Numbered from the stretch's first letter, positions 1 to 64,000 are shown. The stretch is DNA of 64,000 nt from Thermoplasmatales archaeon (GCA_014361195.1 JACIWA010000003.1:43681-107680), one strand, 5' to 3'. The notes: generated by a model from the sequence alone, not told the origin. Program-made: numbers and translations.

Positions 1-1
1 G

Positions 2-511
2 GATAAAAATGATGTTTTTGAAAAAGAAATAGAGATAGATATAACAGAGCTTGGCCCACAGATTGCATGCCCTCACAGTGTGGATAATGTAAAGGATATT
101 GAAGATGTGGAGGGAAAAGAAATAGATCAGGCATTACTCGGCTCATGCACAAATGGAAGAATTGAAGATTTGAGGATAGCCGCAAAAATACTGAAAGGAA
201 GGAAAATAGCAAAAAATGTAAGGTTGCTGGTATTTCCCGCATCAATGAAGATTTATAATCAGGCAATAAAGGAAGGGATAATTTCAACTCTCATAGAAGC
301 GGGAGCGGTAATTATGAATCCTGGATGTGGCCCGTGCCTCGGGGCGCATGAGGGAGTGCTCGCGAGCGGGGAGGTTGCGATAACAACAACAAACAGAAAT
401 TTCCAGGGAAGGATGGGAGCAATAGATTCTGAGATTTATCTTGCATCTCCTGCAACTGTTGCTGCGAGTGCGATTGAGGGTAAGATAAGTGACCTAAGAA
501 AATTTATCTGA
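2..511 (+). CDS. leuC: 3-isopropylmalate/homoaconitate dehydratase large subunit (aconitase family), C-terminal part; 5' end lies upstream of the window
   Basis: Frame is open from the window edge (DKNDVFEKEIEIDITELGPQIACPHSVDNVK...); motifs GSCTNGR and NPGCGPCLGAHEGVL...TTTNRNFQGRMG match the aconitase-family LeuC/HacA C-terminus. LeuC versus HacA cannot be distinguished by eye. Confidence 0.75.
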   Translation, partial: DKNDVFEKEIEIDITELGPQIACPHSVDNVKDIEDVEGKEIDQALLGSCTNGRIEDLRIAAKILKGRKIAKNVRLLVFPASMKIYNQAIKEGIISTLIEAGAVIMNPGCGPCLGAHEGVLASGEVAITTTNRNFQGRMGAIDSEIYLASPATVAASAIEGKISDLRKFI

Positions 512-2237
512 GCTTTCTATAAATGAAAAGCAATAACATGATTAAAATTACAATTGGTAAAACTACCGCAATAATCTCAACTCCTCTTAATTTCTTATAT
601 TCTATTCCATATATTTTTTTATCAATTTTTTCAAATATGTCTTTTACAATTTCAATTCCTTTCTTATAATTCCCTTCCTTGAAATAATTCTCCGCCTTTT
701 TATATTCATCATAAAACTTGCTCCCATTTACAATCCTCTCAATATCCACTCTTGTCTTGCACATGCTTAAAATAATTTCACCCAGCTCATTGGAGAAATT
801 TTTTAAAAAATCGATGTTTTTTTCAATTTCACATATTGAGGTATAATAATCCTTTTTCCACAGATTTCTCAAATTTTCTCTTTCTTCATAACTTGAATTT
901 AAAAATATTTTTTGCAAAATAATTGCTTGCTTCTGCATTTCAACATCAACAGAAGTTAATATTTCACTTGCCATATCAATATTTTTCATTGCTATATCCT
1001 CCACCTTTTCATTTTCATATACAAGGACTTCTTCAAAATTTCCAAAACTAACATTCCCATGCCCGTATTTTCTTAATAAGGAAAGAGATATCTCGGCTGC
1101 TTTTCCATTTTCATAATCATCATATATCTCATAATCACATATATGAACTGGAATAAATATGGAAGAACACTGGTCAGGAGCAAACCATCCAGCCATAAGT
1201 ATTTCTGGATTGCTAAGAGGTATCTTAAATATCATACATGCTTTCATTTCATTTTCGCATAATCCTCTTAGCCCTTCTATTTGCCAAGAATGAATTCTAG
1301 ATATATTCATTAAATCAATTACATTTATATTCCTGTATTTCTCATTTAAAATTCTTCCAATTCTATTTTCCCATTCATAATATTCATAGCAAACCCTCAA
1401 TTTTGCTTTTCTTCCATTTGCTTCCTTGAATTCTACATAAAAATTTCCAACCTTGCTTCCATTGCCTTTTTCAATTTTTGTCTCTTCCCCTAAAGGAAAT
1501 TGCTTTACAATTACATAATCATCTTTTATTTCCACTACTCTTATCCCATAAATCCCTCCTATTCTTACAACTTCTTTTTCAAATACATATCCATCAAAAA
1601 CTTTATCAAAAGATGATGCAATTCCAATCTTCCTTAAAAACCTGCTTTTCCATAGATATTTTGGATAATTTGACATAACCTCCAAGCCCTGAACTTCTCT
1701 TGAATAAAAATGAAGTGCATCCGCTTCAATTACATATGCTTCTTTTCCGACAACAAATAAATTTTCTCCTATACCTGGAGCATGCATATCAACAACTTCT
1801 TCAAGCAAGGCAACCGCCTCCTTTTCATTCCCTGCCTGCTGCGCCGCATAGCGGAGCCAATCGAAGTCGTCCCATGCTCTTTTTGTTGGATTTATCCAGT
1901 AGGTGGGCACATCCGCATCACCATATGCAAGACCCGCGCTCGTCATCATCATTCCCGCCTTCACTATATTTGGGGGTATATCTCCAGATGTTGCAACCCC
2001 TATTATTTTATATTTTGTTTTGAAAGCCATTTCATAATTTCTCCAGGGATGGTGGTAATTATATTCATATCCTTCATTTAAAATAAATAAAACCTGCAAA
2101 CCAGAGCGAGATGGGTCACGGACTTTCATGAAAAGATTGTAATTTCCAGAAGTTGCTTCATCCATAACAATTATATCTTTACAAGCGGAAGATAAGGGAA
2201 GAATTAACACTACAATAAGCAGAGCAATTTTATTCAC
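504..2237 (-). CDS. Exported, C-terminally membrane-anchored protein of unknown function (possible Ntn-hydrolase/C69-like peptidase)
   Basis: 577-aa ORF; N-terminal hydrophobic signal (MNKIALLIVVLILPLSSAC) with Cys right after the predicted cleavage site; C-terminal TM plus basic tail (IIAVVLPIVILIMLLLFIYRKLR); functional assignment is weak. Confidence 0.45.
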   Translation of the reverse strand: MNKIALLIVVLILPLSSACKDIIVMDEATSGNYNLFMKVRDPSRSGLQVLFILNEGYEYNYHHPWRNYEMAFKTKYKIIGVATSGDIPPNIVKAGMMMTSAGLAYGDADVPTYWINPTKRAWDDFDWLRYAAQQAGNEKEAVALLEEVVDMHAPGIGENLFVVGKEAYVIEADALHFYSREVQGLEVMSNYPKYLWKSRFLRKIGIASSFDKVFDGYVFEKEVVRIGGIYGIRVVEIKDDYVIVKQFPLGEETKIEKGNGSKVGNFYVEFKEANGRKAKLRVCYEYYEWENRIGRILNEKYRNINVIDLMNISRIHSWQIEGLRGLCENEMKACMIFKIPLSNPEILMAGWFAPDQCSSIFIPVHICDYEIYDDYENGKAAEISLSLLRKYGHGNVSFGNFEEVLVYENEKVEDIAMKNIDMASEILTSVDVEMQKQAIILQKIFLNSSYEERENLRNLWKKDYYTSICEIEKNIDFLKNFSNELGEIILSMCKTRVDIERIVNGSKFYDEYKKAENYFKEGNYKKGIEIVKDIFEKIDKKIYGIEYKKLRGVEIIAVVLPIVILIMLLLFIYRKLR

Positions 2238-2308
2238 AAAAATAATAAAAAAGAGGTAAATTTATTTTTCTAATTGCAAAATATTTTTATTACCAAGAGA
2301 TATTAATC

Positions 2309-2644
2309 ATGGGAAAGTTTAAAGATGCTATTAGTAGCTATATGGAAGCAAAAAAAGAATTGATAAAGAGCGAGCCAGAAATAATGAAAAATTATCAGAA
2401 ATTCGTGGAATCAATTCTGAAAGAAGGACATCTGAGCACAAAAACAAAAGAATTAATTGCACTGGCAATAGCGATTGTAAAAAGATGTGAATATTGCATT
2501 GGAATACATGTTGAAAAAGCATTAAAAGCAGGAGCAACCAAAGAAGAAATAATTGAAGTCGCTTTAGTTTGTACACTGATGGAAGGAGGACCCGCAATGA
2601 CATATTTTACGGAAGTAAAAAAAGCATTGGATGATTTCTGCTAA
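2309..2644 (+). CDS. Carboxymuconolactone decarboxylase / AhpD-like family protein
   Basis: 111 aa; CxxC-containing core (KRCEYCIGIHVEKALKAGATKEEI) typical of AhpD-like fold; stop overlaps rnz start by 1 nt (TAATG). Confidence 0.75.
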   Translation: MGKFKDAISSYMEAKKELIKSEPEIMKNYQKFVESILKEGHLSTKTKELIALAIAIVKRCEYCIGIHVEKALKAGATKEEIIEVALVCTLMEGGPAMTYFTEVKKALDDFC

Positions 2645-3558
2645 TGCAACTCTATATTTATTTCCTTGGGACAGGAGGCAGTTGGCCAACAGTCCAGAGA
2701 AATGTGTCTTCAATAGCAATAAAAAGAGGAGGAGAAGTGCTCCTCTTTGATTGTGGAGAAGGAACGCAACGGCAACTCCAAAAATCTGAAATAAGTTATA
2801 TGCAGATAAAAAGAATTTTTATAACACATTTCCATGGAGATCATATCTTGGGATTGCCTGGATTAATTCAAACTTTTCAGCTAAATGATAGAAAAGAGGA
2901 TTTGCATATATATGGGCCGAAAGGAATAAATGAACTTGTTCATGAAATTGCCCATCTCGGTTACTTCAAGCCTTCCTATAAGATTTATTCACATGAATTG
3001 AATGAAAATGATTGTGTTGATTTTGATGGATATAAAATAAAATGCATTTTTGTTGAGCATAATGTTCCAACCCTTGCATATTGCTTGGAAGAAGATATTA
3101 GACCTGGAAAATTCAACAAAGAAAGAGCTCTATCTCTTGGAATTCCGGAAGGGCATTTATTCAGGGAATTGCAGAAGGGAAAAAGTATAGAGATAAATGG
3201 AAAAATAATAACCCCCGACATGGTGCTCGGCGAGCCCCGCCCCGGGAGAAAAATTATTATATCTGGAGATACAATGCCTTGCAGTAAATTAGTAGAATTT
3301 GCAAAAAAGAGCGATGTGCTGATACATGATGCAACCTTCTCATCAGATATGGAAGAAAAAGCAAAAGAGTATTTTCATTCCACCGCAATGCAATCCGCAC
3401 AAATAGCAAAAGAAGCGGAAGTAGAGATGCTTATTTTAACTCATATAAGTCCAAGATATAAGAATGCAAAAATTTTGGAAGAAGAAGCGAGGAAAATATT
3501 TCCAAATTCATATTTAGCAAATGATTTTATGAAAATTGAAGTTAAATTAAAGAAGTGA
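2644..3558 (+). CDS. rnz: Ribonuclease Z (tRNA 3' endonuclease, metallo-beta-lactamase fold)
   Basis: 304 aa short-form tRNase Z; His motif ITHFHGDHILGLPGL; GTGGSWP N-terminus. Confidence 0.9.
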   Translation: MQLYIYFLGTGGSWPTVQRNVSSIAIKRGGEVLLFDCGEGTQRQLQKSEISYMQIKRIFITHFHGDHILGLPGLIQTFQLNDRKEDLHIYGPKGINELVHEIAHLGYFKPSYKIYSHELNENDCVDFDGYKIKCIFVEHNVPTLAYCLEEDIRPGKFNKERALSLGIPEGHLFRELQKGKSIEINGKIITPDMVLGEPRPGRKIIISGDTMPCSKLVEFAKKSDVLIHDATFSSDMEEKAKEYFHSTAMQSAQIAKEAEVEMLILTHISPRYKNAKILEEEARKIFPNSYLANDFMKIEVKLKK

Positions 3559-3610
3559 GGAGTGAGGTAGAGGAGGTGAAAAGAAAAAGATAAAAAGACC
3601 TCACTCCTCA
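3556..3610. repeat. Perfect 13-bp inverted repeat (TGAGGAGTGAGGT ... ACCTCACTCCTCA) with 29-nt purine-rich loop, starting at the rnz stop codon
   Basis: Read directly: left arm 3556-3568, right arm 3598-3610; followed by T-rich tracts before tRNA-Gln. Confidence 0.6.
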
Positions 3611-3701
3611 TTGAGAATAGATTGTCGATTTATAAATTTTTGGTAAAAGATTTAAAGAATAATTTTTTACATTATTGCTCCATAGTTATTCCTCAATAAT
3701 C

Positions 3702-3774
3702 AGCCCCGTGGTGTAGTGGTCAAGCATGTGAGGCTCTGGACCTCACGACCCAGGTTCGAATCCTGGCGGGGCTA
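3702..3774 (+). tRNA. tRNA-Gln (anticodon CTG)
   Basis: 73-nt cloverleaf: acceptor AGCCCCG/CGGGGCT, anticodon stem TGAGG/CCTCA with loop CTCTGGA, T-arm GGTTCGAATCC; A1-U72 typical of archaeal tRNA-Gln. Confidence 0.85.
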
Positions 3775-5031
3775 TCAAATTTTTTTCCATTTTCTTCCCG
3801 CATATATTGGCTTCTCAATGCCCTCTTCAATTCTCATCAGTTGATTATATTTTTCTGTTCTCTCCGCCCTGCAGGGTGCGCCCGCTTTTATCTGCCCGCA
3901 ATCTATTGCGACTGCTAAATCCGCTATAAATGAATCGCAGGTGTCACCAGAGCGATGGGATACCATTATTGAATAATTATTTTCCTTGCATATTTTTGCT
4001 ACTCTGAGTGTTTCAGTTAATGTGCCGCATTGATTTGGCTTCAGCAGCAATGCATTGCATGCCTTCTTTTTTATTCCTTCTTTTAATCTTTTTGCATTTG
4101 TTACAAAAATATCATCTCCAACAATCTGTATTTTCTTTCCCAATTTTTTTGTTATTTTAACAAATCCATCCCAATCATCTTCAGCAAAAGGATCTTCAAA
4201 TGAAATTATAGGATAATCTTCTACAAGCTCTTCATAAAAATCAATTAGCTCATCCACATCTTTTTCTCCTTCTATATGATAGCTATTGCCTTTATAAAAA
4301 GAAGAGGCTGCGCTATCAATTGCTAACATAACTTCATTTTCATAGCCATTTTCTTCTATAGCATTCATTATTAGCTCAAGGGCGGATCTTGTCTCCTTTA
4401 GAGGAGGAGCAAATCCACCTTCATCACCAACATTTATTGAATTTTTCCCATATTTCTTTAAGAGTATTTCCTTCAATGAATAATATACTTCACATGCCTT
4501 TCTTACCGCATCTGAAAAACTTTTAGCCACCAATGGAGCAATCATGAATTCCTGTATGGCAAGCTCATTTCCCGCATGCTTTCCTCCATTTATTATGTTC
4601 ATGAAAGGAATTGGCAAAATATTTCCATTCTTGTTTAAATATTGATATACAGGAATTTTTTCTTCATTGGCGGAACACTTACAGCAAGCAATTGACGTAG
4701 CTATTGATGCATTTCCCCCAATTATTCTTTTATCTGGTGTCCCATCTATTTTAATAATCTTTTCATCAATTTCCTCCTGCTCTTTTACATCCATCCCCAC
4801 CAAGGCGGGGGCCAGAATTGTATGAACATTTTCTATTGCATTCCTTACTCCTTTCCCATGAAATTCTTTTCCTCCATCTCTAAGCTCAACCGCTTCTCTC
4901 GCTCCGCGACTTGCTCCGGATGGGGCGCTTGCCCTCCCTGTAGCATTTTTTGTTTTTACTTCTACCTCTATCGTTGGATTTCCTCTTGAATCAAGAATTT
5001 GCCTGGCTTTTATGCTCTCTATTCTGCTCAT
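3775..5031 (-). CDS. eno: Enolase (phosphopyruvate hydratase)
   Basis: 418 aa; canonical enolase N-terminus IKARQILDSRGNPTIEVEV, SHRSGDT and KPNQCGTLTE motifs; stop abuts tRNA-Gln 3' end. Confidence 0.95.
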   Translation of the reverse strand: MSRIESIKARQILDSRGNPTIEVEVKTKNATGRASAPSGASRGAREAVELRDGGKEFHGKGVRNAIENVHTILAPALVGMDVKEQEEIDEKIIKIDGTPDKRIIGGNASIATSIACCKCSANEEKIPVYQYLNKNGNILPIPFMNIINGGKHAGNELAIQEFMIAPLVAKSFSDAVRKACEVYYSLKEILLKKYGKNSINVGDEGGFAPPLKETRSALELIMNAIEENGYENEVMLAIDSAASSFYKGNSYHIEGEKDVDELIDFYEELVEDYPIISFEDPFAEDDWDGFVKITKKLGKKIQIVGDDIFVTNAKRLKEGIKKKACNALLLKPNQCGTLTETLRVAKICKENNYSIMVSHRSGDTCDSFIADLAVAIDCGQIKAGAPCRAERTEKYNQLMRIEEGIEKPIYAGRKWKKI

Positions 5032-5064
5032 GAAAATAAATAGGAAATATTTAATAGATTTTTC

Positions 5065-5358
5065 TCAAATTTTTTCCACTTCCTTTTCCAGCAATTTTTT
5101 TCTCTCCTTGGCACTTCTACCTGTTGCCTCAAAAAGAAAACTGTTCCATTTTTTCAATATTTCTGGATTCGGCTCAATTTTTTCAGGTGGTTTTATATCT
5201 ATTAATATCTCATTTTTTTCCTTTTTTATGAATATTTTCCCTATCCCTTCTTCTTCAAATTCAAACCCTTCGCTCAAATTTCCTTCAACATTAAAATATT
5301 TCTTCAGCAATTCATTCAAATCCGCTTTATGCCCCTTCTTTATTGAATACTCCCTCAT
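5065..5358 (-). CDS. Hypothetical small K/E-rich protein
   Basis: 97-aa ORF in the gap between eno and pyrH; no recognisable motif. Confidence 0.35.
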   Translation of the reverse strand: MREYSIKKGHKADLNELLKKYFNVEGNLSEGFEFEEEGIGKIFIKKEKNEILIDIKPPEKIEPNPEILKKWNSFLFEATGRSAKERKKLLEKEVEKI

Positions 5359-5400
5359 AATGGTATAGAAAACATTTTATAAATTCTTTTTAATACATTC

Positions 5401-6054
5401 ATGAAAGTTGCTCTCTCCTTGGGAGGCTCATTGCTCTCTCTGGATAATCCAGAATTTATAGAAGAAATATCAATTTTTCTGAAGAAAATATCAGAGAAAA
5501 TTCCTCTTTTTATTGTTGTTGGTGGTGGAAAAACTGCAAGAGAATATATTTCAGTTGGAAGAAAATTTTGCAAGGATGAAAGATATCTTGATGAAATTGG
5601 AATAATGGCCACCCGTTTAAATGCATACCTCATAAATTCTTTCTTCAGAAAAAAAATCCCTGAGACAATAGAAGAGGCAATTCAAATTGGCCCCCCTCTT
5701 GTGATGGGTGGCACCACTTCAGGCCACTCCACAGATGCGGTGGCGGCGATGCTTGCGAGGGCGGGAAATGCGAGCCATCTTGTGATTGCAACTGATGTTG
5801 ATGGGATATATGATAAGGATCCAAAAATTTACAGTGATGCGATTAAATTTGATAAAATTGGTATAGATGAGCTTATAAAAATGGTTGGGGATGAATGGAA
5901 GAGCGCTGGCTATAAGGTTGTTGTTGATCCTGTTGCATGCAAAATAATAAAGGAAGGAAGGATAAAAACATTTGTTGTTAATGGAAAAAATATTAAAGAA
6001 TTAGAAAATGCTATATATGGGAGAAAATTTAATGGAACAATTATAGAGGTATAA
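5401..6054 (+). CDS. pyrH: UMP kinase (archaeal type, amino-acid kinase fold)
   Basis: 217 aa; VVGGGKTAREY, GGTTSGHSTD, IATDVDGIYDKDP motifs. Confidence 0.9.
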   Translation: MKVALSLGGSLLSLDNPEFIEEISIFLKKISEKIPLFIVVGGGKTAREYISVGRKFCKDERYLDEIGIMATRLNAYLINSFFRKKIPETIEEAIQIGPPLVMGGTTSGHSTDAVAAMLARAGNASHLVIATDVDGIYDKDPKIYSDAIKFDKIGIDELIKMVGDEWKSAGYKVVVDPVACKIIKEGRIKTFVVNGKNIKELENAIYGRKFNGTIIEV

Positions 6055-6055
6055 A

Positions 6056-6250
6056 ATGATTCCACAGCACAGTCATTGCAGGATATGTGGAAAAGCAATA
6101 AAATATGATGAGGATTTTTGCAGTGAAAAATGCAAAAGTGAATATGAAAATTATTTAAAGAAGAGGAGAAGACTACAGATAATATTCTACATCCTGATTT
6201 TCTTGGTAATTATAGTGTATATGTTCTTAATCATTAGCCAGAGGGGCTAG
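6056..6250 (+). CDS. Small zinc-ribbon membrane protein (DUF2116-like)
   Basis: 64 aa; CRICGK...CSEKC zinc-ribbon followed by one TM helix. Confidence 0.5.
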   Translation: MIPQHSHCRICGKAIKYDEDFCSEKCKSEYENYLKKRRRLQIIFYILIFLVIIVYMFLIISQRG

Positions 6251-7260
6251 AGTAATTTCTTTCCATTTATTTCCACTTCACATATATCATTTCCACTGAC
6301 TTTTGCGTCTAAATCAAGGAATTTCTTTAACAAAAATAATTCTGTTGTTGCATGATTGCTAATTTTCTTGCATTTAAAGCATGTTTTATATCCACTTATT
6401 GCAAGGAATGGTATGATTTGGTCAACCGCTTTTTCATCAAGGTCAACATTTGCATAAATTTCCTCAAGAATTTTTTTTGAAACAGATTCTCCTATTTCTT
6501 CCGCCCTCCTGCCCTTCTCCCCCAGGCAATCCGCCCCTAATATTTTTGGCTTGCTCCATAGAACAATTCCTACACCTGGAGAAATTGCCTCATATTTTTC
6601 AATTCTTATATTTTTTGGAAAATCCTTTATATTTTCTTCCACGGATTTCTTTATTCTTTCCGCTATTTGAACTGGAAGATTTGAAATATTAACAATTCCT
6701 TCTATTTCCTCAACTTTTTCATCAAAATAAATCGGCCTTATTTCTTTGCATGGCTTTATAATCACCTCTACCTTCCCTCCACCAGCGGGATAATACCCTC
6801 TTTTGTGCAATTTCCCGTATATTTCTATTCCCATTTTTCTAAGAATTTCAAGAAAAACATTTTTAAAATAATCCCAGGGAGGAGCCCACCTCACATCTGT
6901 CCCTCCCTTCAGAATCAATTTTGTTTCTTTTTCAGCAAAAATTGATGGAATTATGCATGCCTGCAAAACAAGGGCTATACTTCCAGCGGTTCCAACATCA
7001 AATTCGTATTCTCCTCCCTCAATTTCTCTAGGATAAAATTCTATTTCGCTTGAACCAATTTTTAATCCTTTAACATTTGCATTGCATATTTTTGAAACAG
7101 TTTCAATTGAAGCAATGTGCTGATTTCTCAGTCCTGGATTTGGTCTATTTGCCCTTATATTGAAAATTCTAACCGGCTTTTTTGTTATAGAGGAGAATGC
7201 TATGCTCATCCTCAACATCTGCCCTCCGCCTTCTCCATAACTTCCATCTATTTCAATCAT
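6247..7260 (-). CDS. rtcA: RNA 3'-terminal phosphate cyclase
   Basis: 337 aa; N-terminus [22 protein letters not shown] and HxGxG-type core typical of RtcA. Confidence 0.9.
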
Positions 7261-7301
7261 TTTACCACAAAGCTTAAATTATTATATATTTATAATCCCA
7301 T

Positions 7302-7376
7302 AGCGGGGTGGGGTAGTCAGGAAAACCCGTCGGGCTCATAACCCGAAGATCCGTGGTTCAAATCCACGCCCCGCTA
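7302..7376 (+). tRNA. tRNA-Met (anticodon CAT), initiator-like
   Basis: 75 nt; acceptor AGCGGGG/CCCCGCT with A1:U72, anticodon stem with three consecutive G:C pairs flanking loop CTCATAA, T-arm CGTGGTTCAAATCCACG; 3' end abuts cdc48 stop. Confidence 0.85.
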
Positions 7377-9578
7377 CTACATTACTTCTACTCCTTTCTT
7401 CAACTCTTTCTTGGCAACTCCCTTGCCCAACTTCTTCTCCATTTCTTTATAATATTCCATCATTTCTTCATCAACAGATGGATGAACTTCTTTCATAGCC
7501 CTCATGAAATGCTCTCTTGTTACTTCATTTGCATTTTCTCTCAATGCCATCATTCCTGCCTCCCTGCATATCGCTTCTATATCCGCTCCTACATATCCTT
7601 CCGCTATTCCCGCCAGCTCATCTATGCTAACATCTTTTGCAAGTGGCATATTTTTTGTATGTATCTTGAAAATGCTCTTCCTGGCTTCTTTATCTGGTAT
7701 TCCTACAAGTACCAGTTCATCAAACCTCCCGGGGCGAAGGAGGGAGGGGTCAATTATATCTGGCCTGTTCGTTGCACCAATTATAACAACATCACTCATC
7801 TGCTCCAGCCCATCAATTGAAGTTAGAAGTTGATTTACAACAGTTTCAGTTACCCTTGTTCCTTCATGGCTCCCTCTTCTTGGAGCAATTGCATCTATTT
7901 CATCGAAAAATACTATTGATGGAGCGGTCTGCTTTGCCTTCTTGAATAACTCTCTTATTGCTTTCTCACTCTCACCCACCCATTTGCTGAAAATCTCTGG
8001 TCCTTTTACTGACAAAAAGTTTGCTTCACTTTCTGTCGCAACCGCTTTCGCAAGCAATGTTTTTCCTGTTCCTGGTGGGCCATAAAGCAAAATTCCTTTT
8101 GGTGGCCTGATTCCCATTTTTTTAAATGCTTCAGGATTTTTTAATGGCCATTCAACCGCTTCTCTTAATCTTTGCTTCACATCTTCAAGCCCGCCAATAT
8201 CCTCCCACCTAACATTTGGAATTTCAATTAAAACTTCTCTCAGAGCGGATGGTTCAATCATCTTAAGGGCTTCTTTGAAATCATTCATCATAACAACCAT
8301 TTTTTCAAGAACTTCAGTGGGAATTGGCTTATCAAGCTCTATCTCTGGCAAATACCTGCGCAATGCATTCATCGCCGCCTCCCTTGCAAGTGCTGCAAGA
8401 TCCGCTCCAACAAATCCATGGGTTACATCAGCAAGTGCATCCAGATTTACATCTTCCGCAAGGGGCATGCCTCTTGTATGAATTTGAAGAATCTCCTTTC
8501 TGCCATCTCTGTCTGGAACTCCTATTTCAATTTCCCTGTCAAATCTTCCAGGGCGCCTTAAAGCGGGATCCAAAGAATCTGGCCTGTTTGTTGCCCCTAT
8601 AACTATTACTTTTCCCCTTCCCTTTAATCCATCCATTAGAGTAAGCAATTGAGAAACGACTCTTCTTTCAACCTCACCATGCACTTCCTCTCTTTTGGGA
8701 GCAATTGCATCTATTTCATCAATGAAAATTATTGAGGGAGCATTTTTTTCCGCTTCCTCGAATGTCCTTCTCAAATTTTCCTCGCTCTGGCCATAAAATT
8801 TACTCATTATTTCAGGCCCATTTATTGTAAAGAAGCTTGCTCCAGATTCATTTGCAACAGCTTTTGCAATCAATGTTTTTCCTGTTCCTGGTGGGCCATA
8901 AAGCAATACTCCTTTTGGAGGATCTATTCCAAGCCTTTCAAAAAGCTCAGGATGTTTCAATGGCAATTCTATCATCTCTCTTATTTTCATTATTTCTTCA
9001 TCAAGTCCTCCAATATCTTCATAGCTTATCTGTGGCAATTTAAGCAATTCTTCCTTTATCGGCTCTTCTTTGACTATAACACTTGTTTCATCCCCAATAA
9101 CTACTAATCCTTTTGGCTCGGTTTTAACAACTCCAAATGGAAGGGAGTTACCAAAAAGAGCAATTCCTGGAACAATTATTGTATCTCCCGCAGTGAGTGG
9201 GCGTTTATAAAGCCCTCTCTTAACTATGCTCTCTATACCATGCCCAAATTGGATTCTCTGGCTCTGAGAAATTGCTGGGGCAATAACAACCTGGCTCGCT
9301 ACCTTCACTTCCACTTTCCTTATTGTTACCTTATCCCCGATTCCAACTCTCGCATTTTTCCTCGTAAGATTGTCTATCCTTATTATTCCCTTCCCCTCAT
9401 CAATGGGGCGGGCGCGCCAGACTATTGCTCCAGTTTTTCTTCCCCCTTCTATCTCAATTATGTCGCCTGGTGCAACATTTAGCTTCATTCTCGTTTCAGT
9501 ATCGATTCTCGCTCTTCCCGCTCCTACATCCTGACTAAGGCCTTCAGCCACCCTAAGCACAACTTCATTCGTTTCCAT
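7377..9578 (-). CDS. cdc48: CDC48/VCP-like AAA+ ATPase (two AAA domains)
   Basis: 733 aa; two Walker A (GPPGTGKT) and Walker B ([16 protein letters not shown]) modules plus N-terminal Cdc48 domain. Confidence 0.95.
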
Positions 9579-9904
9579 CAGTTTTGATAATACAACACAT
9601 ATTAATTTCTTTTGCTGAATTTATGCAAGCTTTTTATTCCATTAAACCACAGGCACTATCAGGAATTAAATTTAAATAATAGAAAAACTTTCAAAATTAC
9701 TTGATGAAAGAAGAGAATATTTTGCTGAATGTAGGAAAGAGAAAAATTGACTTTGAATCAATTCATTCAGATTCATCTTTTTACTAAACTGAATTTAGAG
9801 GTGTGTGAATAAAAATAACAAGGCAAGGTTTAGGAGCATGGAACTGCATTAGTTAATCTATAATATGGAGGTAAGAATTTCTTGGCACTGAAAGGCAAAC
9901 AATA

Positions 9905-9925
9905 AGTTACATTTTTATATTCCTT
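9905..9925 (+). promoter_or_regulatory. Candidate archaeal TATA box (TTTTTATAT) ~24 nt upstream of the rps19e ATG, implying a leaderless transcript
   Basis: AT-rich TATA-like element at 9913-9921 in a 360-bp divergent intergenic region; spacing consistent with leaderless initiation. Confidence 0.3.
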
Positions 9926-9940
9926 CTTTATTGCTTTTCA

Positions 9941-10375
9941 ATGACCACCGCATATGATGTGCCTGCAGAGCCATTGATAAAAAGGCTTGCAGAAAAACTC
10001 AAAAACGAGTTTAAAATAGCTCCGCCTGAGTGGGCTAAATGGATAAAGACAGGGATACATAAGGAAAGACCACCTGAAAATCCTGAATGGTGGTACATAA
10101 GAGTTGCTGCAATCCTGCGAAAAATTTATATGCGAGGGCCTATTGGAACATCTCGCTTGCGAGGGCTTTATGGAGGAAGGAGAGATAGAAGAAATGCACC
10201 ATACAAGCATGTAAAGGGTAGCGGTTCAATAATAAGAAAAGCGCTTCAGCAATTAGAAGAGCAAGGACTTGTTGAGCAAGTAAAAGGAAAGGGAAGAAAA
10301 ATAACACCTAAGGGGCAATCGCTTGTTGATAATACCGCCCATGAATTAGCGGAGGAGATAGGAAAACTTATATAG
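9941..10375 (+). CDS. rps19e: 30S ribosomal protein S19e
   Basis: 144 aa; DVPAEPLIKRLAEKLK...PPEWAKWIKTG...WWYIRVAAILRKIY typical of S19e. Confidence 0.9.
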   Translation: MTTAYDVPAEPLIKRLAEKLKNEFKIAPPEWAKWIKTGIHKERPPENPEWWYIRVAAILRKIYMRGPIGTSRLRGLYGGRRDRRNAPYKHVKGSGSIIRKALQQLEEQGLVEQVKGKGRKITPKGQSLVDNTAHELAEEIGKLI

Positions 10376-10394
10376 TAGATAGAGGTGATTTATA

Positions 10395-10718
10395 GTGGAT
10401 GATACTGAAGAAATAAAGAGAAGAATGCTTGAGCAAATGCAAAGAGAAGCGGAAGAGGAGCAGAGAAGACAGATTGAAAAAGAGATATGGGAAGCTCAAA
10501 AAAGGAATTTATTGAAAATTTTGCTTGACGCAGATGCGAGGGCGAGATTAGAGAGAATAAGAATGGCTAAGCCGGAAGAAGCGGAATATATAGAAAACCA
10601 AATTATAAGGTTATATCAGATGGGAAAAATAAAAAATAGGATAAATGATGAGGTTTTGAAAATTTTAATATCTCATCTTATGCCAAAGAAAAGAGATATA
10701 AGTATAAGGAGGTTGTAA
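10395..10718 (+). CDS. DNA-binding protein, PDCD5/TFAR19-like (COG2118 family)
   Basis: 107 aa charged helical protein in the conserved position between rps19e and rpl39e. Confidence 0.7.
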
Positions 10719-10719
10719 G

Positions 10720-10875
10720 ATGGCAAAAAATAAACCAGCAGCAAAAAAAAGAAGATTGATGAAAGAAACAAAAAGCAATAGGCGTGTGCCCGCCTGGATA
10801 ATAATAAAGACGAGCAGAAGGTTTCTACAGCACCCAAAAAGAAGACATTGGAGAAGGAGTAATTTAAAGAGGTGA
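10720..10875 (+). CDS. rpl39e: 50S ribosomal protein L39e
   Basis: 51-aa ORF absent from the ORF track (below cutoff): [51 protein letters not shown], matching the L39e pattern RRVPxW...HPKRRHWRR. Confidence 0.8.
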
Positions 10876-10879
10876 TTTT

Positions 10880-11290
10880 ATGGAAGAAAAAATTTATACT
10901 GTGCCGTTGATTAAAACAAAAAATTTTTCCAGAGCTAAAAGAGCTAAAATTGCAATGAAGGAAATAAGAGAATTTTTGAAAAAACATACAAAAAATGATA
11001 ATATTAAGATTGATAAAAGCGTGAATGAAGTTGTATGGGAAAGAGGAATAAAAAATCCCCCAAGCAAAATCAGATTAAAAGTTGTAAAAGTTGACGATAC
11101 TGTATGGGCTTATACACCTGAGACAGAAATTAAAATTGAGGAAATTGAGAAGAAGAAGGAGAAGAAAGAGAAGAAGGAAGAGAAAGAGGAAAAGGAAGAG
11201 GAAAAGATGGAGGAAAAAGAGGAGAAGGGAGAAGAAGAGGAGAAAGAGAAAGTAGAGGAGGAAAAGCAGAGCCATGCTGAAAAGGATTGA
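10880..11290 (+). CDS. rpl31e: 50S ribosomal protein L31e with K/E-rich C-terminal tail
   Basis: 136 aa; L31e core (YTVPLIKTK...VVWERGIKNPPSKIRLKV) followed by a low-complexity EK-repeat tail. Confidence 0.85.
   Translation: MEEKIYTVPLIKTKNFSRAKRAKIAMKEIREFLKKHTKNDNIKIDKSVNEVVWERGIKNPPSKIRLKVVKVDDTVWAYTPETEIKIEEIEKKKEKKEKKEEKEEKEEEKMEEKEEKGEEEEKEKVEEEKQSHAEKD
11150..11270 (+). repeat. Purine-rich GAG/AAG microsatellite-like tract encoding the E/K tail of L31e
   Basis: Direct reading: gagaagaagaaggagaagaaagagaagaaggaagag...; coding low complexity, not a CRISPR. Confidence 0.6.
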
Positions 11291-11951
11291 TTTTAACGGG
11301 AATTCATATTTGGGTATTTATTGTAAAGCAAATAATTTAGTAGCTTTTGTCCAACCCTTTCTTCCTGAAAAAACAAAAAAGGAAATTGAGGAAATTCTTA
11401 AAGTAAAAACTTTTGAGCTTACAATTGGAAGTAGCACAATAATTGGCTCTCTTTTAGCTATAAACTCAAATGCAATTGTTGTTACAGATTTCATAGAAAA
11501 AGAAGAAATGGAAATAATCGAGGATAAATTCGATGGAGAGATATTTATTTTGGAGGATAAATTTAATGCTGCTGGAAATAACATACTTGCAAATGATTAT
11601 GGAGCAATTGTTCATCCCTTGATGGGAGAAGATACTATAAAAAAGCTGGAAAAGGTAATGGAAGTGGAAGTAAGGAAGGGGACAATAGCGGGATTAAATA
11701 CTGTTGGAATGCTCGGATTAGCAACAAATAAAGGAGTGTTATGCCATCCAAAAATAAAGGAGGAGGAGAAAAAATTAATTGAAAAAGTGCTTGATGTGGA
11801 AGTAAATATCGGCACAGTAAATCATGGCATGCCATTTGTGGGGGCGGGGGCGGTGGCGAATAGGCATGGCGCAATTGTGGGGAGCGCCACAACAGGAATA
11901 GAGATGGGGAGGATTGAGGAAGCACTCCACCTTTCTAAAAATGAAGTATAA
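11274..11951 (+). CDS. eif6: Translation initiation factor 6 (aIF6)
   Basis: 225 aa; repeated subdomain pattern with NSNAIVVTD..., GAIVHPL..., GAIVGSATTG typical of eIF6. Confidence 0.9.
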   Translation: MLKRIDFNGNSYLGIYCKANNLVAFVQPFLPEKTKKEIEEILKVKTFELTIGSSTIIGSLLAINSNAIVVTDFIEKEEMEIIEDKFDGEIFILEDKFNAAGNNILANDYGAIVHPLMGEDTIKKLEKVMEVEVRKGTIAGLNTVGMLGLATNKGVLCHPKIKEEEKKLIEKVLDVEVNIGTVNHGMPFVGAGAVANRHGAIVGSATTGIEMGRIEEALHLSKNEV

Positions 11952-11975
11952 ATATTAGAAATTGATATAGGAAGA

Positions 11976-12389
11976 ATGAATGAAGAAGAGCTTAGGAGAA
12001 ATATATATTTATTGCAGAGGCATCAGGAAGAGATTGAGAATACATATGCCCAAATTGAAGTTATTGAAAAAATGATAAATGAGTATAGGAGGACAATTGA
12101 GACACTTCAGGAGATTGCATCTACTGAAGGAGAGAAGGAAATTCTAATGCCATTGGGTGGGAATGTTTTTGCTTACACCAGTTTAAAGGATACAAAGAAA
12201 GTTATAATAAGTATAGGGGATAAAGTATTTATAGAGAAAACAACAAATGGGGCAATTGATTTTTTGAATAAAAAGATAGAGGAATTGATGAGAAGTGAAG
12301 AAAAATTGATAGCCCTTGTTGATGAATTAAGCCAGAGAATGGAGGAAATTTCAAAGAAAATAAAGAAAGAAGATGTTTCAGTTTCTTAA
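11976..12389 (+). CDS. pfdA: Prefoldin alpha subunit
   Basis: 137 aa coiled-coil/beta-hairpin/coiled-coil layout; conserved position before ftsY. Confidence 0.75.
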   Translation: MNEEELRRNIYLLQRHQEEIENTYAQIEVIEKMINEYRRTIETLQEIASTEGEKEILMPLGGNVFAYTSLKDTKKVIISIGDKVFIEKTTNGAIDFLNKKIEELMRSEEKLIALVDELSQRMEEISKKIKKEDVSVS

Positions 12390-13278
12390 AAAAAAGTTAA
12401 AGAAAACAGAGGAAACAATTGAGGAAGAAAAGAAAAAAGGGTTAATTGGAATAAGCGAAAAGAAAATAGATGAATTGCTATGGCAAATCGAAATTGATTT
12501 AATTGAAGCGGATGTTGCATTTGAAGTTATAGAAGAAATTAAAAGGGAGATAAAAAATAGTTTGATAGGATTATCAAGGAGGGAGGCGAAGGAAGAAGTT
12601 GGGAAGATAATCAAAGATGCAATATATAAAATACTGAAGGAGAGCGAGGGAAACTTCTTTGAGGAAATTAAAAAATTTGAGAAGCCAGTGGTTATTTTAT
12701 TTGTCGGAGTGAATGGCTCTGGAAAAACAACCGCAATAGCAAAACTTGCCTGGCAATTAAAAAATATGGGTTATAGTTGTGTAATTGCTGCATGCGATAC
12801 TTTCAGGGCGGGGGCAATTGAACAGCTTGAAAGGCATGCTGAAAAGATAGGGGTTAAATTGATAAAGCATGATTTTGGCTCTGACCCAGCAGCTGTTGCT
12901 TATGATGCAATAGAGCATGCAAAAGCGAGGCATAAGGATTTTGTTTTAATTGACACAGCGGGAAGAATGCAGACAAATATAAACCTTATGGAAGAAATGA
13001 AGAAAATAAAGAGGGTTGCAAAGCCAAATCTTGTAATTTTTGTCGGTGATGCATTAGTTGGAAACGATGCTATAGAGCAGGCAAAGAAATTCAATGATGC
13101 AGTTGGAATAGATGGAGTGATATTATCAAAAGTAGATGCGGATGCAAAAGGAGGAGCATCAATCTCCATAGCATATTCAATAAAGAGGCCTCTTTATTTT
13201 ATAGGTATCGGACAGAATTATGAAGAGCAAATGCCTTTTAATGCGGATTGGATGATAAAGAGGATATTTGAGGAGTAA
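12373..13278 (+). CDS. ftsY: Signal recognition particle receptor FtsY
   Basis: 301 aa; SRP GTPase motifs FVGVNGSGKTT, DTAGR, SKVDADAKGG. Confidence 0.9.
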   Translation: MFQFLKKKLKKTEETIEEEKKKGLIGISEKKIDELLWQIEIDLIEADVAFEVIEEIKREIKNSLIGLSRREAKEEVGKIIKDAIYKILKESEGNFFEEIKKFEKPVVILFVGVNGSGKTTAIAKLAWQLKNMGYSCVIAACDTFRAGAIEQLERHAEKIGVKLIKHDFGSDPAAVAYDAIEHAKARHKDFVLIDTAGRMQTNINLMEEMKKIKRVAKPNLVIFVGDALVGNDAIEQAKKFNDAVGIDGVILSKVDADAKGGASISIAYSIKRPLYFIGIGQNYEEQMPFNADWMIKRIFEE

Positions 13279-13279
13279 T

Positions 13280-14191
13280 TTATCTTTTAATTGACAATAT
13301 TCCTCCAATGAAAGCGGGCAAAAGAATTGTTATTACATACCCACTTAAAGAAAGAGCTACTACTGATGCGCTATCAATTCCATAAAAAGAGAATAAATAG
13401 ATGAGAGTGCTCTCCCTTGTTCCAAAACCAGCAATTGTTACTGGAATTATACCTATTAATGAAGCAACTGAATATATAATTACAAAATCAAGAAATGGAA
13501 TTGAGATATTCATGGAAAGGGATATTATATATATTTGCAGGAATAAAATTAAATAGCTTAAAATCTCTATGAGAATTGTTAAAGAAAGAAAAATAAGGGA
13601 GGGAAAATTGTACACATAATCCAGGGAAATCCATGAGGAGAATCTTTCTGGTATTACAAATTTGAAAAAAGATAATATCTTTTTGCTATTTTTCTCAAAT
13701 ATGAAATATAGGAGGATAAATATGAGGGAAATAAAAAGGAAGGAAGGAAAAAGATAGGGAAATCTTTTGTAAATAAAAATGCTTCCAAAGAGGGCAAGAA
13801 AAATAAGGGATGCTAACTCAATAATTTGATCTATAAAAACATTTATAACACATGCAGAAATCGGCTTTTTGCTCTCTTCTCTAAGATAAGGAGCTCTTAT
13901 ATAATCTCCGAGCCAGAGAGGAGTTATGCTTCCATAGAATAAGCCGATAAGATTAATTTTTATTAAATAAAGATATCTTGCGTCTATACCTTGTTTTTTG
14001 CATATCATCATCCATTTATAAGTGCTTATGAAGAAGCGAGGTATGAAAAGAAGAGAAGAAATTAAAATTGCTTGAAAGGATATTTTCTTAAAAATTTCAA
14101 AAATTTCATTTATTCCAGTATCGTAAATAATATAAAAAAATAGAATTAATCCAAAAAATGGCAATATATTTTTTATATGATTCCATTTCAT
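13280..14191 (-). CDS. Integral membrane protein, UPF0104 / lysylphosphatidylglycerol-synthase-TM-like family
   Basis: 303 aa, multiple TM helices, GFGTRE motif near the C-terminus typical of UPF0104. Confidence 0.6.
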   Translation of the reverse strand: MKWNHIKNILPFFGLILFFYIIYDTGINEIFEIFKKISFQAILISSLLFIPRFFISTYKWMMICKKQGIDARYLYLIKINLIGLFYGSITPLWLGDYIRAPYLREESKKPISACVINVFIDQIIELASLIFLALFGSIFIYKRFPYLFPSFLFISLIFILLYFIFEKNSKKILSFFKFVIPERFSSWISLDYVYNFPSLIFLSLTILIEILSYLILFLQIYIISLSMNISIPFLDFVIIYSVASLIGIIPVTIAGFGTRESTLIYLFSFYGIDSASVVALSLSGYVITILLPAFIGGILSIKR

Positions 14192-14236
14192 AGTGAAAAA
14201 AAGGATAAGTTTATAATATTTTTCTGATATATTTCT

Positions 14237-16405
14237 GTGAAATTTAGATATAAACTAACTCTTCTGCTGATTGCAATTTCACTTATTCCTTTGATTATTC
14301 TTCCCTATACACTATCTGAAAGAACTAAAGTGGAGATTAAAAAGCAAGCGGAGGAAAATATAGAAACAATGGTAAATATAAAATCTGATTTTTATAATCA
14401 CATTTTTTTGGACTTTAGAAATAGAGTAGAGGCGATGGCTCAACTTATAGAGGAAAATTGGGGAAAAGGAAGCTATTATAATTTATCCTACATATATAGC
14501 AAAAATGGAAGCTATCCGGAGGAAATCAAAAATTTTGAATTTATAAAGCAGGCACTTGATATATTTGGTAAAGATAAGAACATAACTCTTATATATTTTG
14601 TATCAGAGAGTGGATTATGTTTTTTTAATAATGCGGAATTTTGTAAAAAATTGAAAGAGATGAGAGAAAGAGGAGAAGCAATTGATCCAAGGGAAAGACC
14701 ATGGTATAAATTGGCAAAAGAAAAGAATTCAACAGTATGGACTCCTCTTTACATTGATTTAAACACTGGAAAACTTACAACAACAATCTCAACGCCTGTA
14801 TTTTTAAACGGCGAGTTTTTTGGGGTGGCGGGCATAGATATTTTGTTTGAAACATTAAAGGAGGATATAATTGATATAAATTTTGCTGGAAATGGATATG
14901 CATTGCTGGTGGAGGAAAATGGCAATATTTTGGTGAGTCCAGAATATACTGAAGGAGGAAAAAAATGGAATGAAACTTTTGAGGAGTGGAATATTTTTGA
15001 TATAAGCGGACTAAAGGAAATGGGAGAATATGTAAAAAATTTCTCTGCTGGAAGGAAAATTATAAAAATTAACAATGAAAATTATTATGCTTTTTCTCAT
15101 CCAATCGAGGAAATTAAAGGTTCATTGATTTTTTTAATTAAGGAAGATATTCTCGCCCAGATTGTTGCCCAAAGGGAAATAGAATATATTTCAATGTTTT
15201 TTATTCTTCTCATAATAGTTATAGCGGTGGCTTTCATATTTTCAAGGAGTTTAACCAAGCCAATAGAAGAGCTTAGAGAAGTTACAAGAGAGGCGGGCAA
15301 GGGAAATCTTGATGTAAGGGCTAAAACAAAAGGAAAAGATGAGATATCAGAGCTTTCAAAAGATTTTAATAGAATGATGGAGGAATTGAGCATATATAAT
15401 AAATCTCTCAGAGAATCAGAGGAAAAATATAGAGGAATATTTGATGAATCAATGGATGCAATCTATATCTCAACATATGAAGGAAAATTTGTTGACATAA
15501 ATAATGCTGGGCTAAAGCTACTTGGCTATACCAGGGATGAAATTTTTAAGATAAATGTTGAAGAAATTTATGAAAAAAGAGAGGATAGGGAGAAATTTAA
15601 AAGAGAAATGGATAAAAGAGGTTTTTTAAAAAATTATGAAGTGAGATTGAAAAGAAAGGATGGAAGAATAATTGACTGCTTGATTTCCGCTGTAAAAATT
15701 GAAAAAGACGGCAAAATATATTATCAGGGAATAATAAAAGATATAACTGAATTGAAGGAAGCTAGGAAAATGCTTGAAATGTATAACTCTTTGATAAGAC
15801 ATGATATAGGAAACAGGAATCAAATTGCAGCGGGCTGTTTAGAATTGCTCGGGGAAAGTAAATTAAAAGATGAAGACAAAAAATTGCTTGACAAAGCATA
15901 TGAAAATATAATGCAATCCCAGAAGCTTCTCTATAAATTGAGTTTGATAGGAAGGCTTGGAGAAAAAGAGCTTAAAAAGATTAGCTTGGATAATGCAATA
16001 GAAAAAAGTATAGAATTTCATAAAAATGTTGCAAATGAAAAGGGAATAAAAATTTCTTTCAAAAAGAAAAATGCTTATGTTATTGCGGATGAGTTGCTGG
16101 AAAATGTATTTTCAAACTTTATAGAGAATTCAATAAATCATTCAAATTGCAAAAATATTGAAATATCAATTGATGAAAATAATGGCTATTATATTGTAAG
16201 AATAAAAGATGATGGGAAAGGAATAAGTGAGGATGTTGCAAAAAGAATATTTGAATTTGGAGTAAAGGGTAAAGAAAGCAAGGGAAGCGGGCTCGGCCTG
16301 CATCTCTCAAAGATTATTGTTGAGGGATATGGGGGAAAAATAGTTCTAAAAAATGCAAAAAATGCGGAATTTGAAATATATCTCAAGAAAGCGGCTAACT
16401 ATTAA
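14237..16405 (+). CDS. Sensor histidine kinase (N-terminal TM + Cache-like extracellular domain, HAMP, PAS, HisKA/HATPase)
   Basis: 722 aa; two TM segments flanking a periplasmic-type sensor domain, HAMP-like linker, PAS (YRGIFDESMDAIYIS), H-box region (RHDIGNRNQ) and ATPase G-box (GSGLGLHLSK); no response regulator adjacent. Confidence 0.85.
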   Translation: MKFRYKLTLLLIAISLIPLIILPYTLSERTKVEIKKQAEENIETMVNIKSDFYNHIFLDFRNRVEAMAQLIEENWGKGSYYNLSYIYSKNGSYPEEIKNFEFIKQALDIFGKDKNITLIYFVSESGLCFFNNAEFCKKLKEMRERGEAIDPRERPWYKLAKEKNSTVWTPLYIDLNTGKLTTTISTPVFLNGEFFGVAGIDILFETLKEDIIDINFAGNGYALLVEENGNILVSPEYTEGGKKWNETFEEWNIFDISGLKEMGEYVKNFSAGRKIIKINNENYYAFSHPIEEIKGSLIFLIKEDILAQIVAQREIEYISMFFILLIIVIAVAFIFSRSLTKPIEELREVTREAGKGNLDVRAKTKGKDEISELSKDFNRMMEELSIYNKSLRESEEKYRGIFDESMDAIYISTYEGKFVDINNAGLKLLGYTRDEIFKINVEEIYEKREDREKFKREMDKRGFLKNYEVRLKRKDGRIIDCLISAVKIEKDGKIYYQGIIKDITELKEARKMLEMYNSLIRHDIGNRNQIAAGCLELLGESKLKDEDKKLLDKAYENIMQSQKLLYKLSLIGRLGEKELKKISLDNAIEKSIEFHKNVANEKGIKISFKKKNAYVIADELLENVFSNFIENSINHSNCKNIEISIDENNGYYIVRIKDDGKGISEDVAKRIFEFGVKGKESKGSGLGLHLSKIIVEGYGGKIVLKNAKNAEFEIYLKKAANY

Positions 16406-18082
16406 TTATTTATGAGAGAAAATTCCTGTTAAGCCATCTTTTCTTTCAATTCTTACAAATCCAAATCTCTCAAATTGAATAATTTCTCCGTCTTTTAGCA
16501 ATTCAACATTTTTCTCCGCATATCCATGAACTATTTTTAGGCTATCTTTATCAAATTCATCGTCTTTAAATGGCAAAAGAGGAACCATTACTTTCATTTC
16601 TATCCTTTCCTCGCTCACCCACTGTATCTTTTCTATTCCTTCAATTATTTTTTCTCCCGCAAATCTTCCCCGCAAATATTCATTTTTCTTTTCAATTTTT
16701 ACATTATACAAATCTTTTAATCTTATGATATCTCCTTCCTTTATTTTCAAAGCATCTTCTTTTGGTATATAAAATATTTTTCCAATTGATATTTTTCTTT
16801 TCCCCATATCAATGGAAGGATGATTTTTCAACTCTACTTCTTTCTCAATCCCATCTTCAACAAAAAGCTTAACTGGCTCTGGAACAAAGAAATATCTTTT
16901 TGCTTTTGGATCAAGATTTTTTCTGTTTATTGCTTCTATATTTTCAAATACAACCATTCCTTCCGATTTAGAAACACCCTGAGAAAGAACAAATTCTCTT
17001 ATTGTTTCAGGCAATATACCTCTCCTCTTTAAACCAATAAGGGTTGGCAGGCGTGGATCATCCCATCCCATAACAATTTTATTTTCTATTAATGGTTTTA
17101 TCTTCCTTTTTGAAACAGGCATCCCTTTTATTTCAAGACGGGAGAATTCCATTAAATGGGGTTTTCTCAGACCAAGGCAATCAAGTATGTAAAAATATAC
17201 CTCATCTCTCAATTCATATTCCTTGCTTCTGAAAGGATGTGTTACCCCTGATAAAGAATCCTCAACCGCTCCATAAAAATCATATGTTGGCCATATTCTA
17301 AACCTGTTTCCATGTATTGGATGAGGATGCTCTATTATCCTAAATAAAACAGGATCTCTCATTGCGGTATTAAGGGATTTCATATCTCCCTTTAACCTTA
17401 TAGTTGCCTCCCCTTCTTTCATTCCCCTGAAATCTTCCCATGAAAAATTACCTCTTATCCTGCATTCACATTCCTTACCAATTGCCCTGTTTTCCCTTAC
17501 TTTTTCCTCACTGCAAGTACATATATATGCATTTCCCTCATAAAGCATTTTCTTAACCAATTCATAATGCTTTGGCAGATTATCAGAAGTTCTATATTCC
17601 TTATCCCATTCTATACCAAGCCATTTCAAATCCTCTTTCTGGGCATCATAGAATTCCTTTCTTTCATTCACTGGATTTGTATCATCGAACCTAAGAATAA
17701 ATGTTCCTTCATAAATTCTGGCATATTCATAATCAACAAAAGCAGCTTTTGCATGCCCTATATGCAAGTAGCCATTCGGCTCGGGCGGGAAGCGCGTAAC
17801 AACTTCCCCCTTTTTTGCAAAGGGAAGGGGTGGTAACTTTTTTTCTTCTTTCGCTTTCTCCTTTTTAATTTCTTCCAAACCCATTCTTTCAATTTCTTCT
17901 CTTTGTTCGTCAGGGCTTAAAGTATTTACTTCCTCAACAATTCTTCTTACAATTGGTATTATTTCTTTTGCATCCACCCCAGCTTCTGCAATAACCTTTC
18001 CAATAACTACTTTGAAATCCGCTTTCCCGAATTTTATTGCATTTATTAAAGCATGTTTTTTTGCAATTTCTTCTATGTTCAT
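16406..18082 (-). CDS. gltX: Glutamyl-tRNA synthetase (archaeal type)
   Basis: 558 aa; class I HIGH motif (PEPNGYLHIGHAKAA) and catalytic core RFDDTNP. Confidence 0.9.
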   Translation of the reverse strand: MNIEEIAKKHALINAIKFGKADFKVVIGKVIAEAGVDAKEIIPIVRRIVEEVNTLSPDEQREEIERMGLEEIKKEKAKEEKKLPPLPFAKKGEVVTRFPPEPNGYLHIGHAKAAFVDYEYARIYEGTFILRFDDTNPVNERKEFYDAQKEDLKWLGIEWDKEYRTSDNLPKHYELVKKMLYEGNAYICTCSEEKVRENRAIGKECECRIRGNFSWEDFRGMKEGEATIRLKGDMKSLNTAMRDPVLFRIIEHPHPIHGNRFRIWPTYDFYGAVEDSLSGVTHPFRSKEYELRDEVYFYILDCLGLRKPHLMEFSRLEIKGMPVSKRKIKPLIENKIVMGWDDPRLPTLIGLKRRGILPETIREFVLSQGVSKSEGMVVFENIEAINRKNLDPKAKRYFFVPEPVKLFVEDGIEKEVELKNHPSIDMGKRKISIGKIFYIPKEDALKIKEGDIIRLKDLYNVKIEKKNEYLRGRFAGEKIIEGIEKIQWVSEERIEMKVMVPLLPFKDDEFDKDSLKIVHGYAEKNVELLKDGEIIQFERFGFVRIERKDGLTGIFSHK

Positions 18083-19026
18083 TTTTCTCTCTTTACCGCA
18101 AATTCAGCAATCTCAATTAACCTCTTTTTTTCTTCGCTATTCTTAATCTTTTCCAAAGCTCTTTTTGCTTTTTCTACATAACTAAAAGCCATATTTTTCG
18201 CATAATCTATTGCCCCTATTTCTTCCAGAAATGAGATTGCTTTTTTAACATCTTCCTCACTTTCTTTCCCGTAATTTTTAAGTAACCTTTCCCTGTCCTT
18301 TTTATATGCATAGATATACAGTATTGTTTTCTTCCCCCTCCTTATATCACTTCCAACTGGCTTACCTATATTCTTTCCAATAACATCAAGGCAATCATCC
18401 CATATTTGAAATGCCATTCCAAGATTGAGACCATAATTTCTCAAAGCTTCTATCTCCTTTTCCTTAGCCCTTCCAATGATTGCACCTCCCATGCTTGCAT
18501 GCTCAAACATTTTTGCTGTTTTTTTCTCAATCATTTCAAGAAATTTTTTTTCATCAACATATTCCATCTTTTCAAAGCTCATATCCATATCCTGCCCCTC
18601 ACAAATTTCTTTTGCCATTATCGCAAGATTTCTTAAAATTCTCTTTGCAATTTTATCATTTTCTATCTGACTTGCTATTTCAAAAGATTTTGCGAATAAT
18701 GCATCGCCCGCCATTATTGCAGTATTCTCTCCAAATAATTTATGAACTGTTGGCTTTCCTCTCCTTTCCTCATCCTTATCCATTATATCGTCATGTATGA
18801 GAGTAAAGGTATGGATTAGCTCAAGAGCAACTCCAAAGGGAATTGTATCCTCCCCTCTCCCTCCGACCGCCTCACAGGAAATGAAGGCAATTATAGGGCG
18901 TAATCTTTTACCTCCCGCAAATGGCAAATGCTTGACCGCATCATACAAATTTTTTGGCTCCATTTCATAAAGATAATTCTCTATTCCCTTATCAATAGCA
19001 ATTCTTATTTCCTCTAAATACTCCAT
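18079..19026 (-). CDS. idsA: Polyprenyl (geranylgeranyl) diphosphate synthase
   Basis: 315 aa; first and second Asp-rich motifs LIHDDIMD and QIWDDCLD. Confidence 0.85.
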   Translation of the reverse strand: MEYLEEIRIAIDKGIENYLYEMEPKNLYDAVKHLPFAGGKRLRPIIAFISCEAVGGRGEDTIPFGVALELIHTFTLIHDDIMDKDEERRGKPTVHKLFGENTAIMAGDALFAKSFEIASQIENDKIAKRILRNLAIMAKEICEGQDMDMSFEKMEYVDEKKFLEMIEKKTAKMFEHASMGGAIIGRAKEKEIEALRNYGLNLGMAFQIWDDCLDVIGKNIGKPVGSDIRRGKKTILYIYAYKKDRERLLKNYGKESEEDVKKAISFLEEIGAIDYAKNMAFSYVEKAKRALEKIKNSEEKKRLIEIAEFAVKREK

Positions 19027-20024
19027 ATTTCCACCTCCCTCAATTCCTCAATATTTTTGCAACCTGTCAAAAATAATGAGAAAAGGAGGGATTTTCTAAA
19101 AATTTCCATCTTTTCTTCCATTGATTTGCTTTTTAAGATAGCACTTGCTACGCCCGCACAATCCGCACCCAATGCAATGGATTTTGCAACATCAAGCCCG
19201 TGCTTTATTCCTCCTGTAGCAATTATTTCAATACCCGCATCTCTGCATATTTCAGATATTTCAATCAAACAATAAGGAGTTGGAATTCCCCAGTCCCAGA
19301 ATATTTTCCCTATTTCTTCCTGTATCCTGTCCTTGATTTTCCTCGCCCTGTAGCTTTCAACCGCTGAAAAAGAAGTTCCTCCCGCTCCTCCTACATCTAT
19401 TCCAACTATATCCGTGTCAAGCAATTTTTCAACAACTTTTCTTGATATACCCGCTCCTGTTTCTTTTACAATAACTGGCTTATCAAGAGAGGATGAAATC
19501 TCTTTTATCATATTCAAGCATCCTTTCGCATTTCTATCACCTTCTGGCTGAATCACTTCCTGCAAAAAATTAAGATGGACTGCAAGCACATGAGCATCTA
19601 TCATCTCTATTGCCTTATTTGCTTTCTCCACCGCATCCTTCCATTCAAGTAGCTGGGGGGCACCAATATTTGCAATTCTTAGAGGAATGCGATAATTCTT
19701 CACAACACTATAGCTTTCCACAAGCCCCGCATCTTCCAGGCCAGCCCTCTGCGAACCAACTCCCATGCCGATGCCGAATTTTTCCGCAATTCTTGCCAAC
19801 CCTTCATTTATTTTTTTTGCTTCTTCAAAACCACCTGTCATTCCCGCAATTATTAAAGGCATTGACAATTTTTTTCCAAAGATCTCTGTTGAGAGGTCTA
19901 TTTCGTCTATATTTATCTCAGGCAATGCATTATGGAGCAACATGAAGTCATCCCAATAATTGTATGAATGCGTGACATCTTCTTCCATCACTATTTCCAG
20001 ATGTTCTTTCTTCCTGTTTTTCAT
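19014..20024 (-). CDS. fni: Isopentenyl-diphosphate delta-isomerase, type 2 (FMN-dependent)
   Basis: 336 aa TIM-barrel flavoprotein; MTGG, VKETGAGIS and GGAGGTSF motifs typical of IDI-2. Confidence 0.9.
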   Translation of the reverse strand: MKNRKKEHLEIVMEEDVTHSYNYWDDFMLLHNALPEINIDEIDLSTEIFGKKLSMPLIIAGMTGGFEEAKKINEGLARIAEKFGIGMGVGSQRAGLEDAGLVESYSVVKNYRIPLRIANIGAPQLLEWKDAVEKANKAIEMIDAHVLAVHLNFLQEVIQPEGDRNAKGCLNMIKEISSSLDKPVIVKETGAGISRKVVEKLLDTDIVGIDVGGAGGTSFSAVESYRARKIKDRIQEEIGKIFWDWGIPTPYCLIEISEICRDAGIEIIATGGIKHGLDVAKSIALGADCAGVASAILKSKSMEEKMEIFRKSLLFSLFLTGCKNIEELREVEIWSI

Positions 20025-20044
20025 CTTTCCATTAATGCTTAAAA

Positions 20045-21370
20045 TTATTTATAATTATTTCTTCCCCTTACAATTGAAGTAAATATTCCAAAAAGACAAA
20101 GAATTGCGGATATTATGAGGGCTTTCTCCATCGCATCTAAAAATTGATTACTTTTTGTAAGGGAAATTGCGATTCCCATGCTTGCAGATTGGCCAACAAC
20201 TCGCATTGTTGCAAGTGTTGCGGATGCGACCCCATATTCCCTGCTTTCTACACTACCCATAATTGCATTTGTGTTTGGAGAAGAGAAAAATGCAAAACCA
20301 AATCCAATTAAAGATAGAGTTGCAATTATTGCAAATATGCTATAATTATTTCTTATGCATAGAGAAAGCAGGAAAACGCCAATTCCAGTTAATCCTATAC
20401 CAAATGATGCAATTATTTTTGCATCTATTTTATCAGATGCCTTTCCAGCAATTGGAGAGAATAATGCCTGAACAACTGATTGAGAAATCAGGATTAGCCC
20501 AGCATTACTTGCGGAGAAGTTTTTTATGTTTTGAAGATAAAGGCTCATAAAAAATGTTAATGAGTAAGTTGCGGAATAATGAATCAATGCGGTTAAATTT
20601 GAAAAAATAAATACAAAATTTCTTTTGAAAATTGATGGTTTTATCAAAGGTTTTTCAATCCTACTCTCATATAAAGTAAAAACTAAAAAAATTAAGAGAG
20701 AGAAGATTGCAAGCATAATTCCTGTAATTGACCCAATTACCGAAATTCCATATATCAGAGAAATTATGAAAGTTGCAAAGAGAAGAGAGCCAAAATAATC
20801 AAATTTCTCATAATTATGAGAAAATTCATATTTAAAATTTCCTAGCAAAAGGATTATTATAATGCATATTAAAATCATTAGAAAAAATATGCTCCTCCAT
20901 CCAAAATAACTTGTTAAAAATCCTCCAATGAGCGGGCCGGTTGAGAGGCCTATATAAGTAAATGAAACATTTATTCCCAGTGCCTTTCCTCTATCCTCTT
21001 TAAAAAAGGAGGAAAGCATAGCAATTCCATTTGAAAAAATAATTGCACTTCCTATTGCATGAATTATCCTGAAAGATAGGAAAAAATAAGGTGGAGAAGG
21101 AATAATTGATAAGAAAGAAGCAATAGCAAAAATTATTATTCCATATAGAAAAACCCTCTTTCTTCCGTAAATATCCCCAATTTTCCCAAATGGCAAAAGA
21201 AAAACCGCGGTAGCCAATATATAGGAAGTGGTAATCCATCCCAGAAAAAATGAATCAACGCCAAAATCCTTTCCTATTGATGGAAGGGCTATATTAATTG
21301 AGGAAGAGGTGAATGGAATAAGGAATGATGAAAAACAAGTTACAATTAAAACTATATTTTTATCCTTCAC
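20045..21370 (-). CDS. MFS transporter (drug:H+ antiporter-like, ~12-14 TM)
   Basis: 441 aa highly hydrophobic; MFS signature GKIGDIYGRKRV between TM2 and TM3. Confidence 0.8.
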   Translation of the reverse strand: MKDKNIVLIVTCFSSFLIPFTSSSINIALPSIGKDFGVDSFFLGWITTSYILATAVFLLPFGKIGDIYGRKRVFLYGIIIFAIASFLSIIPSPPYFFLSFRIIHAIGSAIIFSNGIAMLSSFFKEDRGKALGINVSFTYIGLSTGPLIGGFLTSYFGWRSIFFLMILICIIIILLLGNFKYEFSHNYEKFDYFGSLLFATFIISLIYGISVIGSITGIMLAIFSLLIFLVFTLYESRIEKPLIKPSIFKRNFVFIFSNLTALIHYSATYSLTFFMSLYLQNIKNFSASNAGLILISQSVVQALFSPIAGKASDKIDAKIIASFGIGLTGIGVFLLSLCIRNNYSIFAIIATLSLIGFGFAFFSSPNTNAIMGSVESREYGVASATLATMRVVGQSASMGIAISLTKSNQFLDAMEKALIISAILCLFGIFTSIVRGRNNYK

Positions 21371-22379
21371 TTAAGACCCTCAACTCTTCTATTATCTCCT
21401 TCAATGAGCCAACATCAAAAAATCTCCTCCCAGTTATCTCATTACAAAAAGCTTGATAAATCGATGAAATGCACCTCTTTACTTCCACCCGCAGGAGCGG
21501 GGGCGGGGGAGTAAGCTTCCGCCACCCAATCGCATCAATTTTTTTTGCTTTCTCTATTTCATTGTACCAATCTGTTTTTCTATAGTATATCCTTGCAATT
21601 TCCTTACTTATTGGAATCCCATTTATTGTGAATCTACACTCGTCAGGTGTTCCAACAACATCAACAACAATTATATTTCTCTCTTCATCCATCCCAAATT
21701 CAATTTTTCCATCTTCATTTCTTGCCCCTATTTTTTCTACTTCATCGCTTATCATTCCATTTATCTTTTCCGCAATTCCCAAAATTTCATCTATTTCATC
21801 ATTGCTTATCATCGCAATTCTCTTTACCTCTTCCCTATCTATATATCTATCGATTTCCTCCAGCTTTGTAGAAAATTCAAATATTGGCTCATCAAGTTTT
21901 TGATTTAATTCAATTTTTTTCAATCCATAATTTGCGATATTTATCTTTCCCTCTCTTAATCTTTTCAAAAAGCTTGAGCCTTCTGAAATGAAATTTCTAT
22001 ATATTACTTCAACAGGTATCAGAAAATTTGATTTTTTCTCGAAGTAAATTGAGTAATCATATTTTCCATTAATTATTTTTGGCTTAAAAACCCTTAAAAG
22101 TTTTATTCTCATCCTATTTGTCGCTTTTTTAATTTCATTTATTCTTTTTACCTCACCATTTTCAACAACCCCGATGTAATGATTTTTTATTCCTTTTTTG
22201 CTCATTTTCTCAAAAAAGTATGAACCAATTAAGCAAAGAGATGAGCCCTTATTTTCTATCAAATCGGGCATTTCACCCCAATCAAAAACGGAATAGCGAT
22301 CTGAGAATATGAATTCCGCAATTCCAGGCAAATTTTCTTTTGCATCTTCAATAATTTTTAAGTCCTTTACACTTCCCAT
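21360..22379 (-). CDS. purC: Phosphoribosylaminoimidazole-succinocarboxamide synthase (SAICAR synthetase, long form)
   Basis: 339 aa; GSVKDL...DRYSVFD N-terminal motif, IPVEVIYRNF, EPIFEFSTK, VVDVVGTPDECRF align by eye with long-form PurC (yeast Ade1-like). Confidence 0.7.
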   Translation of the reverse strand: MGSVKDLKIIEDAKENLPGIAEFIFSDRYSVFDWGEMPDLIENKGSSLCLIGSYFFEKMSKKGIKNHYIGVVENGEVKRINEIKKATNRMRIKLLRVFKPKIINGKYDYSIYFEKKSNFLIPVEVIYRNFISEGSSFLKRLREGKINIANYGLKKIELNQKLDEPIFEFSTKLEEIDRYIDREEVKRIAMISNDEIDEILGIAEKINGMISDEVEKIGARNEDGKIEFGMDEERNIIVVDVVGTPDECRFTINGIPISKEIARIYYRKTDWYNEIEKAKKIDAIGWRKLTPPPPLLRVEVKRCISSIYQAFCNEITGRRFFDVGSLKEIIEELRVLSEG

Positions 22380-23134
22380 TTTCTAACCCTTTTCATTGTC
22401 CCTATTCTTTCTCCTTTAATTGCTTTTGTTAAATTACCTCTTATTTTTCCATTAATGAAATAAATATCACAATCTATTTTTTTCGCTTCTTTAATCTTAT
22501 TTTTTATTCCACCTGTAACATCAAAAATTCCTTCACTTGTTTTTACTTCAAATTTTTCATCTATTAATTCTATCAGTTTCGCATTCTTTTCTTTTGGATT
22601 TTTGTCATAAATTCCATCAACATCCATTAAAAATATAACTTTTTCAGCGGAAAAATTGTTTGCAATATATGTTACTATCTGGTCACCGGATAGAATATCA
22701 ATTCCTTTATCAATTGAAATTGCCACATCTCCATAAAGAAAAGGGATAAAATTTTTTTCGATCAAATTTTTAATTACTTCAATATATGCATAAAAAATTT
22801 CTCCTTCCCTTACAATAAAAATTGAAGAAGGACAAACAGGAAAGGATGGCAGTCCTTTTCTAACAAAAATATCAACTATTTTCTTATTCAATTCTATCAT
22901 TGCCCTGTGTGTTTGATAAAAACCAATTGCTTTTTCATCACTCCATCCCTCTCTTATTTTATATTTTTTTGCAACAGGATGGCCGTAGCTACCTCCTCCA
23001 TGAACAATCAAAAATTTTTTTTCCGGATAAAAAGATTTGATTTCATCCGCAATTTGCTCAACAATTTTTTTGTTAAAGGAGAAAGGCTTTTCCTTATTAC
23101 TTATAACACTTCCCCCAATTTTTACAATTATCAT
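22367..23134 (-). CDS. ipk: Isopentenyl phosphate kinase (amino-acid kinase family)
   Basis: 255 aa; IVKIGGSV, VHGGGSYGH and DVDGIYDKNP motifs. Confidence 0.8.
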   Translation of the reverse strand: MIIVKIGGSVISNKEKPFSFNKKIVEQIADEIKSFYPEKKFLIVHGGGSYGHPVAKKYKIREGWSDEKAIGFYQTHRAMIELNKKIVDIFVRKGLPSFPVCPSSIFIVREGEIFYAYIEVIKNLIEKNFIPFLYGDVAISIDKGIDILSGDQIVTYIANNFSAEKVIFLMDVDGIYDKNPKEKNAKLIELIDEKFEVKTSEGIFDVTGGIKNKIKEAKKIDCDIYFINGKIRGNLTKAIKGERIGTMKRVRKWEV

Positions 23135-23523
23135 TTTTCCACTATTACTTCCGCTTCCTTTTCTTTTGCATCTATCGTGATAATATCTCCATTTTCTATA
23201 GCATCTATATCAATTCCATCAACACATACAATTCCAGCAATTATTGCCCCTGTTGCAACTATTGTTTCAGTTTCTTTATTTAATATCGCTTTTGGAGCAA
23301 CACCATTTTTTTTAAGAGCATAAATTACATACGAGCCAACAGTAGAACCCTTTCCTTGTGGAAATACAAAAATCTTATCCTTTATACATTTTCCATATAA
23401 CTGGCTATTTTTATCAATAATTACTCCTGTTTTTGTATCAACTCCTCCATAAAAGCTGAATGCTTCCTTGCTAACCAATGCCTCACCTTTCACTTTCCCC
23501 GGATATATTGTTCTCCCTTTCAT
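23131..23523 (-). CDS. Aconitase X swivel-domain protein (DUF126); putative phosphomevalonate dehydratase small subunit
   Basis: 130 aa; GxAxG-rich swivel fold; translationally coupled to the upstream AcnX catalytic subunit and adjacent to ipk. Confidence 0.7.
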   Translation of the reverse strand: MKGRTIYPGKVKGEALVSKEAFSFYGGVDTKTGVIIDKNSQLYGKCIKDKIFVFPQGKGSTVGSYVIYALKKNGVAPKAILNKETETIVATGAIIAGIVCVDGIDIDAIENGDIITIDAKEKEAEVIVEK

Positions 23524-24686
23524 ATTAATTCCTCCGTTCTTGCAAAAAGGACTTTTTGATTACAAAAACTCGGGAGATAATGAGCTGCTTTCGCAGAATT
23601 TACACCTGTTTTTTCAAAAATTTTCTCAATGGGTGAGACAACCATGCATGTATCCGCTATTATTTTCCCTCCCGCCCTTTCAATTTTCTCATTTAATCCC
23701 ATTCTATCCGCAATTTCCTTAATTGCTCTAGATGTGCATATCCAAAAATTCCTTTTAGCTTTCCTGTTTTCAAGTAAATTCGCAATTTTTATTATTTCAT
23801 TAAGAGACGCATGAGGACATCCAAAAATTGCAATATCCGCATCATCACCGCTTTTGAGATTTGAATATGTCTCCTTTATCTCTTCCTCCCCGACTTCAAT
23901 TTCTTCCTTGCCCTTAATCTCATAGCAACTCGCCTCAGGAGTAATATTTTCAACATGATACATTGCCACCGCCCCGCTCGCCGCCATCGCCGCCCCCAAT
24001 TGCTTCAGGTCATCTGTATCCGCATCTTTTATTCCCCTGAAATAAGGTATCTTATTTTTAATTTCTTTTCCCACATAATAGCCAAGGGCGGAAAAATCCG
24101 TGGAAGATTGAAGATTTGCCTTTACATTTATTATGAAATCCGGCTCCCTGTTTTCATCTAAATGCAATCCATAATATGGAGTTAAGCCTGTTATTGCGGA
24201 TGCAAGAGCGGAAGGGCCTCCTTCTCGATTTGTTCTTGCCCCTATAACGGAGTTTGCAAATGAAACCGCTGATGATTCACTCCAGGCTATGTGTTGCCTA
24301 TATCTTGGCAAGTTTCCAGCAAGATAAGGGGTGCAGGTTGCGGAAATAACAACTCCCATTTTTTTAAAGGCATTTATTATAGCCATTTGTTTCTCTGCAA
24401 AGTCCTCACTTATCCCCATTTCTCGCCAGTTTTCTAAGTCCATTCCCGCAGGATTTAGATAAGTTAAAATTTTAACTCTCGCTTCTTTTGCTATATCTTC
24501 AAGAAATTCAAGACCCGCATCCTCTATTGATTTATATGATACCCCCGCAATCTGGGCGGAATGAACCTCAATCAATTTTTCCGCTTTATAAACTTCCCCG
24601 AGCCTCACAAGGAGGCGGAGTATCCTTGCAACAATTTCTCCTTTCTCACCATCAAGCATTTTTTCCTGCTCTTTGGTCAGGTACAT
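23520..24686 (-). CDS. Aconitase X catalytic-domain protein (DUF521); putative phosphomevalonate dehydratase large subunit
   Basis: 388 aa; Cys ligand pattern (ATCTPY..., DTCMVVSP, FGCPH) and gene context with swivel subunit, IPK, IDI-2, GGPPS. Confidence 0.75.
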   Translation of the reverse strand: MYLTKEQEKMLDGEKGEIVARILRLLVRLGEVYKAEKLIEVHSAQIAGVSYKSIEDAGLEFLEDIAKEARVKILTYLNPAGMDLENWREMGISEDFAEKQMAIINAFKKMGVVISATCTPYLAGNLPRYRQHIAWSESSAVSFANSVIGARTNREGGPSALASAITGLTPYYGLHLDENREPDFIINVKANLQSSTDFSALGYYVGKEIKNKIPYFRGIKDADTDDLKQLGAAMAASGAVAMYHVENITPEASCYEIKGKEEIEVGEEEIKETYSNLKSGDDADIAIFGCPHASLNEIIKIANLLENRKAKRNFWICTSRAIKEIADRMGLNEKIERAGGKIIADTCMVVSPIEKIFEKTGVNSAKAAHYLPSFCNQKVLFARTEELI

Positions 24687-24713
24687 AATTGAATAACCTC
24701 AACAATTAAAAAA

Positions 24714-25244
24714 CTATTTGATGCCGAATTCCATCAATCTTTTTCTTCTGTGCTCTTCTTCAAGGAATCTATAAACTGTTGAATGATTTGCTCCATCGAG
24801 TAGCATCTCTATCGCTTTTTTTGCTATCTGCAAATTTTCAATTTTACCTATTATTCCAACAGTATGACCATAAACACTTACATATGCCCCGCTCAACTCC
24901 TCTATTATCTCCCTTGCTCTCCCATCTTTTCCGATTATTCTGCCAGCGAGTCTTTTGATATGATTTTCCTTTTTTCCAACCCAGTCCCTTATATCAATTA
25001 TTTCAAGATAGTAATCCTCATTGAACAGCAAAAATGCTTTTTCTGGAGAAAAACCTCTCCCGATAGCAACGACAACATTTTCCGCTTCCATTTCCCTTAT
25101 TTTATCCTCGCTCTCTATTTTTACTTCACCAATTTTTGAGTCGACTTCAATTTTTATCCCATAACTTTCTATTTTGCTCTTTGTTTCTCCATTTTTCCCT
25201 ATTAAGACGCCTACTCTATCAATTGGAATCTTTACATATTTCAT
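24714..25244 (-). CDS. KH-domain RNA-binding protein (Dim2/Pno1-like)
   Basis: 176 aa; two KH motifs (IGKNGETKSKIE; IGKDGRAREIIEELSG); conserved neighbour of RIO1 and eIF1A. Confidence 0.8.
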   Translation of the reverse strand: MKYVKIPIDRVGVLIGKNGETKSKIESYGIKIEVDSKIGEVKIESEDKIREMEAENVVVAIGRGFSPEKAFLLFNEDYYLEIIDIRDWVGKKENHIKRLAGRIIGKDGRAREIIEELSGAYVSVYGHTVGIIGKIENLQIAKKAIEMLLDGANHSTVYRFLEEEHRRKRLMEFGIK

Positions 25245-25245
25245 C

Positions 25246-25950
25246 TTAGTCCTCCATTATATAAGAAATTACATCTTCCTCCCCTACATCGATAAACTTT
25301 TTAAAAAATTTTACTATGTTATAAACATCTCTCCTCAAAAACTCAATTGCCATTGGATTATCTCTTTTAACGGTTTGCCCGACATCTATTATAACCGGAT
25401 TGTTTCTATAAACCAGTACATTATATTCAGAAAAATCCGCATGCACGAGCTTTGCTTTCTGATACATCAATTTCAAATAATTCTTTATTTTATCAAAAAT
25501 TTTTTCAGCATTCTTTATATTTGCATCTTTCAAGAGAGGTGCTGGCCTGCTCTTGCTTCCTATATATTCCATTACAATTACATTCCCCTCCATCACGATG
25601 GGCTCTGGCACCCTTACACCCACTTCGTGAAGCTTTTTAAGATTTCCGAATTCTTTTTTTGCCCACGCAAATATTATGTTTCTTCTTTCAAATTTTATTT
25701 TTTCAGGAGGGTCATACATCAAATATTTTGATATGCTTCTGAATGTTGCGGTATTTATTCTATAAATCTTTATTGCTATCAACTTTTCTTTGCACACACC
25801 TCTAAAAACATTTCCCTCCTTTCCTGTTGAAATCGGGAAATCAATATAATCAATAAATCCTTCATCCATCAATTTTGCTAAAGCATTAAGGGTTGTTTTT
25901 TCAAAAACCTCTCCTTCTGTTTTTCTCAAAATTTCATCAATATTTTTCAT
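25246..25950 (-). CDS. rio1: RIO-type serine/threonine protein kinase (RIO1)
   Basis: 234 aa; STGKEGNVF glycine loop, catalytic LVHADFSEYNVL and DVGQ metal-binding motif. Confidence 0.9.
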   Translation of the reverse strand: MKNIDEILRKTEGEVFEKTTLNALAKLMDEGFIDYIDFPISTGKEGNVFRGVCKEKLIAIKIYRINTATFRSISKYLMYDPPEKIKFERRNIIFAWAKKEFGNLKKLHEVGVRVPEPIVMEGNVIVMEYIGSKSRPAPLLKDANIKNAEKIFDKIKNYLKLMYQKAKLVHADFSEYNVLVYRNNPVIIDVGQTVKRDNPMAIEFLRRDVYNIVKFFKKFIDVGEEDVISYIMED

Positions 25951-26255
25951 AAGAATCCTTTAAGAGTGTCAGGGACGAGATTTTTTTTATCCAGATTTAA
26001 TACCTGAGTTGGGGTATAACGATATACAACATCTGCTTTTTCATCTTGAAAATCCCATGTCCTAATAATAAGAAAGTCACCTGTTTTTATCCATTTCTTT
26101 CTCTTTATTTTTCCGGGTATTCTTGCCATTCTTGTTTTTCCGTCCTCGCAAATAATCCTTAATCTACCTCCTCCCATGTGCTGTTCAACAATAGCAAACA
26201 TCTCATTTTCTTCTTTTTTTGGCAGTGGTATTCTCTGTTCAACTTCTTCATCCAT
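25947..26255 (-). CDS. eif1a: Translation initiation factor 1A (aIF1A)
   Basis: 102 aa; S1/OB fold with conserved MGGGRLRIICEDGKTRMARIPGKIKRKKWIKTGDFLI. Confidence 0.9.
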   Translation of the reverse strand: MDEEVEQRIPLPKKEENEMFAIVEQHMGGGRLRIICEDGKTRMARIPGKIKRKKWIKTGDFLIIRTWDFQDEKADVVYRYTPTQVLNLDKKNLVPDTLKGFL

Positions 26256-26481
26256 TATAAAAGTTAATCTGTAAATATATATGAAGATATCGATTTGAGT
26301 TGATTGGGCTCTTTTTCATCAATGAAAGGCAGATTTTATCCCTTTCATTAATAAGATAAAGATTTTTTGCTATAGATTTTACTCTTTTATTTTCTCATTA
26401 TCACTTTTTCACTTTTAGCATTTTTACCCCTTTCAAACTAAAAAAATAAAAAATTAAATTTATGACTTTGCTATTCTTTTT

Positions 26482-29400
26482 GTGGAAGAATATTTTAAAA
26501 GCATAGAAAAAAAAGTAAATGAATGCTATGAAATAGCTATTTTGGCGAGGAAAAAGGGTTTTGATCCAAAAAAAGAGGTTGAAATATCTTTTGCAAAAGA
26601 CCTTGCGGATAGGGTTGAGGAGCTTGTTGGTCCAAAAGGAATTTCTCACAAGATAAGAAAATATTTAAAGGAAAAAGGGAGGGAAGAGACTGCTATCCAG
26701 GTAGCAATTGAAATATGCGAAAACATGCAGGGAAGCCATGCGGAAATAATTGAGCAATCTGTGAGGACAGGGCTTGCAATATTAACTGAGGGTGTTTTAG
26801 TGGCTCCTATAGAAGGAATATCATCTGTTGAGATTGGGAAGAATTCTGATGGAAGTAAATATGTTGATCTCTATTTCTCTGGGCCAATTCGCTCTGCGGG
26901 AGGAACAGGAGAGGCAATGAGTGTTTTAATCGCGGATGTTGTAAGAAGGAAGCTTGGACTGGATAGATATAAACCAACTGATGATGAAGTTGAGAGATAT
27001 AAGGAGGAAATTCCTCTTTATGACAGGATGACCCATCTCCAGTATTTGCCATCCCCAGAGGAAATAGAATTAATAATAAGAAATTGTCCAATATGTATAA
27101 ATGGTGAACCAACTGAAAAAGAAGAAGTTATGGGAAAAAGAGATTTGCCAAGAATCAAAACAAATAGAATAAGAGGAGGGGCATGCCTTGTAATAGCAGA
27201 AGGGCTCTGTTTGAAAGCACCAAAATTAATGAAGCATGTTGCAAGATTGAAACTTGAAGGATGGGATTTCTTAAAAAATTTTTCAAAAGAGCTTGATGAA
27301 AATAAGGAGATAGCTCCATCTGAAAGATACATTGAAGATTTAATAGGGGGGCGCCCCGTTATAAGCCATCCATCACGCAAGGGTGGCTTCAGACTTAGAT
27401 ACGGGCGAGGAAGGACCTGCGGGCTGGGGGCGACCGCCATACACCCCGCAACAATGTATTTGCTGGATGGATTTATTGCGGTTGGGACACAACTAAAAAC
27501 AGAAAGGCCAGGGAAGGGGACGATTGCAACACCCTGCGACACTATAGAGGGGGCAATGGTTTTGCTTGATAATGGTGACTTTATTCAGATAAATTCTATT
27601 GAGGAAGCAATTAAAATTGCTAAAAATGTTAAAAAAATAATTGATTTGGGAGAAATATTAATACCTTTTGGAGAATTTTTTGAGAATAATTCAATCTTGC
27701 CACCCGCAAGCTTCTGCTATGAATGGTGGATAAAAGAGCTCGAGGAAAAAGCAAATATTGAAGAAGTGAAAATAAAACATGGAATAGATAATTTTGAAAG
27801 CATATACTTTGAAAAGGCGATTGAATTATCAAAGGAGTATGATATTCCTCTCCATCCTTCTTATAATCTATTCTGGCATGATATAAGTAAAGAGGAATTT
27901 CAAATTTTAAGAGAATTTATAAGGAAAGGAATATATGATGGAAAATTATACCTTGAAAAGGATAAAAGATTAAAGGAGATTTTGCTAAGCCTTGGAGTAA
28001 CTCATCTTGAGAGAGAAAAATATATAGTGGAAAAATATGCGGATGTTCTTATAAAATGCTGTGGTTTTGAGGTAAAAAATGGAAAAATTTTTGAGGTTAA
28101 GAATAGCTCAAAAGAGGCAATTGAAGCGGTTCAGGAAATTCTTGGAATAAGGATAATTCCAAAGGCACTCCACAGAATCGGGGCGAGAATGGGAAGACCT
28201 GAAAAATCTTCGGAAAGGAAAATGGACCCACCCCCACATGTTCTTTTCCCTGCTGGAATTGGAAAAGGTGGAAAAGAAAGAGTTTTAAATACCGCTGGAA
28301 AGATAAATGCGGAGCTGGGAGAAAGAAAATGTGAAAAATGCGGAAGAATAACTTATAAAACAAAATGTGAGTGTGGAGGACATACTTATTTTACAGGAAA
28401 TACAAAAAATTTTGAAATAGATGTCGGCGAGGAAATTAGTAAAGCAGAGAAAAAATTAAATATTCAAGTAAAGAAAGTTAAAGGAGTTATTGGCTTATCT
28501 TCTTCAAAAAAAACACCCGAGTGCATAGAAAAAGGGATTATAAGGGCTAAATATGATGTTTATGTTTTTAAAGATGGAACCGCTAGATATGATATGACAA
28601 ATATGCCACTAACCCATTTTAAGCCATATGAAATAGGCCTTTCCTTGGATAAACTAAAAGAATTGGGATATGAGCACGACTACAAAGGGGAGAAGCTTGT
28701 AAGAGAAAATCAAATTATTGAATTAAAACCACAAGATGTTATACCTTCAAAAAAATGCGGAGAATATTTTTTAAGAATATCAAAATACATAGATGAAATT
28801 CTTTCAAAAATTTATGGAATGAAACCTTTTTACAATGCAAATAGCTTAAATGACTTAATAGGGCATTTGGTTGTTGGTTTATCCCCTCACACATCCGCAG
28901 GAATTGTTGGTAGAATAATTGGATTTATTGATTTAAATGTATGCTGTGCCCATCCATTTTTCCATGCAGCAAAGAGAAGGAATTGCGATGGTGATGAAGA
29001 TTCTTTAATGCTCTTAACTGATGTATTGATAAATTTTTCAAAAGAATATATACCTGAGAAAAGAGGGGGAAAGATGGATTTGCCCCTTGTTATAGCAATG
29101 AGAATTTCACCAAGTGAAATAGATAAGGAAGCATTGAGTTTAGATACCTTGAATTCCTATCCTCTCATATTTTACAGAAAAACCCATGAATATGCTCATC
29201 CAAAAGAATTGGAAAAGGAAATGGATTTGGTTGCTAATAGATTGGGGAGCGAAAGAGAATATAAATTTTTCGGATTCACACATGATACTAGCAATATAGG
29301 AAATGCTCCAAAAACTTCTTCTTATAAGCTATATGAAAATATGGAGGAAAAGGTAATTGCACAGATAAATTTGGCAAAGAAAATAAGAGCAGTGGATGAA

Positions 29401-29730
29401 GTAGATGTTGTTACAAAAATAATTCAAAAGCATTTCCTTACCGATTTAACAGGAAATTTAAAAGCTTTTACAAAACAGCAGTTCAGGTGCACAAATTGCA
29501 ATACAAAATATAGGAGAATACCTTTAAATGGAAAATGCGGGAAATGTGGAAATTCACTTTCTCTGACAGTTCATGAAAGCTCTATAAAGAAATATTTAGG
29601 AATTATAAAGAAGCTTTCAGATGAGTTTAAAATACCAAATTATGTACAGCAGAGAATAATTCTTTCAGAAAAATTTGTTGAATCCCTATTTAAAGATGAG
29701 AGAGATAAAACTCTCACCGACTTCTTTTAA
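26482..29730 (+). CDS. polC: DNA polymerase II (PolD) large subunit DP2; apparent GTG start
   Basis: 1082 aa; PolD catalytic motifs (GIRIIPKALHRIGARMGRPEKS; zinc clusters CxxC...CxxC near 28330 and 29490; LVVGLSPHTSAGIVGR); no intein-length insertion evident. Confidence 0.9.
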   Translation: MEEYFKSIEKKVNECYEIAILARKKGFDPKKEVEISFAKDLADRVEELVGPKGISHKIRKYLKEKGREETAIQVAIEICENMQGSHAEIIEQSVRTGLAILTEGVLVAPIEGISSVEIGKNSDGSKYVDLYFSGPIRSAGGTGEAMSVLIADVVRRKLGLDRYKPTDDEVERYKEEIPLYDRMTHLQYLPSPEEIELIIRNCPICINGEPTEKEEVMGKRDLPRIKTNRIRGGACLVIAEGLCLKAPKLMKHVARLKLEGWDFLKNFSKELDENKEIAPSERYIEDLIGGRPVISHPSRKGGFRLRYGRGRTCGLGATAIHPATMYLLDGFIAVGTQLKTERPGKGTIATPCDTIEGAMVLLDNGDFIQINSIEEAIKIAKNVKKIIDLGEILIPFGEFFENNSILPPASFCYEWWIKELEEKANIEEVKIKHGIDNFESIYFEKAIELSKEYDIPLHPSYNLFWHDISKEEFQILREFIRKGIYDGKLYLEKDKRLKEILLSLGVTHLEREKYIVEKYADVLIKCCGFEVKNGKIFEVKNSSKEAIEAVQEILGIRIIPKALHRIGARMGRPEKSSERKMDPPPHVLFPAGIGKGGKERVLNTAGKINAELGERKCEKCGRITYKTKCECGGHTYFTGNTKNFEIDVGEEISKAEKKLNIQVKKVKGVIGLSSSKKTPECIEKGIIRAKYDVYVFKDGTARYDMTNMPLTHFKPYEIGLSLDKLKELGYEHDYKGEKLVRENQIIELKPQDVIPSKKCGEYFLRISKYIDEILSKIYGMKPFYNANSLNDLIGHLVVGLSPHTSAGIVGRIIGFIDLNVCCAHPFFHAAKRRNCDGDEDSLMLLTDVLINFSKEYIPEKRGGKMDLPLVIAMRISPSEIDKEALSLDTLNSYPLIFYRKTHEYAHPKELEKEMDLVANRLGSEREYKFFGFTHDTSNIGNAPKTSSYKLYENMEEKVIAQINLAKKIRAVDEVDVVTKIIQKHFLTDLTGNLKAFTKQQFRCTNCNTKYRRIPLNGKCGKCGNSLSLTVHESSIKKYLGIIKKLSDEFKIPNYVQQRIILSEKFVESLFKDERDKTLTDFF

Positions 29731-29765
29731 CAAAAAATTTAAAAAAAATTATTGTATATTATTTG

Positions 29766-29874
29766 CCCGGCGTAACTCAGACTGGTAGAGTGGCGGACTG
29801 TAGTTGCATCCCTTGGGCTATAACCCACCGCCGCGGAAATCCGCAAGTCGCTGGTTCAAATCCGGCCGCCGGGA
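29766..29874 (+). tRNA. tRNA-Tyr (anticodon GTA) with a 35-nt intron at the canonical 37/38 position
   Basis: Acceptor CCCGGCG/CGCCGGG with C1:G72 (archaeal Tyr identity pair) and discriminator A; anticodon stem GCGGA ... TCCGC split by an insertion at 29804-29838; mature loop CTGTAGA; T-arm GCTGGTTCAAATCCGGC. Confidence 0.8.
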
Positions 29875-30563
29875 CTCCAATAATTTTTATCACTCCTTCG
29901 TTTTTTATTGTATCTTTCTAAATGAAAGGATACATATATGAATATTAATACCAGAGGCAGATGTAAATCCCGTTCCACCACAAAAGATCTGGCTGGATTA
30001 AAAAATTCATTATCACATTCCAGAAACAAATGATTGCTCCTAGAAATATTGTAACTCTAACTGTTGCAATATTAACTTTAGGATATAAAGGTGTCATAGT
30101 GCAAAAGGCGCTGAATTTGTAAATAAATAAACCAAATTAAAATCTGGTTTCCCTGATTTAATATCTATCGGGAACCAGAAGGCTAAAAATGCTAACTCAA
30201 CAACCCAATATCTTATAACAGACAAACCCTGAACAAATGAAAAAATTATGTAAGTGAGTGGCGCATAAAAACTAAACTCCCTACTAACCTTTTTTGAAAA
30301 TAATTAATCAATCACAAAAATAATAGGAATAAGCTTAAAAATAGGGTAAAATAGGGATAAATTATCTATTAAAGCATTCCTAAGAAGGTAGGCAATCACT
30401 TCGCTCATTTTAGAGAGATCGTATCCCTTTTCTGTTAGTGGAGGAATTGAGTTGGCCAAGATTAAAATGACAAAGAACCACCATCTGCGATTTATTGATT
30501 CAAGAACTCTTGAATTTTCTCAAGATTTTCTTTTTTCATCCTCTCTAACTCTTTTTAATCCAA

Positions 30564-31853
30564 TCACGGCCTAAGCCTATATCTATCTCTCGGGAAAAGA
30601 ATGCATTCCCTTATATTCTTTAATTTAAGCAAACCCATCAAAAATCTTTCAATTCCATATCCAAACCCGCCGTGAGGTGGCATGCCATATTTAAAGGCTT
30701 TTAGGTAATCTTCAAAATTTTTTAAATTCATTCCAAGCTCACTCATTCTTTTAGTGAGTATTTCATAATCATGTATTCTTTGAGCTCCTGATGCAATTTC
30801 CATTCCTCTTAGCTCTAGGTCAAAAGCTCTTGCATATTTTCCAGATGGCATTGCATAAAAAGGCTTTGATTCAACAGGAAAATCCTTTATAAAATATATT
30901 TCATAACCTAAATTTTTGTATAAAATACTTTCCTCATCTGCTCCTAAATCCTCACCCCATGAAAATTTTATTTCCTTGCTCAGTATTTCAACAACTTCAT
31001 CGTATTTTACTCTTGGATAAGGAGGAGATGGCATTTCTATCTCTAAATTTAATATCTCTAACTCCTTGCTGTTCTCTTCAACTATTTTATTTATTGAATA
31101 ATCTGTCATTTCTTCCGCAATCTTCATCACATCTTCTTCACTTTCAATAAATGCCATTTCTATATCAATTGCAGTTGATTCATTTAAGTGGCGGGTTGTA
31201 TCATGCTCCTCCGCCCTGAAATACCATGCTATTTCAAATACCCTATCCAAACCAGATGCCATTAGCATTTGCTTATACAGCTGAGGGGATTGAACAAGAT
31301 ATGCATCTCTATCAAAATAATTTATTTTGAATACCTCTGTCCCTCCCTCAGAAGAGGATGATGAGATTTTTGGAGTGTGTACTTCTATAAATCCTTTCCT
31401 TCTCAAAAATTCAACAGCATTTTTTATAAATGAATTTCTTATCATGAAAACTGCTCTAACATCATCTTTCCTTAAATCTATTATTCTATTATCAAGGCGT
31501 GTATCAAAATCAACATTAACCTTATCTACAACACCCATTGGTAAGGGAGTTGAGGAAGGGGCAAGTAATTTAAATTCCTCAATCAAAATTTCCCATCCAT
31601 TCATTACTTTTTCATTTTTCTTGCAAATTCCACAAGCGGAAATTACGCTTTCTCTATTTAAAGAAACTAATTCTTTAAAAAGCTCCAAATTTTCTTTTTT
31701 AATAGCGGTAATTTGAGCTCTTCCAGTTCTATCTCTCAATATAATGAATGCTATTCCCCCGAGATTTCTTATTTCCTCAACCCAGCCAGCAAGACAAACC
31801 TTCTTTTCATTCTCTTCTTCTCCTACCTCATTTATATAATGTGTTCGAAGCAT
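30564..31853 (-). CDS. aspS: Aspartyl-tRNA synthetase (archaeal class IIb)
   Basis: 429 aa; N-terminal OB anticodon-binding domain, class II motifs (FRAEEHDTTRHLNE; GGFGYGIERFLM). Confidence 0.9.
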   Translation of the reverse strand: MLRTHYINEVGEEENEKKVCLAGWVEEIRNLGGIAFIILRDRTGRAQITAIKKENLELFKELVSLNRESVISACGICKKNEKVMNGWEILIEEFKLLAPSSTPLPMGVVDKVNVDFDTRLDNRIIDLRKDDVRAVFMIRNSFIKNAVEFLRRKGFIEVHTPKISSSSSEGGTEVFKINYFDRDAYLVQSPQLYKQMLMASGLDRVFEIAWYFRAEEHDTTRHLNESTAIDIEMAFIESEEDVMKIAEEMTDYSINKIVEENSKELEILNLEIEMPSPPYPRVKYDEVVEILSKEIKFSWGEDLGADEESILYKNLGYEIYFIKDFPVESKPFYAMPSGKYARAFDLELRGMEIASGAQRIHDYEILTKRMSELGMNLKNFEDYLKAFKYGMPPHGGFGYGIERFLMGLLKLKNIRECILFPRDRYRLRP

Positions 31854-31884
31854 AAAGTTATATTATTGCCCATTATATTTTTTC

Positions 31885-32481
31885 TCATTCATAAAGCAAG
31901 CCAGCGATTATAACCGCTATTATTCCTGTAAGAAAAACCATATCAAGAATTGCTGCCCCTCCAATACTTGCAATTCCTGGAGAAGCTACTTCCAAAAATT
32001 CCTCAAAATGGAGGAAATCCGCTCCAATGATTGCACCAAATGTTCCACAGGAATAGGCAATGCTTGCGACCCTCCTTTTATTTTTATAGCCAGCAATTAA
32101 TGAATACAGGCCCGCTGAAACGGGAGGGAGGAGCCAATATGGAAAAGGAGATACAATTCCTTGAGAAGATGGATAGCTAACCATATATGCAATAAATGAA
32201 ACAATTGCTATGCCTGGCAAACTTCTTAAAAATATTTTTCTTGAGATGATTAAATAGATGCTTATCATCAAGGGCAAAAATGCTCCGCTCAAATTTATCG
32301 CTATAATCATCCCCTTATACTGAAATAACGGGATATCTATATTTCTAAAAAGGACGGAGCCAAAAACTATTAAGCTCGCCTCCCACCATTTAAAGCCAAC
32401 TTCCTCAAAAACATAAGTTAAGATAGAATAAACAAGAAATGAAATTAATGCTAATATCAGGAATATAAAGAGAGATATCAT
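31885..32481 (-). CDS. Integral membrane protein (DUF1614-like)
   Basis: 198 aa, ~5 predicted TM helices; family assignment tentative. Confidence 0.4.
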   Translation of the reverse strand: MISLFIFLILALISFLVYSILTYVFEEVGFKWWEASLIVFGSVLFRNIDIPLFQYKGMIIAINLSGAFLPLMISIYLIISRKIFLRSLPGIAIVSFIAYMVSYPSSQGIVSPFPYWLLPPVSAGLYSLIAGYKNKRRVASIAYSCGTFGAIIGADFLHFEEFLEVASPGIASIGGAAILDMVFLTGIIAVIIAGLLYE

Positions 32482-33104
32482 ATTTTGATATACTTTTCAA
32501 ATATTTTAATTAATTCATTTAAATCCCTCTTTTCAACCACAAAATTTGCAAAATTTTTTATCTCATCTGTTGGATTAAAAGCAATCTTTACTCCAGCTCT
32601 TCTGAACATATCAATATCATATTTTGTATCTCCTATCACAATTACATTCTCTTTCTCAACCCCTAATTTTTCAATTAGCTTTTCAAGCACTTTTCCTTTT
32701 TCCATCAATGGCACATTTAGAATTGCTTTCCAAGGCAAATTTTCTCTATAAATTATTCCATTTGCAAAAACATATTTTATTCCAAAATTGGCAATTCTTT
32801 TTGCTAGCGTATCAATTCCTCCAGAGATAATTGCAATTTCTCCAATTTCATTGAGATATTCAATGCATTCCCTGCATCCAGAGGTGAGGTCTATTGAATT
32901 GAAAATTTTTTCAATATTCTCTTTTCTTATCCCCTTTTCTCTCCACCTTTCAATATCTCTATTTAAAAATTCTTCATCATCTATCTCCCCCTTTTTATAA
33001 GCTTCAACAATATCATCATTTTTTATCCCGTATTTTTTATGAATTACTTTCCATGAACTCCTCTCTTCAATAAATACTCCATCCATGTCAAATACTATAA
33101 GCAT
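32478..33104 (-). CDS. HAD-superfamily hydrolase (phosphoserine-phosphatase-like)
   Basis: 208 aa; motif I FDMDGV, motif III K...GD(T)KYD. Confidence 0.7.
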   Translation of the reverse strand: MLIVFDMDGVFIEERSSWKVIHKKYGIKNDDIVEAYKKGEIDDEEFLNRDIERWREKGIRKENIEKIFNSIDLTSGCRECIEYLNEIGEIAIISGGIDTLAKRIANFGIKYVFANGIIYRENLPWKAILNVPLMEKGKVLEKLIEKLGVEKENVIVIGDTKYDIDMFRRAGVKIAFNPTDEIKNFANFVVEKRDLNELIKIFEKYIKI

Positions 33105-33172
33105 AATAGTATTTCAGCGAAGATAAAAATATTTTTGGCAAAAATTATTTAATTACCTCCAATTTTTCTTTC

Positions 33173-34891
33173 ATGTATCTTAGACAGCCAATCGTTGCGG
33201 TTCTCGGACACGTCGACCATGGAAAAACAACTCTACTTGACTACATAAGAGGTAGTTGCGTAGCAGCCAAGGAGGCGGGAGCAATCACCCAGCATATAGG
33301 AGCAACTGAGGTGCCAATAGAAACAGTTAAAGAATTATGCGGTAATTTGCTTAAAGGGAAGGAATTCAAAGTTCCTGGGTTGCTTTTTATAGATACTCCC
33401 GGACATTTTGCCTTCACAACTTTAAGGGCGAGGGGCGGGGCGCTCGCGGACCTGGCAATTCTTGTTGTGGATATAAATGAGGGAATTATGGAGCAGACAA
33501 AAGAGGGAATTGCGATATTGAAAAAGTATAAGACGCCTTTTGTTGTAGCGGCAAATAAGATAGATTTAATAGATCTATGGAGAAAAGAGGGGGGGATAAT
33601 ATCTCAAAGGCTCGAAAAGCAAAATGAAATAGCAAAAGGAGATTTTGATAAAAAATTTTATAGACTTGTTGAACAGCTTTACAATCTGGGTTTTTCATCT
33701 GATAGATATGACAGGATAAGGGATTTTACAAGAAATGTTGCAATTGTTCCAATTTCAGCAAAAACTGGCGAGGGAATAGGTGAATTAATAATGGTTCTGA
33801 TTGGGTTATCTCAAAAATTTCTTGAAGAAAACCTGATTTGCGAGGAAAGGCCAGCGGAAGGAACAGTTCTTGAAGTTAAAGAAGAAAAAGGACTTGGAAC
33901 AACCATTGATGTAATAATCTATAATGGTGTTATTAAGGAAGGAGATGAAATAGTAATTGCTGGAAAAAAGGGAGTAATAGTCACATCAGTAAGAGCATTG
34001 TTAAAACCTAAACCCCTTGATGAAATAAGGGCTCCTGAGGAAAAATTTAAAAGAATTAAGCTCGCCACCGCAGCATGTGGATTAAAAATAGCTGCTCCAA
34101 ATCTAGAGGATGTTTTTCCTGGTGCTCCGATAAGAGTTTTGAGCAATTTGGAAGAAGATATAAAGAGGATAAATGAGGAAATGAAAATAAATATTGAAAC
34201 AACTGAAGAAGGAATTGTATTAAAAGCGGATGCTCTTGGCTCACTCGAAGCACTATCCTTAATTCTTAAAGAAAAAGGCATACCTCTAAGAAAGGCGGAT
34301 ATAGGAGATATATCAAAAAGGGATATTTTTGAGGCAAAGACAAATGAAAAGGAGATAAATAAAGTGGTTATTGGTTTCAATGTGAAAGTTCTTCCTGAAA
34401 TAGAAGATAATGAAGGAGTTGAAATAATAACAGATAACATAGTCTATCACTTAATTGAAAAGCTTGAAATATGGAGGGAAAAGAAGAAGAAAGAAGAAGA
34501 GGAGAAGAAAAGAAAGGAAATAACATATCCTGGGATGATCCTTTTCCTTCCAAATTGCACATTTAGGCTTAGCAAGCCAGCAATTATTGGAGTTAGAGTT
34601 CTTGCGGGGGAAATCAGACCAGAGCAACATTTGATAAGAGAAGATGGAAAAAGTGTTGGAAAAATAAAAAGCATTCAAAAAGAAAAAAAGACAATTGATA
34701 GAGCAACACAAGGAATGGAAGTTGCAATTTCAATAGATGGGGCAACTGTTGGAAGGCAGATAAAGCCTGAGCAAATACTTTTTGTTGATTTAAGTAATGA
34801 AGATATACAAAAATTGCTTGAAGAAGAGCTCACTTTGGATGAAAAAGATGTTCTTGAAAAAGTAATAAAAATAAAGAGAAAGCATGATTGA
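33173..34891 (+). CDS. infB: Translation initiation factor aIF5B (IF-2 homolog)
   Basis: 572 aa; GTPase G1-G4 (GHVDHGKTT, DTPGH, NKID), beta-barrel domains; no intein. Confidence 0.9.
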   Translation: MYLRQPIVAVLGHVDHGKTTLLDYIRGSCVAAKEAGAITQHIGATEVPIETVKELCGNLLKGKEFKVPGLLFIDTPGHFAFTTLRARGGALADLAILVVDINEGIMEQTKEGIAILKKYKTPFVVAANKIDLIDLWRKEGGIISQRLEKQNEIAKGDFDKKFYRLVEQLYNLGFSSDRYDRIRDFTRNVAIVPISAKTGEGIGELIMVLIGLSQKFLEENLICEERPAEGTVLEVKEEKGLGTTIDVIIYNGVIKEGDEIVIAGKKGVIVTSVRALLKPKPLDEIRAPEEKFKRIKLATAACGLKIAAPNLEDVFPGAPIRVLSNLEEDIKRINEEMKINIETTEEGIVLKADALGSLEALSLILKEKGIPLRKADIGDISKRDIFEAKTNEKEINKVVIGFNVKVLPEIEDNEGVEIITDNIVYHLIEKLEIWREKKKKEEEEKKRKEITYPGMILFLPNCTFRLSKPAIIGVRVLAGEIRPEQHLIREDGKSVGKIKSIQKEKKTIDRATQGMEVAISIDGATVGRQIKPEQILFVDLSNEDIQKLLEEELTLDEKDVLEKVIKIKRKHD

Positions 34892-36716
34892 TTTTTTCCC
34901 ATATAAGCCAAGGAAATTTCAGCTCGAAATTATTTCAAAAATTGAGGAATGCCTCAAAAATAAAAAAAATCTGGTGATGGAGGCGCCCGCTGGGAGCGGA
35001 AAAACAATATGCGCTCTGGCACCGTGCATCAGTTTTACGGTTGAGAAGGATATGGGGGTAATTTATATAACGAGGACAAACTCTCAGCAAAAGCAAGCAA
35101 TAAGCGAAATGAAAAGAATGGGTAAAAAAATCAAGGCGAGTGGATTGCAGGGAAGAACAAATATGTGCTTGCTAATTGAAGATTTTCCTTCATTGAGAAA
35201 TTGCAGTAATGAAGAGCTTTCAAGAATATGTGCTAGGAGGAAAAAAGGGTGTATGGAAAGGAAGAAAGATGATTTCAACAGGTGCATATTTTTTGAGAAT
35301 TTTCTTAAGATAAAAGAGGACTTTGGATATATTTTATCATCTGAAGAGATATATTCATATGGAAAAATGCATAATGCCTGTCCTTATGAAATAAACAAGG
35401 AGATGGTCAAAAAATCAAGGGTAGTTATAGCTCCCTATATTTACATTTTTGATGAAATACTGAGGGAGAAATTCTTCTCCTTATATCAATATCCACCAGA
35501 AAAAACAATATTGATAATAGATGAAGCTCATAATCTACCAGATTTTTGCAGAGAATTGCTTTCAACATCCCTTTCTTATAACTCATTGAAAATGGGAATA
35601 AAGGAGGCAGAGGAATATGGTGTTAGAGATAAAAGTATTTTGAGTTTCCTGAATATTATAGATAAAATTTTTGAAGAAATGCGGGAGGAGTTTAAGCTAT
35701 CAGAGGAAGGAGATGCTTTAATTGGGGATTTTTTTGATAACAGGATTAAGAAATATTTTTCAATTGATGAAATAAAAAGGGTTTCTGAGAGCATGATTGC
35801 ATATGGGGAGGCAATTGCGGATATAAAAGAAAAAAATAATAGTTTTCCAAGGTCTTTTTTAAGGAGCATAGGTAATTTTATTCTTTACTGGATTAATCTG
35901 GATAATAGATGGGTTAAACTGATTGAAGTAGATGATGAAAATTTCAGAATTGTTGCCTATTGCCTTGAGCCATCTATAGCATCTTCAATAATCAATTCAT
36001 TTTATTCATCAATTCATATGTCAGGCACATTGCAACCGATAGATGAATACATAAATTCTATTGGAATTGAAGCGGAGAAAGCAATTTTTCCCTCCCCTTT
36101 CCCAAAGGAAAATAGAAAGATTTTCTATCTTGGAGGGGTATCAACAAAATATTATATGGAAGATGAAATGGTTAAAAAAATAGCTGGTTTGATAGAGGAA
36201 ATATGCAATAATGTAAATAAAAATACTTTAGTTTTTTTCCCTTCCTATTCAGTAATGAATAGATTCATAAACTCTTTGAATATAAAGAGGAATTTGTATA
36301 TAGAAGGAAGGAATGAAAGGCAGGAAGAGTTAATGAATAAAATAGAGAATTTTAAGAGATCAGGAGGTGTTTTTTTATCGGTTATTGGAGGAAAAATATC
36401 CGAGGGAATTGATTTTCCATCTGAAGAGCTTGAAATTGTTTTAATAGTTGGATTGCCATATCCTCCTCCTTCTGCAAAACAATCCTCATTGCAGGAATAC
36501 TATGAAAGGAAAAGCCAGAATGGCTGGAAATATGCTTTTGAGGCACCCGCAATAAGAAAGACAATGCAAGCGATAGGCAGACTTATAAGGAACGAAAATG
36601 ATAGAGGAATTGCAATTATATTGGATGAGAGAGCAACCAGGTTTAAAAAATATGTTGAAATTGAAAAAACAAATGATGCACTTGCAGAAATAAAAAAATT
36701 CTTCGGAAAAAGTTAA
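34884..36716 (+). CDS. xpd: XPD/Rad3-family 5'-3' DNA helicase with FeS domain
   Basis: 610 aa; Walker A EAPAGSGKT, DEAH box IIDEAHNL, Cys cluster in the FeS domain (C...C...C...C between helicase motifs). Confidence 0.85.
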   Translation: MIDFFPYKPRKFQLEIISKIEECLKNKKNLVMEAPAGSGKTICALAPCISFTVEKDMGVIYITRTNSQQKQAISEMKRMGKKIKASGLQGRTNMCLLIEDFPSLRNCSNEELSRICARRKKGCMERKKDDFNRCIFFENFLKIKEDFGYILSSEEIYSYGKMHNACPYEINKEMVKKSRVVIAPYIYIFDEILREKFFSLYQYPPEKTILIIDEAHNLPDFCRELLSTSLSYNSLKMGIKEAEEYGVRDKSILSFLNIIDKIFEEMREEFKLSEEGDALIGDFFDNRIKKYFSIDEIKRVSESMIAYGEAIADIKEKNNSFPRSFLRSIGNFILYWINLDNRWVKLIEVDDENFRIVAYCLEPSIASSIINSFYSSIHMSGTLQPIDEYINSIGIEAEKAIFPSPFPKENRKIFYLGGVSTKYYMEDEMVKKIAGLIEEICNNVNKNTLVFFPSYSVMNRFINSLNIKRNLYIEGRNERQEELMNKIENFKRSGGVFLSVIGGKISEGIDFPSEELEIVLIVGLPYPPPSAKQSSLQEYYERKSQNGWKYAFEAPAIRKTMQAIGRLIRNENDRGIAIILDERATRFKKYVEIEKTNDALAEIKKFFGKS

Positions 36717-36738
36717 AAAACCTTTCATGTTTTTTAAT

Positions 36739-36809
36739 GGGCGGGTCACCTAGTGGCAGGGTGGCGGACTGCAGATCCGCATACGCGGGTTCAATTCCCG
36801 CCCCGCCCT
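36739..36809 (+). tRNA. tRNA-Cys (anticodon GCA)
   Basis: Acceptor GGGCGGG/CCCGCCC, anticodon stem GCGGA/TCCGC with loop CTGCAGA, T-arm GCGGGTTCAATTCCCGC, discriminator U73 (CysRS identity element). Confidence 0.85.
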
Positions 36810-36846
36810 TCCAAAATATTTATATCTTTCCATAATTTGCAATAGT

Positions 36847-38133
36847 ATGATTGATCCATGGGGTTCGCAGAAATATGAATATGATGAGCTATTTGAGAAA
36901 TTTGGGATAGAAAAATTCTCGAGTGAGCTATGGAGGGATTTGCCAAATCCTCCTTTTTTCTTTCGCAGAAATATAGTATTTGGACATAGAGGATTTTACA
37001 ATATAAAGGAGGCAATTAAAAGGCGCATGAAATGGAAAATATTGACTGGATTGATGCCATCTGGTAAAATGCATTTCGGGCATAAAATAGTGATAGATCA
37101 GGTTATTTATTATCAATCAATAGGGGCAAATGTTAGCATTGCGGTTGCGGATATAGAAGCATATGCAACAAGAGATATTTCTCCAAAAGAAGGAGAGAAA
37201 ATTGCAATTGAAGAATATATTTTGAATTATATTGCTCTCGGCTTAAAGCCGTGCAGAATATATTTTCAGTCAAAAAATGAAGAAGTTAAGAGCCTAGCTT
37301 ACTTATTGGCAAAAAAAGTAAATTTCTCTGAGGTAAATGCAATTTATGGATTCCAAGGTTCAACAAATATGGCACATATTTTTGCACCATTTGTCCAGAT
37401 TGGAGATATATTGCATGTTCAACTTGATGAATATGGAGGAATATGTCCAACTCTTGTGCCTGTTGGAGTTGATCAGGATCCCCATATAAGGCTTTGTAGA
37501 GATACAGCAAACTCACATCGCATTTATAGTATAGTTAAAGAAGAAAGCAGGGTAGGAATATTTATAAAGGGAGATGAAGATGTGAAAAAATTTTTAGATA
37601 TTGCGGAGAAAATTGTAAAAGATTATGGAGAAGTTATAGAAAGGATTGATGGCTATAAAGCAATATATGCAAAAATTGATGATTTATTTTCTTTTGAATA
37701 TGAAATTGCTAAAGCGGAAAGAGAAAATGGAGGATATGGATTTATCCCGCCTTCTTCAACATACCATAGATTTATAACTGGTTTAGATGGAAATAAAATG
37801 TCAAGCAGTAGGCCAAACTATGCAATATTTCTTACAGACAATTTAGATGATTTGAAAAAGAAAATATGGAATGCAAAAACCGGAGGCGCAATTTCCGCTG
37901 AAGAACAAAGAAAATTTGGCGGGAGGCCTGAGGAATGCATAATATATGAAATTTTCAATTATGGAGTTTTGGAAGACGATGATGAAATTTTTAGAATAAA
38001 GGAGAGATGCAAAAAAGGAGAAATTTTATGCGGGGAATGCAAAAAATATGCTTATGAACTACTTTCAAAATTTTTAAATGAAATAAAAGAAAAAAGAGAG
38101 TGTGCAAGAGATGAAATAAAAGAGTATATCTAA
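36847..38133 (+). CDS. trpS: Tryptophanyl-tRNA synthetase (archaeal/eukaryal type)
   Basis: 428 aa; HIGH-equivalent PSGKMHFGHK, KMSSS motif, VGVDQDPHIRL; appears to carry an extra segment before the KMSSS loop. Confidence 0.85.
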   Translation: MIDPWGSQKYEYDELFEKFGIEKFSSELWRDLPNPPFFFRRNIVFGHRGFYNIKEAIKRRMKWKILTGLMPSGKMHFGHKIVIDQVIYYQSIGANVSIAVADIEAYATRDISPKEGEKIAIEEYILNYIALGLKPCRIYFQSKNEEVKSLAYLLAKKVNFSEVNAIYGFQGSTNMAHIFAPFVQIGDILHVQLDEYGGICPTLVPVGVDQDPHIRLCRDTANSHRIYSIVKEESRVGIFIKGDEDVKKFLDIAEKIVKDYGEVIERIDGYKAIYAKIDDLFSFEYEIAKAERENGGYGFIPPSSTYHRFITGLDGNKMSSSRPNYAIFLTDNLDDLKKKIWNAKTGGAISAEEQRKFGGRPEECIIYEIFNYGVLEDDDEIFRIKERCKKGEILCGECKKYAYELLSKFLNEIKEKRECARDEIKEYI

Positions 38134-38447
38134 ATTTTTTCTATTTCCAAATCAAGAATGCCATTTTTAAAGGTTTTCTTTATTTTTTTATTAATTTTGC
38201 ACGGGAGATTTATTCTTTTTGTCCATCCATTTTTTAATCTTATTTCAATTGCATCCTTATATGCCTTAACTTTTATATCCTCTTCGCTCGCATCCAGTTC
38301 AATTGTAACATAAATTTTTTTATCATCTTCATTTATTTCAATATTCTTTTCTCCAGAAAATTGCTCTATGGCATCCCTAAATACTTCTTCAAATATTTTC
38401 TCCATTTCCTTTATTATCTTCCTAAATTCATCTTCTTCATCAACCAT
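38130..38447 (-). CDS. Small heat-shock protein (Hsp20 / alpha-crystallin domain)
   Basis: 105 aa; alpha-crystallin-like strands (KIYVTIELDASEEDIKVKAYKDAIEI ... GILDLEIEK). Confidence 0.65.
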   Translation of the reverse strand: MVDEEDEFRKIIKEMEKIFEEVFRDAIEQFSGEKNIEINEDDKKIYVTIELDASEEDIKVKAYKDAIEIRLKNGWTKRINLPCKINKKIKKTFKNGILDLEIEKI

Positions 38448-38496
38448 TAAATAAAAAGAAAAAGGGATATTAAAATATTTTGGGAAGAGGGTTAGC

Positions 38497-41400
38497 TTAT
38501 TTTCTTCTTCTCAGCAAGAAAATCGCTGCAAACATTGCAATTGCAATGCCTATCATTTCAAAGCCTGGTGTCTTTGGCCCAGCTTTCACTTCAACTGTCT
38601 TTGTTGCTTTGTAATAGCCATCCTTCTCCGCAACTATTGTTATAGTTCCTTCCTTGTCTGGTGTGAATTTTATCTCACCATTTGCATCTGTTGTAAATGT
38701 CTTTCCATCTATTGTTACTTTTGCATTTGCAACTGGTTTTCCACCTCTTGTTGTAACTGTTATCCTTGCTTCCTTTCCTTTTTCAAGCTCAGGAGCAATT
38801 ATCTTCAATCCAATTGCCACATCTATGCTTCCTGCATCATCGTCCTCTACAACTATCTGTATCTTTCCTGTTTCGAGTGGAACAATTCCAAACAGTAACT
38901 TTCCATTTGAATCTGTTTCTCCAACATCTATTGCTCCCATTGGAGTGATTATTCTAACATTTAATCCTTTTAATCCCGCATTTGTTAATGGGTGTTTGAC
39001 AAGAATTGTTATCAGATTTTCCTCTGCAAGGAATGCAACTTTTTCTGCGGGTTCAATTATTTCAACTGTTGGAGTTGTTATTCTAAGCATTCCATTCGCC
39101 TCCGCAAATTCGCTTCCATCAGCGGATGGTTTAAATTCGAAGGTTATGTTGCCTATTGCAGTTGCATTTACTTCGCTGACATTTCCTATTCCATTTGTTA
39201 TTGTTATTTCAATTGTATCATTTACCCATGTAACATTTTGGGCATTAATTCCTTTTATGCGCAGTGTTCCATTGAATGCCTTTTCTTCCCATGTAACGCT
39301 GAATGATACTGTTACATTTTTATCTACATTCTTTACAAGCAAGCTCGGGCTTGCGGTAACTGTTGCTTTTGTTACTTCAAAGCTTGGCTCATTTTCCATG
39401 TTATCATGCTTTTTGTCAGCAGTTCTTACATATAGATAATATTTCCCAGCTTCTTCTATATGATATTTGAATGTTGAATTTGCACTGCTTGTTGTATGCA
39501 CTGGAGAAGGCAATGTAAATGTGCCTTCATGCAGTTTTTGCAATTCTGTTTCATTTAATATAAAGAATTCAAAGTTATCTGAATAAGCTTGTCCTCCTTT
39601 TGTTATATTAACTGTAAATTCAGTATTTTCTCCCGCAAGAACTTTTGATGGGGTAATTGTTACATTTAGGTCATGTGCAGCTCTTGATTCAATTCTTGCA
39701 TATGCATATTGGGTTCCTACTCCAACTATATAATCTACAACAACTATTATATTCTTTCCAGCATGTTTTGAAGTAATTGTGAAATTGTATTTTCCATTCA
39801 AGCCTTTTCCAGGTGAGCCATCTCCTGATATTGTTGCATTTTCAACAGCGTCACCCAAAAAATAGAGATTTTCTTCATAATACATACTTACATTTGCATT
39901 TGCAATTGGATTTCCATATCTATCTTTTACCTCTACTTCAATATTTGTTGGTGTATCAACCACTATTGCTTTTGGTGTAACTGTTACAACTCCTCCATCA
40001 CTTATATTTATTGTTTCTTTTGCGGTTCCTTTTTCAGGCCATGTAACATTTATGTAAATGATTCCGTTTCCTTTTGTTGGGAATACGTAAATTTCCCATG
40101 TTCCATTTCCTAAATGATTATATGCATTTTCTGGTGGAGAATAAATTACATCTCCTTCTATTTTAATTCTATCTGTCACATTTTCATTATTTGCTCCTAT
40201 ATTTAATGCATCTGGAGTGCCATATGTTGTCATATTGCTTCCAAATATCTGAATTCTTAAAAGCTGTTTATTTGCAGCAGGTGCCAAAACATTCATTATT
40301 TTATCCAATGGCTGTAAAACCTTTATATTTACCGCTGGCGCTGAAGGGATGCTGAAATCTTTCTCGCCAACATATTCCCAATTTCCATCTCCAGTTACAT
40401 CAACATCAACTTTGAGTATATAATTTCCCGCCTCCCACATCAGTGATGTTAGATTTAGGAATTTTCCATCTATATTAAAAACAATATTTGTTTGATTGCT
40501 TGTTCCTGTATTATTTCTCCATGCATACAACTCTCCACCTTTATAAACGGATATGTTATAATTGTTCCCTGGCAATAATTGCAAACCATCTTCTGGATAT
40601 GTTATTTCAAAGCTTACTTTTCCTATATCAAATCCACCTATTGCATTATTAACTAATAAACTTATATTTGGTGCAACTGTTTTAACATTTACAATATCAT
40701 AACCAAATGCATCTGGATATTGCTCATCTCCAATATATGCAGTAACATTATATTTACCCGCTCCTTTCTGCCCTATATTTCTATCAATGAATGAAAACCT
40801 TCCATCGCTTGTAACATTTTGAGTTTCATTGCTTCCATCTGGATAAATTAATTTAATTTTTGCCTGCGTCGCTGGCTGGCCAGCCATTGTGACTGTTCCT
40901 TCAATGTTTATGTAGCATCCTGGTTTGCCAACTTTTATATAATTCACTTCATCAGGAGTGGCATTTACAACAAGTTCAACTGGCTTAACATCTATTGCAA
41001 ATGCATTTGCCTTGTTATCATTTACCTTGTCAACTATCCACCATTTTCCACTTATATTGAGTAATACGTTTGACCATCTTACATAGCCCGGTCCCTGTGC
41101 AGTAAATCTTGGCTCTGTTTCACGTGGAGCATATAAATAGACTGTTCCTTCTGCATTATTTATTTCAATTGTCTTTGTTTCATTCCAATTTGCAGTTGTT
41201 GGAGTAACTTGCAGTGTGGTCAAATTTGCAATTGGAATATAATCGGTATTAACATCTTCTTCATTCCCTTCATTGTCTATGCTGTAATATTCTATTTTAT
41301 GCTTCCCTGGTGTGCTCAATGTAAATGGTGCGGTATAAGTTATCCAATTTCCTTCATTTATTCTATAATATGTTGCATTTACCCCGCTCTCGTCATCTTG

Positions 41401-41583
41401 TGCAGTAAGTGTTACTGTTACATTTGTTACATACCATCCCCAGACTGGCAATTGTGGCTCAACAGATATTGTTGTCACTGGTGGAGTGGTATCTTGTGCC
41501 AAGACTGGCAAAGCGCTCGCTAATATTGCAACTACCACAACCAAACTTCCTATTTTTCTAATATTTCTTCTATTCATTTTCAT
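38497..41583 (-). CDS. Large secreted surface (S-layer-like) glycoprotein with PGF-CTERM archaeosortase sorting signal
   Basis: Signal peptide MKMNRRNIRKIGSLVVVVAILASALPVLAQ with a purine-rich GGGGGA just upstream (the ORF extends to 41652 but the internal Met is preferred); many N-x-S/T sequons; Ig-like/CarboxypepD-reg-like beta repeats; C-terminus PGFEMIGIAIAMFAAIFLLRRRK = PGF motif + TM + basic tail. Confidence 0.8.
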   Translation of the reverse strand: MKMNRRNIRKIGSLVVVVAILASALPVLAQDTTPPVTTISVEPQLPVWGWYVTNVTVTLTAQDDESGVNATYYRINEGNWITYTAPFTLSTPGKHKIEYYSIDNEGNEEDVNTDYIPIANLTTLQVTPTTANWNETKTIEINNAEGTVYLYAPRETEPRFTAQGPGYVRWSNVLLNISGKWWIVDKVNDNKANAFAIDVKPVELVVNATPDEVNYIKVGKPGCYINIEGTVTMAGQPATQAKIKLIYPDGSNETQNVTSDGRFSFIDRNIGQKGAGKYNVTAYIGDEQYPDAFGYDIVNVKTVAPNISLLVNNAIGGFDIGKVSFEITYPEDGLQLLPGNNYNISVYKGGELYAWRNNTGTSNQTNIVFNIDGKFLNLTSLMWEAGNYILKVDVDVTGDGNWEYVGEKDFSIPSAPAVNIKVLQPLDKIMNVLAPAANKQLLRIQIFGSNMTTYGTPDALNIGANNENVTDRIKIEGDVIYSPPENAYNHLGNGTWEIYVFPTKGNGIIYINVTWPEKGTAKETINISDGGVVTVTPKAIVVDTPTNIEVEVKDRYGNPIANANVSMYYEENLYFLGDAVENATISGDGSPGKGLNGKYNFTITSKHAGKNIIVVVDYIVGVGTQYAYARIESRAAHDLNVTITPSKVLAGENTEFTVNITKGGQAYSDNFEFFILNETELQKLHEGTFTLPSPVHTTSSANSTFKYHIEEAGKYYLYVRTADKKHDNMENEPSFEVTKATVTASPSLLVKNVDKNVTVSFSVTWEEKAFNGTLRIKGINAQNVTWVNDTIEITITNGIGNVSEVNATAIGNITFEFKPSADGSEFAEANGMLRITTPTVEIIEPAEKVAFLAEENLITILVKHPLTNAGLKGLNVRIITPMGAIDVGETDSNGKLLFGIVPLETGKIQIVVEDDDAGSIDVAIGLKIIAPELEKGKEARITVTTRGGKPVANAKVTIDGKTFTTDANGEIKFTPDKEGTITIVAEKDGYYKATKTVEVKAGPKTPGFEMIGIAIAMFAAIFLLRRRK

Positions 41584-41760
41584 TCCCCCTTCGATTTTCT
41601 TTCTAAAATGCTTTTCCTTTTTTAACTTTTTCTCTTTTTCCATTTTAAACAAGTAGAATTCAATTCCTTTTTATAAAGATTTTGCTTTTTACAATACTCT
41701 GGCTAACACAAAAAGCTTATATTTAGATTTGTTTTAACATTTTGTTAGCAAAATGATAAT

Positions 41761-42165
41761 ATGAGTAAGCCAATTGGAGTAAGAGTTGATGAAAAGCAGG
41801 AAGAGGTATGGCTTAAATTCAAGGAGTTTGTAGAAGGAAAATACGGAAAAAAACATACTGTTTTAGGAAATGAGCTTGTAAAGGCTTTACAGCTATATTT
41901 AGAGTTATATGAGAAAATAAATTATAAGAAAGAGCCACAAACACATCTTATAAGGGAGAGGAGAGGAGATATAGAGCTCATGCCTCTTAGAGAAATATCT
42001 TATGATTTGCTAAATACATTGATAGCATGTCGTGGATACTTAGAGCATATAGAAGATGAACTGGAAAATATTCCAGATAGCGCCAGGGAAAAAATAGATA
42101 AGATAAGGCAATCCCTTTTCAAAATGCAAAAAATTATTCAAGATAGAATAGAGACAATTAAATGA
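41761..42165 (+). CDS. Hypothetical protein with possible N-terminal ribbon-helix-helix fold
   Basis: 134 aa; N-terminus IGVRVDEKQEEVWLKFKEFVE resembles strand-helix-helix of CopG/Arc-type regulators; weak. Confidence 0.4.
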   Translation: MSKPIGVRVDEKQEEVWLKFKEFVEGKYGKKHTVLGNELVKALQLYLELYEKINYKKEPQTHLIRERRGDIELMPLREISYDLLNTLIACRGYLEHIEDELENIPDSAREKIDKIRQSLFKMQKIIQDRIETIK

Positions 42166-43220
42166 AGAAAATAGGTTTTATAATAAATCCAATTGCTGGA
42201 ATGGGAGGGAAAGTAGGATTGAAGGGCACAGATGGAAAACTTGAAGAGGCAATCAGAAGAGGGGCAAAACCTGTCGCAATAGAAAGAGCTCTCGAATTTT
42301 TATCAAGCACAAAAAAAGATTATGAATTTATCACATGCTCATCTGAAATGGGGGAAAATGCTCTCTTAAGGGGTCAAAAAAAATTCAAAGTTGTTTATGA
42401 AGCAGGGGAAAAAACAACCGCGGAAGACACAAAAAGAGGAGCAAAAATAATCTCCAAGGAGGCAGAGATAATAGTTTTTGTGGGTGGAGACGGCACCGCA
42501 AGGGATATTTTTGAGGCTATCGACGCCAAATTGCCGATACTTGGGGTGCCATCAGGAGTGAAGATGTATTCGGGTGTGTTTGCAATGACTCCAGGTGATG
42601 CGGGTAAGATAGTTGATGAAATTGATGAGCTGGGGTTTGAGGAGAGGGAAATATTTGATATAGATGAAGATGTGCTCAAGGAAGATAAGATAATAACAAG
42701 AATAGTGGGTTATGCAATTGTTCCTCGCCATGAAAAAGTTCAATGCGGTAAAGAAGTTTATTATGGAAATGGAAAAGAGGAGATTGCTTCTTGGTTTATT
42801 GAAGAAATGGAAAGAGATGTTTTATATATAATAGGAGGAGGATCCACAACTTGGGAAATAAAAAAGAGGATTGGAGGAGGATCTTTTCTTGGCATAGATT
42901 TAGCAAAAAATGGAAAAATTATTTTTAAAGATGCGAGTGAAGAGGATATAAAAAAATTTTTGAAAGGGAAGGCAAAAATTGTTGTATCTCCTATGGGGGG
43001 ACAGGGATTTATTTTTGGAAGGGGTAATCAGCCAATAAGTGCGGAAATAATAAGAAATGTGGGCAAGGAAAATATAATAGTTGTTTCAACAAAAGAAAAA
43101 TTGGATAGAATAGATTCCTTAAAAGTGGATACTGGAAGCGAGGAGGTAAATGAAATTCTTCATGGCTTCATCTCAGTTTATACAGGATATAAGGAAAGAA
43201 AAATAATGAAGGTGGTATAA
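42162..43220 (+). CDS. ATP-NAD kinase / diacylglycerol-kinase-like family protein (COG3199-type)
   Basis: 352 aa; GGDGT motif (IIVFVGGDGTARD) and second glycine-rich segment IIGGGST. Confidence 0.65.
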   Translation: MKKIGFIINPIAGMGGKVGLKGTDGKLEEAIRRGAKPVAIERALEFLSSTKKDYEFITCSSEMGENALLRGQKKFKVVYEAGEKTTAEDTKRGAKIISKEAEIIVFVGGDGTARDIFEAIDAKLPILGVPSGVKMYSGVFAMTPGDAGKIVDEIDELGFEEREIFDIDEDVLKEDKIITRIVGYAIVPRHEKVQCGKEVYYGNGKEEIASWFIEEMERDVLYIIGGGSTTWEIKKRIGGGSFLGIDLAKNGKIIFKDASEEDIKKFLKGKAKIVVSPMGGQGFIFGRGNQPISAEIIRNVGKENIIVVSTKEKLDRIDSLKVDTGSEEVNEILHGFISVYTGYKERKIMKVV

Positions 43221-43621
43221 TGTTAATAGCAGAAAGAGATAAAATAATTGAAATTTTAAAAAATGCAAGGAACATTGCAATAGTCGGGATATCAAAAGAT
43301 GAGGGAAGAGCAAGTTATCAAATTGCAAAAAAACTTGGCAAATATAATCTATTTTTTGTGAACCCAAAATATGCAAATGAAGAAATTCTTGGAAGAAAAG
43401 TTTATTCTTCCCTTAAAGAGATAAAAGATAAAATAGACATAGTAGATGTTTTCAGAAATAAACTATATGCGGAAGAAGTAATAAAAGAGGCAATTGAGGC
43501 AAGGGCAAAAGTTGTGTGGTTTCAACCCGGCTCCGAAAATTTGGAGATAATAGAAAAATACAGGGATGAGATAGATATTATATTCAATGCGTGTATTGGA
43601 GTTATAAACGGTTTTATATAA
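43220..43621 (+). CDS. CoA-binding domain protein (YccU-like)
   Basis: 133 aa Rossmann-like; NIAIVGIS...VDVF...VWFQPG pattern of CoA_binding_2. Confidence 0.7.
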   Translation: MLIAERDKIIEILKNARNIAIVGISKDEGRASYQIAKKLGKYNLFFVNPKYANEEILGRKVYSSLKEIKDKIDIVDVFRNKLYAEEVIKEAIEARAKVVWFQPGSENLEIIEKYRDEIDIIFNACIGVINGFI

Positions 43622-43637
43622 TAAAAGATTTACTATC

Positions 43638-44594
43638 ATGCAAGCATTCTCGCTCCTTAATTCATTTCCCGAGCAAATAAAGGATGCATTGAAAATAGCA
43701 AGCTCTTATAATTTCTCATTTTCTGCTGATAAAATAATTTTTTGTGGGATGGGTGGCTCAGGAATAAGCGGGGAGATATTAAAAAATTTCTCAAATGTCC
43801 CTTTTATTGCTGTTAAAGATTATAATCTCCCATATTTTGCAGACTCTTCTACTCTTTTAATTGCAATGAGTTACAGTGGAAATACATCGGAAGTAATTTC
43901 ATGCTATAAAGAAGCAAAGAAGAAAGGTTGTAAAATTCTTGCGGTAACATCAGGTGGCATACTTTCAAAAGAGAAAAATTCAATAATTTTGCCCGCAGGC
44001 ATGCCCCCAAGATTTGCAATTGCATATCTTCTTTTTACACTTGCATTAACTCTTGAAAATAACGGGCTTATCAAAAAGCAAGATTACGAAGAAATAATAA
44101 CAGTTACTGAAATTATCAGAGATAGAATGAAAGAGAAGGGCAATATTGCGGAAGAAATTGCAAAAAAAATAAAAGGAATTCCATTGATATATGGATATGC
44201 GGAAATGGCGAGCATAGCAAAAAGATGGAGGCAACAATTAAATGAAAATGCAAAAATGCTTGCATTTGATTTTCAAGTAAGCGAATGCAATCATAATGAA
44301 ATCGAGGCTTGGGAAAGAGATTTAAAAAATTTAACATGCATTTTTTTAAGAGGAAATGAAAATGAGGAAGTTAAAAAAAGATTTGATTTCATGAAAAGAA
44401 AATATGGAGAAAAAGCAATAATTATTGAATATTTTGCGGAAGGTAAAAGTTTGTTTGCAAAAATGATATCTTCTCTTTATATAGGCGATTATGTGAGCTT
44501 ATATAAAGCAAATTTGGATGGTTTTGATCCAATAGAAACAAAATTGATAAAAGAGTTGAAGAAAGAGCTGGCAAGCAAAACTCCGCAAAAATAA
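43638..44594 (+). CDS. Bifunctional phosphoglucose/phosphomannose isomerase (archaeal SIS-domain PGI/PMI)
   Basis: 318 aa; SIS motifs CGMGGSGISG and SYSGNTSE. Confidence 0.75.
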   Translation: MQAFSLLNSFPEQIKDALKIASSYNFSFSADKIIFCGMGGSGISGEILKNFSNVPFIAVKDYNLPYFADSSTLLIAMSYSGNTSEVISCYKEAKKKGCKILAVTSGGILSKEKNSIILPAGMPPRFAIAYLLFTLALTLENNGLIKKQDYEEIITVTEIIRDRMKEKGNIAEEIAKKIKGIPLIYGYAEMASIAKRWRQQLNENAKMLAFDFQVSECNHNEIEAWERDLKNLTCIFLRGNENEEVKKRFDFMKRKYGEKAIIIEYFAEGKSLFAKMISSLYIGDYVSLYKANLDGFDPIETKLIKELKKELASKTPQK

Positions 44595-44615
44595 TAAATT
44601 GCATTTCTATATACT

Positions 44616-45575
44616 TTGGGGATAAAAATGGAAGAAATGTACGATGTTATAGTTGTTGGAGGTGGGCCTGCTGGTTTGACAACTGCTATCATGTGTGCAA
44701 GCAGGATGCTTAAAACGCTTGTGCTTGAAAGTGGGAAATGGGGTGGATTGCCCGCTACTCTATACCCGAGTAAAGTGATACCAAATTATCCAGGATTTCC
44801 GGAAGGTATAACCGGAATTGAACTTGTGAGGAAATGGATAAAGCAAGCAAGGGAGAGCAAATATATTACAATGGTCAGGGAAAGAGTTATTAAAATAGAG
44901 AAAGGAGGTGTTGTTAAAACAGAGGAAAATGAATATCATGGAAAGACAATTGTTATAGCAACTGGAACACGCCCGCAGGAGCTTGGCATAGAAGGAGAGA
45001 GTAAATTCAATAAAGGAGACAAAGGGGTTTATTACTATGTTACCCATAGAGAGGATTTCATAGGGAGTAAAGTTCTTGTTGTGGGAGGGGGAGATACTGC
45101 GGTTGATGCATCACTTGATTTAGTTGACCTTGCTGAAGAAATAACAATAATTCACAGGAGAGATAGATTCAGGGCTTTAGATGAAAATGTGAAGAAGATG
45201 GAGGAAAGCAAGATAAATATAATGCTAAATACAGAGCTTGAAGAAATAAGAGGAAAGGATAAAGTTGAGGAAGCCATTCTTTTCAACAACAAAACAGGAG
45301 AAAGAAAGACATTGAAAGTAGATAAAATAGTTCTTGCGGTTGGTCTAAAACCAAATACAGAAATGTTTGAAGAACTTGGAATAAAAACAGATGAAAAAGG
45401 ATATATAATAACCGATCACATGCAGCGCACAAATGTTGAAGGAGTTTTTGCGGTGGGAGATATCGTGAGGGGGGCATTCCGCCTTCTCATTGTTGGCGCA
45501 GCCCACGGAGCAATAGCATCCCAAAAGATATATGAATATGTAAGGAAGCCATATTGGGCGGGAGAAATCAGCTGA
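44616..45575 (+). CDS. Thioredoxin-reductase-like FAD/NAD(P)-binding oxidoreductase (no redox-active CxxC seen)
   Basis: 319 aa; FAD GxGxxG (VIVVGGGPAG), NAD(P) GxGxxA (VLVVGGGDTAVD), C-terminal FAVGDI; the CATC-type disulfide of true TrxR is absent. Confidence 0.7.
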   Translation: MGIKMEEMYDVIVVGGGPAGLTTAIMCASRMLKTLVLESGKWGGLPATLYPSKVIPNYPGFPEGITGIELVRKWIKQARESKYITMVRERVIKIEKGGVVKTEENEYHGKTIVIATGTRPQELGIEGESKFNKGDKGVYYYVTHREDFIGSKVLVVGGGDTAVDASLDLVDLAEEITIIHRRDRFRALDENVKKMEESKINIMLNTELEEIRGKDKVEEAILFNNKTGERKTLKVDKIVLAVGLKPNTEMFEELGIKTDEKGYIITDHMQRTNVEGVFAVGDIVRGAFRLLIVGAAHGAIASQKIYEYVRKPYWAGEIS

Positions 45576-48500
45576 ACATCCTTCTAATCCTCTTATAATA
45601 AGGTAATTCAGAGTACTTGAAATCTATCTTGAAATCTACCCCAATATCTGCGTCGCAAATTTCTATTCCTTTTTCCAAAATTCTCTCTTTCAATTCTTCA
45701 AAATATTTATTTTTTTCAAAATTTAAAAAGCATATTTTCTTCAATTTTTCTGCATTAAAATCCATGATTATTCCCAAATCAAGTATATCCTCAACTTCAA
45801 AAGGAGTAAAAAATTCGTGATTGAATTTTATTTCTGGGTCAATTTCTATTGATTTTGCAAATATTTCAATTTCTTTCTCTTTTTCTTCATAATCAATAGC
45901 ATTTTTAATGCATTCATTTCCACATATTCCGCAACCCAGACAAGCTCTGCATGCCAAGCATCTATTTGCTTCACTAACAGCGGTTTTTTTATCAAAACCT
46001 TTCTCAACTTCCTTAAATGTGCTTATCCTTTCATCAATGCTTATCTCCTCAATATTTTTTCTCTTTTCTTTTCCAAAAATTGATAAAACAACATTTCTTT
46101 TCATGATATCAACGTCTTCATAACTTGCTATCATTCTATTTATATCTCTTTCAACAGGATCAAAATCTATTTTTTTGCCATGTAAATAGGCATCTATTGC
46201 CTTTGCAACTCTTCTTCCCCATGCAACCGCTTCTATTACTATAGATGGGCCACTCACCGCATCTCCTCCCGCAAAAACTCCCGGCAGAGATGTTGTTCCA
46301 GTATTTTCATCAACATAAATCAATCCATCCTTCTTTATTTCATCTGGCAGAAATGATAGATCAGGTTGCTGACCAATTGCAGAAATAACAACATCCGCCT
46401 CAATGAAAAACTCACTGCCTTTCTTTGGAACAGGTTTTCTTCTCCCACTTTCATCTGGCTCTCCTAGCTCCATCTTCACACATTCAATTTTCTCAACGCT
46501 TTCTTTTCCAACAATTTTTAAAGGAGCGGTTAGGAAAAGAAAATTCACTCCCTCTTCTTCTGCATATCTTATTTCTTCCTCGCGAGCGGGCATTTCCTGC
46601 CTGCTCCTTCTATATAAAATTGTCACATCGCATCCAAATCTTATTGCACACCTTGCAGCATCTATTGCAACATCTCCTCCACCTATAACAACAACTTTCT
46701 TCCCTGAAATAATTGCCCTTACATTTTCTGGATATATATTTACTTCTCTTAAGAAATCAACTCCAGGTATAACTCCTTTTAAATTTTCCCCTTCTATACC
46801 CATCTTTCTGCTCTTATGAGCTCCTACTCCAATAAATATTGCATCAAAATTCTTCCTGATCTCTTCAAAAGATATATCCTTTCCTATCCTACAATTCAAC
46901 TGTATCTCAACACCCATTTCAAGAATTGCATTTATTTCTCTATTCAGCACATCTTTTGGAAGCCTATAGGGAGGAATGCCAACCGCGAGCATTCCCCCTG
47001 CAACAGGTAGTGCTTCAAAAATTTTAACTTTATACCCCATTCTTGCAAGTTCATATGCAACAGTTAAACCCGCTGGGCCTGAGCCAATTACCGCAATCTT
47101 ATATTTACTATTTTCATTTACTGGCATTTTTCCGAGATCAATTTTTCCCTTATTTTCCCACTCCCAATCCGCAACAAATCTCTTCAATAACCTTATTGAA
47201 ATTGCCCCATCAATTCCATTTCTCCTGCAAATTTCCTCACAGGGATGAGGACACACCCTTCCAAGCACACCTGGCAAAGGAAGGCGCTCTCTTATTAAAT
47301 TTATTGCCCCTTCAAAATCTCCTTCCGCAATTCTCGCCACATATCCTCGAACATCAACATGTGCAGGGCAATTAGTTTGGCAGAAAGGGCTCTCCTTCTC
47401 AAGGAAAAATGTGCTTGGTGCGCCATTTCTTCCATAAATTGCTTTCCTTGAAAAAATAGTTTGCTCCCTATCAACTGTCCTTACAGGGCATATTTCATAG
47501 CATATATTGCAGTTGTTGCAGTTTTCATTAACTCTTGTAGGATATTTTATTATTTTTACAACCCCATCCCTTATGCTTTTTACAATTGAATTGTTTGCAA
47601 TAAATATTTTTCCTTCCTTTACTAAGGCCAGAAACTCGTCATATTTGCAATCATCGTTTAAAGAGGAGAGGTGCTTCCTTATGGTATATTTATTTATTGA
47701 TGGATATTTCTCAACAATAACAACATTTTCTCCATTTTTTGATAATTCAATCGCCTTGTTTATGCCATATGCTCCTCCTCCTATTATCACATGTGCCTTC
47801 TTCAATTCGCTTATATCTTTTGTTTCGCTTATATCTAATGAAAAATCTTTTTCCTCTTTTTTTATTTCATTTTCTAATAAAAATACATATTTTCCATTTT
47901 CCTCTCTGAAAGATAATTCCCCATTTTTTATCATATCAAGCAAATATAAATATAGAATTTTTTTATCAATAAACTTCGATATTTCATCAAATCCTTTTCC
48001 TTCATTGATTAAAAATTTTATTGTTTCTATATTCATCTCATCTCTTAAAATTTCATCGCCTATTCTGTCAAACTCATAATTTGTATAAATTTCATCATAT
48101 TTATTTCCAAGGAATGTGAGCATTCTGTGCTTTCCCGCAATAATTCTTGCTCTTGGTTTAATTGAAACATTGTATGCAACTTTAAGAAGGGTATCATCTT
48201 TCAACTCCTCTTTCAATGGCCCGAGCTTTTCAATTTCTCTTGAAAATTCATCAACAATCCTTGCAAATTTTTCTCCCTCAGAAGCAGAAATCCATTCCAG
48301 CCTTAAGCGAGATGGATTAACCCCCGCAAATTTAAGTAGCTTTTTTGCAACATAAATCTTCCCTATTGTATAATAATTTCCAGTGACATAATGGCAGTCT
48401 CCAAGATGACAACCTCCAACAAGAACACCATCAACACCTTTTAGAAATGCTTTAATAATGAAAAATGGCTCAACCCTGGTTGAGCACATAACGCGAACAA

Positions 48501-48594
48501 CTCTTATTGTAGGAGGATATTGATATCTGCTCACTCCCGCCAGATCCGCGCCCGCATAACTGCACCAGTTGCAGAGTAGGCCAAGTATTTTCAA
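45568..48594 (-). CDS. Multidomain oxidoreductase: N-terminal MvhD (hydrogenase delta-subunit) domain fused to a GltD/NfnB/SudA-like FAD-NAD(P)H-FeS oxidoreductase
   Basis: 1008 aa; MvhD signature LCNWCSYAGADLAG...CSTR...GGCHLGDCHY at the N-terminus; GltD-type FeS region (FCQTNCP...GRVCPHPCEEIC) followed by KIAVIGSGPAGL and VVVIGGGDVAIDAAR nucleotide-binding motifs; C-terminal CLACRACLGCGIC cluster. Confidence 0.8.
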   Translation of the reverse strand: MKILGLLCNWCSYAGADLAGVSRYQYPPTIRVVRVMCSTRVEPFFIIKAFLKGVDGVLVGGCHLGDCHYVTGNYYTIGKIYVAKKLLKFAGVNPSRLRLEWISASEGEKFARIVDEFSREIEKLGPLKEELKDDTLLKVAYNVSIKPRARIIAGKHRMLTFLGNKYDEIYTNYEFDRIGDEILRDEMNIETIKFLINEGKGFDEISKFIDKKILYLYLLDMIKNGELSFREENGKYVFLLENEIKKEEKDFSLDISETKDISELKKAHVIIGGGAYGINKAIELSKNGENVVIVEKYPSINKYTIRKHLSSLNDDCKYDEFLALVKEGKIFIANNSIVKSIRDGVVKIIKYPTRVNENCNNCNICYEICPVRTVDREQTIFSRKAIYGRNGAPSTFFLEKESPFCQTNCPAHVDVRGYVARIAEGDFEGAINLIRERLPLPGVLGRVCPHPCEEICRRNGIDGAISIRLLKRFVADWEWENKGKIDLGKMPVNENSKYKIAVIGSGPAGLTVAYELARMGYKVKIFEALPVAGGMLAVGIPPYRLPKDVLNREINAILEMGVEIQLNCRIGKDISFEEIRKNFDAIFIGVGAHKSRKMGIEGENLKGVIPGVDFLREVNIYPENVRAIISGKKVVVIGGGDVAIDAARCAIRFGCDVTILYRRSRQEMPAREEEIRYAEEEGVNFLFLTAPLKIVGKESVEKIECVKMELGEPDESGRRKPVPKKGSEFFIEADVVISAIGQQPDLSFLPDEIKKDGLIYVDENTGTTSLPGVFAGGDAVSGPSIVIEAVAWGRRVAKAIDAYLHGKKIDFDPVERDINRMIASYEDVDIMKRNVVLSIFGKEKRKNIEEISIDERISTFKEVEKGFDKKTAVSEANRCLACRACLGCGICGNECIKNAIDYEEKEKEIEIFAKSIEIDPEIKFNHEFFTPFEVEDILDLGIIMDFNAEKLKKICFLNFEKNKYFEELKERILEKGIEICDADIGVDFKIDFKYSELPYYKRIRRMFS

Positions 48595-50264
48595 TCTATC
48601 ACCTCTATTTCCGCAACTATTTGCTCATCTCTGAAATGCTTCATATCAATTGCTTTATGTATGCAGGATGAAGAGCATGCCCCGCATCCCTTACAAGCAG
48701 CGGGTATATTTTCAGCAACTTTCTTACCATTTTTTTCAACAATTATCATTGCTCCATATGGACAAACTTCAACACACATTCCACAGCCCATGCATTTATT
48801 TTCATCAATATATGGCGTATATGGCTCAACTTTCACAAAACCATTTAACATAGGAATGGATGCCCTTCCAGCAGCTGCAAGAGCTTGAATTTTTGCTTCC
48901 TCAATTGTTGCGGGCGCCCTGCAGGAACCACACATGTAAATTCCATCTGTTGCAAAATCAACAGGGCGCAACTTTACATGGGCCTCAAAGAAAAAGCCAT
49001 CTAAACCAAGAGGAACTTTTAGCATTTGGGATATTTTTTTAGCGTCTTCGCTTTCTACAAGAGGAGTGGAAAGAATAACCAGATCCGCAGGCAATTCAAT
49101 TTTTCTCCTGAGCCCTGGATGATACAATCCAACAAATATTTTGCCATCTTTTCTTTCAATTGATGAAACTGTTGGAATGCTATCACTAACTCTTATGAAC
49201 CTAACACCTTCTTCTCTTGCCTTCCTCACATATTCTTCATATTTTACTCCATAACTCTGCAAACCCTTATGAATTATATATACATTTGAATCAGGAATCA
49301 TTTTCTTAATTATCCTTGCATTTTTCACCGAGTTCATACAGCATATCCTTGAGCAATACCTTACTCTTTCCCCTCTCCCTCCAACACATTGTATAAAAAC
49401 AAAATCATTTCCTTTTAATTTATTCTCCTTAAGCATTTTTTCAAGCTCAATCTGGGTTATTATATTTTCATATTCCTGATAATTATACATATATGTTGGC
49501 TGATATGGCTTTGCTCCAATTGCAACAATTATTGTTCCTACCTTTATTTCCTTATTTATTTTCCCTCTTATTAGCACGTTGAAATTTCCTATATAGCCAT
49601 CAATTTTTTCAACCTTGCTTGATAAATATATATTTATGTTCCTGTACTTTTTAACTTCCTCAACAGCATCTTTTAGCACTTTGCTCGCTTCTTCATCTTC
49701 TGGATATACCTTATATATATAATTCAATATTCCCCCGAGTCTATCCTCTTTTTCAACTAAATGCACCTCAATTCCCTGCTTTGCAAGGGCAACAGCAGAA
49801 GTTAATCCAGAAATGCCTCCCCCTATAATAAGGCAGGATTTTTCAACAGGTATTTTTATTTCTTCTAATGGCTCTAATAAGCGGGCTTTTGCAACTCCCA
49901 TTCTTATTAAATCCTTTGCTTTTTCTGTTGCCTTCTCCCTTTCCTTTTGATGAACCCATGAGCATTGGTCGCGAATATTAACAAATTCAAATAAAAATTT
50001 ATTCAACCCAGCCATCTCACAAGCTTTTCTGAAAAGTGGCTCATGCGTTCTTGGCGTGCAGGATGCAACAACAACCCTGTCAAGCTTATATTCCTTTATT
50101 GCATTAATTATTTCCTGCAGACCTGCATTGGAGCATGTGTACATATTTTCCTTTACATAAACCACGTCTGGCAAGCTCTTTGCATACTCACACACCACTG
50201 GTACATCTAAAAAGCCCGCTATATTTGTACCGCAATCACAAACAAAAACCCCTATTCTAGGCAT
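48591..50264 (-). CDS. Heterodisulfide reductase subunit A-like flavoprotein (HdrA/QmoB-like, with C-terminal 2x[4Fe-4S] ferredoxin domain)
   Basis: Start taken at MPRIGVFVCDCGTNIAG (8-nt overlap ATGCCTAG with the upstream gene); FAD motif IIGGGISGL; HdrA Cys signature CVGGRGERVRYCSRICC; CMGCGMCVEVCP and CKGCGACSSSC ferredoxin motifs. Confidence 0.8.
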   Translation of the reverse strand: MPRIGVFVCDCGTNIAGFLDVPVVCEYAKSLPDVVYVKENMYTCSNAGLQEIINAIKEYKLDRVVVASCTPRTHEPLFRKACEMAGLNKFLFEFVNIRDQCSWVHQKEREKATEKAKDLIRMGVAKARLLEPLEEIKIPVEKSCLIIGGGISGLTSAVALAKQGIEVHLVEKEDRLGGILNYIYKVYPEDEEASKVLKDAVEEVKKYRNINIYLSSKVEKIDGYIGNFNVLIRGKINKEIKVGTIIVAIGAKPYQPTYMYNYQEYENIITQIELEKMLKENKLKGNDFVFIQCVGGRGERVRYCSRICCMNSVKNARIIKKMIPDSNVYIIHKGLQSYGVKYEEYVRKAREEGVRFIRVSDSIPTVSSIERKDGKIFVGLYHPGLRRKIELPADLVILSTPLVESEDAKKISQMLKVPLGLDGFFFEAHVKLRPVDFATDGIYMCGSCRAPATIEEAKIQALAAAGRASIPMLNGFVKVEPYTPYIDENKCMGCGMCVEVCPYGAMIIVEKNGKKVAENIPAACKGCGACSSSCIHKAIDMKHFRDEQIVAEIEVID

Positions 50265-51531
50265 TGCACCACTCCCCCGCCCTGCATGCGGCAGCGCTTG
50301 CCTGATAAACACTTTCTGTTATATCTTTAGGGGCACAGCAACAACCTGCTGCATATATTCCTTTCCTTGTTGTTTCAACACCATTTGTTTTAATGAACCC
50401 ATGTTCATCAAGCTCTATTCCAAGGATTTTTGAAATTTCTGAATTGGTATCTGATGGCATTATAGGGGTTGCAAGAATAACCATTTCTACTTCAAGCTCT
50501 TTCACCTTCCCCTCATTTTCATCTTCATAATATATTATCAAATTTTTAGTATTTTTATCCTCAATTATTTCTCCTGGACGAGCATGTATATATGTAATTT
50601 TATAATCCTTCTCCCCTCTTTTGCTATACTCATAAAATCTTTTGCTAAAGATTCTTAAATCTGAATAAAATATGAAGGACTCAATATCATTATAATGCTC
50701 ATTTGCTAGCATTGCACTTTTTATAGATACCATACAGCAAACAGAAGAGCACCATCTGCATCTTCTAACATCTCTTGAGCCTACACATTGAATAAATGCA
50801 ATCTTTTTAGGTCTTCTTCCATCAGGAGCACATTTCAAATGTCCATGAGTTGGACCAGATGCGTTTATAAGCCTTTCATATTCAATCCAAGTATGAACAT
50901 TTGCAAATTTTCCATAGCCATATTCTTTTATATCATATGGCTCATATGCTTTTAAACCCGTAGCAACAATTATTGAAGCAACTTCAATTTCAATTGTTTT
51001 ATCTTCCTGACTATAATCTATTGCTTTTGCCTTGCATATTTTCTGACATAGCCCGCACCTATTCTTAGTTAATTTCAGGCAATATCTCTTATCAATTGTT
51101 GCTTTCCTTGGAACCGCTTGAGGAAATGGAAGAAAAATTGCCTTTCTTTTATCGATATAGTTATTATATTCATTTGGCACTTCTGTAGGACATTTTTCCA
51201 TGCAATCACCGCATCCAGTGCATTTGCTAGCATCAACATATTTTGCCCTCCTCTTCACTTTAACCTTAAAATTTCCCGCATTTCCATTAAGCCCAACAAC
51301 TTCAGAATATTCAAGTATCTCTATATTTGGATGAGATGCACATTCATTCATTTTAGGAGCAAGAATGCATATACTGCAGTCATTTGTTGACATTGTCTTA
51401 TCTAACAAAGCCATCCTCCCACCGATGCTGGGCTCCTTTTCAACTAAATAAACATGTATACCTCTATCCGCTAAATCAAGCGCCGCCTGAATGCCCGCAA
51501 CCCCTCCGCCAATAACAAGCACGCTTTTCAT
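50257..51531 (-). CDS. Heterodisulfide reductase subunit A-like flavoprotein (HdrA/QmoA-like)
   Basis: 424 aa; FAD motif VIGGGVAGIQAALDLA, DCSICILAPK, HdrA Cys signature CVGSRDVRRCRWCSSVCC, one ferredoxin-type CTGCGDCMEKCP motif. Confidence 0.8.
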   Translation of the reverse strand: MKSVLVIGGGVAGIQAALDLADRGIHVYLVEKEPSIGGRMALLDKTMSTNDCSICILAPKMNECASHPNIEILEYSEVVGLNGNAGNFKVKVKRRAKYVDASKCTGCGDCMEKCPTEVPNEYNNYIDKRKAIFLPFPQAVPRKATIDKRYCLKLTKNRCGLCQKICKAKAIDYSQEDKTIEIEVASIIVATGLKAYEPYDIKEYGYGKFANVHTWIEYERLINASGPTHGHLKCAPDGRRPKKIAFIQCVGSRDVRRCRWCSSVCCMVSIKSAMLANEHYNDIESFIFYSDLRIFSKRFYEYSKRGEKDYKITYIHARPGEIIEDKNTKNLIIYYEDENEGKVKELEVEMVILATPIMPSDTNSEISKILGIELDEHGFIKTNGVETTRKGIYAAGCCCAPKDITESVYQASAAACRAGEWCNA

Positions 51532-52586
51532 ATTGCTTCTCCAATTGCTTCAACAAAATCCTTTACTTCGAGCTCATAATTTTCATGACTCATGGTACAT
51601 AGGAAATGAATTTTGCATTTGGGACAGGTTGTTATTAGCATTTTTGATTGCTGTTCCGCTTCTAAAAGCCTTTCTTTCCTTATTTGCTCCGCCTTCCAAT
51701 CACAGGCCATCCATGCGGAAGTGGAACAACAAATTGCTTTCTCTTTTGAATGGGACATTTCTTTTATTTCATATCCCGCATTCCTTAATGCTTCTCTTGG
51801 CTCTTCATAAATTCCTAGATGGCGACCTAATCTACAGGAATCATGGAATGTGCACTCTTTATTTAAATTTCCCTCAATTTTGCTATTTTTAAGGAATTCA
51901 GAAATATGCATCATTTCAATGCCAGCTTTGTAATCATATTTAAAAGTTCTATAGCATTCAGGGCAGGAGAATATTATTTTTTCAAAATTTTTTATTTTTT
52001 CCATGTTCTTTTTCTTCATCTTTTCAAAAATCTCATTATTTCCATTCCATAATGCGTCATGCCCACAGCATGAAAATAAAACAGCGGGAGCAATGTCAAA
52101 ATAATTCAAAATTTTTATTGTGTTTTCTGCAATTGAAATTCCACTGAATCCGATATTTTCAAAAAATACATCATACAATGGCAGACAGCCAGCAAAATAA
52201 AGAATTTTTGATTTTTCATCTATTTCTACATTTTTTATGCTAAAATTTAAATCATTTTTTTCAAATAGAATGGGCAATTTTCCAAAAATATTTTCATGAG
52301 CTGGAATTCCAAAATTTTTATTTTCCATTGCAATCTCTCTCACTTTTCTTATAAAAGATAAAAAATCAACACCAGATGGACATATTTCCTCACAAATTCC
52401 ACATGTCAAACATTTCCATATATCATTTGAATAAACCAATTCATCTTCTATACCTATAAGAGATCTTTCAACAATGCTTGCAGGAGAGAATTTGCCATAA
52501 ACTCTTGTAACAGGGCATGCGGAGCTACATTTCCTGCATTCAACACAATAGTATGCCTTACTCTCATTTACTATCTCTTTAATCAT
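51528..52586 (-). CDS. HdrC/HdrB-like fusion protein (2x[4Fe-4S] ferredoxin domain + CCG cysteine-rich domains)
   Basis: Two CxxCxxCxxxCP motifs (CVECRKCSSACP, CLTCGICEEICP) followed by CCG-domain-like Cys patterns (FAGC, SCCGHD, HDSCRLGRH, CCSTS); start placed at MIKEIV (8-nt overlap with the upstream ferredoxin); a longer start at 52637 is possible. Confidence 0.7.
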   Translation of the reverse strand: MIKEIVNESKAYYCVECRKCSSACPVTRVYGKFSPASIVERSLIGIEDELVYSNDIWKCLTCGICEEICPSGVDFLSFIRKVREIAMENKNFGIPAHENIFGKLPILFEKNDLNFSIKNVEIDEKSKILYFAGCLPLYDVFFENIGFSGISIAENTIKILNYFDIAPAVLFSCCGHDALWNGNNEIFEKMKKKNMEKIKNFEKIIFSCPECYRTFKYDYKAGIEMMHISEFLKNSKIEGNLNKECTFHDSCRLGRHLGIYEEPREALRNAGYEIKEMSHSKEKAICCSTSAWMACDWKAEQIRKERLLEAEQQSKMLITTCPKCKIHFLCTMSHENYELEVKDFVEAIGEAI

Positions 52587-53049
52587 TTTTAACACCAAAT
52601 AAATGGATAATTTTTGAAAATTTTTTGAATTTTTCACTATCTGAAATCTTATCAGAAAAAATGCATTTCCTAACCTCTATTTTTTTCCCCTCATATAACT
52701 TTTCAATTGCAATTCCGATATCAAATCTTCTCTCGCAAAAAATTACTGAATTTTCCTTCTCAATAAATTCATACAAGCATTTTTCACATTCAAATTCATT
52801 TACTTCAATTTTTTCAGATAAATAAAAAAATGATTCATCTTGTATGTGATATATGGCGGAAGATGGACATGAAGCAACACATACACCACAACCCTTGCAT
52901 GAAATATCATTAACCGAGACAATTTTTTTCTCTTTATCATATGAGAAGCAATCGCATATTGATAAACATATTCTGCATTTTGAGCATTTTTCTTGATCTA
53001 TTGAGACTGGAAATTGTTTATAAAGGAGCATCGCTGAAATAATTCGCAT
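52579..53049 (-). CDS. 4Fe-4S ferredoxin-domain protein
   Basis: 156 aa; CSKCRICLSIC and CKGCGVCVASCP cluster motifs plus additional Cys pairs. Confidence 0.6.
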   Translation of the reverse strand: MRIISAMLLYKQFPVSIDQEKCSKCRICLSICDCFSYDKEKKIVSVNDISCKGCGVCVASCPSSAIYHIQDESFFYLSEKIEVNEFECEKCLYEFIEKENSVIFCERRFDIGIAIEKLYEGKKIEVRKCIFSDKISDSEKFKKFSKIIHLFGVKND

Positions 53050-53074
53050 CTCTTATTTATTATTTACTTTGACA

Positions 53075-53845
53075 TTAAATAGCATGCTTATATTTAGCAT
53101 ACTCAAAAACTGGCCCATCAATACATGAATAATAACTTCCAACAATACAATGCCCACATTTACCTATTCCACATTTCATTCTTCTCTCAACCGATAGATA
53201 GATTTTTTCTTCATTTGCTCCCCTTTTTATAGCTCTTTCTATAACTGGTTTAAACATTGCGGGAGGGCCACATATCAGAATATATTCATTTCCATCAAAG
53301 ACTATTTCATCCAATAGCTCAGTCACAAACCCTCTTCTTGCTCCTTCTTTTTCAAAAATTTCATATACTTCAGCATGTCTCTTCCATTCCTCAATTTCTT
53401 CCTGAAATAGCATATCTCGCCTGCTTCTTGCCCCAAAAAGAATTCTCAACTGATTATAAATTTTTGAATGAATTGCTTCCTTTATAAAACTTCTTAAAGG
53501 TAATATACCGAGGCCTCCAATTATTGCAACAATATCTTTTCCTTTCAATTTTTCCATCGGAAAACCATTTCCAAAAGGTCCTCTATAAAAGATATATTCA
53601 ATTTTATCTAAATTGTAAAGAAAGGAGGTTGCTCTTCCAACATTTCTTACACAAATTTCAAAAAAATTTTTTTCATATGGAGGAGAACATATTGAGATGG
53701 GAAATTCTCCAATTCCAGCAAGAGATATTTCAACAAATTGCCCAGGAATAAAATTAAAATTTTCCGCTTCAATCCTTAAAAATTTTTTATCATCTATCTT
53801 CTTATTTTCTATTACCCTCCCTTTTACTGGCATGAATGGGTTCAT
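53075..53845 (-). CDS. NfnA/PyrK/sulfhydrogenase-gamma-like FAD-NAD(P)H oxidoreductase subunit with C-terminal [2Fe-2S] motif
   Basis: 256 aa ferredoxin-reductase fold (VAIIGGLGILP, ICGPPAM) and C-terminal CGIGKCGHC...C cluster. Confidence 0.75.
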   Translation of the reverse strand: MNPFMPVKGRVIENKKIDDKKFLRIEAENFNFIPGQFVEISLAGIGEFPISICSPPYEKNFFEICVRNVGRATSFLYNLDKIEYIFYRGPFGNGFPMEKLKGKDIVAIIGGLGILPLRSFIKEAIHSKIYNQLRILFGARSRRDMLFQEEIEEWKRHAEVYEIFEKEGARRGFVTELLDEIVFDGNEYILICGPPAMFKPVIERAIKRGANEEKIYLSVERRMKCGIGKCGHCIVGSYYSCIDGPVFEYAKYKHAI

Positions 53846-53868
53846 TGGTGTAATATTTGCGGATATAT

Positions 53869-55104
53869 TTATTTTTTAACAGCGGATTTAATGGCTGGCT
53901 CTCCTCCCGCATGCCAGCTTCTCCTCGGTCTTATTTTTACTAAATGACTTACTTCTGTTATATCATCAACTATTAATGCAACCCCTTTTTCACTCCCCAT
54001 TTTCTTAATTGCCTCTCCTATACTCTCCCTCATATAAGTGGGTCTCACATTATTCATCGCATCAATATCCTCTTGTGAGGTCAAACGATGGCAAATTATT
54101 ATATCCGCATGAGAAAGCACTTCCGCGTCCATTGAACTAACTCTTTGTGTAGCCAGAATTAAGCTAAGGCCCGGCTGGCGCCCCTGGCGGAGCCATTTCC
54201 TGATGAAAACATCTTTTGTTATCTTATCTTCTTTTGGCAGAAAAATGTGAGCTTCATCTATTGCAAGCCATATGAAAGGCAGATTTTGCTGGGTTTGAGA
54301 AATTCCCATTTCTCTTTCCTCATCTCTTTTTCTTTCAATAATCCTTTCATAAAAAATAATTTCTCCTAAGATGCTTAAAATTACTTCCTTTATGCTCTCA
54401 TCATAAGCGCTTAGATCAATTATAGATATTTTTCCTTTTTTGGCTATATCCGCCAGATTTATTCCTTCTTTACCAAATATTTTCAAATTTTTTGCCATGA
54501 TAAAAAAATTTATGCAGGCCAACTTAGTTTCTTTGCTTATCTCATCATCATTCCTTATTTTCTCTATTACATCATCTATACTATATTTCCCCTCCATATC
54601 ACCTATTGCTCTTGATATCGCAACTCCTTCCGCAGAAAGAGAGGATATTCCAAAGAGCCTGCACCAGTGAAATGGCTTAAGGAAGGATGTAGCTATTAAA
54701 ATTTCTTTTGCATCTATTCCAAATCTCCTGTAATAATTCACCAGCTCAGGAGATGAAAATATTTCAATTTCCACCCCGCTCGCCTCAATTCCCCATCTCT
54801 CCAATTTTTCCTCCTCCTTCCTGTTCGGGAAAATACTGGACCAAAATATTCCTAATGTGTCCGCAACAATAAAGGAAATATTTTTCCTTATTTCTTCATC
54901 AAGAGAATAAAATTCCTCAAGGAGAACTCCTATAGTATATGATTTTCCATACCCTCTTTTCCCGCATAAAAAAATCACATGTGGCTTTGAAATGTCCAAA
55001 TACACGGGCGCCCCGAGCGAGCCATCCAGCGCATAATATCTCCCAATATTCAAAACCGCTTTTTCATTTCCTTCTTTAGCCCCCAGGATATATTTTCTAT
55101 CCAT
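53869..55104 (-). CDS. HerA/FtsK-like P-loop ATPase (DUF87 family)
   Basis: 411 aa; Walker A HVIFLCGKRGYGKSYT, Walker B IWLAIDEAHIF, arginine-finger region RQGRQPGLSLILATQRVS. Confidence 0.65.
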   Translation of the reverse strand: MDRKYILGAKEGNEKAVLNIGRYYALDGSLGAPVYLDISKPHVIFLCGKRGYGKSYTIGVLLEEFYSLDEEIRKNISFIVADTLGIFWSSIFPNRKEEEKLERWGIEASGVEIEIFSSPELVNYYRRFGIDAKEILIATSFLKPFHWCRLFGISSLSAEGVAISRAIGDMEGKYSIDDVIEKIRNDDEISKETKLACINFFIMAKNLKIFGKEGINLADIAKKGKISIIDLSAYDESIKEVILSILGEIIFYERIIERKRDEEREMGISQTQQNLPFIWLAIDEAHIFLPKEDKITKDVFIRKWLRQGRQPGLSLILATQRVSSMDAEVLSHADIIICHRLTSQEDIDAMNNVRPTYMRESIGEAIKKMGSEKGVALIVDDITEVSHLVKIRPRRSWHAGGEPAIKSAVKK

Positions 55105-55139
55105 AAAATATATATTTAAACAATAAATTAATTTTTTGA

Positions 55140-57236
55140 ATGAATTATAGGATAATTAAGGAAGGGGGACTTAACTTAATTGAAATAGATTGCTATTCAT
55201 GTAATTATTCCTCCTCTCTTTTGGATGAAAACTGTAGGAGAGAATTGATTGAAATAATTGGAAGGGAAGGAAAAATCGATAGAATAAAATTAAATCATTA
55301 TTTTGTGAAGATAATAGAAGGAGAGGCTCTGGAAAATCTTTTTGAGATTTCAAAATTCAAGGAAGAATTGTCCTCTCTTAGAGCAAATGATTGCAATGAT
55401 TGTATTTTTAGCAAAGAAATAAAGGGTATATTGGAATTGGCTGATAAAGATCAGATAAAATCTTTTTTTAGTCTCTCAAATCTATTTTATAAACTTAAGA
55501 AACCTTTTATTTTCAGAAAAGAAGAATGCGAGGAATGTAGGAGTGAAAATTTAAGGAAGATGGAGAATATAATAAGAAAATTTGAGAAATTGAGGCATAT
55601 CTCTTATGAAGATATAAGAATTTATCTAAGGCCAATATTTTTTGATACATCAATTGAATATACTCCTCCAAATGATGCAATTTTTATTAAAAGTTATGAA
55701 ATAAAAAGAGAAAGAGGTTCAATAAAAGTTTCTCTGTATGAATTAAAAAGAAGAGCGGAGAAATTATATTTTATCATACCTCCAGAGTATAATATAAATC
55801 TGGAGGAACTTAAAATACTTATTAAAGCAAAGGAAAAGCTTGCAAAACACAGACCACCAGATACTTCATTCATGGATCCTGAAAGGACGAGGGAATATTT
55901 TTACAGGTTTGGAAAGGAAAAGATAATAGAGATAGCAAAAAATATAAATTATAAGATCAGTAGCGAAAAAATAGATTTTTTGGCGGATATATTTGCAAAA
56001 TACACATCTGGGTTTGGAATACTTGAAGATTTACTGGCGGATAAAAAAATACAGGATATTTATATAAATGCTCCAGTGAGTTACAATCCCCTGCACATAG
56101 TACTTGAGGGAGAAGAATATGTAACAAATATCTATTTTTCGGAGAATGATATCGAAGCACTTTCATCGCGCCTTAGAAGCCTTAGCGGAAGAGGTTTTTC
56201 TGAGGCAATTCCAGTGATGGATGTTGGGCTCCCTGAATATGACTCACGTATAACCGCAATTTCTCCTCCAATAACTCCAAAAGGAATAGCATTTGCAATA
56301 AGGAGACATTCAAGCGAGCTATGGACTCTCCCAAAATTTATTTCATGCAAGATGCTCTCTCCTTTAGCTGCGGGCATGCTGAGCTTCTTTATTGATGGGC
56401 AGGCGACAATTCTAATTGCGGGCTCGAGGGGGGCGGGCAAAACCTCTTTGCTATCTTCTCTAATGCTTGAGATACCGCAGAGGTATAGGATATTAACTAT
56501 AGAAGATACGCCTGAGTTGCCAGTTGATGAATTGCAGAGGTTGGGATATAAGATTCAATCTCTCGTCACTAAATCAGCTGTCAGTAACGAAGGTATAGAT
56601 GAAAAAACCGCAATTAAAACCGCTTTAAGATTGGGTGAATCAGTTATAATTCTTGGGGAAGTTCGTGGGGAGGAGGCAAAAATATTGTTTGAGGCAATGA
56701 GGATAGGGGCAGCTGGAAATTTAGTTATGGGAACAATTCATGGCTCAACTTCAAGAGATGTTTTTGATAGAATTGTTTATGATATTGGCGTGCCACCAGT
56801 TTCATTCAAAGCAACAGATGTGGTTGTAATTGCTTCACCAATAAGAGTAGGTGGTGGAATTGAAAGATTGAGAAGGGTTATACAAATATCTGAGGTTAGT
56901 AAGAAGTGGGAAAGGGAGGATGTTGATAAAATTTTTTATGATATAATGCAATATGATTACTCAAAGGATATGCTTGAGGCAACAGATATTTTTTATATGG
57001 GACAATCAGAAATAATAGGGAAAATAGCAAGAAAATGGGGAATCCGCATGGAGGATGCAATAGAAAATATAAAAATGAGGGCAAGGATGAAAGAAAAAAT
57101 TGCTGAGATTGGAAAAACAGATGCAAAATTTGTAAGGGATGCAAACAATTTTTATTGGTCTTCTCTTGAAGAAACTAAAAATTTTTATGAAATCGAGGAA
57201 AAATGGAATGAATGGTTGAAGAAACATGCAATTTGA
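55140..57236 (+). CDS. Type II/IV secretion-family ATPase (archaeal type IV pilus / archaellum assembly ATPase, FlaI/PilB-like) with long Cys-rich N-terminal extension
   Basis: 698 aa; Walker A AGSRGAGKTS, RILTIEDTPEL, Walker B/His-box VIILGEVRGEE...GTIHGS; the N-terminal ~300 aa carry CxxC-type pairs (CYSC...C, CNDC, CEEC). Confidence 0.85.
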   Translation: MNYRIIKEGGLNLIEIDCYSCNYSSSLLDENCRRELIEIIGREGKIDRIKLNHYFVKIIEGEALENLFEISKFKEELSSLRANDCNDCIFSKEIKGILELADKDQIKSFFSLSNLFYKLKKPFIFRKEECEECRSENLRKMENIIRKFEKLRHISYEDIRIYLRPIFFDTSIEYTPPNDAIFIKSYEIKRERGSIKVSLYELKRRAEKLYFIIPPEYNINLEELKILIKAKEKLAKHRPPDTSFMDPERTREYFYRFGKEKIIEIAKNINYKISSEKIDFLADIFAKYTSGFGILEDLLADKKIQDIYINAPVSYNPLHIVLEGEEYVTNIYFSENDIEALSSRLRSLSGRGFSEAIPVMDVGLPEYDSRITAISPPITPKGIAFAIRRHSSELWTLPKFISCKMLSPLAAGMLSFFIDGQATILIAGSRGAGKTSLLSSLMLEIPQRYRILTIEDTPELPVDELQRLGYKIQSLVTKSAVSNEGIDEKTAIKTALRLGESVIILGEVRGEEAKILFEAMRIGAAGNLVMGTIHGSTSRDVFDRIVYDIGVPPVSFKATDVVVIASPIRVGGGIERLRRVIQISEVSKKWEREDVDKIFYDIMQYDYSKDMLEATDIFYMGQSEIIGKIARKWGIRMEDAIENIKMRARMKEKIAEIGKTDAKFVRDANNFYWSSLEETKNFYEIEEKWNEWLKKHAI

Positions 57237-59064
57237 AAAATTATGTAGAAAGGTTGTTGGAAAATTGAAAATAAAAGAGGAAGATAAAGAGAGAGTAAAT
57301 AAAAGAGTATCTAAGGAATTTTTAGATAGCTTGCATTTCACTGGAATTGACCTTGAACCCTATGAAATAATCTATTTTTCTTATATCTGCGCATTAATTT
57401 CTTTTTTAATTACATTCCTTATTTCTATTTCAATTTTTGCAATTTATGGTTTTTCAATAAGAAATATGGGTTTTTTAACAATTTTCTTGATAATTTTGCT
57501 TCTTTTTGTTTTTCCTCTTCTTTCATTGCACTATGTAAGTGAATACCCTAAAATAAAGGCAAAATATATGAAAGCACGCTCCCTGGGCGATATACCGGAG
57601 ATAATATCTTATCTTGTAATGTATCTAAAATTAGTTCCAAATTTAGAAAGAGCATTTAATTTTGCAGCAAAAGAGTCAAATTCTTCTCTTTCAAAAGATT
57701 TAAGGAAAATTATATGGGATCTACAGATAAGAATACATAAAAGTATAGATGATGCAATAACTTATTTTGCAAATTTATGGGGGGAATGGAATGAATATTT
57801 AAGGAGGGCAATTCATTTAATAAGAAATTCTGTAAAGGAAAAAGAAAATGAAAGAGTTGCTACATTAGATAGAGCTCTTGATGTTGTTCTGGAAGGAACA
57901 AGGGATTTAATGATTGATTTCTCCAATAAACTTCATCAGCCAACTCTTATAATATATTCTCTTGGCTTTATGCTCCCTATTGCAACAATGGCAATGCTTC
58001 CAGCGGTTAATGTAATCGGCCTCAGATTCTCTATCTTTCATATAATCATATTTTATGATATTCTTCTACCTGTTTTCCTGTTTTTTTATATAAGAAAAAT
58101 TCTTGCAAATCGCCCCGCAACTTTCAACCCACCTTCAATTCCATCAAAAAAAATCAGGAACATAAAAAATATCTTAATTTCAATTTTTCTTTTCCTTCCT
58201 TTCCTAGCCCTTTTTCTTCGTCCCCCTACTTCTCTCTTTTCTAAAAATTTTTTCCTGATATGGGGTGTGGCAATTTCAGTCTCGATTTACTGCCTCCTTA
58301 CCTATAACAAAGATAAAAAGGAAAGAGATAAAATAAGGAAAATGGAGAAAGAATTTGGTGACGCCCTCTATATCCTCGGCAGGAGGGTGGCGGAAGGCAA
58401 GCCCCCAGAAGAAGCATTTAATCATGTAGCCCAAGCAATGAAAGGCTCTACTATAGGAGAAGTTTTTGCAAAAGCATTTTATAATCTGATTTCCAGAAGG
58501 ATAAAAATTGAGAATGCGTTTTTTGATGAAGAATATGGAGCTCTTGCCAATGTTTATTCAGATAGAATAAAGGCTATAATAAAAATTTTTATAGAAGGAG
58601 TTAAGAAAAGCTATGAATATGCTGGAATTGCAATAGTTAAAATAGCGGATCATCTAAAACAGCTTCAGGATGTGGAAAAGAAAATAAGAGACAGCTTATC
58701 TTCAATAACTTCTTCTCTTCGTTCAACCGCGACATTTTTTGCTCCTTTGATAGGGGGAGTAACTCTTGGAATGACAAATCTAATGCAAAAAATTCTTTCT
58801 TCATTGAATTTTTCATTTTCTGAGGATGTAACAATTCCAATATTTGGAAAGATATTTTATGTTGAAACAACAGGTGATTTTGCTATTGTAATTGGAATCT
58901 ATATTATTCTTCTTGTATTTTTGATATTGAGGCTCGCAAATGGAATAGATGAGGGGGATGATAAAATAGAATATTTCTATGGAGTTGGAAAATCTCTCCC
59001 AATAGCGGTTTTCATTTTTACAATTTCCTCCGTGTTTTCTTACATGATTTTTTCAAGTTTATGA
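57226..59064 (+). CDS. Type II secretion system F-domain membrane platform protein (FlaJ/TadC/PilC-like)
   Basis: 612 aa polytopic membrane protein with two T2SSF-like cytoplasmic helical domains separated by TM blocks; overlaps the upstream ATPase gene. Confidence 0.8.
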   Translation: MQFEKLCRKVVGKLKIKEEDKERVNKRVSKEFLDSLHFTGIDLEPYEIIYFSYICALISFLITFLISISIFAIYGFSIRNMGFLTIFLIILLLFVFPLLSLHYVSEYPKIKAKYMKARSLGDIPEIISYLVMYLKLVPNLERAFNFAAKESNSSLSKDLRKIIWDLQIRIHKSIDDAITYFANLWGEWNEYLRRAIHLIRNSVKEKENERVATLDRALDVVLEGTRDLMIDFSNKLHQPTLIIYSLGFMLPIATMAMLPAVNVIGLRFSIFHIIIFYDILLPVFLFFYIRKILANRPATFNPPSIPSKKIRNIKNILISIFLFLPFLALFLRPPTSLFSKNFFLIWGVAISVSIYCLLTYNKDKKERDKIRKMEKEFGDALYILGRRVAEGKPPEEAFNHVAQAMKGSTIGEVFAKAFYNLISRRIKIENAFFDEEYGALANVYSDRIKAIIKIFIEGVKKSYEYAGIAIVKIADHLKQLQDVEKKIRDSLSSITSSLRSTATFFAPLIGGVTLGMTNLMQKILSSLNFSFSEDVTIPIFGKIFYVETTGDFAIVIGIYIILLVFLILRLANGIDEGDDKIEYFYGVGKSLPIAVFIFTISSVFSYMIFSSL

Positions 59065-59965
59065 ATAAAGATGTCTATTTTGCAAAATCTTTTCATAGAT
59101 TACCAATCTCTTCAAGCGCTTCTGACAATTATTGCATTAGCCATATTCGCCCGCATTCACAATTCCCTTAATAATCATTTTGATATTACCCCCAATAATC
59201 TCTAATTTAACCAAAAGAATAAAGAAGGCAGTTTATTCCCATTTCATTGCATTTCCGGATGACTCTTTTAGAAAAATCGCTAGCAATTATCACTCCCGCA
59301 ATACATTTATGAAATCGAGCAATAGGGATAGAATCTTTGATAAGAATGTCCACATGTAACTCTGGCAAGGCTTTTTCACCAAGGAATTCCAAATCTTTTG
59401 GACTTATAAAAGATTGGAATAAGAATTCCTTAAAGTAAAAAATTCAGGTGGTGAGACAAGAGATTTGTTCCATGTAAGAAAATTGTAAATACTTCATAAT
59501 TATCGCTCCGAAAAAATGTGTTTTTCTGTAACCTCCTCTTAAAAGCAAATTTTCCGCAACATAAGCAAACTCTGGCCTTACCATAGGTTCAACAAATTCA
59601 AGGAGTGGTTTTAAATAGAGGTGAAAAAGAAAATAATAGGTTTCCTCTCTAACCTACTATTGCAGCATATAAAAAAGAGATATACTCTCCTGTTTGAATG
59701 TTTGTGAATGCCCATAATCCATTTATACTATTTGTAAACCCTGCAAGAGATATTTTATACATAAATCCAAATTGGTTCTATTTGATACAGAAATTAAAAA
59801 GTAAGACATATTATTCACCCTTGCCAAGTTTTATCTCCTTAAATATAACTTTTTAAATCTTAATGAATTTTGTTTAACCTTAAATTGGCAAAATTACCCA
59901 CTTTAAGCTACTTCACTCATGCAAAATCTTATCTATTAGTTTCTTATTTCTTTTTTGGTGTAAAG

Positions 59966-60349
59966 ATGAAGGAAATGGCAGAAGTAAGAGAACTTAAAGA
60001 GAATAGATACATAATCATTGATGATGAGCCTTGCAAAATTCTTAGCATAGCCACTTCAAAGCCAGGGAAACATGGAGAAGCAAAAGCAAGAATAGATGCG
60101 ATCGGTATATTTGATAATCAAAAGAGAAGTGTCATATATCCAGTAAAACATAAGGTCGCAATTCCAATAATTGAGAAAAGGACTGCACAAGTCATATCTG
60201 TAAGAGGAGATAAACTACAATTGATGGACATGGAGACATATGAAACTTTCGAAATGGATATACCAGAGGAATTCAAGGGCAAAGTTGAGGAAGGAAAAGA
60301 AATAGAATATCTGCAGGCGATGGGGAAAAAGAAAATAACAAGAGTATGA
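59966..60349 (+). CDS. eif5a: Translation initiation factor 5A (aIF5A, hypusine-containing)
   Basis: Start placed at internal MKEMAEV (the longer ORF from 59870 adds a non-conserved hydrophobic leader); hypusination loop [13 protein letters not shown]. Confidence 0.85.
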
Positions 60350-61128
60350 AGTTTGCTGATGCAGAAAATAGCTACGAAGATGCAAAGTTTGTTATTATTG
60401 GCATACCATATGAGGATGCAGAAATGTCTTTTAGGAAAGGTACTTCATTTGCACCTGATCACATAAGATATGAAAGCTGGAACTATGAAAGCTATGATTT
60501 AAGAAACAATTTTGACTTGAGCACCGCAAAAATAAATGATGCGGGGAATTTTGGGCTTGATGAAGGAAGGAAATTTGTAAATAAAGTAATATCTGATGGA
60601 AAAATTCCGATTATAGTAGGAGGGGCTCATTCAATTTCACCTTCTATTTTGCCAGATGAAACAGGGGTTGTTATTTTAGACGCACATCTTGATTTTAGAG
60701 AAGAATATTTAGGAGATAAAAATAGCCATGCATGCGCCGCCCGCAGGATTTTTGAGAGGGTAGGAAAGGAAAAAATAGTTTCTTTTGGAATTAGATCCGC
60801 CTGCAAGGAGGAAATTGGGGATGCAAAAAAACTTGGCTTAAAACATTTTTATGCGTGGGAATTTAAAGCGGGGATGGCGGAAAATATTGATTTTGATAAA
60901 ATTTTTTTGAGTATTGATATGGATGTTTTTGACCCGTGTTTTGCTCCAGGTGTAAGCAATCCTGAGCCATTTGGGCTTGGGTATGAAATATTTGATTTTA
61001 TAAAAATTATTTCAAAAAAAGTGCTTGCAATGGATGTTGTTGAAGTATGTCCTCCTTATGATGATGGTAGAGCATCTTTACTTGCAGCAAGAATTATAAG
61101 AGATTTTATTTCATTTAGAAGGTTTTAG
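60346..61128 (+). CDS. speB: Agmatinase (arginase/ureohydrolase family)
   Basis: 260 aa; metal-binding motifs [19 protein letters not shown]; classic coupling with aIF5A. Confidence 0.85.
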
Positions 61129-62145
61129 CCCATCAACGATTCTATCAATATCCAAGCCAGCGAACTTACTCAATTTTTCGTGAGTCTCTATCAATTTTTT
61201 AACCTGCTTATCCCCAAATTTTTTAAATTCATTTATAGCCTCTTCAATATTCCTGTAACCATTTGAAGTGAGATTATCTGCATGCGAAACAATTTCCTCT
61301 TCTATGCTTTTTGGAATATAATCTTTTTTCGGCAAACCAAGCCTTTCAGCGTCTTCCTCATCTATTCCGGAGCCAACATGCCTTTCTATTATTGCCACTA
61401 CCTTCTTTGGCAGACCGTATTTTTTTGCAATTTTAACTCCTTCAACAACATGCATCAAATCATTTCTTTTGGCTCTACCAACATCATGGAGAATTGCGCC
61501 CGCTTCAATTGCTTCCATATCCAAATTTATTCCATTTTCCGCTATTTTTTCAGCAATTTTAATTGCCAGATCTCTGACTTTTTTGCAGTGTTCAATAACA
61601 TCTTTACTGCATCCCTCCTTTTCAAGAATTTTCAAGTAATTATATGATAATTTTTTTCCTTTCTTGCTCGGAATTATTTTAATTACCCCGCCAAAATTTC
61701 TCTTCATCCATTCCCCGCCATTAAGCATGTGTAAAAAAATGGCAATAGATGAAACTTCTGAATGAGGTTGATTTCCTATTGCAACATTATAATCTGATAT
61801 TTCATAAAATTCTCCTGGAACCTTTTCAGAACCAACAATAACAAGAATATTTTCAAATTTTTTAATTTCTTCTATAACATTCTCAATTTTCTCCCCATAC
61901 ATTGTAAGATGAATTATTTTTCCGTTCCATTCTTTGATCAACTTTTTCCAATCTATTCCACTTTCAATAAAAAAATTCCCTCCAAATCTCTCGATCACCT
62001 TCCTAATTCTTTTTTCTAATTCCTCGTCTTTTCTATCTACAAAAATACCATCCGCCCCAAAAGCCCTGGCAGCAAGCGCAACATGGGTTGTCATTCTTTT
62101 ATCTCTTTCTATTCTGTGCCCGTATCTATAAACTATAACCTTCAT
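61111..62145 (-). CDS. tRNA (cytidine56-2'-O)-methyltransferase Trm56 (SPOUT) fused to a C-terminal HD-domain phosphohydrolase
   Basis: 344 aa; N-terminus MKVIVYRYGHRIERDKRMTTHVALAARAFGADG matches aTrm56; C-terminal half has HD motif (ILHDVGR) and downstream His/Asp residues. Confidence 0.75.
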   Translation of the reverse strand: MKVIVYRYGHRIERDKRMTTHVALAARAFGADGIFVDRKDEELEKRIRKVIERFGGNFFIESGIDWKKLIKEWNGKIIHLTMYGEKIENVIEEIKKFENILVIVGSEKVPGEFYEISDYNVAIGNQPHSEVSSIAIFLHMLNGGEWMKRNFGGVIKIIPSKKGKKLSYNYLKILEKEGCSKDVIEHCKKVRDLAIKIAEKIAENGINLDMEAIEAGAILHDVGRAKRNDLMHVVEGVKIAKKYGLPKKVVAIIERHVGSGIDEEDAERLGLPKKDYIPKSIEEEIVSHADNLTSNGYRNIEEAINEFKKFGDKQVKKLIETHEKLSKFAGLDIDRIVDGLKPSK

Positions 62146-62212
62146 CTCTTTTTATCAATTTATATTAATAAATTTTTTTGCAAAGTTTATAAATCTATAG
62201 ATAATTCAGTCC

Positions 62213-62863
62213 ATGAAAGTTGGAAAAAATACATTTATAGCAAAAAATGCAGTAATTATAGGAGATGTAGAAATAGGGGAAAAATGCAGTATATGGTATA
62301 ATGCAATTTTAAGAGCGGATTTGAACAGGATATATATAGGAGATGAGAGCAACATTCAGGATTGCTGTGTAATTCACTGTTCAAAGGAGAATTCTGTAAC
62401 AATAGGAAAAAATGTTTCAGTTGGGCATGGAGCAATTGTGCACGGAGCAAAAATAGAAGATGACTGTATAATTGGAATAAATTCAACAGTTTTGGATGGC
62501 TCAAAAATAGGGAAGGGAAGTATAGTTGCAGCAAATGCGATTGTTTTGCCAAATACAGTTATACCCCCAAATAGCTTGGTTGCGGGTGTGCCAGCGAAAG
62601 TGATAAGGGAGGATGAAAAACTCATTGAAGAAATAAGGAAGAATTCCTCAATTTATGTTGAGCTTGCGGAAAGATACTTAAAAGGAGGGTTTGAAGAGGG
62701 TAAAAAATGTCCCGTATGCAATGGAAATATGGAGAAAATTGCATCTGGAAAGGATTTTCCACCAATTCCATTTATAAAAATTCCAGATTGGATAAAGGAA
62801 GTAGATGCTTATAAATGCAATTCATGCGGATTTGTTGGATTATGGATTTGCCATTCATTATAG
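62213..62863 (+). CDS. Gamma-class carbonic-anhydrase-like hexapeptide-repeat protein with C-terminal zinc-ribbon extension
   Basis: 216 aa; left-handed beta-helix hexapeptide repeats (IGEKCSIWYNAIL..., VGHGAIVHGAKIEDDCIIGINSTV) then CPVCNG...CNSCG. Confidence 0.8.
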   Translation: MKVGKNTFIAKNAVIIGDVEIGEKCSIWYNAILRADLNRIYIGDESNIQDCCVIHCSKENSVTIGKNVSVGHGAIVHGAKIEDDCIIGINSTVLDGSKIGKGSIVAANAIVLPNTVIPPNSLVAGVPAKVIREDEKLIEEIRKNSSIYVELAERYLKGGFEEGKKCPVCNGNMEKIASGKDFPPIPFIKIPDWIKEVDAYKCNSCGFVGLWICHSL

Positions 62864-62864
62864 G

Positions 62865-63380
62865 CTACCATCCGTTATAATGAATCATATCATTGATTTC
62901 TCTTAACTCTTTCTCTTCAGGCTCTTCGTCCGCATAACCAACAGGAACAATTGCAACTGGCTTTATATAAGATGGTAAATTCAATATTTTAGCAATCTCT
63001 TCTTCATCAAAAGCTCCTACCCAGCATGTAGCAAGTCCTTCATCAAATGCAGAAAGTAAGAAATTTTCAACAGCTGCACAAGTATCTTCTATGCAGTAAA
63101 GCTTACCTCTTTTCCCATAGGGCAAAATTCTTCTTTCATTAGCACAAAAAACAACAACAAAAGGAGCGGATGAAATAAATTTTTGCCCATAAGAAGCTTC
63201 CGCAATTTTCTCCTTTATTTCTTTCTTATCAACAATTATGAATTCTCTCGCTTGCAGATTGCCCGCAGAAGGGGCAAGATTTGCAAGATAAAGAATATTG
63301 ATTAGTTTCTCTATATCAAATTTTTTATATGAAAATTTCCTTATTGACCTTCTATTTTTAATTGCTTCTTTTAGCTCCAT
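62865..63380 (-). CDS. Nitroreductase-family flavoprotein
   Basis: Start at internal MELKEAIKNRRSIRKF (ATG overlaps the upstream TAA by 1 nt); RRSIRKF motif and FMN-binding core; the longer ORF to 63485 overlaps the neighbouring gene. Confidence 0.8.
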   Translation of the reverse strand: MELKEAIKNRRSIRKFSYKKFDIEKLINILYLANLAPSAGNLQAREFIIVDKKEIKEKIAEASYGQKFISSAPFVVVFCANERRILPYGKRGKLYCIEDTCAAVENFLLSAFDEGLATCWVGAFDEEEIAKILNLPSYIKPVAIVPVGYADEEPEEKELREINDMIHYNGW

Positions 63381-63697
63381 TACGCCTTCATTATACCAGC
63401 AAGAAATACTCCAATAGCAATAACCGCGCCAATAATTCCCCCTACAAGCGAGGCAATGCCTTTCTTCACTATTTCCCAGTCCCATGCTCTATCTCCCCAT
63501 ATTGCCCCGCCACTGTAATTGTAGAAAACCAAGGCAACAACCAGGCCTATTATCAGCAGAATTGCGCCTATCGCCCTGCTCCTCCCCGAGCCAAAGTATA
63601 TTGTAAATAGCCCCCCTATTATTGTTCCAACCGCAAACACTAATAGAAGCATGCTCAAAAACAACCCCATAATATCGCTCATTTTTTCACCTCTCAA
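63380..63697 (-). CDS. Small integral membrane protein (3 TM, Gly-rich)
   Basis: 105-aa ORF, strongly hydrophobic, translationally coupled to the nitroreductase. Confidence 0.45.
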   Translation of the reverse strand: MRGEKMSDIMGLFLSMLLLVFAVGTIIGGLFTIYFGSGRSRAIGAILLIIGLVVALVFYNYSGGAIWGDRAWDWEIVKKGIASLVGGIIGAVIAIGVFLAGIMKA

Positions 63698-63927
63698 AAT
63701 TTTGTTCCAGTAAGGGTTTTTGTATCAGTTACCCCATCTATCTTTCTTATTTTTTCTACAACAATTCTTCCAAGCTCTTCCAAGTCCTTTGCCTCTATTT
63801 TTGCAATTAAGTCATATTCTCCAAACAATGGGTGTAATTCCGCTATTTCCTTCAACTTTAAAAGTTCATTGTAAACCTGGTGCTCTTTTGCAGGTGCGGT
63901 GGATATCAATACAAACCCCACTGGCAT
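63694..63927 (-). CDS. Stand-alone Lrp/AsnC-type regulatory (ligand-binding RAM) domain protein
   Basis: 77 aa; beta-alpha-beta-beta-alpha-beta pattern VLISTAPAKEHQVYNELLKLKEIAELHPLFGEYDLIAKIEAKDLEEL typical of the AsnC C-terminal domain; no HTH domain. Confidence 0.65.
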   Translation of the reverse strand: MPVGFVLISTAPAKEHQVYNELLKLKEIAELHPLFGEYDLIAKIEAKDLEELGRIVVEKIRKIDGVTDTKTLTGTKF

Positions 63928-64000
63928 AAGAGATAATATAATTTCTACTTATTAATTTTTCTATTTTCAAACCAGTTTCAATTTTCCGAGTTGAGGCTCA

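What the first reader, a model, noticed from the sequence alone, without database searches (positions are those of the whole stretch)
61111..62145. Trm56 tRNA methyltransferase fused to an HD-domain phosphohydrolase
Archaeal Trm56 (SPOUT 2'-O-methyltransferase for C56) is normally a stand-alone protein of about 180 aa. Here a continuous 344-aa ORF joins a clear Trm56 N-terminus to an HD-domain module (ILHDVGR...). A fused nuclease or phosphohydrolase would link tRNA modification to a second RNA-processing or nucleotide-hydrolysis activity.
Basis: partly seen in the sequence, partly recalled or inferred. Interest (0 to 1): 0.5.

Follow-up and report, generated by a model that had tools for sequence, protein, structure and literature searches.

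The report
Known Trm56–HD fusion tRNA methyltransferase
The gene is real and does join the archaeal tRNA C56 2'-O-methyltransferase to a complete HD-type metal phosphohydrolase, but this is the usual, already published form of Trm56 in Thermoplasma-like archaea, and only the job of the HD half is still unknown.

Summary
Observation confirmed. Window 61111..62145 (minus strand) is one uninterrupted 344-aa ORF. Residues 1-166 are a full Trm56 SPOUT domain (Pfam E=1e-43; catalytic Arg17 present; model matches P. horikoshii Trm56 at 1.3 Å). Residues 167-344 are a full TIGR00295/HDIG-type HD protein (Pfam HD E=2e-15), with H186, H220-D221, H232, H256 and D290 invariant.

The fusion is neither an artefact nor new. 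The identical protein is in NCBI. All 120 best homologues (about 340 aa) carry both domains, including Thermoplasma volcanium and Picrophilus oshimae. NCBIfam has a full-length model (NF009343). T. acidophilum Ta0931 is the published example: fusion predicted in 2007, Cm56 activity shown in 2014, N-terminal domain solved as PDB 8X6K.

What I added comes from 80 species-representative genomes carrying this HD gene:
- 8 have it fused to Trm56.
- 28 have Trm56 immediately upstream as a translationally coupled separate gene.
- 31 (30 Bathyarchaeia-labelled, 1 Thermoplasmata) have Trm56–TFE–HD.
- Methanogens have TFE–HD.

So the fusion looks like the collapsed end state of an old gene cluster, and it appears to have formed or split several times. 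The HD substrate is unknown; an RNA/tRNA-end or nucleotide phosphodiesterase is inferred. Interest is low to moderate.

The parts
61111..62145 (-). Whole gene: 344-aa Trm56::HD fusion protein (ATG at 62143-62145, TGA stop at 61111-61113)
   Evidence: ORF list; sequence read directly; 100% identical protein P0001 in NCBI; full-length match to NF009343
61648..62145 (-). N-terminal Trm56 SPOUT (trefoil-knot) tRNA C56 2'-O-methyltransferase domain, aa 1-166
   Evidence: Pfam PF01994 E=1e-43. NF003048 219 bits over aa 2-166. phmmer to PDB 2yy8 (PH0461) E=3e-54, 2o3a E=4e-51, 8x6k (Ta0931 N-domain) E=9e-45. Foldseek TM 0.91-0.95 on target length, rmsd 1.0-1.3 Å
62095..62097 (-). Codon of Arg17, equivalent to the catalytic Arg16 of P. 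horikoshii Trm56
   Evidence: Alignment to 2yy8. Invariant in 26 fused homologues. Role of this Arg taken from the PMC5372735 summary of Kuratani 2008
61114..61647 (-). C-terminal module, aa 167-344, colinear with a complete stand-alone TIGR00295-family HDIG protein
   Evidence: TIGR00295 150.6 bits over aa 171-320, model positions 2-151 of 164. End-to-end alignment with stand-alone proteins of 165-183 aa at 35-51% identity. AlphaFold model pLDDT 92.9
61267..61599 (-). Core HD domain (Pfam PF01966), aa 183-293, carrying the predicted metal ligands H186, H220, D221, H232, H256, D290
61483..61488 (-). Codons of the His220-Asp221 dyad (ILHDVGR motif)
   Evidence: Read from the sequence: atg/atc on the + strand is CAT GAT on the minus strand
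62146..62212 (.). 67-bp AT-rich intergenic region shared with the divergent hexapeptide-repeat gene. It has a TATA-like stretch (TTTATTAATATAAA on the minus strand, about -27 to -14 from the ATG). Presumed promoter; inference only
   Evidence: Read from the sequence; not tested

Best explanation
This is the Thermoplasmatota-type two-module Trm56, an orthologue of Thermoplasma acidophilum Ta0931.

N-terminal half (aa 1-166). It is a SPOUT trefoil-knot methyltransferase. By homology it dimerises, binds S-adenosylmethionine and methylates the 2'-OH of C56 in the tRNA T-loop, using Arg17 as the catalytic residue. That activity has been shown for the orthologue and is inferred here.

C-terminal half (aa 167-344). 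It is not a mere extension. It is an entire TIGR00295/HDIG-family HD protein, which in other archaea is a free-standing protein of about 175 aa. All of its predicted metal ligands (H186, H220-D221, H232, H256, D290) are invariant. Four of these positions (H186, H220-D221, H232, H256) align with PgpH in the profile alignment, so I infer a PgpH-like two-metal site. I therefore take it to be a catalytically active metal-dependent phosphodiesterase or phosphatase, not an inert appendage.

Origin of the fusion. It is the end state of an old gene cluster:
- Trm56–tfe–HD (30 Bathyarchaeia-labelled genomes, one Thermoplasmata);
- then Trm56–HD as translationally coupled neighbours (many Thermoplasmatota, including a Methanomassiliicoccales genome);
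- then one ORF.
On a neighbour-joining tree of the HD domains, fused and split states are interleaved, so fusion or fission seems to have happened more than once.

HD substrate. My committed guess, at about 0.4, is a phosphoester at an RNA or tRNA terminus (2',3'-cyclic phosphate or 3'-phosphate), or a closely related nucleotide. In that case the two-module protein would pair tRNA elbow methylation with an end-clean-up or nucleotide-hydrolysis step.

Shown versus inferred. Shown: the domain identities, the conserved residues and the gene linkage. Inferred: HD catalysis, its substrate, and any coupling to methylation.
For: Domains
- Pfam and NCBIfam scores.
- The Trm56 half aligns to PDB 2yy8, 2o3a and 8x6k at E=1e-45 to 1e-54, with the RDKR Arg and the HLTMYG, VGSEKVP and NQPHSEV blocks conserved.
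- The full-length AlphaFold model has pLDDT 92.8 and pTM 0.80.
- Foldseek TM is 0.91-0.95 to solved Trm56 structures.

Orthology and known biochemistry
- All 120 best hits carry both Pfam domains and most are 335-349 aa long, including T. volcanium and P. oshimae.
- Purified Ta0931 forms Cm56 (PMC4307237).
- Its C-terminal HD-like domain is noted in PMC5372735, and SPOUT–HD fusions in PMC1829167.

HD module
- The invariant residue set appears in both fused and stand-alone sequences.
- A profile search puts PgpH (4s1b, E=3e-7) and the HD-GYP-like Bd1817 on top, with the HD motifs aligned.

Linkage
- Of 80 genome loci, 8 are fused, 28 have Trm56 adjacent on the same strand, 31 have Trm56–TFE–HD (one of them with Trm56 on the opposite strand) and one more has Trm56 about 3 kb upstream. 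Only 12 lack Trm56 in the flank, and 3 of those have truncated flanks.
- The adjacent pairs have real stop codons and ATGA or TGATG overlaps.
- Fused and split states are interleaved on the HD tree.

RNA-related partners elsewhere
- HD::Cgi121 in Ca. Syntrophoarchaeum and Mut7-C RNase::HD.
- In T. volcanium the fused gene overlaps a TruA-type pseudouridine synthase gene by 4 nt.
Against: - No activity of any TIGR00295-type HD protein is reported in the searchable literature.
- The most widely shared neighbour of the HD gene in my sample is TFE, a transcription factor, not Trm56. The Trm56 link may therefore be inherited gene order rather than mechanistic coupling.
- The same HD module is also found fused to unrelated metabolic domains (IMP cyclohydrolase, YjeF_N, flavin reductase), although only in one-member clusters at 90% identity.
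- Its closest structural relatives hydrolyse cyclic dinucleotides, not RNA ends.
- The protein scores just under NCBI's equivalog cut-offs: NF009343 362 versus 434, NF003048 219 versus 223, TIGR00295 151 versus 172.
- The 80 loci are those most similar to this HD domain, not an unbiased sample.
- The tree is neighbour-joining on 169 columns, without support values.
Confidence: 0.85

Rival explanations
1. The fusion carries no mechanistic meaning. The HD module is a housekeeping small-molecule nucleotide phosphodiesterase or pyrophosphatase (for example of cyclic or linear dinucleotides, Ap4A-like compounds or alarmone-like nucleotides). It happened to lie next to Trm56 in an ancestral Trm56–tfe–HD cluster and became joined when the stop codon was lost.
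For: - The tfe–HD pair is present in all 7 methanogen loci and in Bathyarchaeia, whereas Trm56 is absent from the methanogen flanks.
- The best sequence and structure relatives are PgpH, HD-GYP, YqeK and GppA-type nucleotide hydrolases.
- Other fusions join the HD module to IMP cyclohydrolase, YjeF_N and flavin reductase.
- Fused and split states interconvert freely on the tree.
Against: - Trm56–HD adjacency with translational coupling is kept in 28 species, and the fusion in many more, after TFE left the position. That argues for selection on co-expression.
- The full-length model has pTM 0.80, which suggests a defined two-domain arrangement.
- Independent fusions or links exist to Cgi121, Mut7-C RNase and a pseudouridine synthase operon.
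Confidence: 0.4
2. The HD half is a non-catalytic tRNA-binding or scaffolding domain, like the HD domain of the bacterial GlyRS beta subunit. It would raise tRNA affinity or tether Trm56 in a larger complex.
For: - Trm56 activity was undetectable in soluble T. acidophilum extracts, and the authors proposed that the enzyme sits in a large complex (PMC4307237).
Against: - Every predicted metal ligand and the HDxGR and HxGxG motifs are invariant across fused and stand-alone members down to 35% identity. That is the signature of a conserved active site.
- The same protein exists free-standing in methanogen genomes, away from Trm56.
Confidence: 0.12
3. Assembly or sequencing artefact. Two adjacent genes (Trm56 and HD), as seen in many relatives, were merged by a single-base error.
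For: Adjacent, overlapping Trm56|HD gene pairs are common in related lineages, so one indel could mimic a fusion.
Against: - Fused ORFs of 343-344 aa at 78-87% identity occur in independent assemblies, one of them in the same synteny.
- The whole clade around the window sequence is fused on the HD tree.
- Complete genomes of cultured species carry the fusion.
- The alignment runs continuously through the junction, PSKKGKKLSYNYLKILEKEGCS.
Confidence: 0.02

Closest known systems
Thermoplasma acidophilum Trm56 (Ta0931); NCBIfam NF009343/PRK12703 'tRNA (cytidine(56)-2'-O)-methyltransferase', 339-position full-length model; PDB 8X6K (N-terminal catalytic domain)
   Same: - Same two-module architecture and about the same length.
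- The N-terminal domain is 53% identical to 8x6k.
- The T. volcanium orthologue is 46% identical over 97% of the length.
- The NF009343 alignment covers aa 3-336.
- Catalytic Arg and HD ligands are conserved.
   Different: - A different, uncultured Thermoplasmatales lineage.
- It scores 362 bits, below the 434-bit equivalog cut-off, so NCBI names the identical protein only 'HDIG domain-containing protein'.
- Genomic neighbours differ: agmatinase/aIF5A and a hexapeptide protein here, versus ArsR-like and TruA-like genes in T. volcanium.
- No biochemistry exists for this protein.
Stand-alone archaeal Trm56 (P. horikoshii PH0461, PDB 2YY8; A. fulgidus AF0751, PDB 2O3A; P. abyssi PAB1040)
   Same: The SPOUT domain is 47-51% identical, with rmsd 1.2-1.3 Å and TM 0.91-0.95 on target length. 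It includes the C-terminal beta-hairpin ending in the P-x-x-x-GKK motif.
   Different: Those proteins end after about 170-200 aa. Here the chain runs straight on into the HD module.
TIGR00295 family (stand-alone archaeal HDIG proteins of about 165-195 aa, function unknown)
   Same: Colinear over the whole length at 35-51% identity, with identical invariant residues. In 28 Thermoplasmatota-type genomes the stand-alone gene lies immediately downstream of Trm56.
   Different: Covalently joined to Trm56. It scores 150.6 bits, below the 172.35-bit family cut-off.
PgpH HD domain (Listeria c-di-AMP phosphodiesterase, PDB 4S1B) and HD-GYP c-di-GMP phosphodiesterases
   Different: - Only about 15-22% identity.
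- No 7TM sensor and no GYP motif.
- Val replaces the second His of PgpH's HH pair.
- The substrate cannot be transferred at this distance.
HD domain of bacterial CCA-adding/poly(A)-polymerase-type tRNA nucleotidyltransferases (e.g. PDB 3WFO)
   Different: A different partner enzyme and low similarity (19% identity). It is not the closest HD relative.

Membership tests
Trm56 / aTrm56 (Pfam PF01994, COG1303) | Significant match to the family profile above the curated threshold | tested here: met
   PF01994 scores 148.4 bits against a cut-off of 25, E=1.1e-43
Trm56 / aTrm56 (Pfam PF01994, COG1303) | SPOUT alpha/beta trefoil-knot fold matching solved Trm56 structures | tested here: met
   AlphaFold model with pLDDT 92.8. 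Foldseek to 2yy8, 2o3a and 8x6k gives TM 0.91-0.95 and rmsd 1.0-1.3 Å. This is a predicted structure, not a solved one
Trm56 / aTrm56 (Pfam PF01994, COG1303) | Conserved catalytic Arg (Arg16 of PH0461) and knot-region motifs | tested here: met
   Arg17 aligns with PH0461 Arg16. The HLTMYG, VGSEKVP and NQPHSEV blocks are conserved. R17 is invariant in 26 homologues
Trm56 / aTrm56 (Pfam PF01994, COG1303) | SAM-dependent formation of Cm56 in tRNA | not testable with these tools
   Shown for the orthologue Ta0931 (PMC4307237) and for Pyrococcus enzymes (PMC5372735); inferred here
NCBIfam NF009343 (PRK12703, fused Trm56–HD equivalog) | Full-length alignment and a score at or above the equivalog cut-off of 434 bits | tested here: inconclusive
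   The alignment is full length (aa 3-336 on model positions 2-338 of 339, E=2e-108). The score is 362 bits, below the cut-off. Same architecture, more divergent lineage
HD superfamily / HDIG (PF01966, TIGR00277) | Profile match above cut-off, with the H...HD...D metal-ligand motif intact | tested here: met
   PF01966 scores 57.6 bits against 22; TIGR00277 scores 69.2 against 27.6. H186, H220-D221 and D290, plus H232 and H256, are invariant
HD superfamily / HDIG (PF01966, TIGR00277) | Metal-dependent phosphohydrolase activity | not testable with these tools
TIGR00295 family | Colinear end-to-end similarity to the stand-alone proteins, and a score at or above 172.35 bits | tested here: inconclusive
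   Colinear at 35-51% identity with stand-alone members. The TIGR00295 score is 150.6 bits, below the cut-off. NCBI names some fused orthologues 'TIGR00295 family protein'
PgpH / HD-GYP cyclic-dinucleotide phosphodiesterases | Full set of metal ligands including the HH pair (PgpH), or the GYP motif (HD-GYP), plus sensor or receiver partner domains | tested here: not met

The most novel reading that the evidence does not exclude
The TIGR00295 HD protein, fused here and encoded next to Trm56 and/or TFE across Thermoplasmatota, Bathyarchaeia and methanogens, is a so far unrecognised archaeal RNA/tRNA-end phosphodiesterase. It could, for example, remove 2',3'-cyclic or 3'-phosphates. Alternatively it could hydrolyse a nucleotide that regulates or is produced during tRNA maturation or transcription initiation. 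Either way it would work physically together with Trm56, which would make the fusion a Rosetta-stone clue to a new, widely conserved step in archaeal RNA metabolism.
Probability: 0.25. Interest if true: 0.55.

Novelty: already known. Interest (0 to 1): 0.2.

Why it matters
As a finding it matters little. The Trm56–HD architecture is documented, has a curated NCBI model, a biochemically validated orthologue and a crystal structure of the methyltransferase half.

Three things keep some value:
- The HD half belongs to a widespread archaeal family (TIGR00295) for which I found no published function. Its persistent linkage to Trm56 and TFE gives a concrete, testable handle on it.
- The series Trm56–tfe–HD, then adjacent genes, then fusion is a clean example of a fusion arising from the collapse of a gene cluster.
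- The identical NCBI protein is named only 'HDIG domain-containing protein', so its tRNA methyltransferase function is missed by current automatic annotation.

Tried and rejected
- Frameshift or assembly artefact: rejected.
- A close solved structure for the HD half: none. phmmer gave E=0.012 or worse; a profile search gave only remote HD proteins.
- Literature on TIGR00295, MJ0778, DUF2110, or HD plus Trm56: nothing beyond the Ta0931 papers. The Renalier 2005 Trm56 paper is not held. No paper describing PDB 8X6K/9U46 was found.
- A second Trm56-like gene in the window at 32481..33113 (weak HMM hit): it is a HAD hydrolase, so the hit is spurious.
- Exact look-up of the window protein's contig: not on record.
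- DUF2110 downstream of HD outside Bathyarchaeia: found only in L067.
- Alternative fusion partners as functional clues: they are heterogeneous, and apart from Trm56 and Cgi121 they come from clusters of one or two members at 90% identity. I give them little weight.
- Model coordinates are not exposed to scripts, so metal-site geometry and the inter-domain interface could not be measured.
- No promoter scan was run because the available scanner targets bacterial sigma-70 promoters. The TATA-like element is only read from the sequence.

Full report
**1. Observation**

The window carries a single ATG-to-TGA ORF of 344 aa on the minus strand at 61111..62145 (codons checked by eye).

Profile scans leave no doubt about the two halves:
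- Pfam Trm56 (PF01994) matches aa 54-166 at E=1.1e-43.
- Pfam HD (PF01966) matches aa 183-293 at E=1.9e-15.
- NCBIfam adds HDIG (TIGR00277, 69 bits), TIGR00295 (aa 171-320, 151 bits) and the stand-alone Trm56 model NF003048 (aa 2-166, 219 bits).
- Most tellingly, NF009343/PRK12703 is a 339-position model of exactly this fused architecture. It aligns end to end, aa 3-336, at E=2e-108.

**2. Not an artefact**

The identical protein is already in NCBI from a Thermoplasmatales MAG, on a 201-kb contig. Orthologues at 78-87% identity from other assemblies are 343-344 aa long and carry both domains. One of them (P0004, 82% identical) lies in the same gene order in a different sequencing run: AsnC-like, small ORF, nitroreductase, hexapeptide protein | Trm56::HD | agmatinase, aIF5A (compare).

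All 120 best database hits carry both Pfam domains, and most are 335-349 aa long. They include the complete genomes of Thermoplasma volcanium and Picrophilus oshimae. A 26-sequence alignment runs through the junction (…IIPSKKGKKL-SYNYLKILEKEGCS…) without a break.

**3. The methyltransferase half**

- Residues 3-166 align with P. horikoshii Trm56 (PDB 2YY8, E=3e-54) and A. fulgidus AF0751 (2O3A, E=4e-51).
- They also align with chain 8x6k_A (E=9e-45), which the Foldseek table identifies as 'N-terminal catalytic domain of Thermoplasma acidophilum tRNA methyltransferase Trm56 (Ta0931)', released in November 2024.
- The catalytic arginine (PH0461 Arg16) is Arg17 here and is invariant in the family. 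Its role is taken from the review PMC5372735.
- The AlphaFold model of the whole protein is confident: pLDDT 92.8, pTM 0.80.
- Its N-terminal domain superposes on solved Trm56 structures at 1.0-1.3 Å, with TM 0.91-0.95 on target length.

**4. The HD half**

Residues 167-344 are colinear, from first helix to last, with free-standing archaeal proteins of 165-183 aa at 35-51% identity. The fusion therefore joins two complete proteins.

Invariant residues across fused and free forms are H186, H220-D221, G223, R224, H232, G236, H256, G258, G260, E282 and D290.

No close solved structure exists. A profile search ranks the PgpH HD domain (4S1B, E=3e-7) and the HD-GYP-like protein Bd1817 first, with the H / HD / H / HxG motifs aligned.

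I read this as an intact, probably two-metal, phosphodiesterase-type active site. The substrate cannot be derived at 15-22% identity.

**5. What is already known**

- Tkaczuk et al. 2007 list HD phosphohydrolase domains among the fusion partners of SPOUT methyltransferases (PMC1829167).
- Kawamura et al. 2014 purified Ta0931 and showed that it forms Cm56, on mature tRNA and more weakly on intron-containing precursor. They could not detect the activity in soluble extracts, and suggested that the enzyme sits in a large complex (PMC4307237).
- I found nothing on the function of the HD part, or on the TIGR00295 family in general.

I scanned one genome per GTDB species with an HD-module alignment. 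I kept the 80 best loci and searched their ORFs with HMMs for the Trm56 half, the HD half and the gene found between them.

| Arrangement | Loci | Where |
|---|---|---|
| Trm56::HD fused | 8 | Thermoplasmatota (one labelled only Methanobacteriota) |
| Trm56 immediately upstream, same strand, separate gene | 28 | Thermoplasmatota, including a Methanomassiliicoccales chromosome, and unspecified Euryarchaeota |
| Trm56 – about 170-aa gene – HD | 31 | 29 labelled Bathyarchaeia (one with Trm56 on the opposite strand), 1 Bathyarchaeia-type contig labelled Acidoferrum, 1 Thermoplasmata |
| Trm56 about 3 kb upstream, TFE–HD adjacent | 1 | unspecified Methanobacteriota (L062) |
| No Trm56 within 5 kb | 12 | 5 Methanosarcinales, 2 Methanobrevibacter, L057, L067, and 3 Bathyarchaeia contigs with truncated flanks |

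- The adjacent pairs have genuine stop codons and ATGA/TGATG-type overlaps or short spacers.
- The intervening gene of about 170 aa is transcription factor E (Pfam TFIIE_alpha).
- In every methanogen locus the HD gene is directly preceded by tfe.
- In Bathyarchaeia the extended cluster is HflX-like GTPase – Trm56 – TFE – HD – DUF2110.
- A neighbour-joining tree of the HD domains puts all Thermoplasmatota sequences in one clade, with fused and split states interleaved within it.

The simplest reading is an old Trm56–tfe–HD cluster. Loss of tfe from that position made Trm56 and HD neighbours, and they then fused or split repeatedly. The tree has no support values and the locus sample is biased towards relatives of the query, so the number of events is only indicative.

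**7. Function of the HD half: what can and cannot be said**

For a link to RNA or tRNA:
- Co-transcription with, and fusion to, Trm56 persists across many species.
- An independent HD::Cgi121 fusion exists in Ca. Syntrophoarchaeum, with four members. Cgi121 is the KEOPS subunit that, from my own knowledge, binds the tRNA 3' end.
- A Mut7-C RNase::HD fusion exists.
- In T. volcanium the fused gene sits in an operon with a TruA-type pseudouridine synthase and near Trm5 and an ArcS-like gene.

Against:
- The most widely shared neighbour in my sample is TFE, not a tRNA enzyme.
- Rare fusions to IMP cyclohydrolase, YjeF_N and flavin reductase point to nucleotide metabolism.
- The nearest structural relatives are cyclic-dinucleotide and nucleotide hydrolases.

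My estimates are about 0.4 for an RNA or tRNA-end substrate, about 0.4 for a small-nucleotide hydrolase with no direct coupling, and about 0.1-0.15 for a non-catalytic role. The last is disfavoured by the invariant ligand set.

**8. Verdict**

The feature is already known. It is the normal Trm56 of a large part of Thermoplasmatota, with a curated full-length family model, a characterised orthologue and a solved N-terminal domain.

The residual interest lies in the uncharacterised HD family and its conserved Trm56/TFE neighbourhood. That makes a modest, testable lead rather than a surprise. Interest 0.2; novelty: already known.

Noticed in passing
window 59966-61128 (+): aIF5A (127 aa from the internal Met; Pfam IF5A-like_N plus eIF-5a) is followed by an arginase-family (agmatinase-like) gene whose ATG overlaps the aIF5A stop (ATGA at 60346-60349). 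The pair is conserved in an independent relative (L086). The agmatinase 3' end overlaps the 3' end of the convergent Trm56::HD gene by 18 nt (61111-61128).
   Followed up: partly
window 62213-62863 (+): The hexapeptide-repeat (gamma-carbonic-anhydrase/acetyltransferase-like) protein has a C-terminal extension of about 50 aa with two CxxC pairs (CPVCNG…CNSCGF), a putative zinc ribbon. Hexapeptide genes also recur next to the Trm56/HD pair in 13 other loci (cluster 9), but in a different orientation.
   Followed up: partly
window 62865-63697 (-): The listed 206-aa nitroreductase ORF probably starts at an internal Met near 63380; the Pfam match begins after that. Its Cys/Trp-rich first 35 codons overlap the 3' end of an upstream 105-aa hydrophobic ORF (63380-63697) that has no Pfam hit.
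   Followed up: partly
window 55140-59064 (+): A T2SSE-family ATPase (698 aa) overlaps the start of a 612-aa multi-pass membrane protein with no Pfam hit. This looks like an archaeal type IV pilus/archaellum-type ATPase plus platform-protein pair.
   Followed up: no
L028-L085 (Bathyarchaeia loci), e.g. L028:2687-5504 and L029:3822-6247: A conserved same-strand cluster: HflX-like GTPase – Trm56 – TFE – TIGR00295 HD – DUF2110, with HD and DUF2110 overlapping by about 9 nt. A TGT_C2+PUA protein lies nearby on the opposite strand. HD::DUF2110 fusion proteins also exist (P0163, P0178).
   Followed up: partly
L024, L048, L064, L066, L079, L080, L082 (Methanosarcinales, Methanobrevibacter): The stand-alone TIGR00295 HD gene sits immediately downstream of the transcription factor E gene (tfe), with no Trm56 within 5 kb. 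I found no description of this tfe–HD pair in the literature I could search.
   Followed up: partly
P0150/P0388 (Ca. Syntrophoarchaeum, 335 aa): The TIGR00295 HD module is fused N-terminally to Cgi121, the KEOPS subunit. Four cluster members come from independent sources, on contigs up to 98 kb.
   Followed up: partly
L087 (Thermoplasma volcanium BA000011, 1126508-1133524): The fused Trm56::HD gene is flanked by a PF09824 'ArsR' gene upstream (4-nt overlap) and a PseudoU_synth_1 (TruA-type) gene downstream (4-nt overlap). Trm5, an LSM protein and a DUF5591+PUA (ArcS-like) gene are nearby, so this is a tRNA-modification neighbourhood.
   Followed up: no
P0001 (NCBI copy of the window protein): The identical protein is named only 'HDIG domain-containing protein', because it scores below the equivalog cut-offs of NF009343 (362 vs 434 bits) and NF003048 (219 vs 223 bits). 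The Trm56 function is missing from the public annotation.
   Followed up: yes
L072 (DASPTR010000048.1, labelled Candidatus Acidoferrum sp.): A contig assigned to an acidobacterial MAG carries the archaeal Trm56–TFE–HD–DUF2110 cluster typical of Bathyarchaeia. It is probably a mis-binned contig.
   Followed up: no
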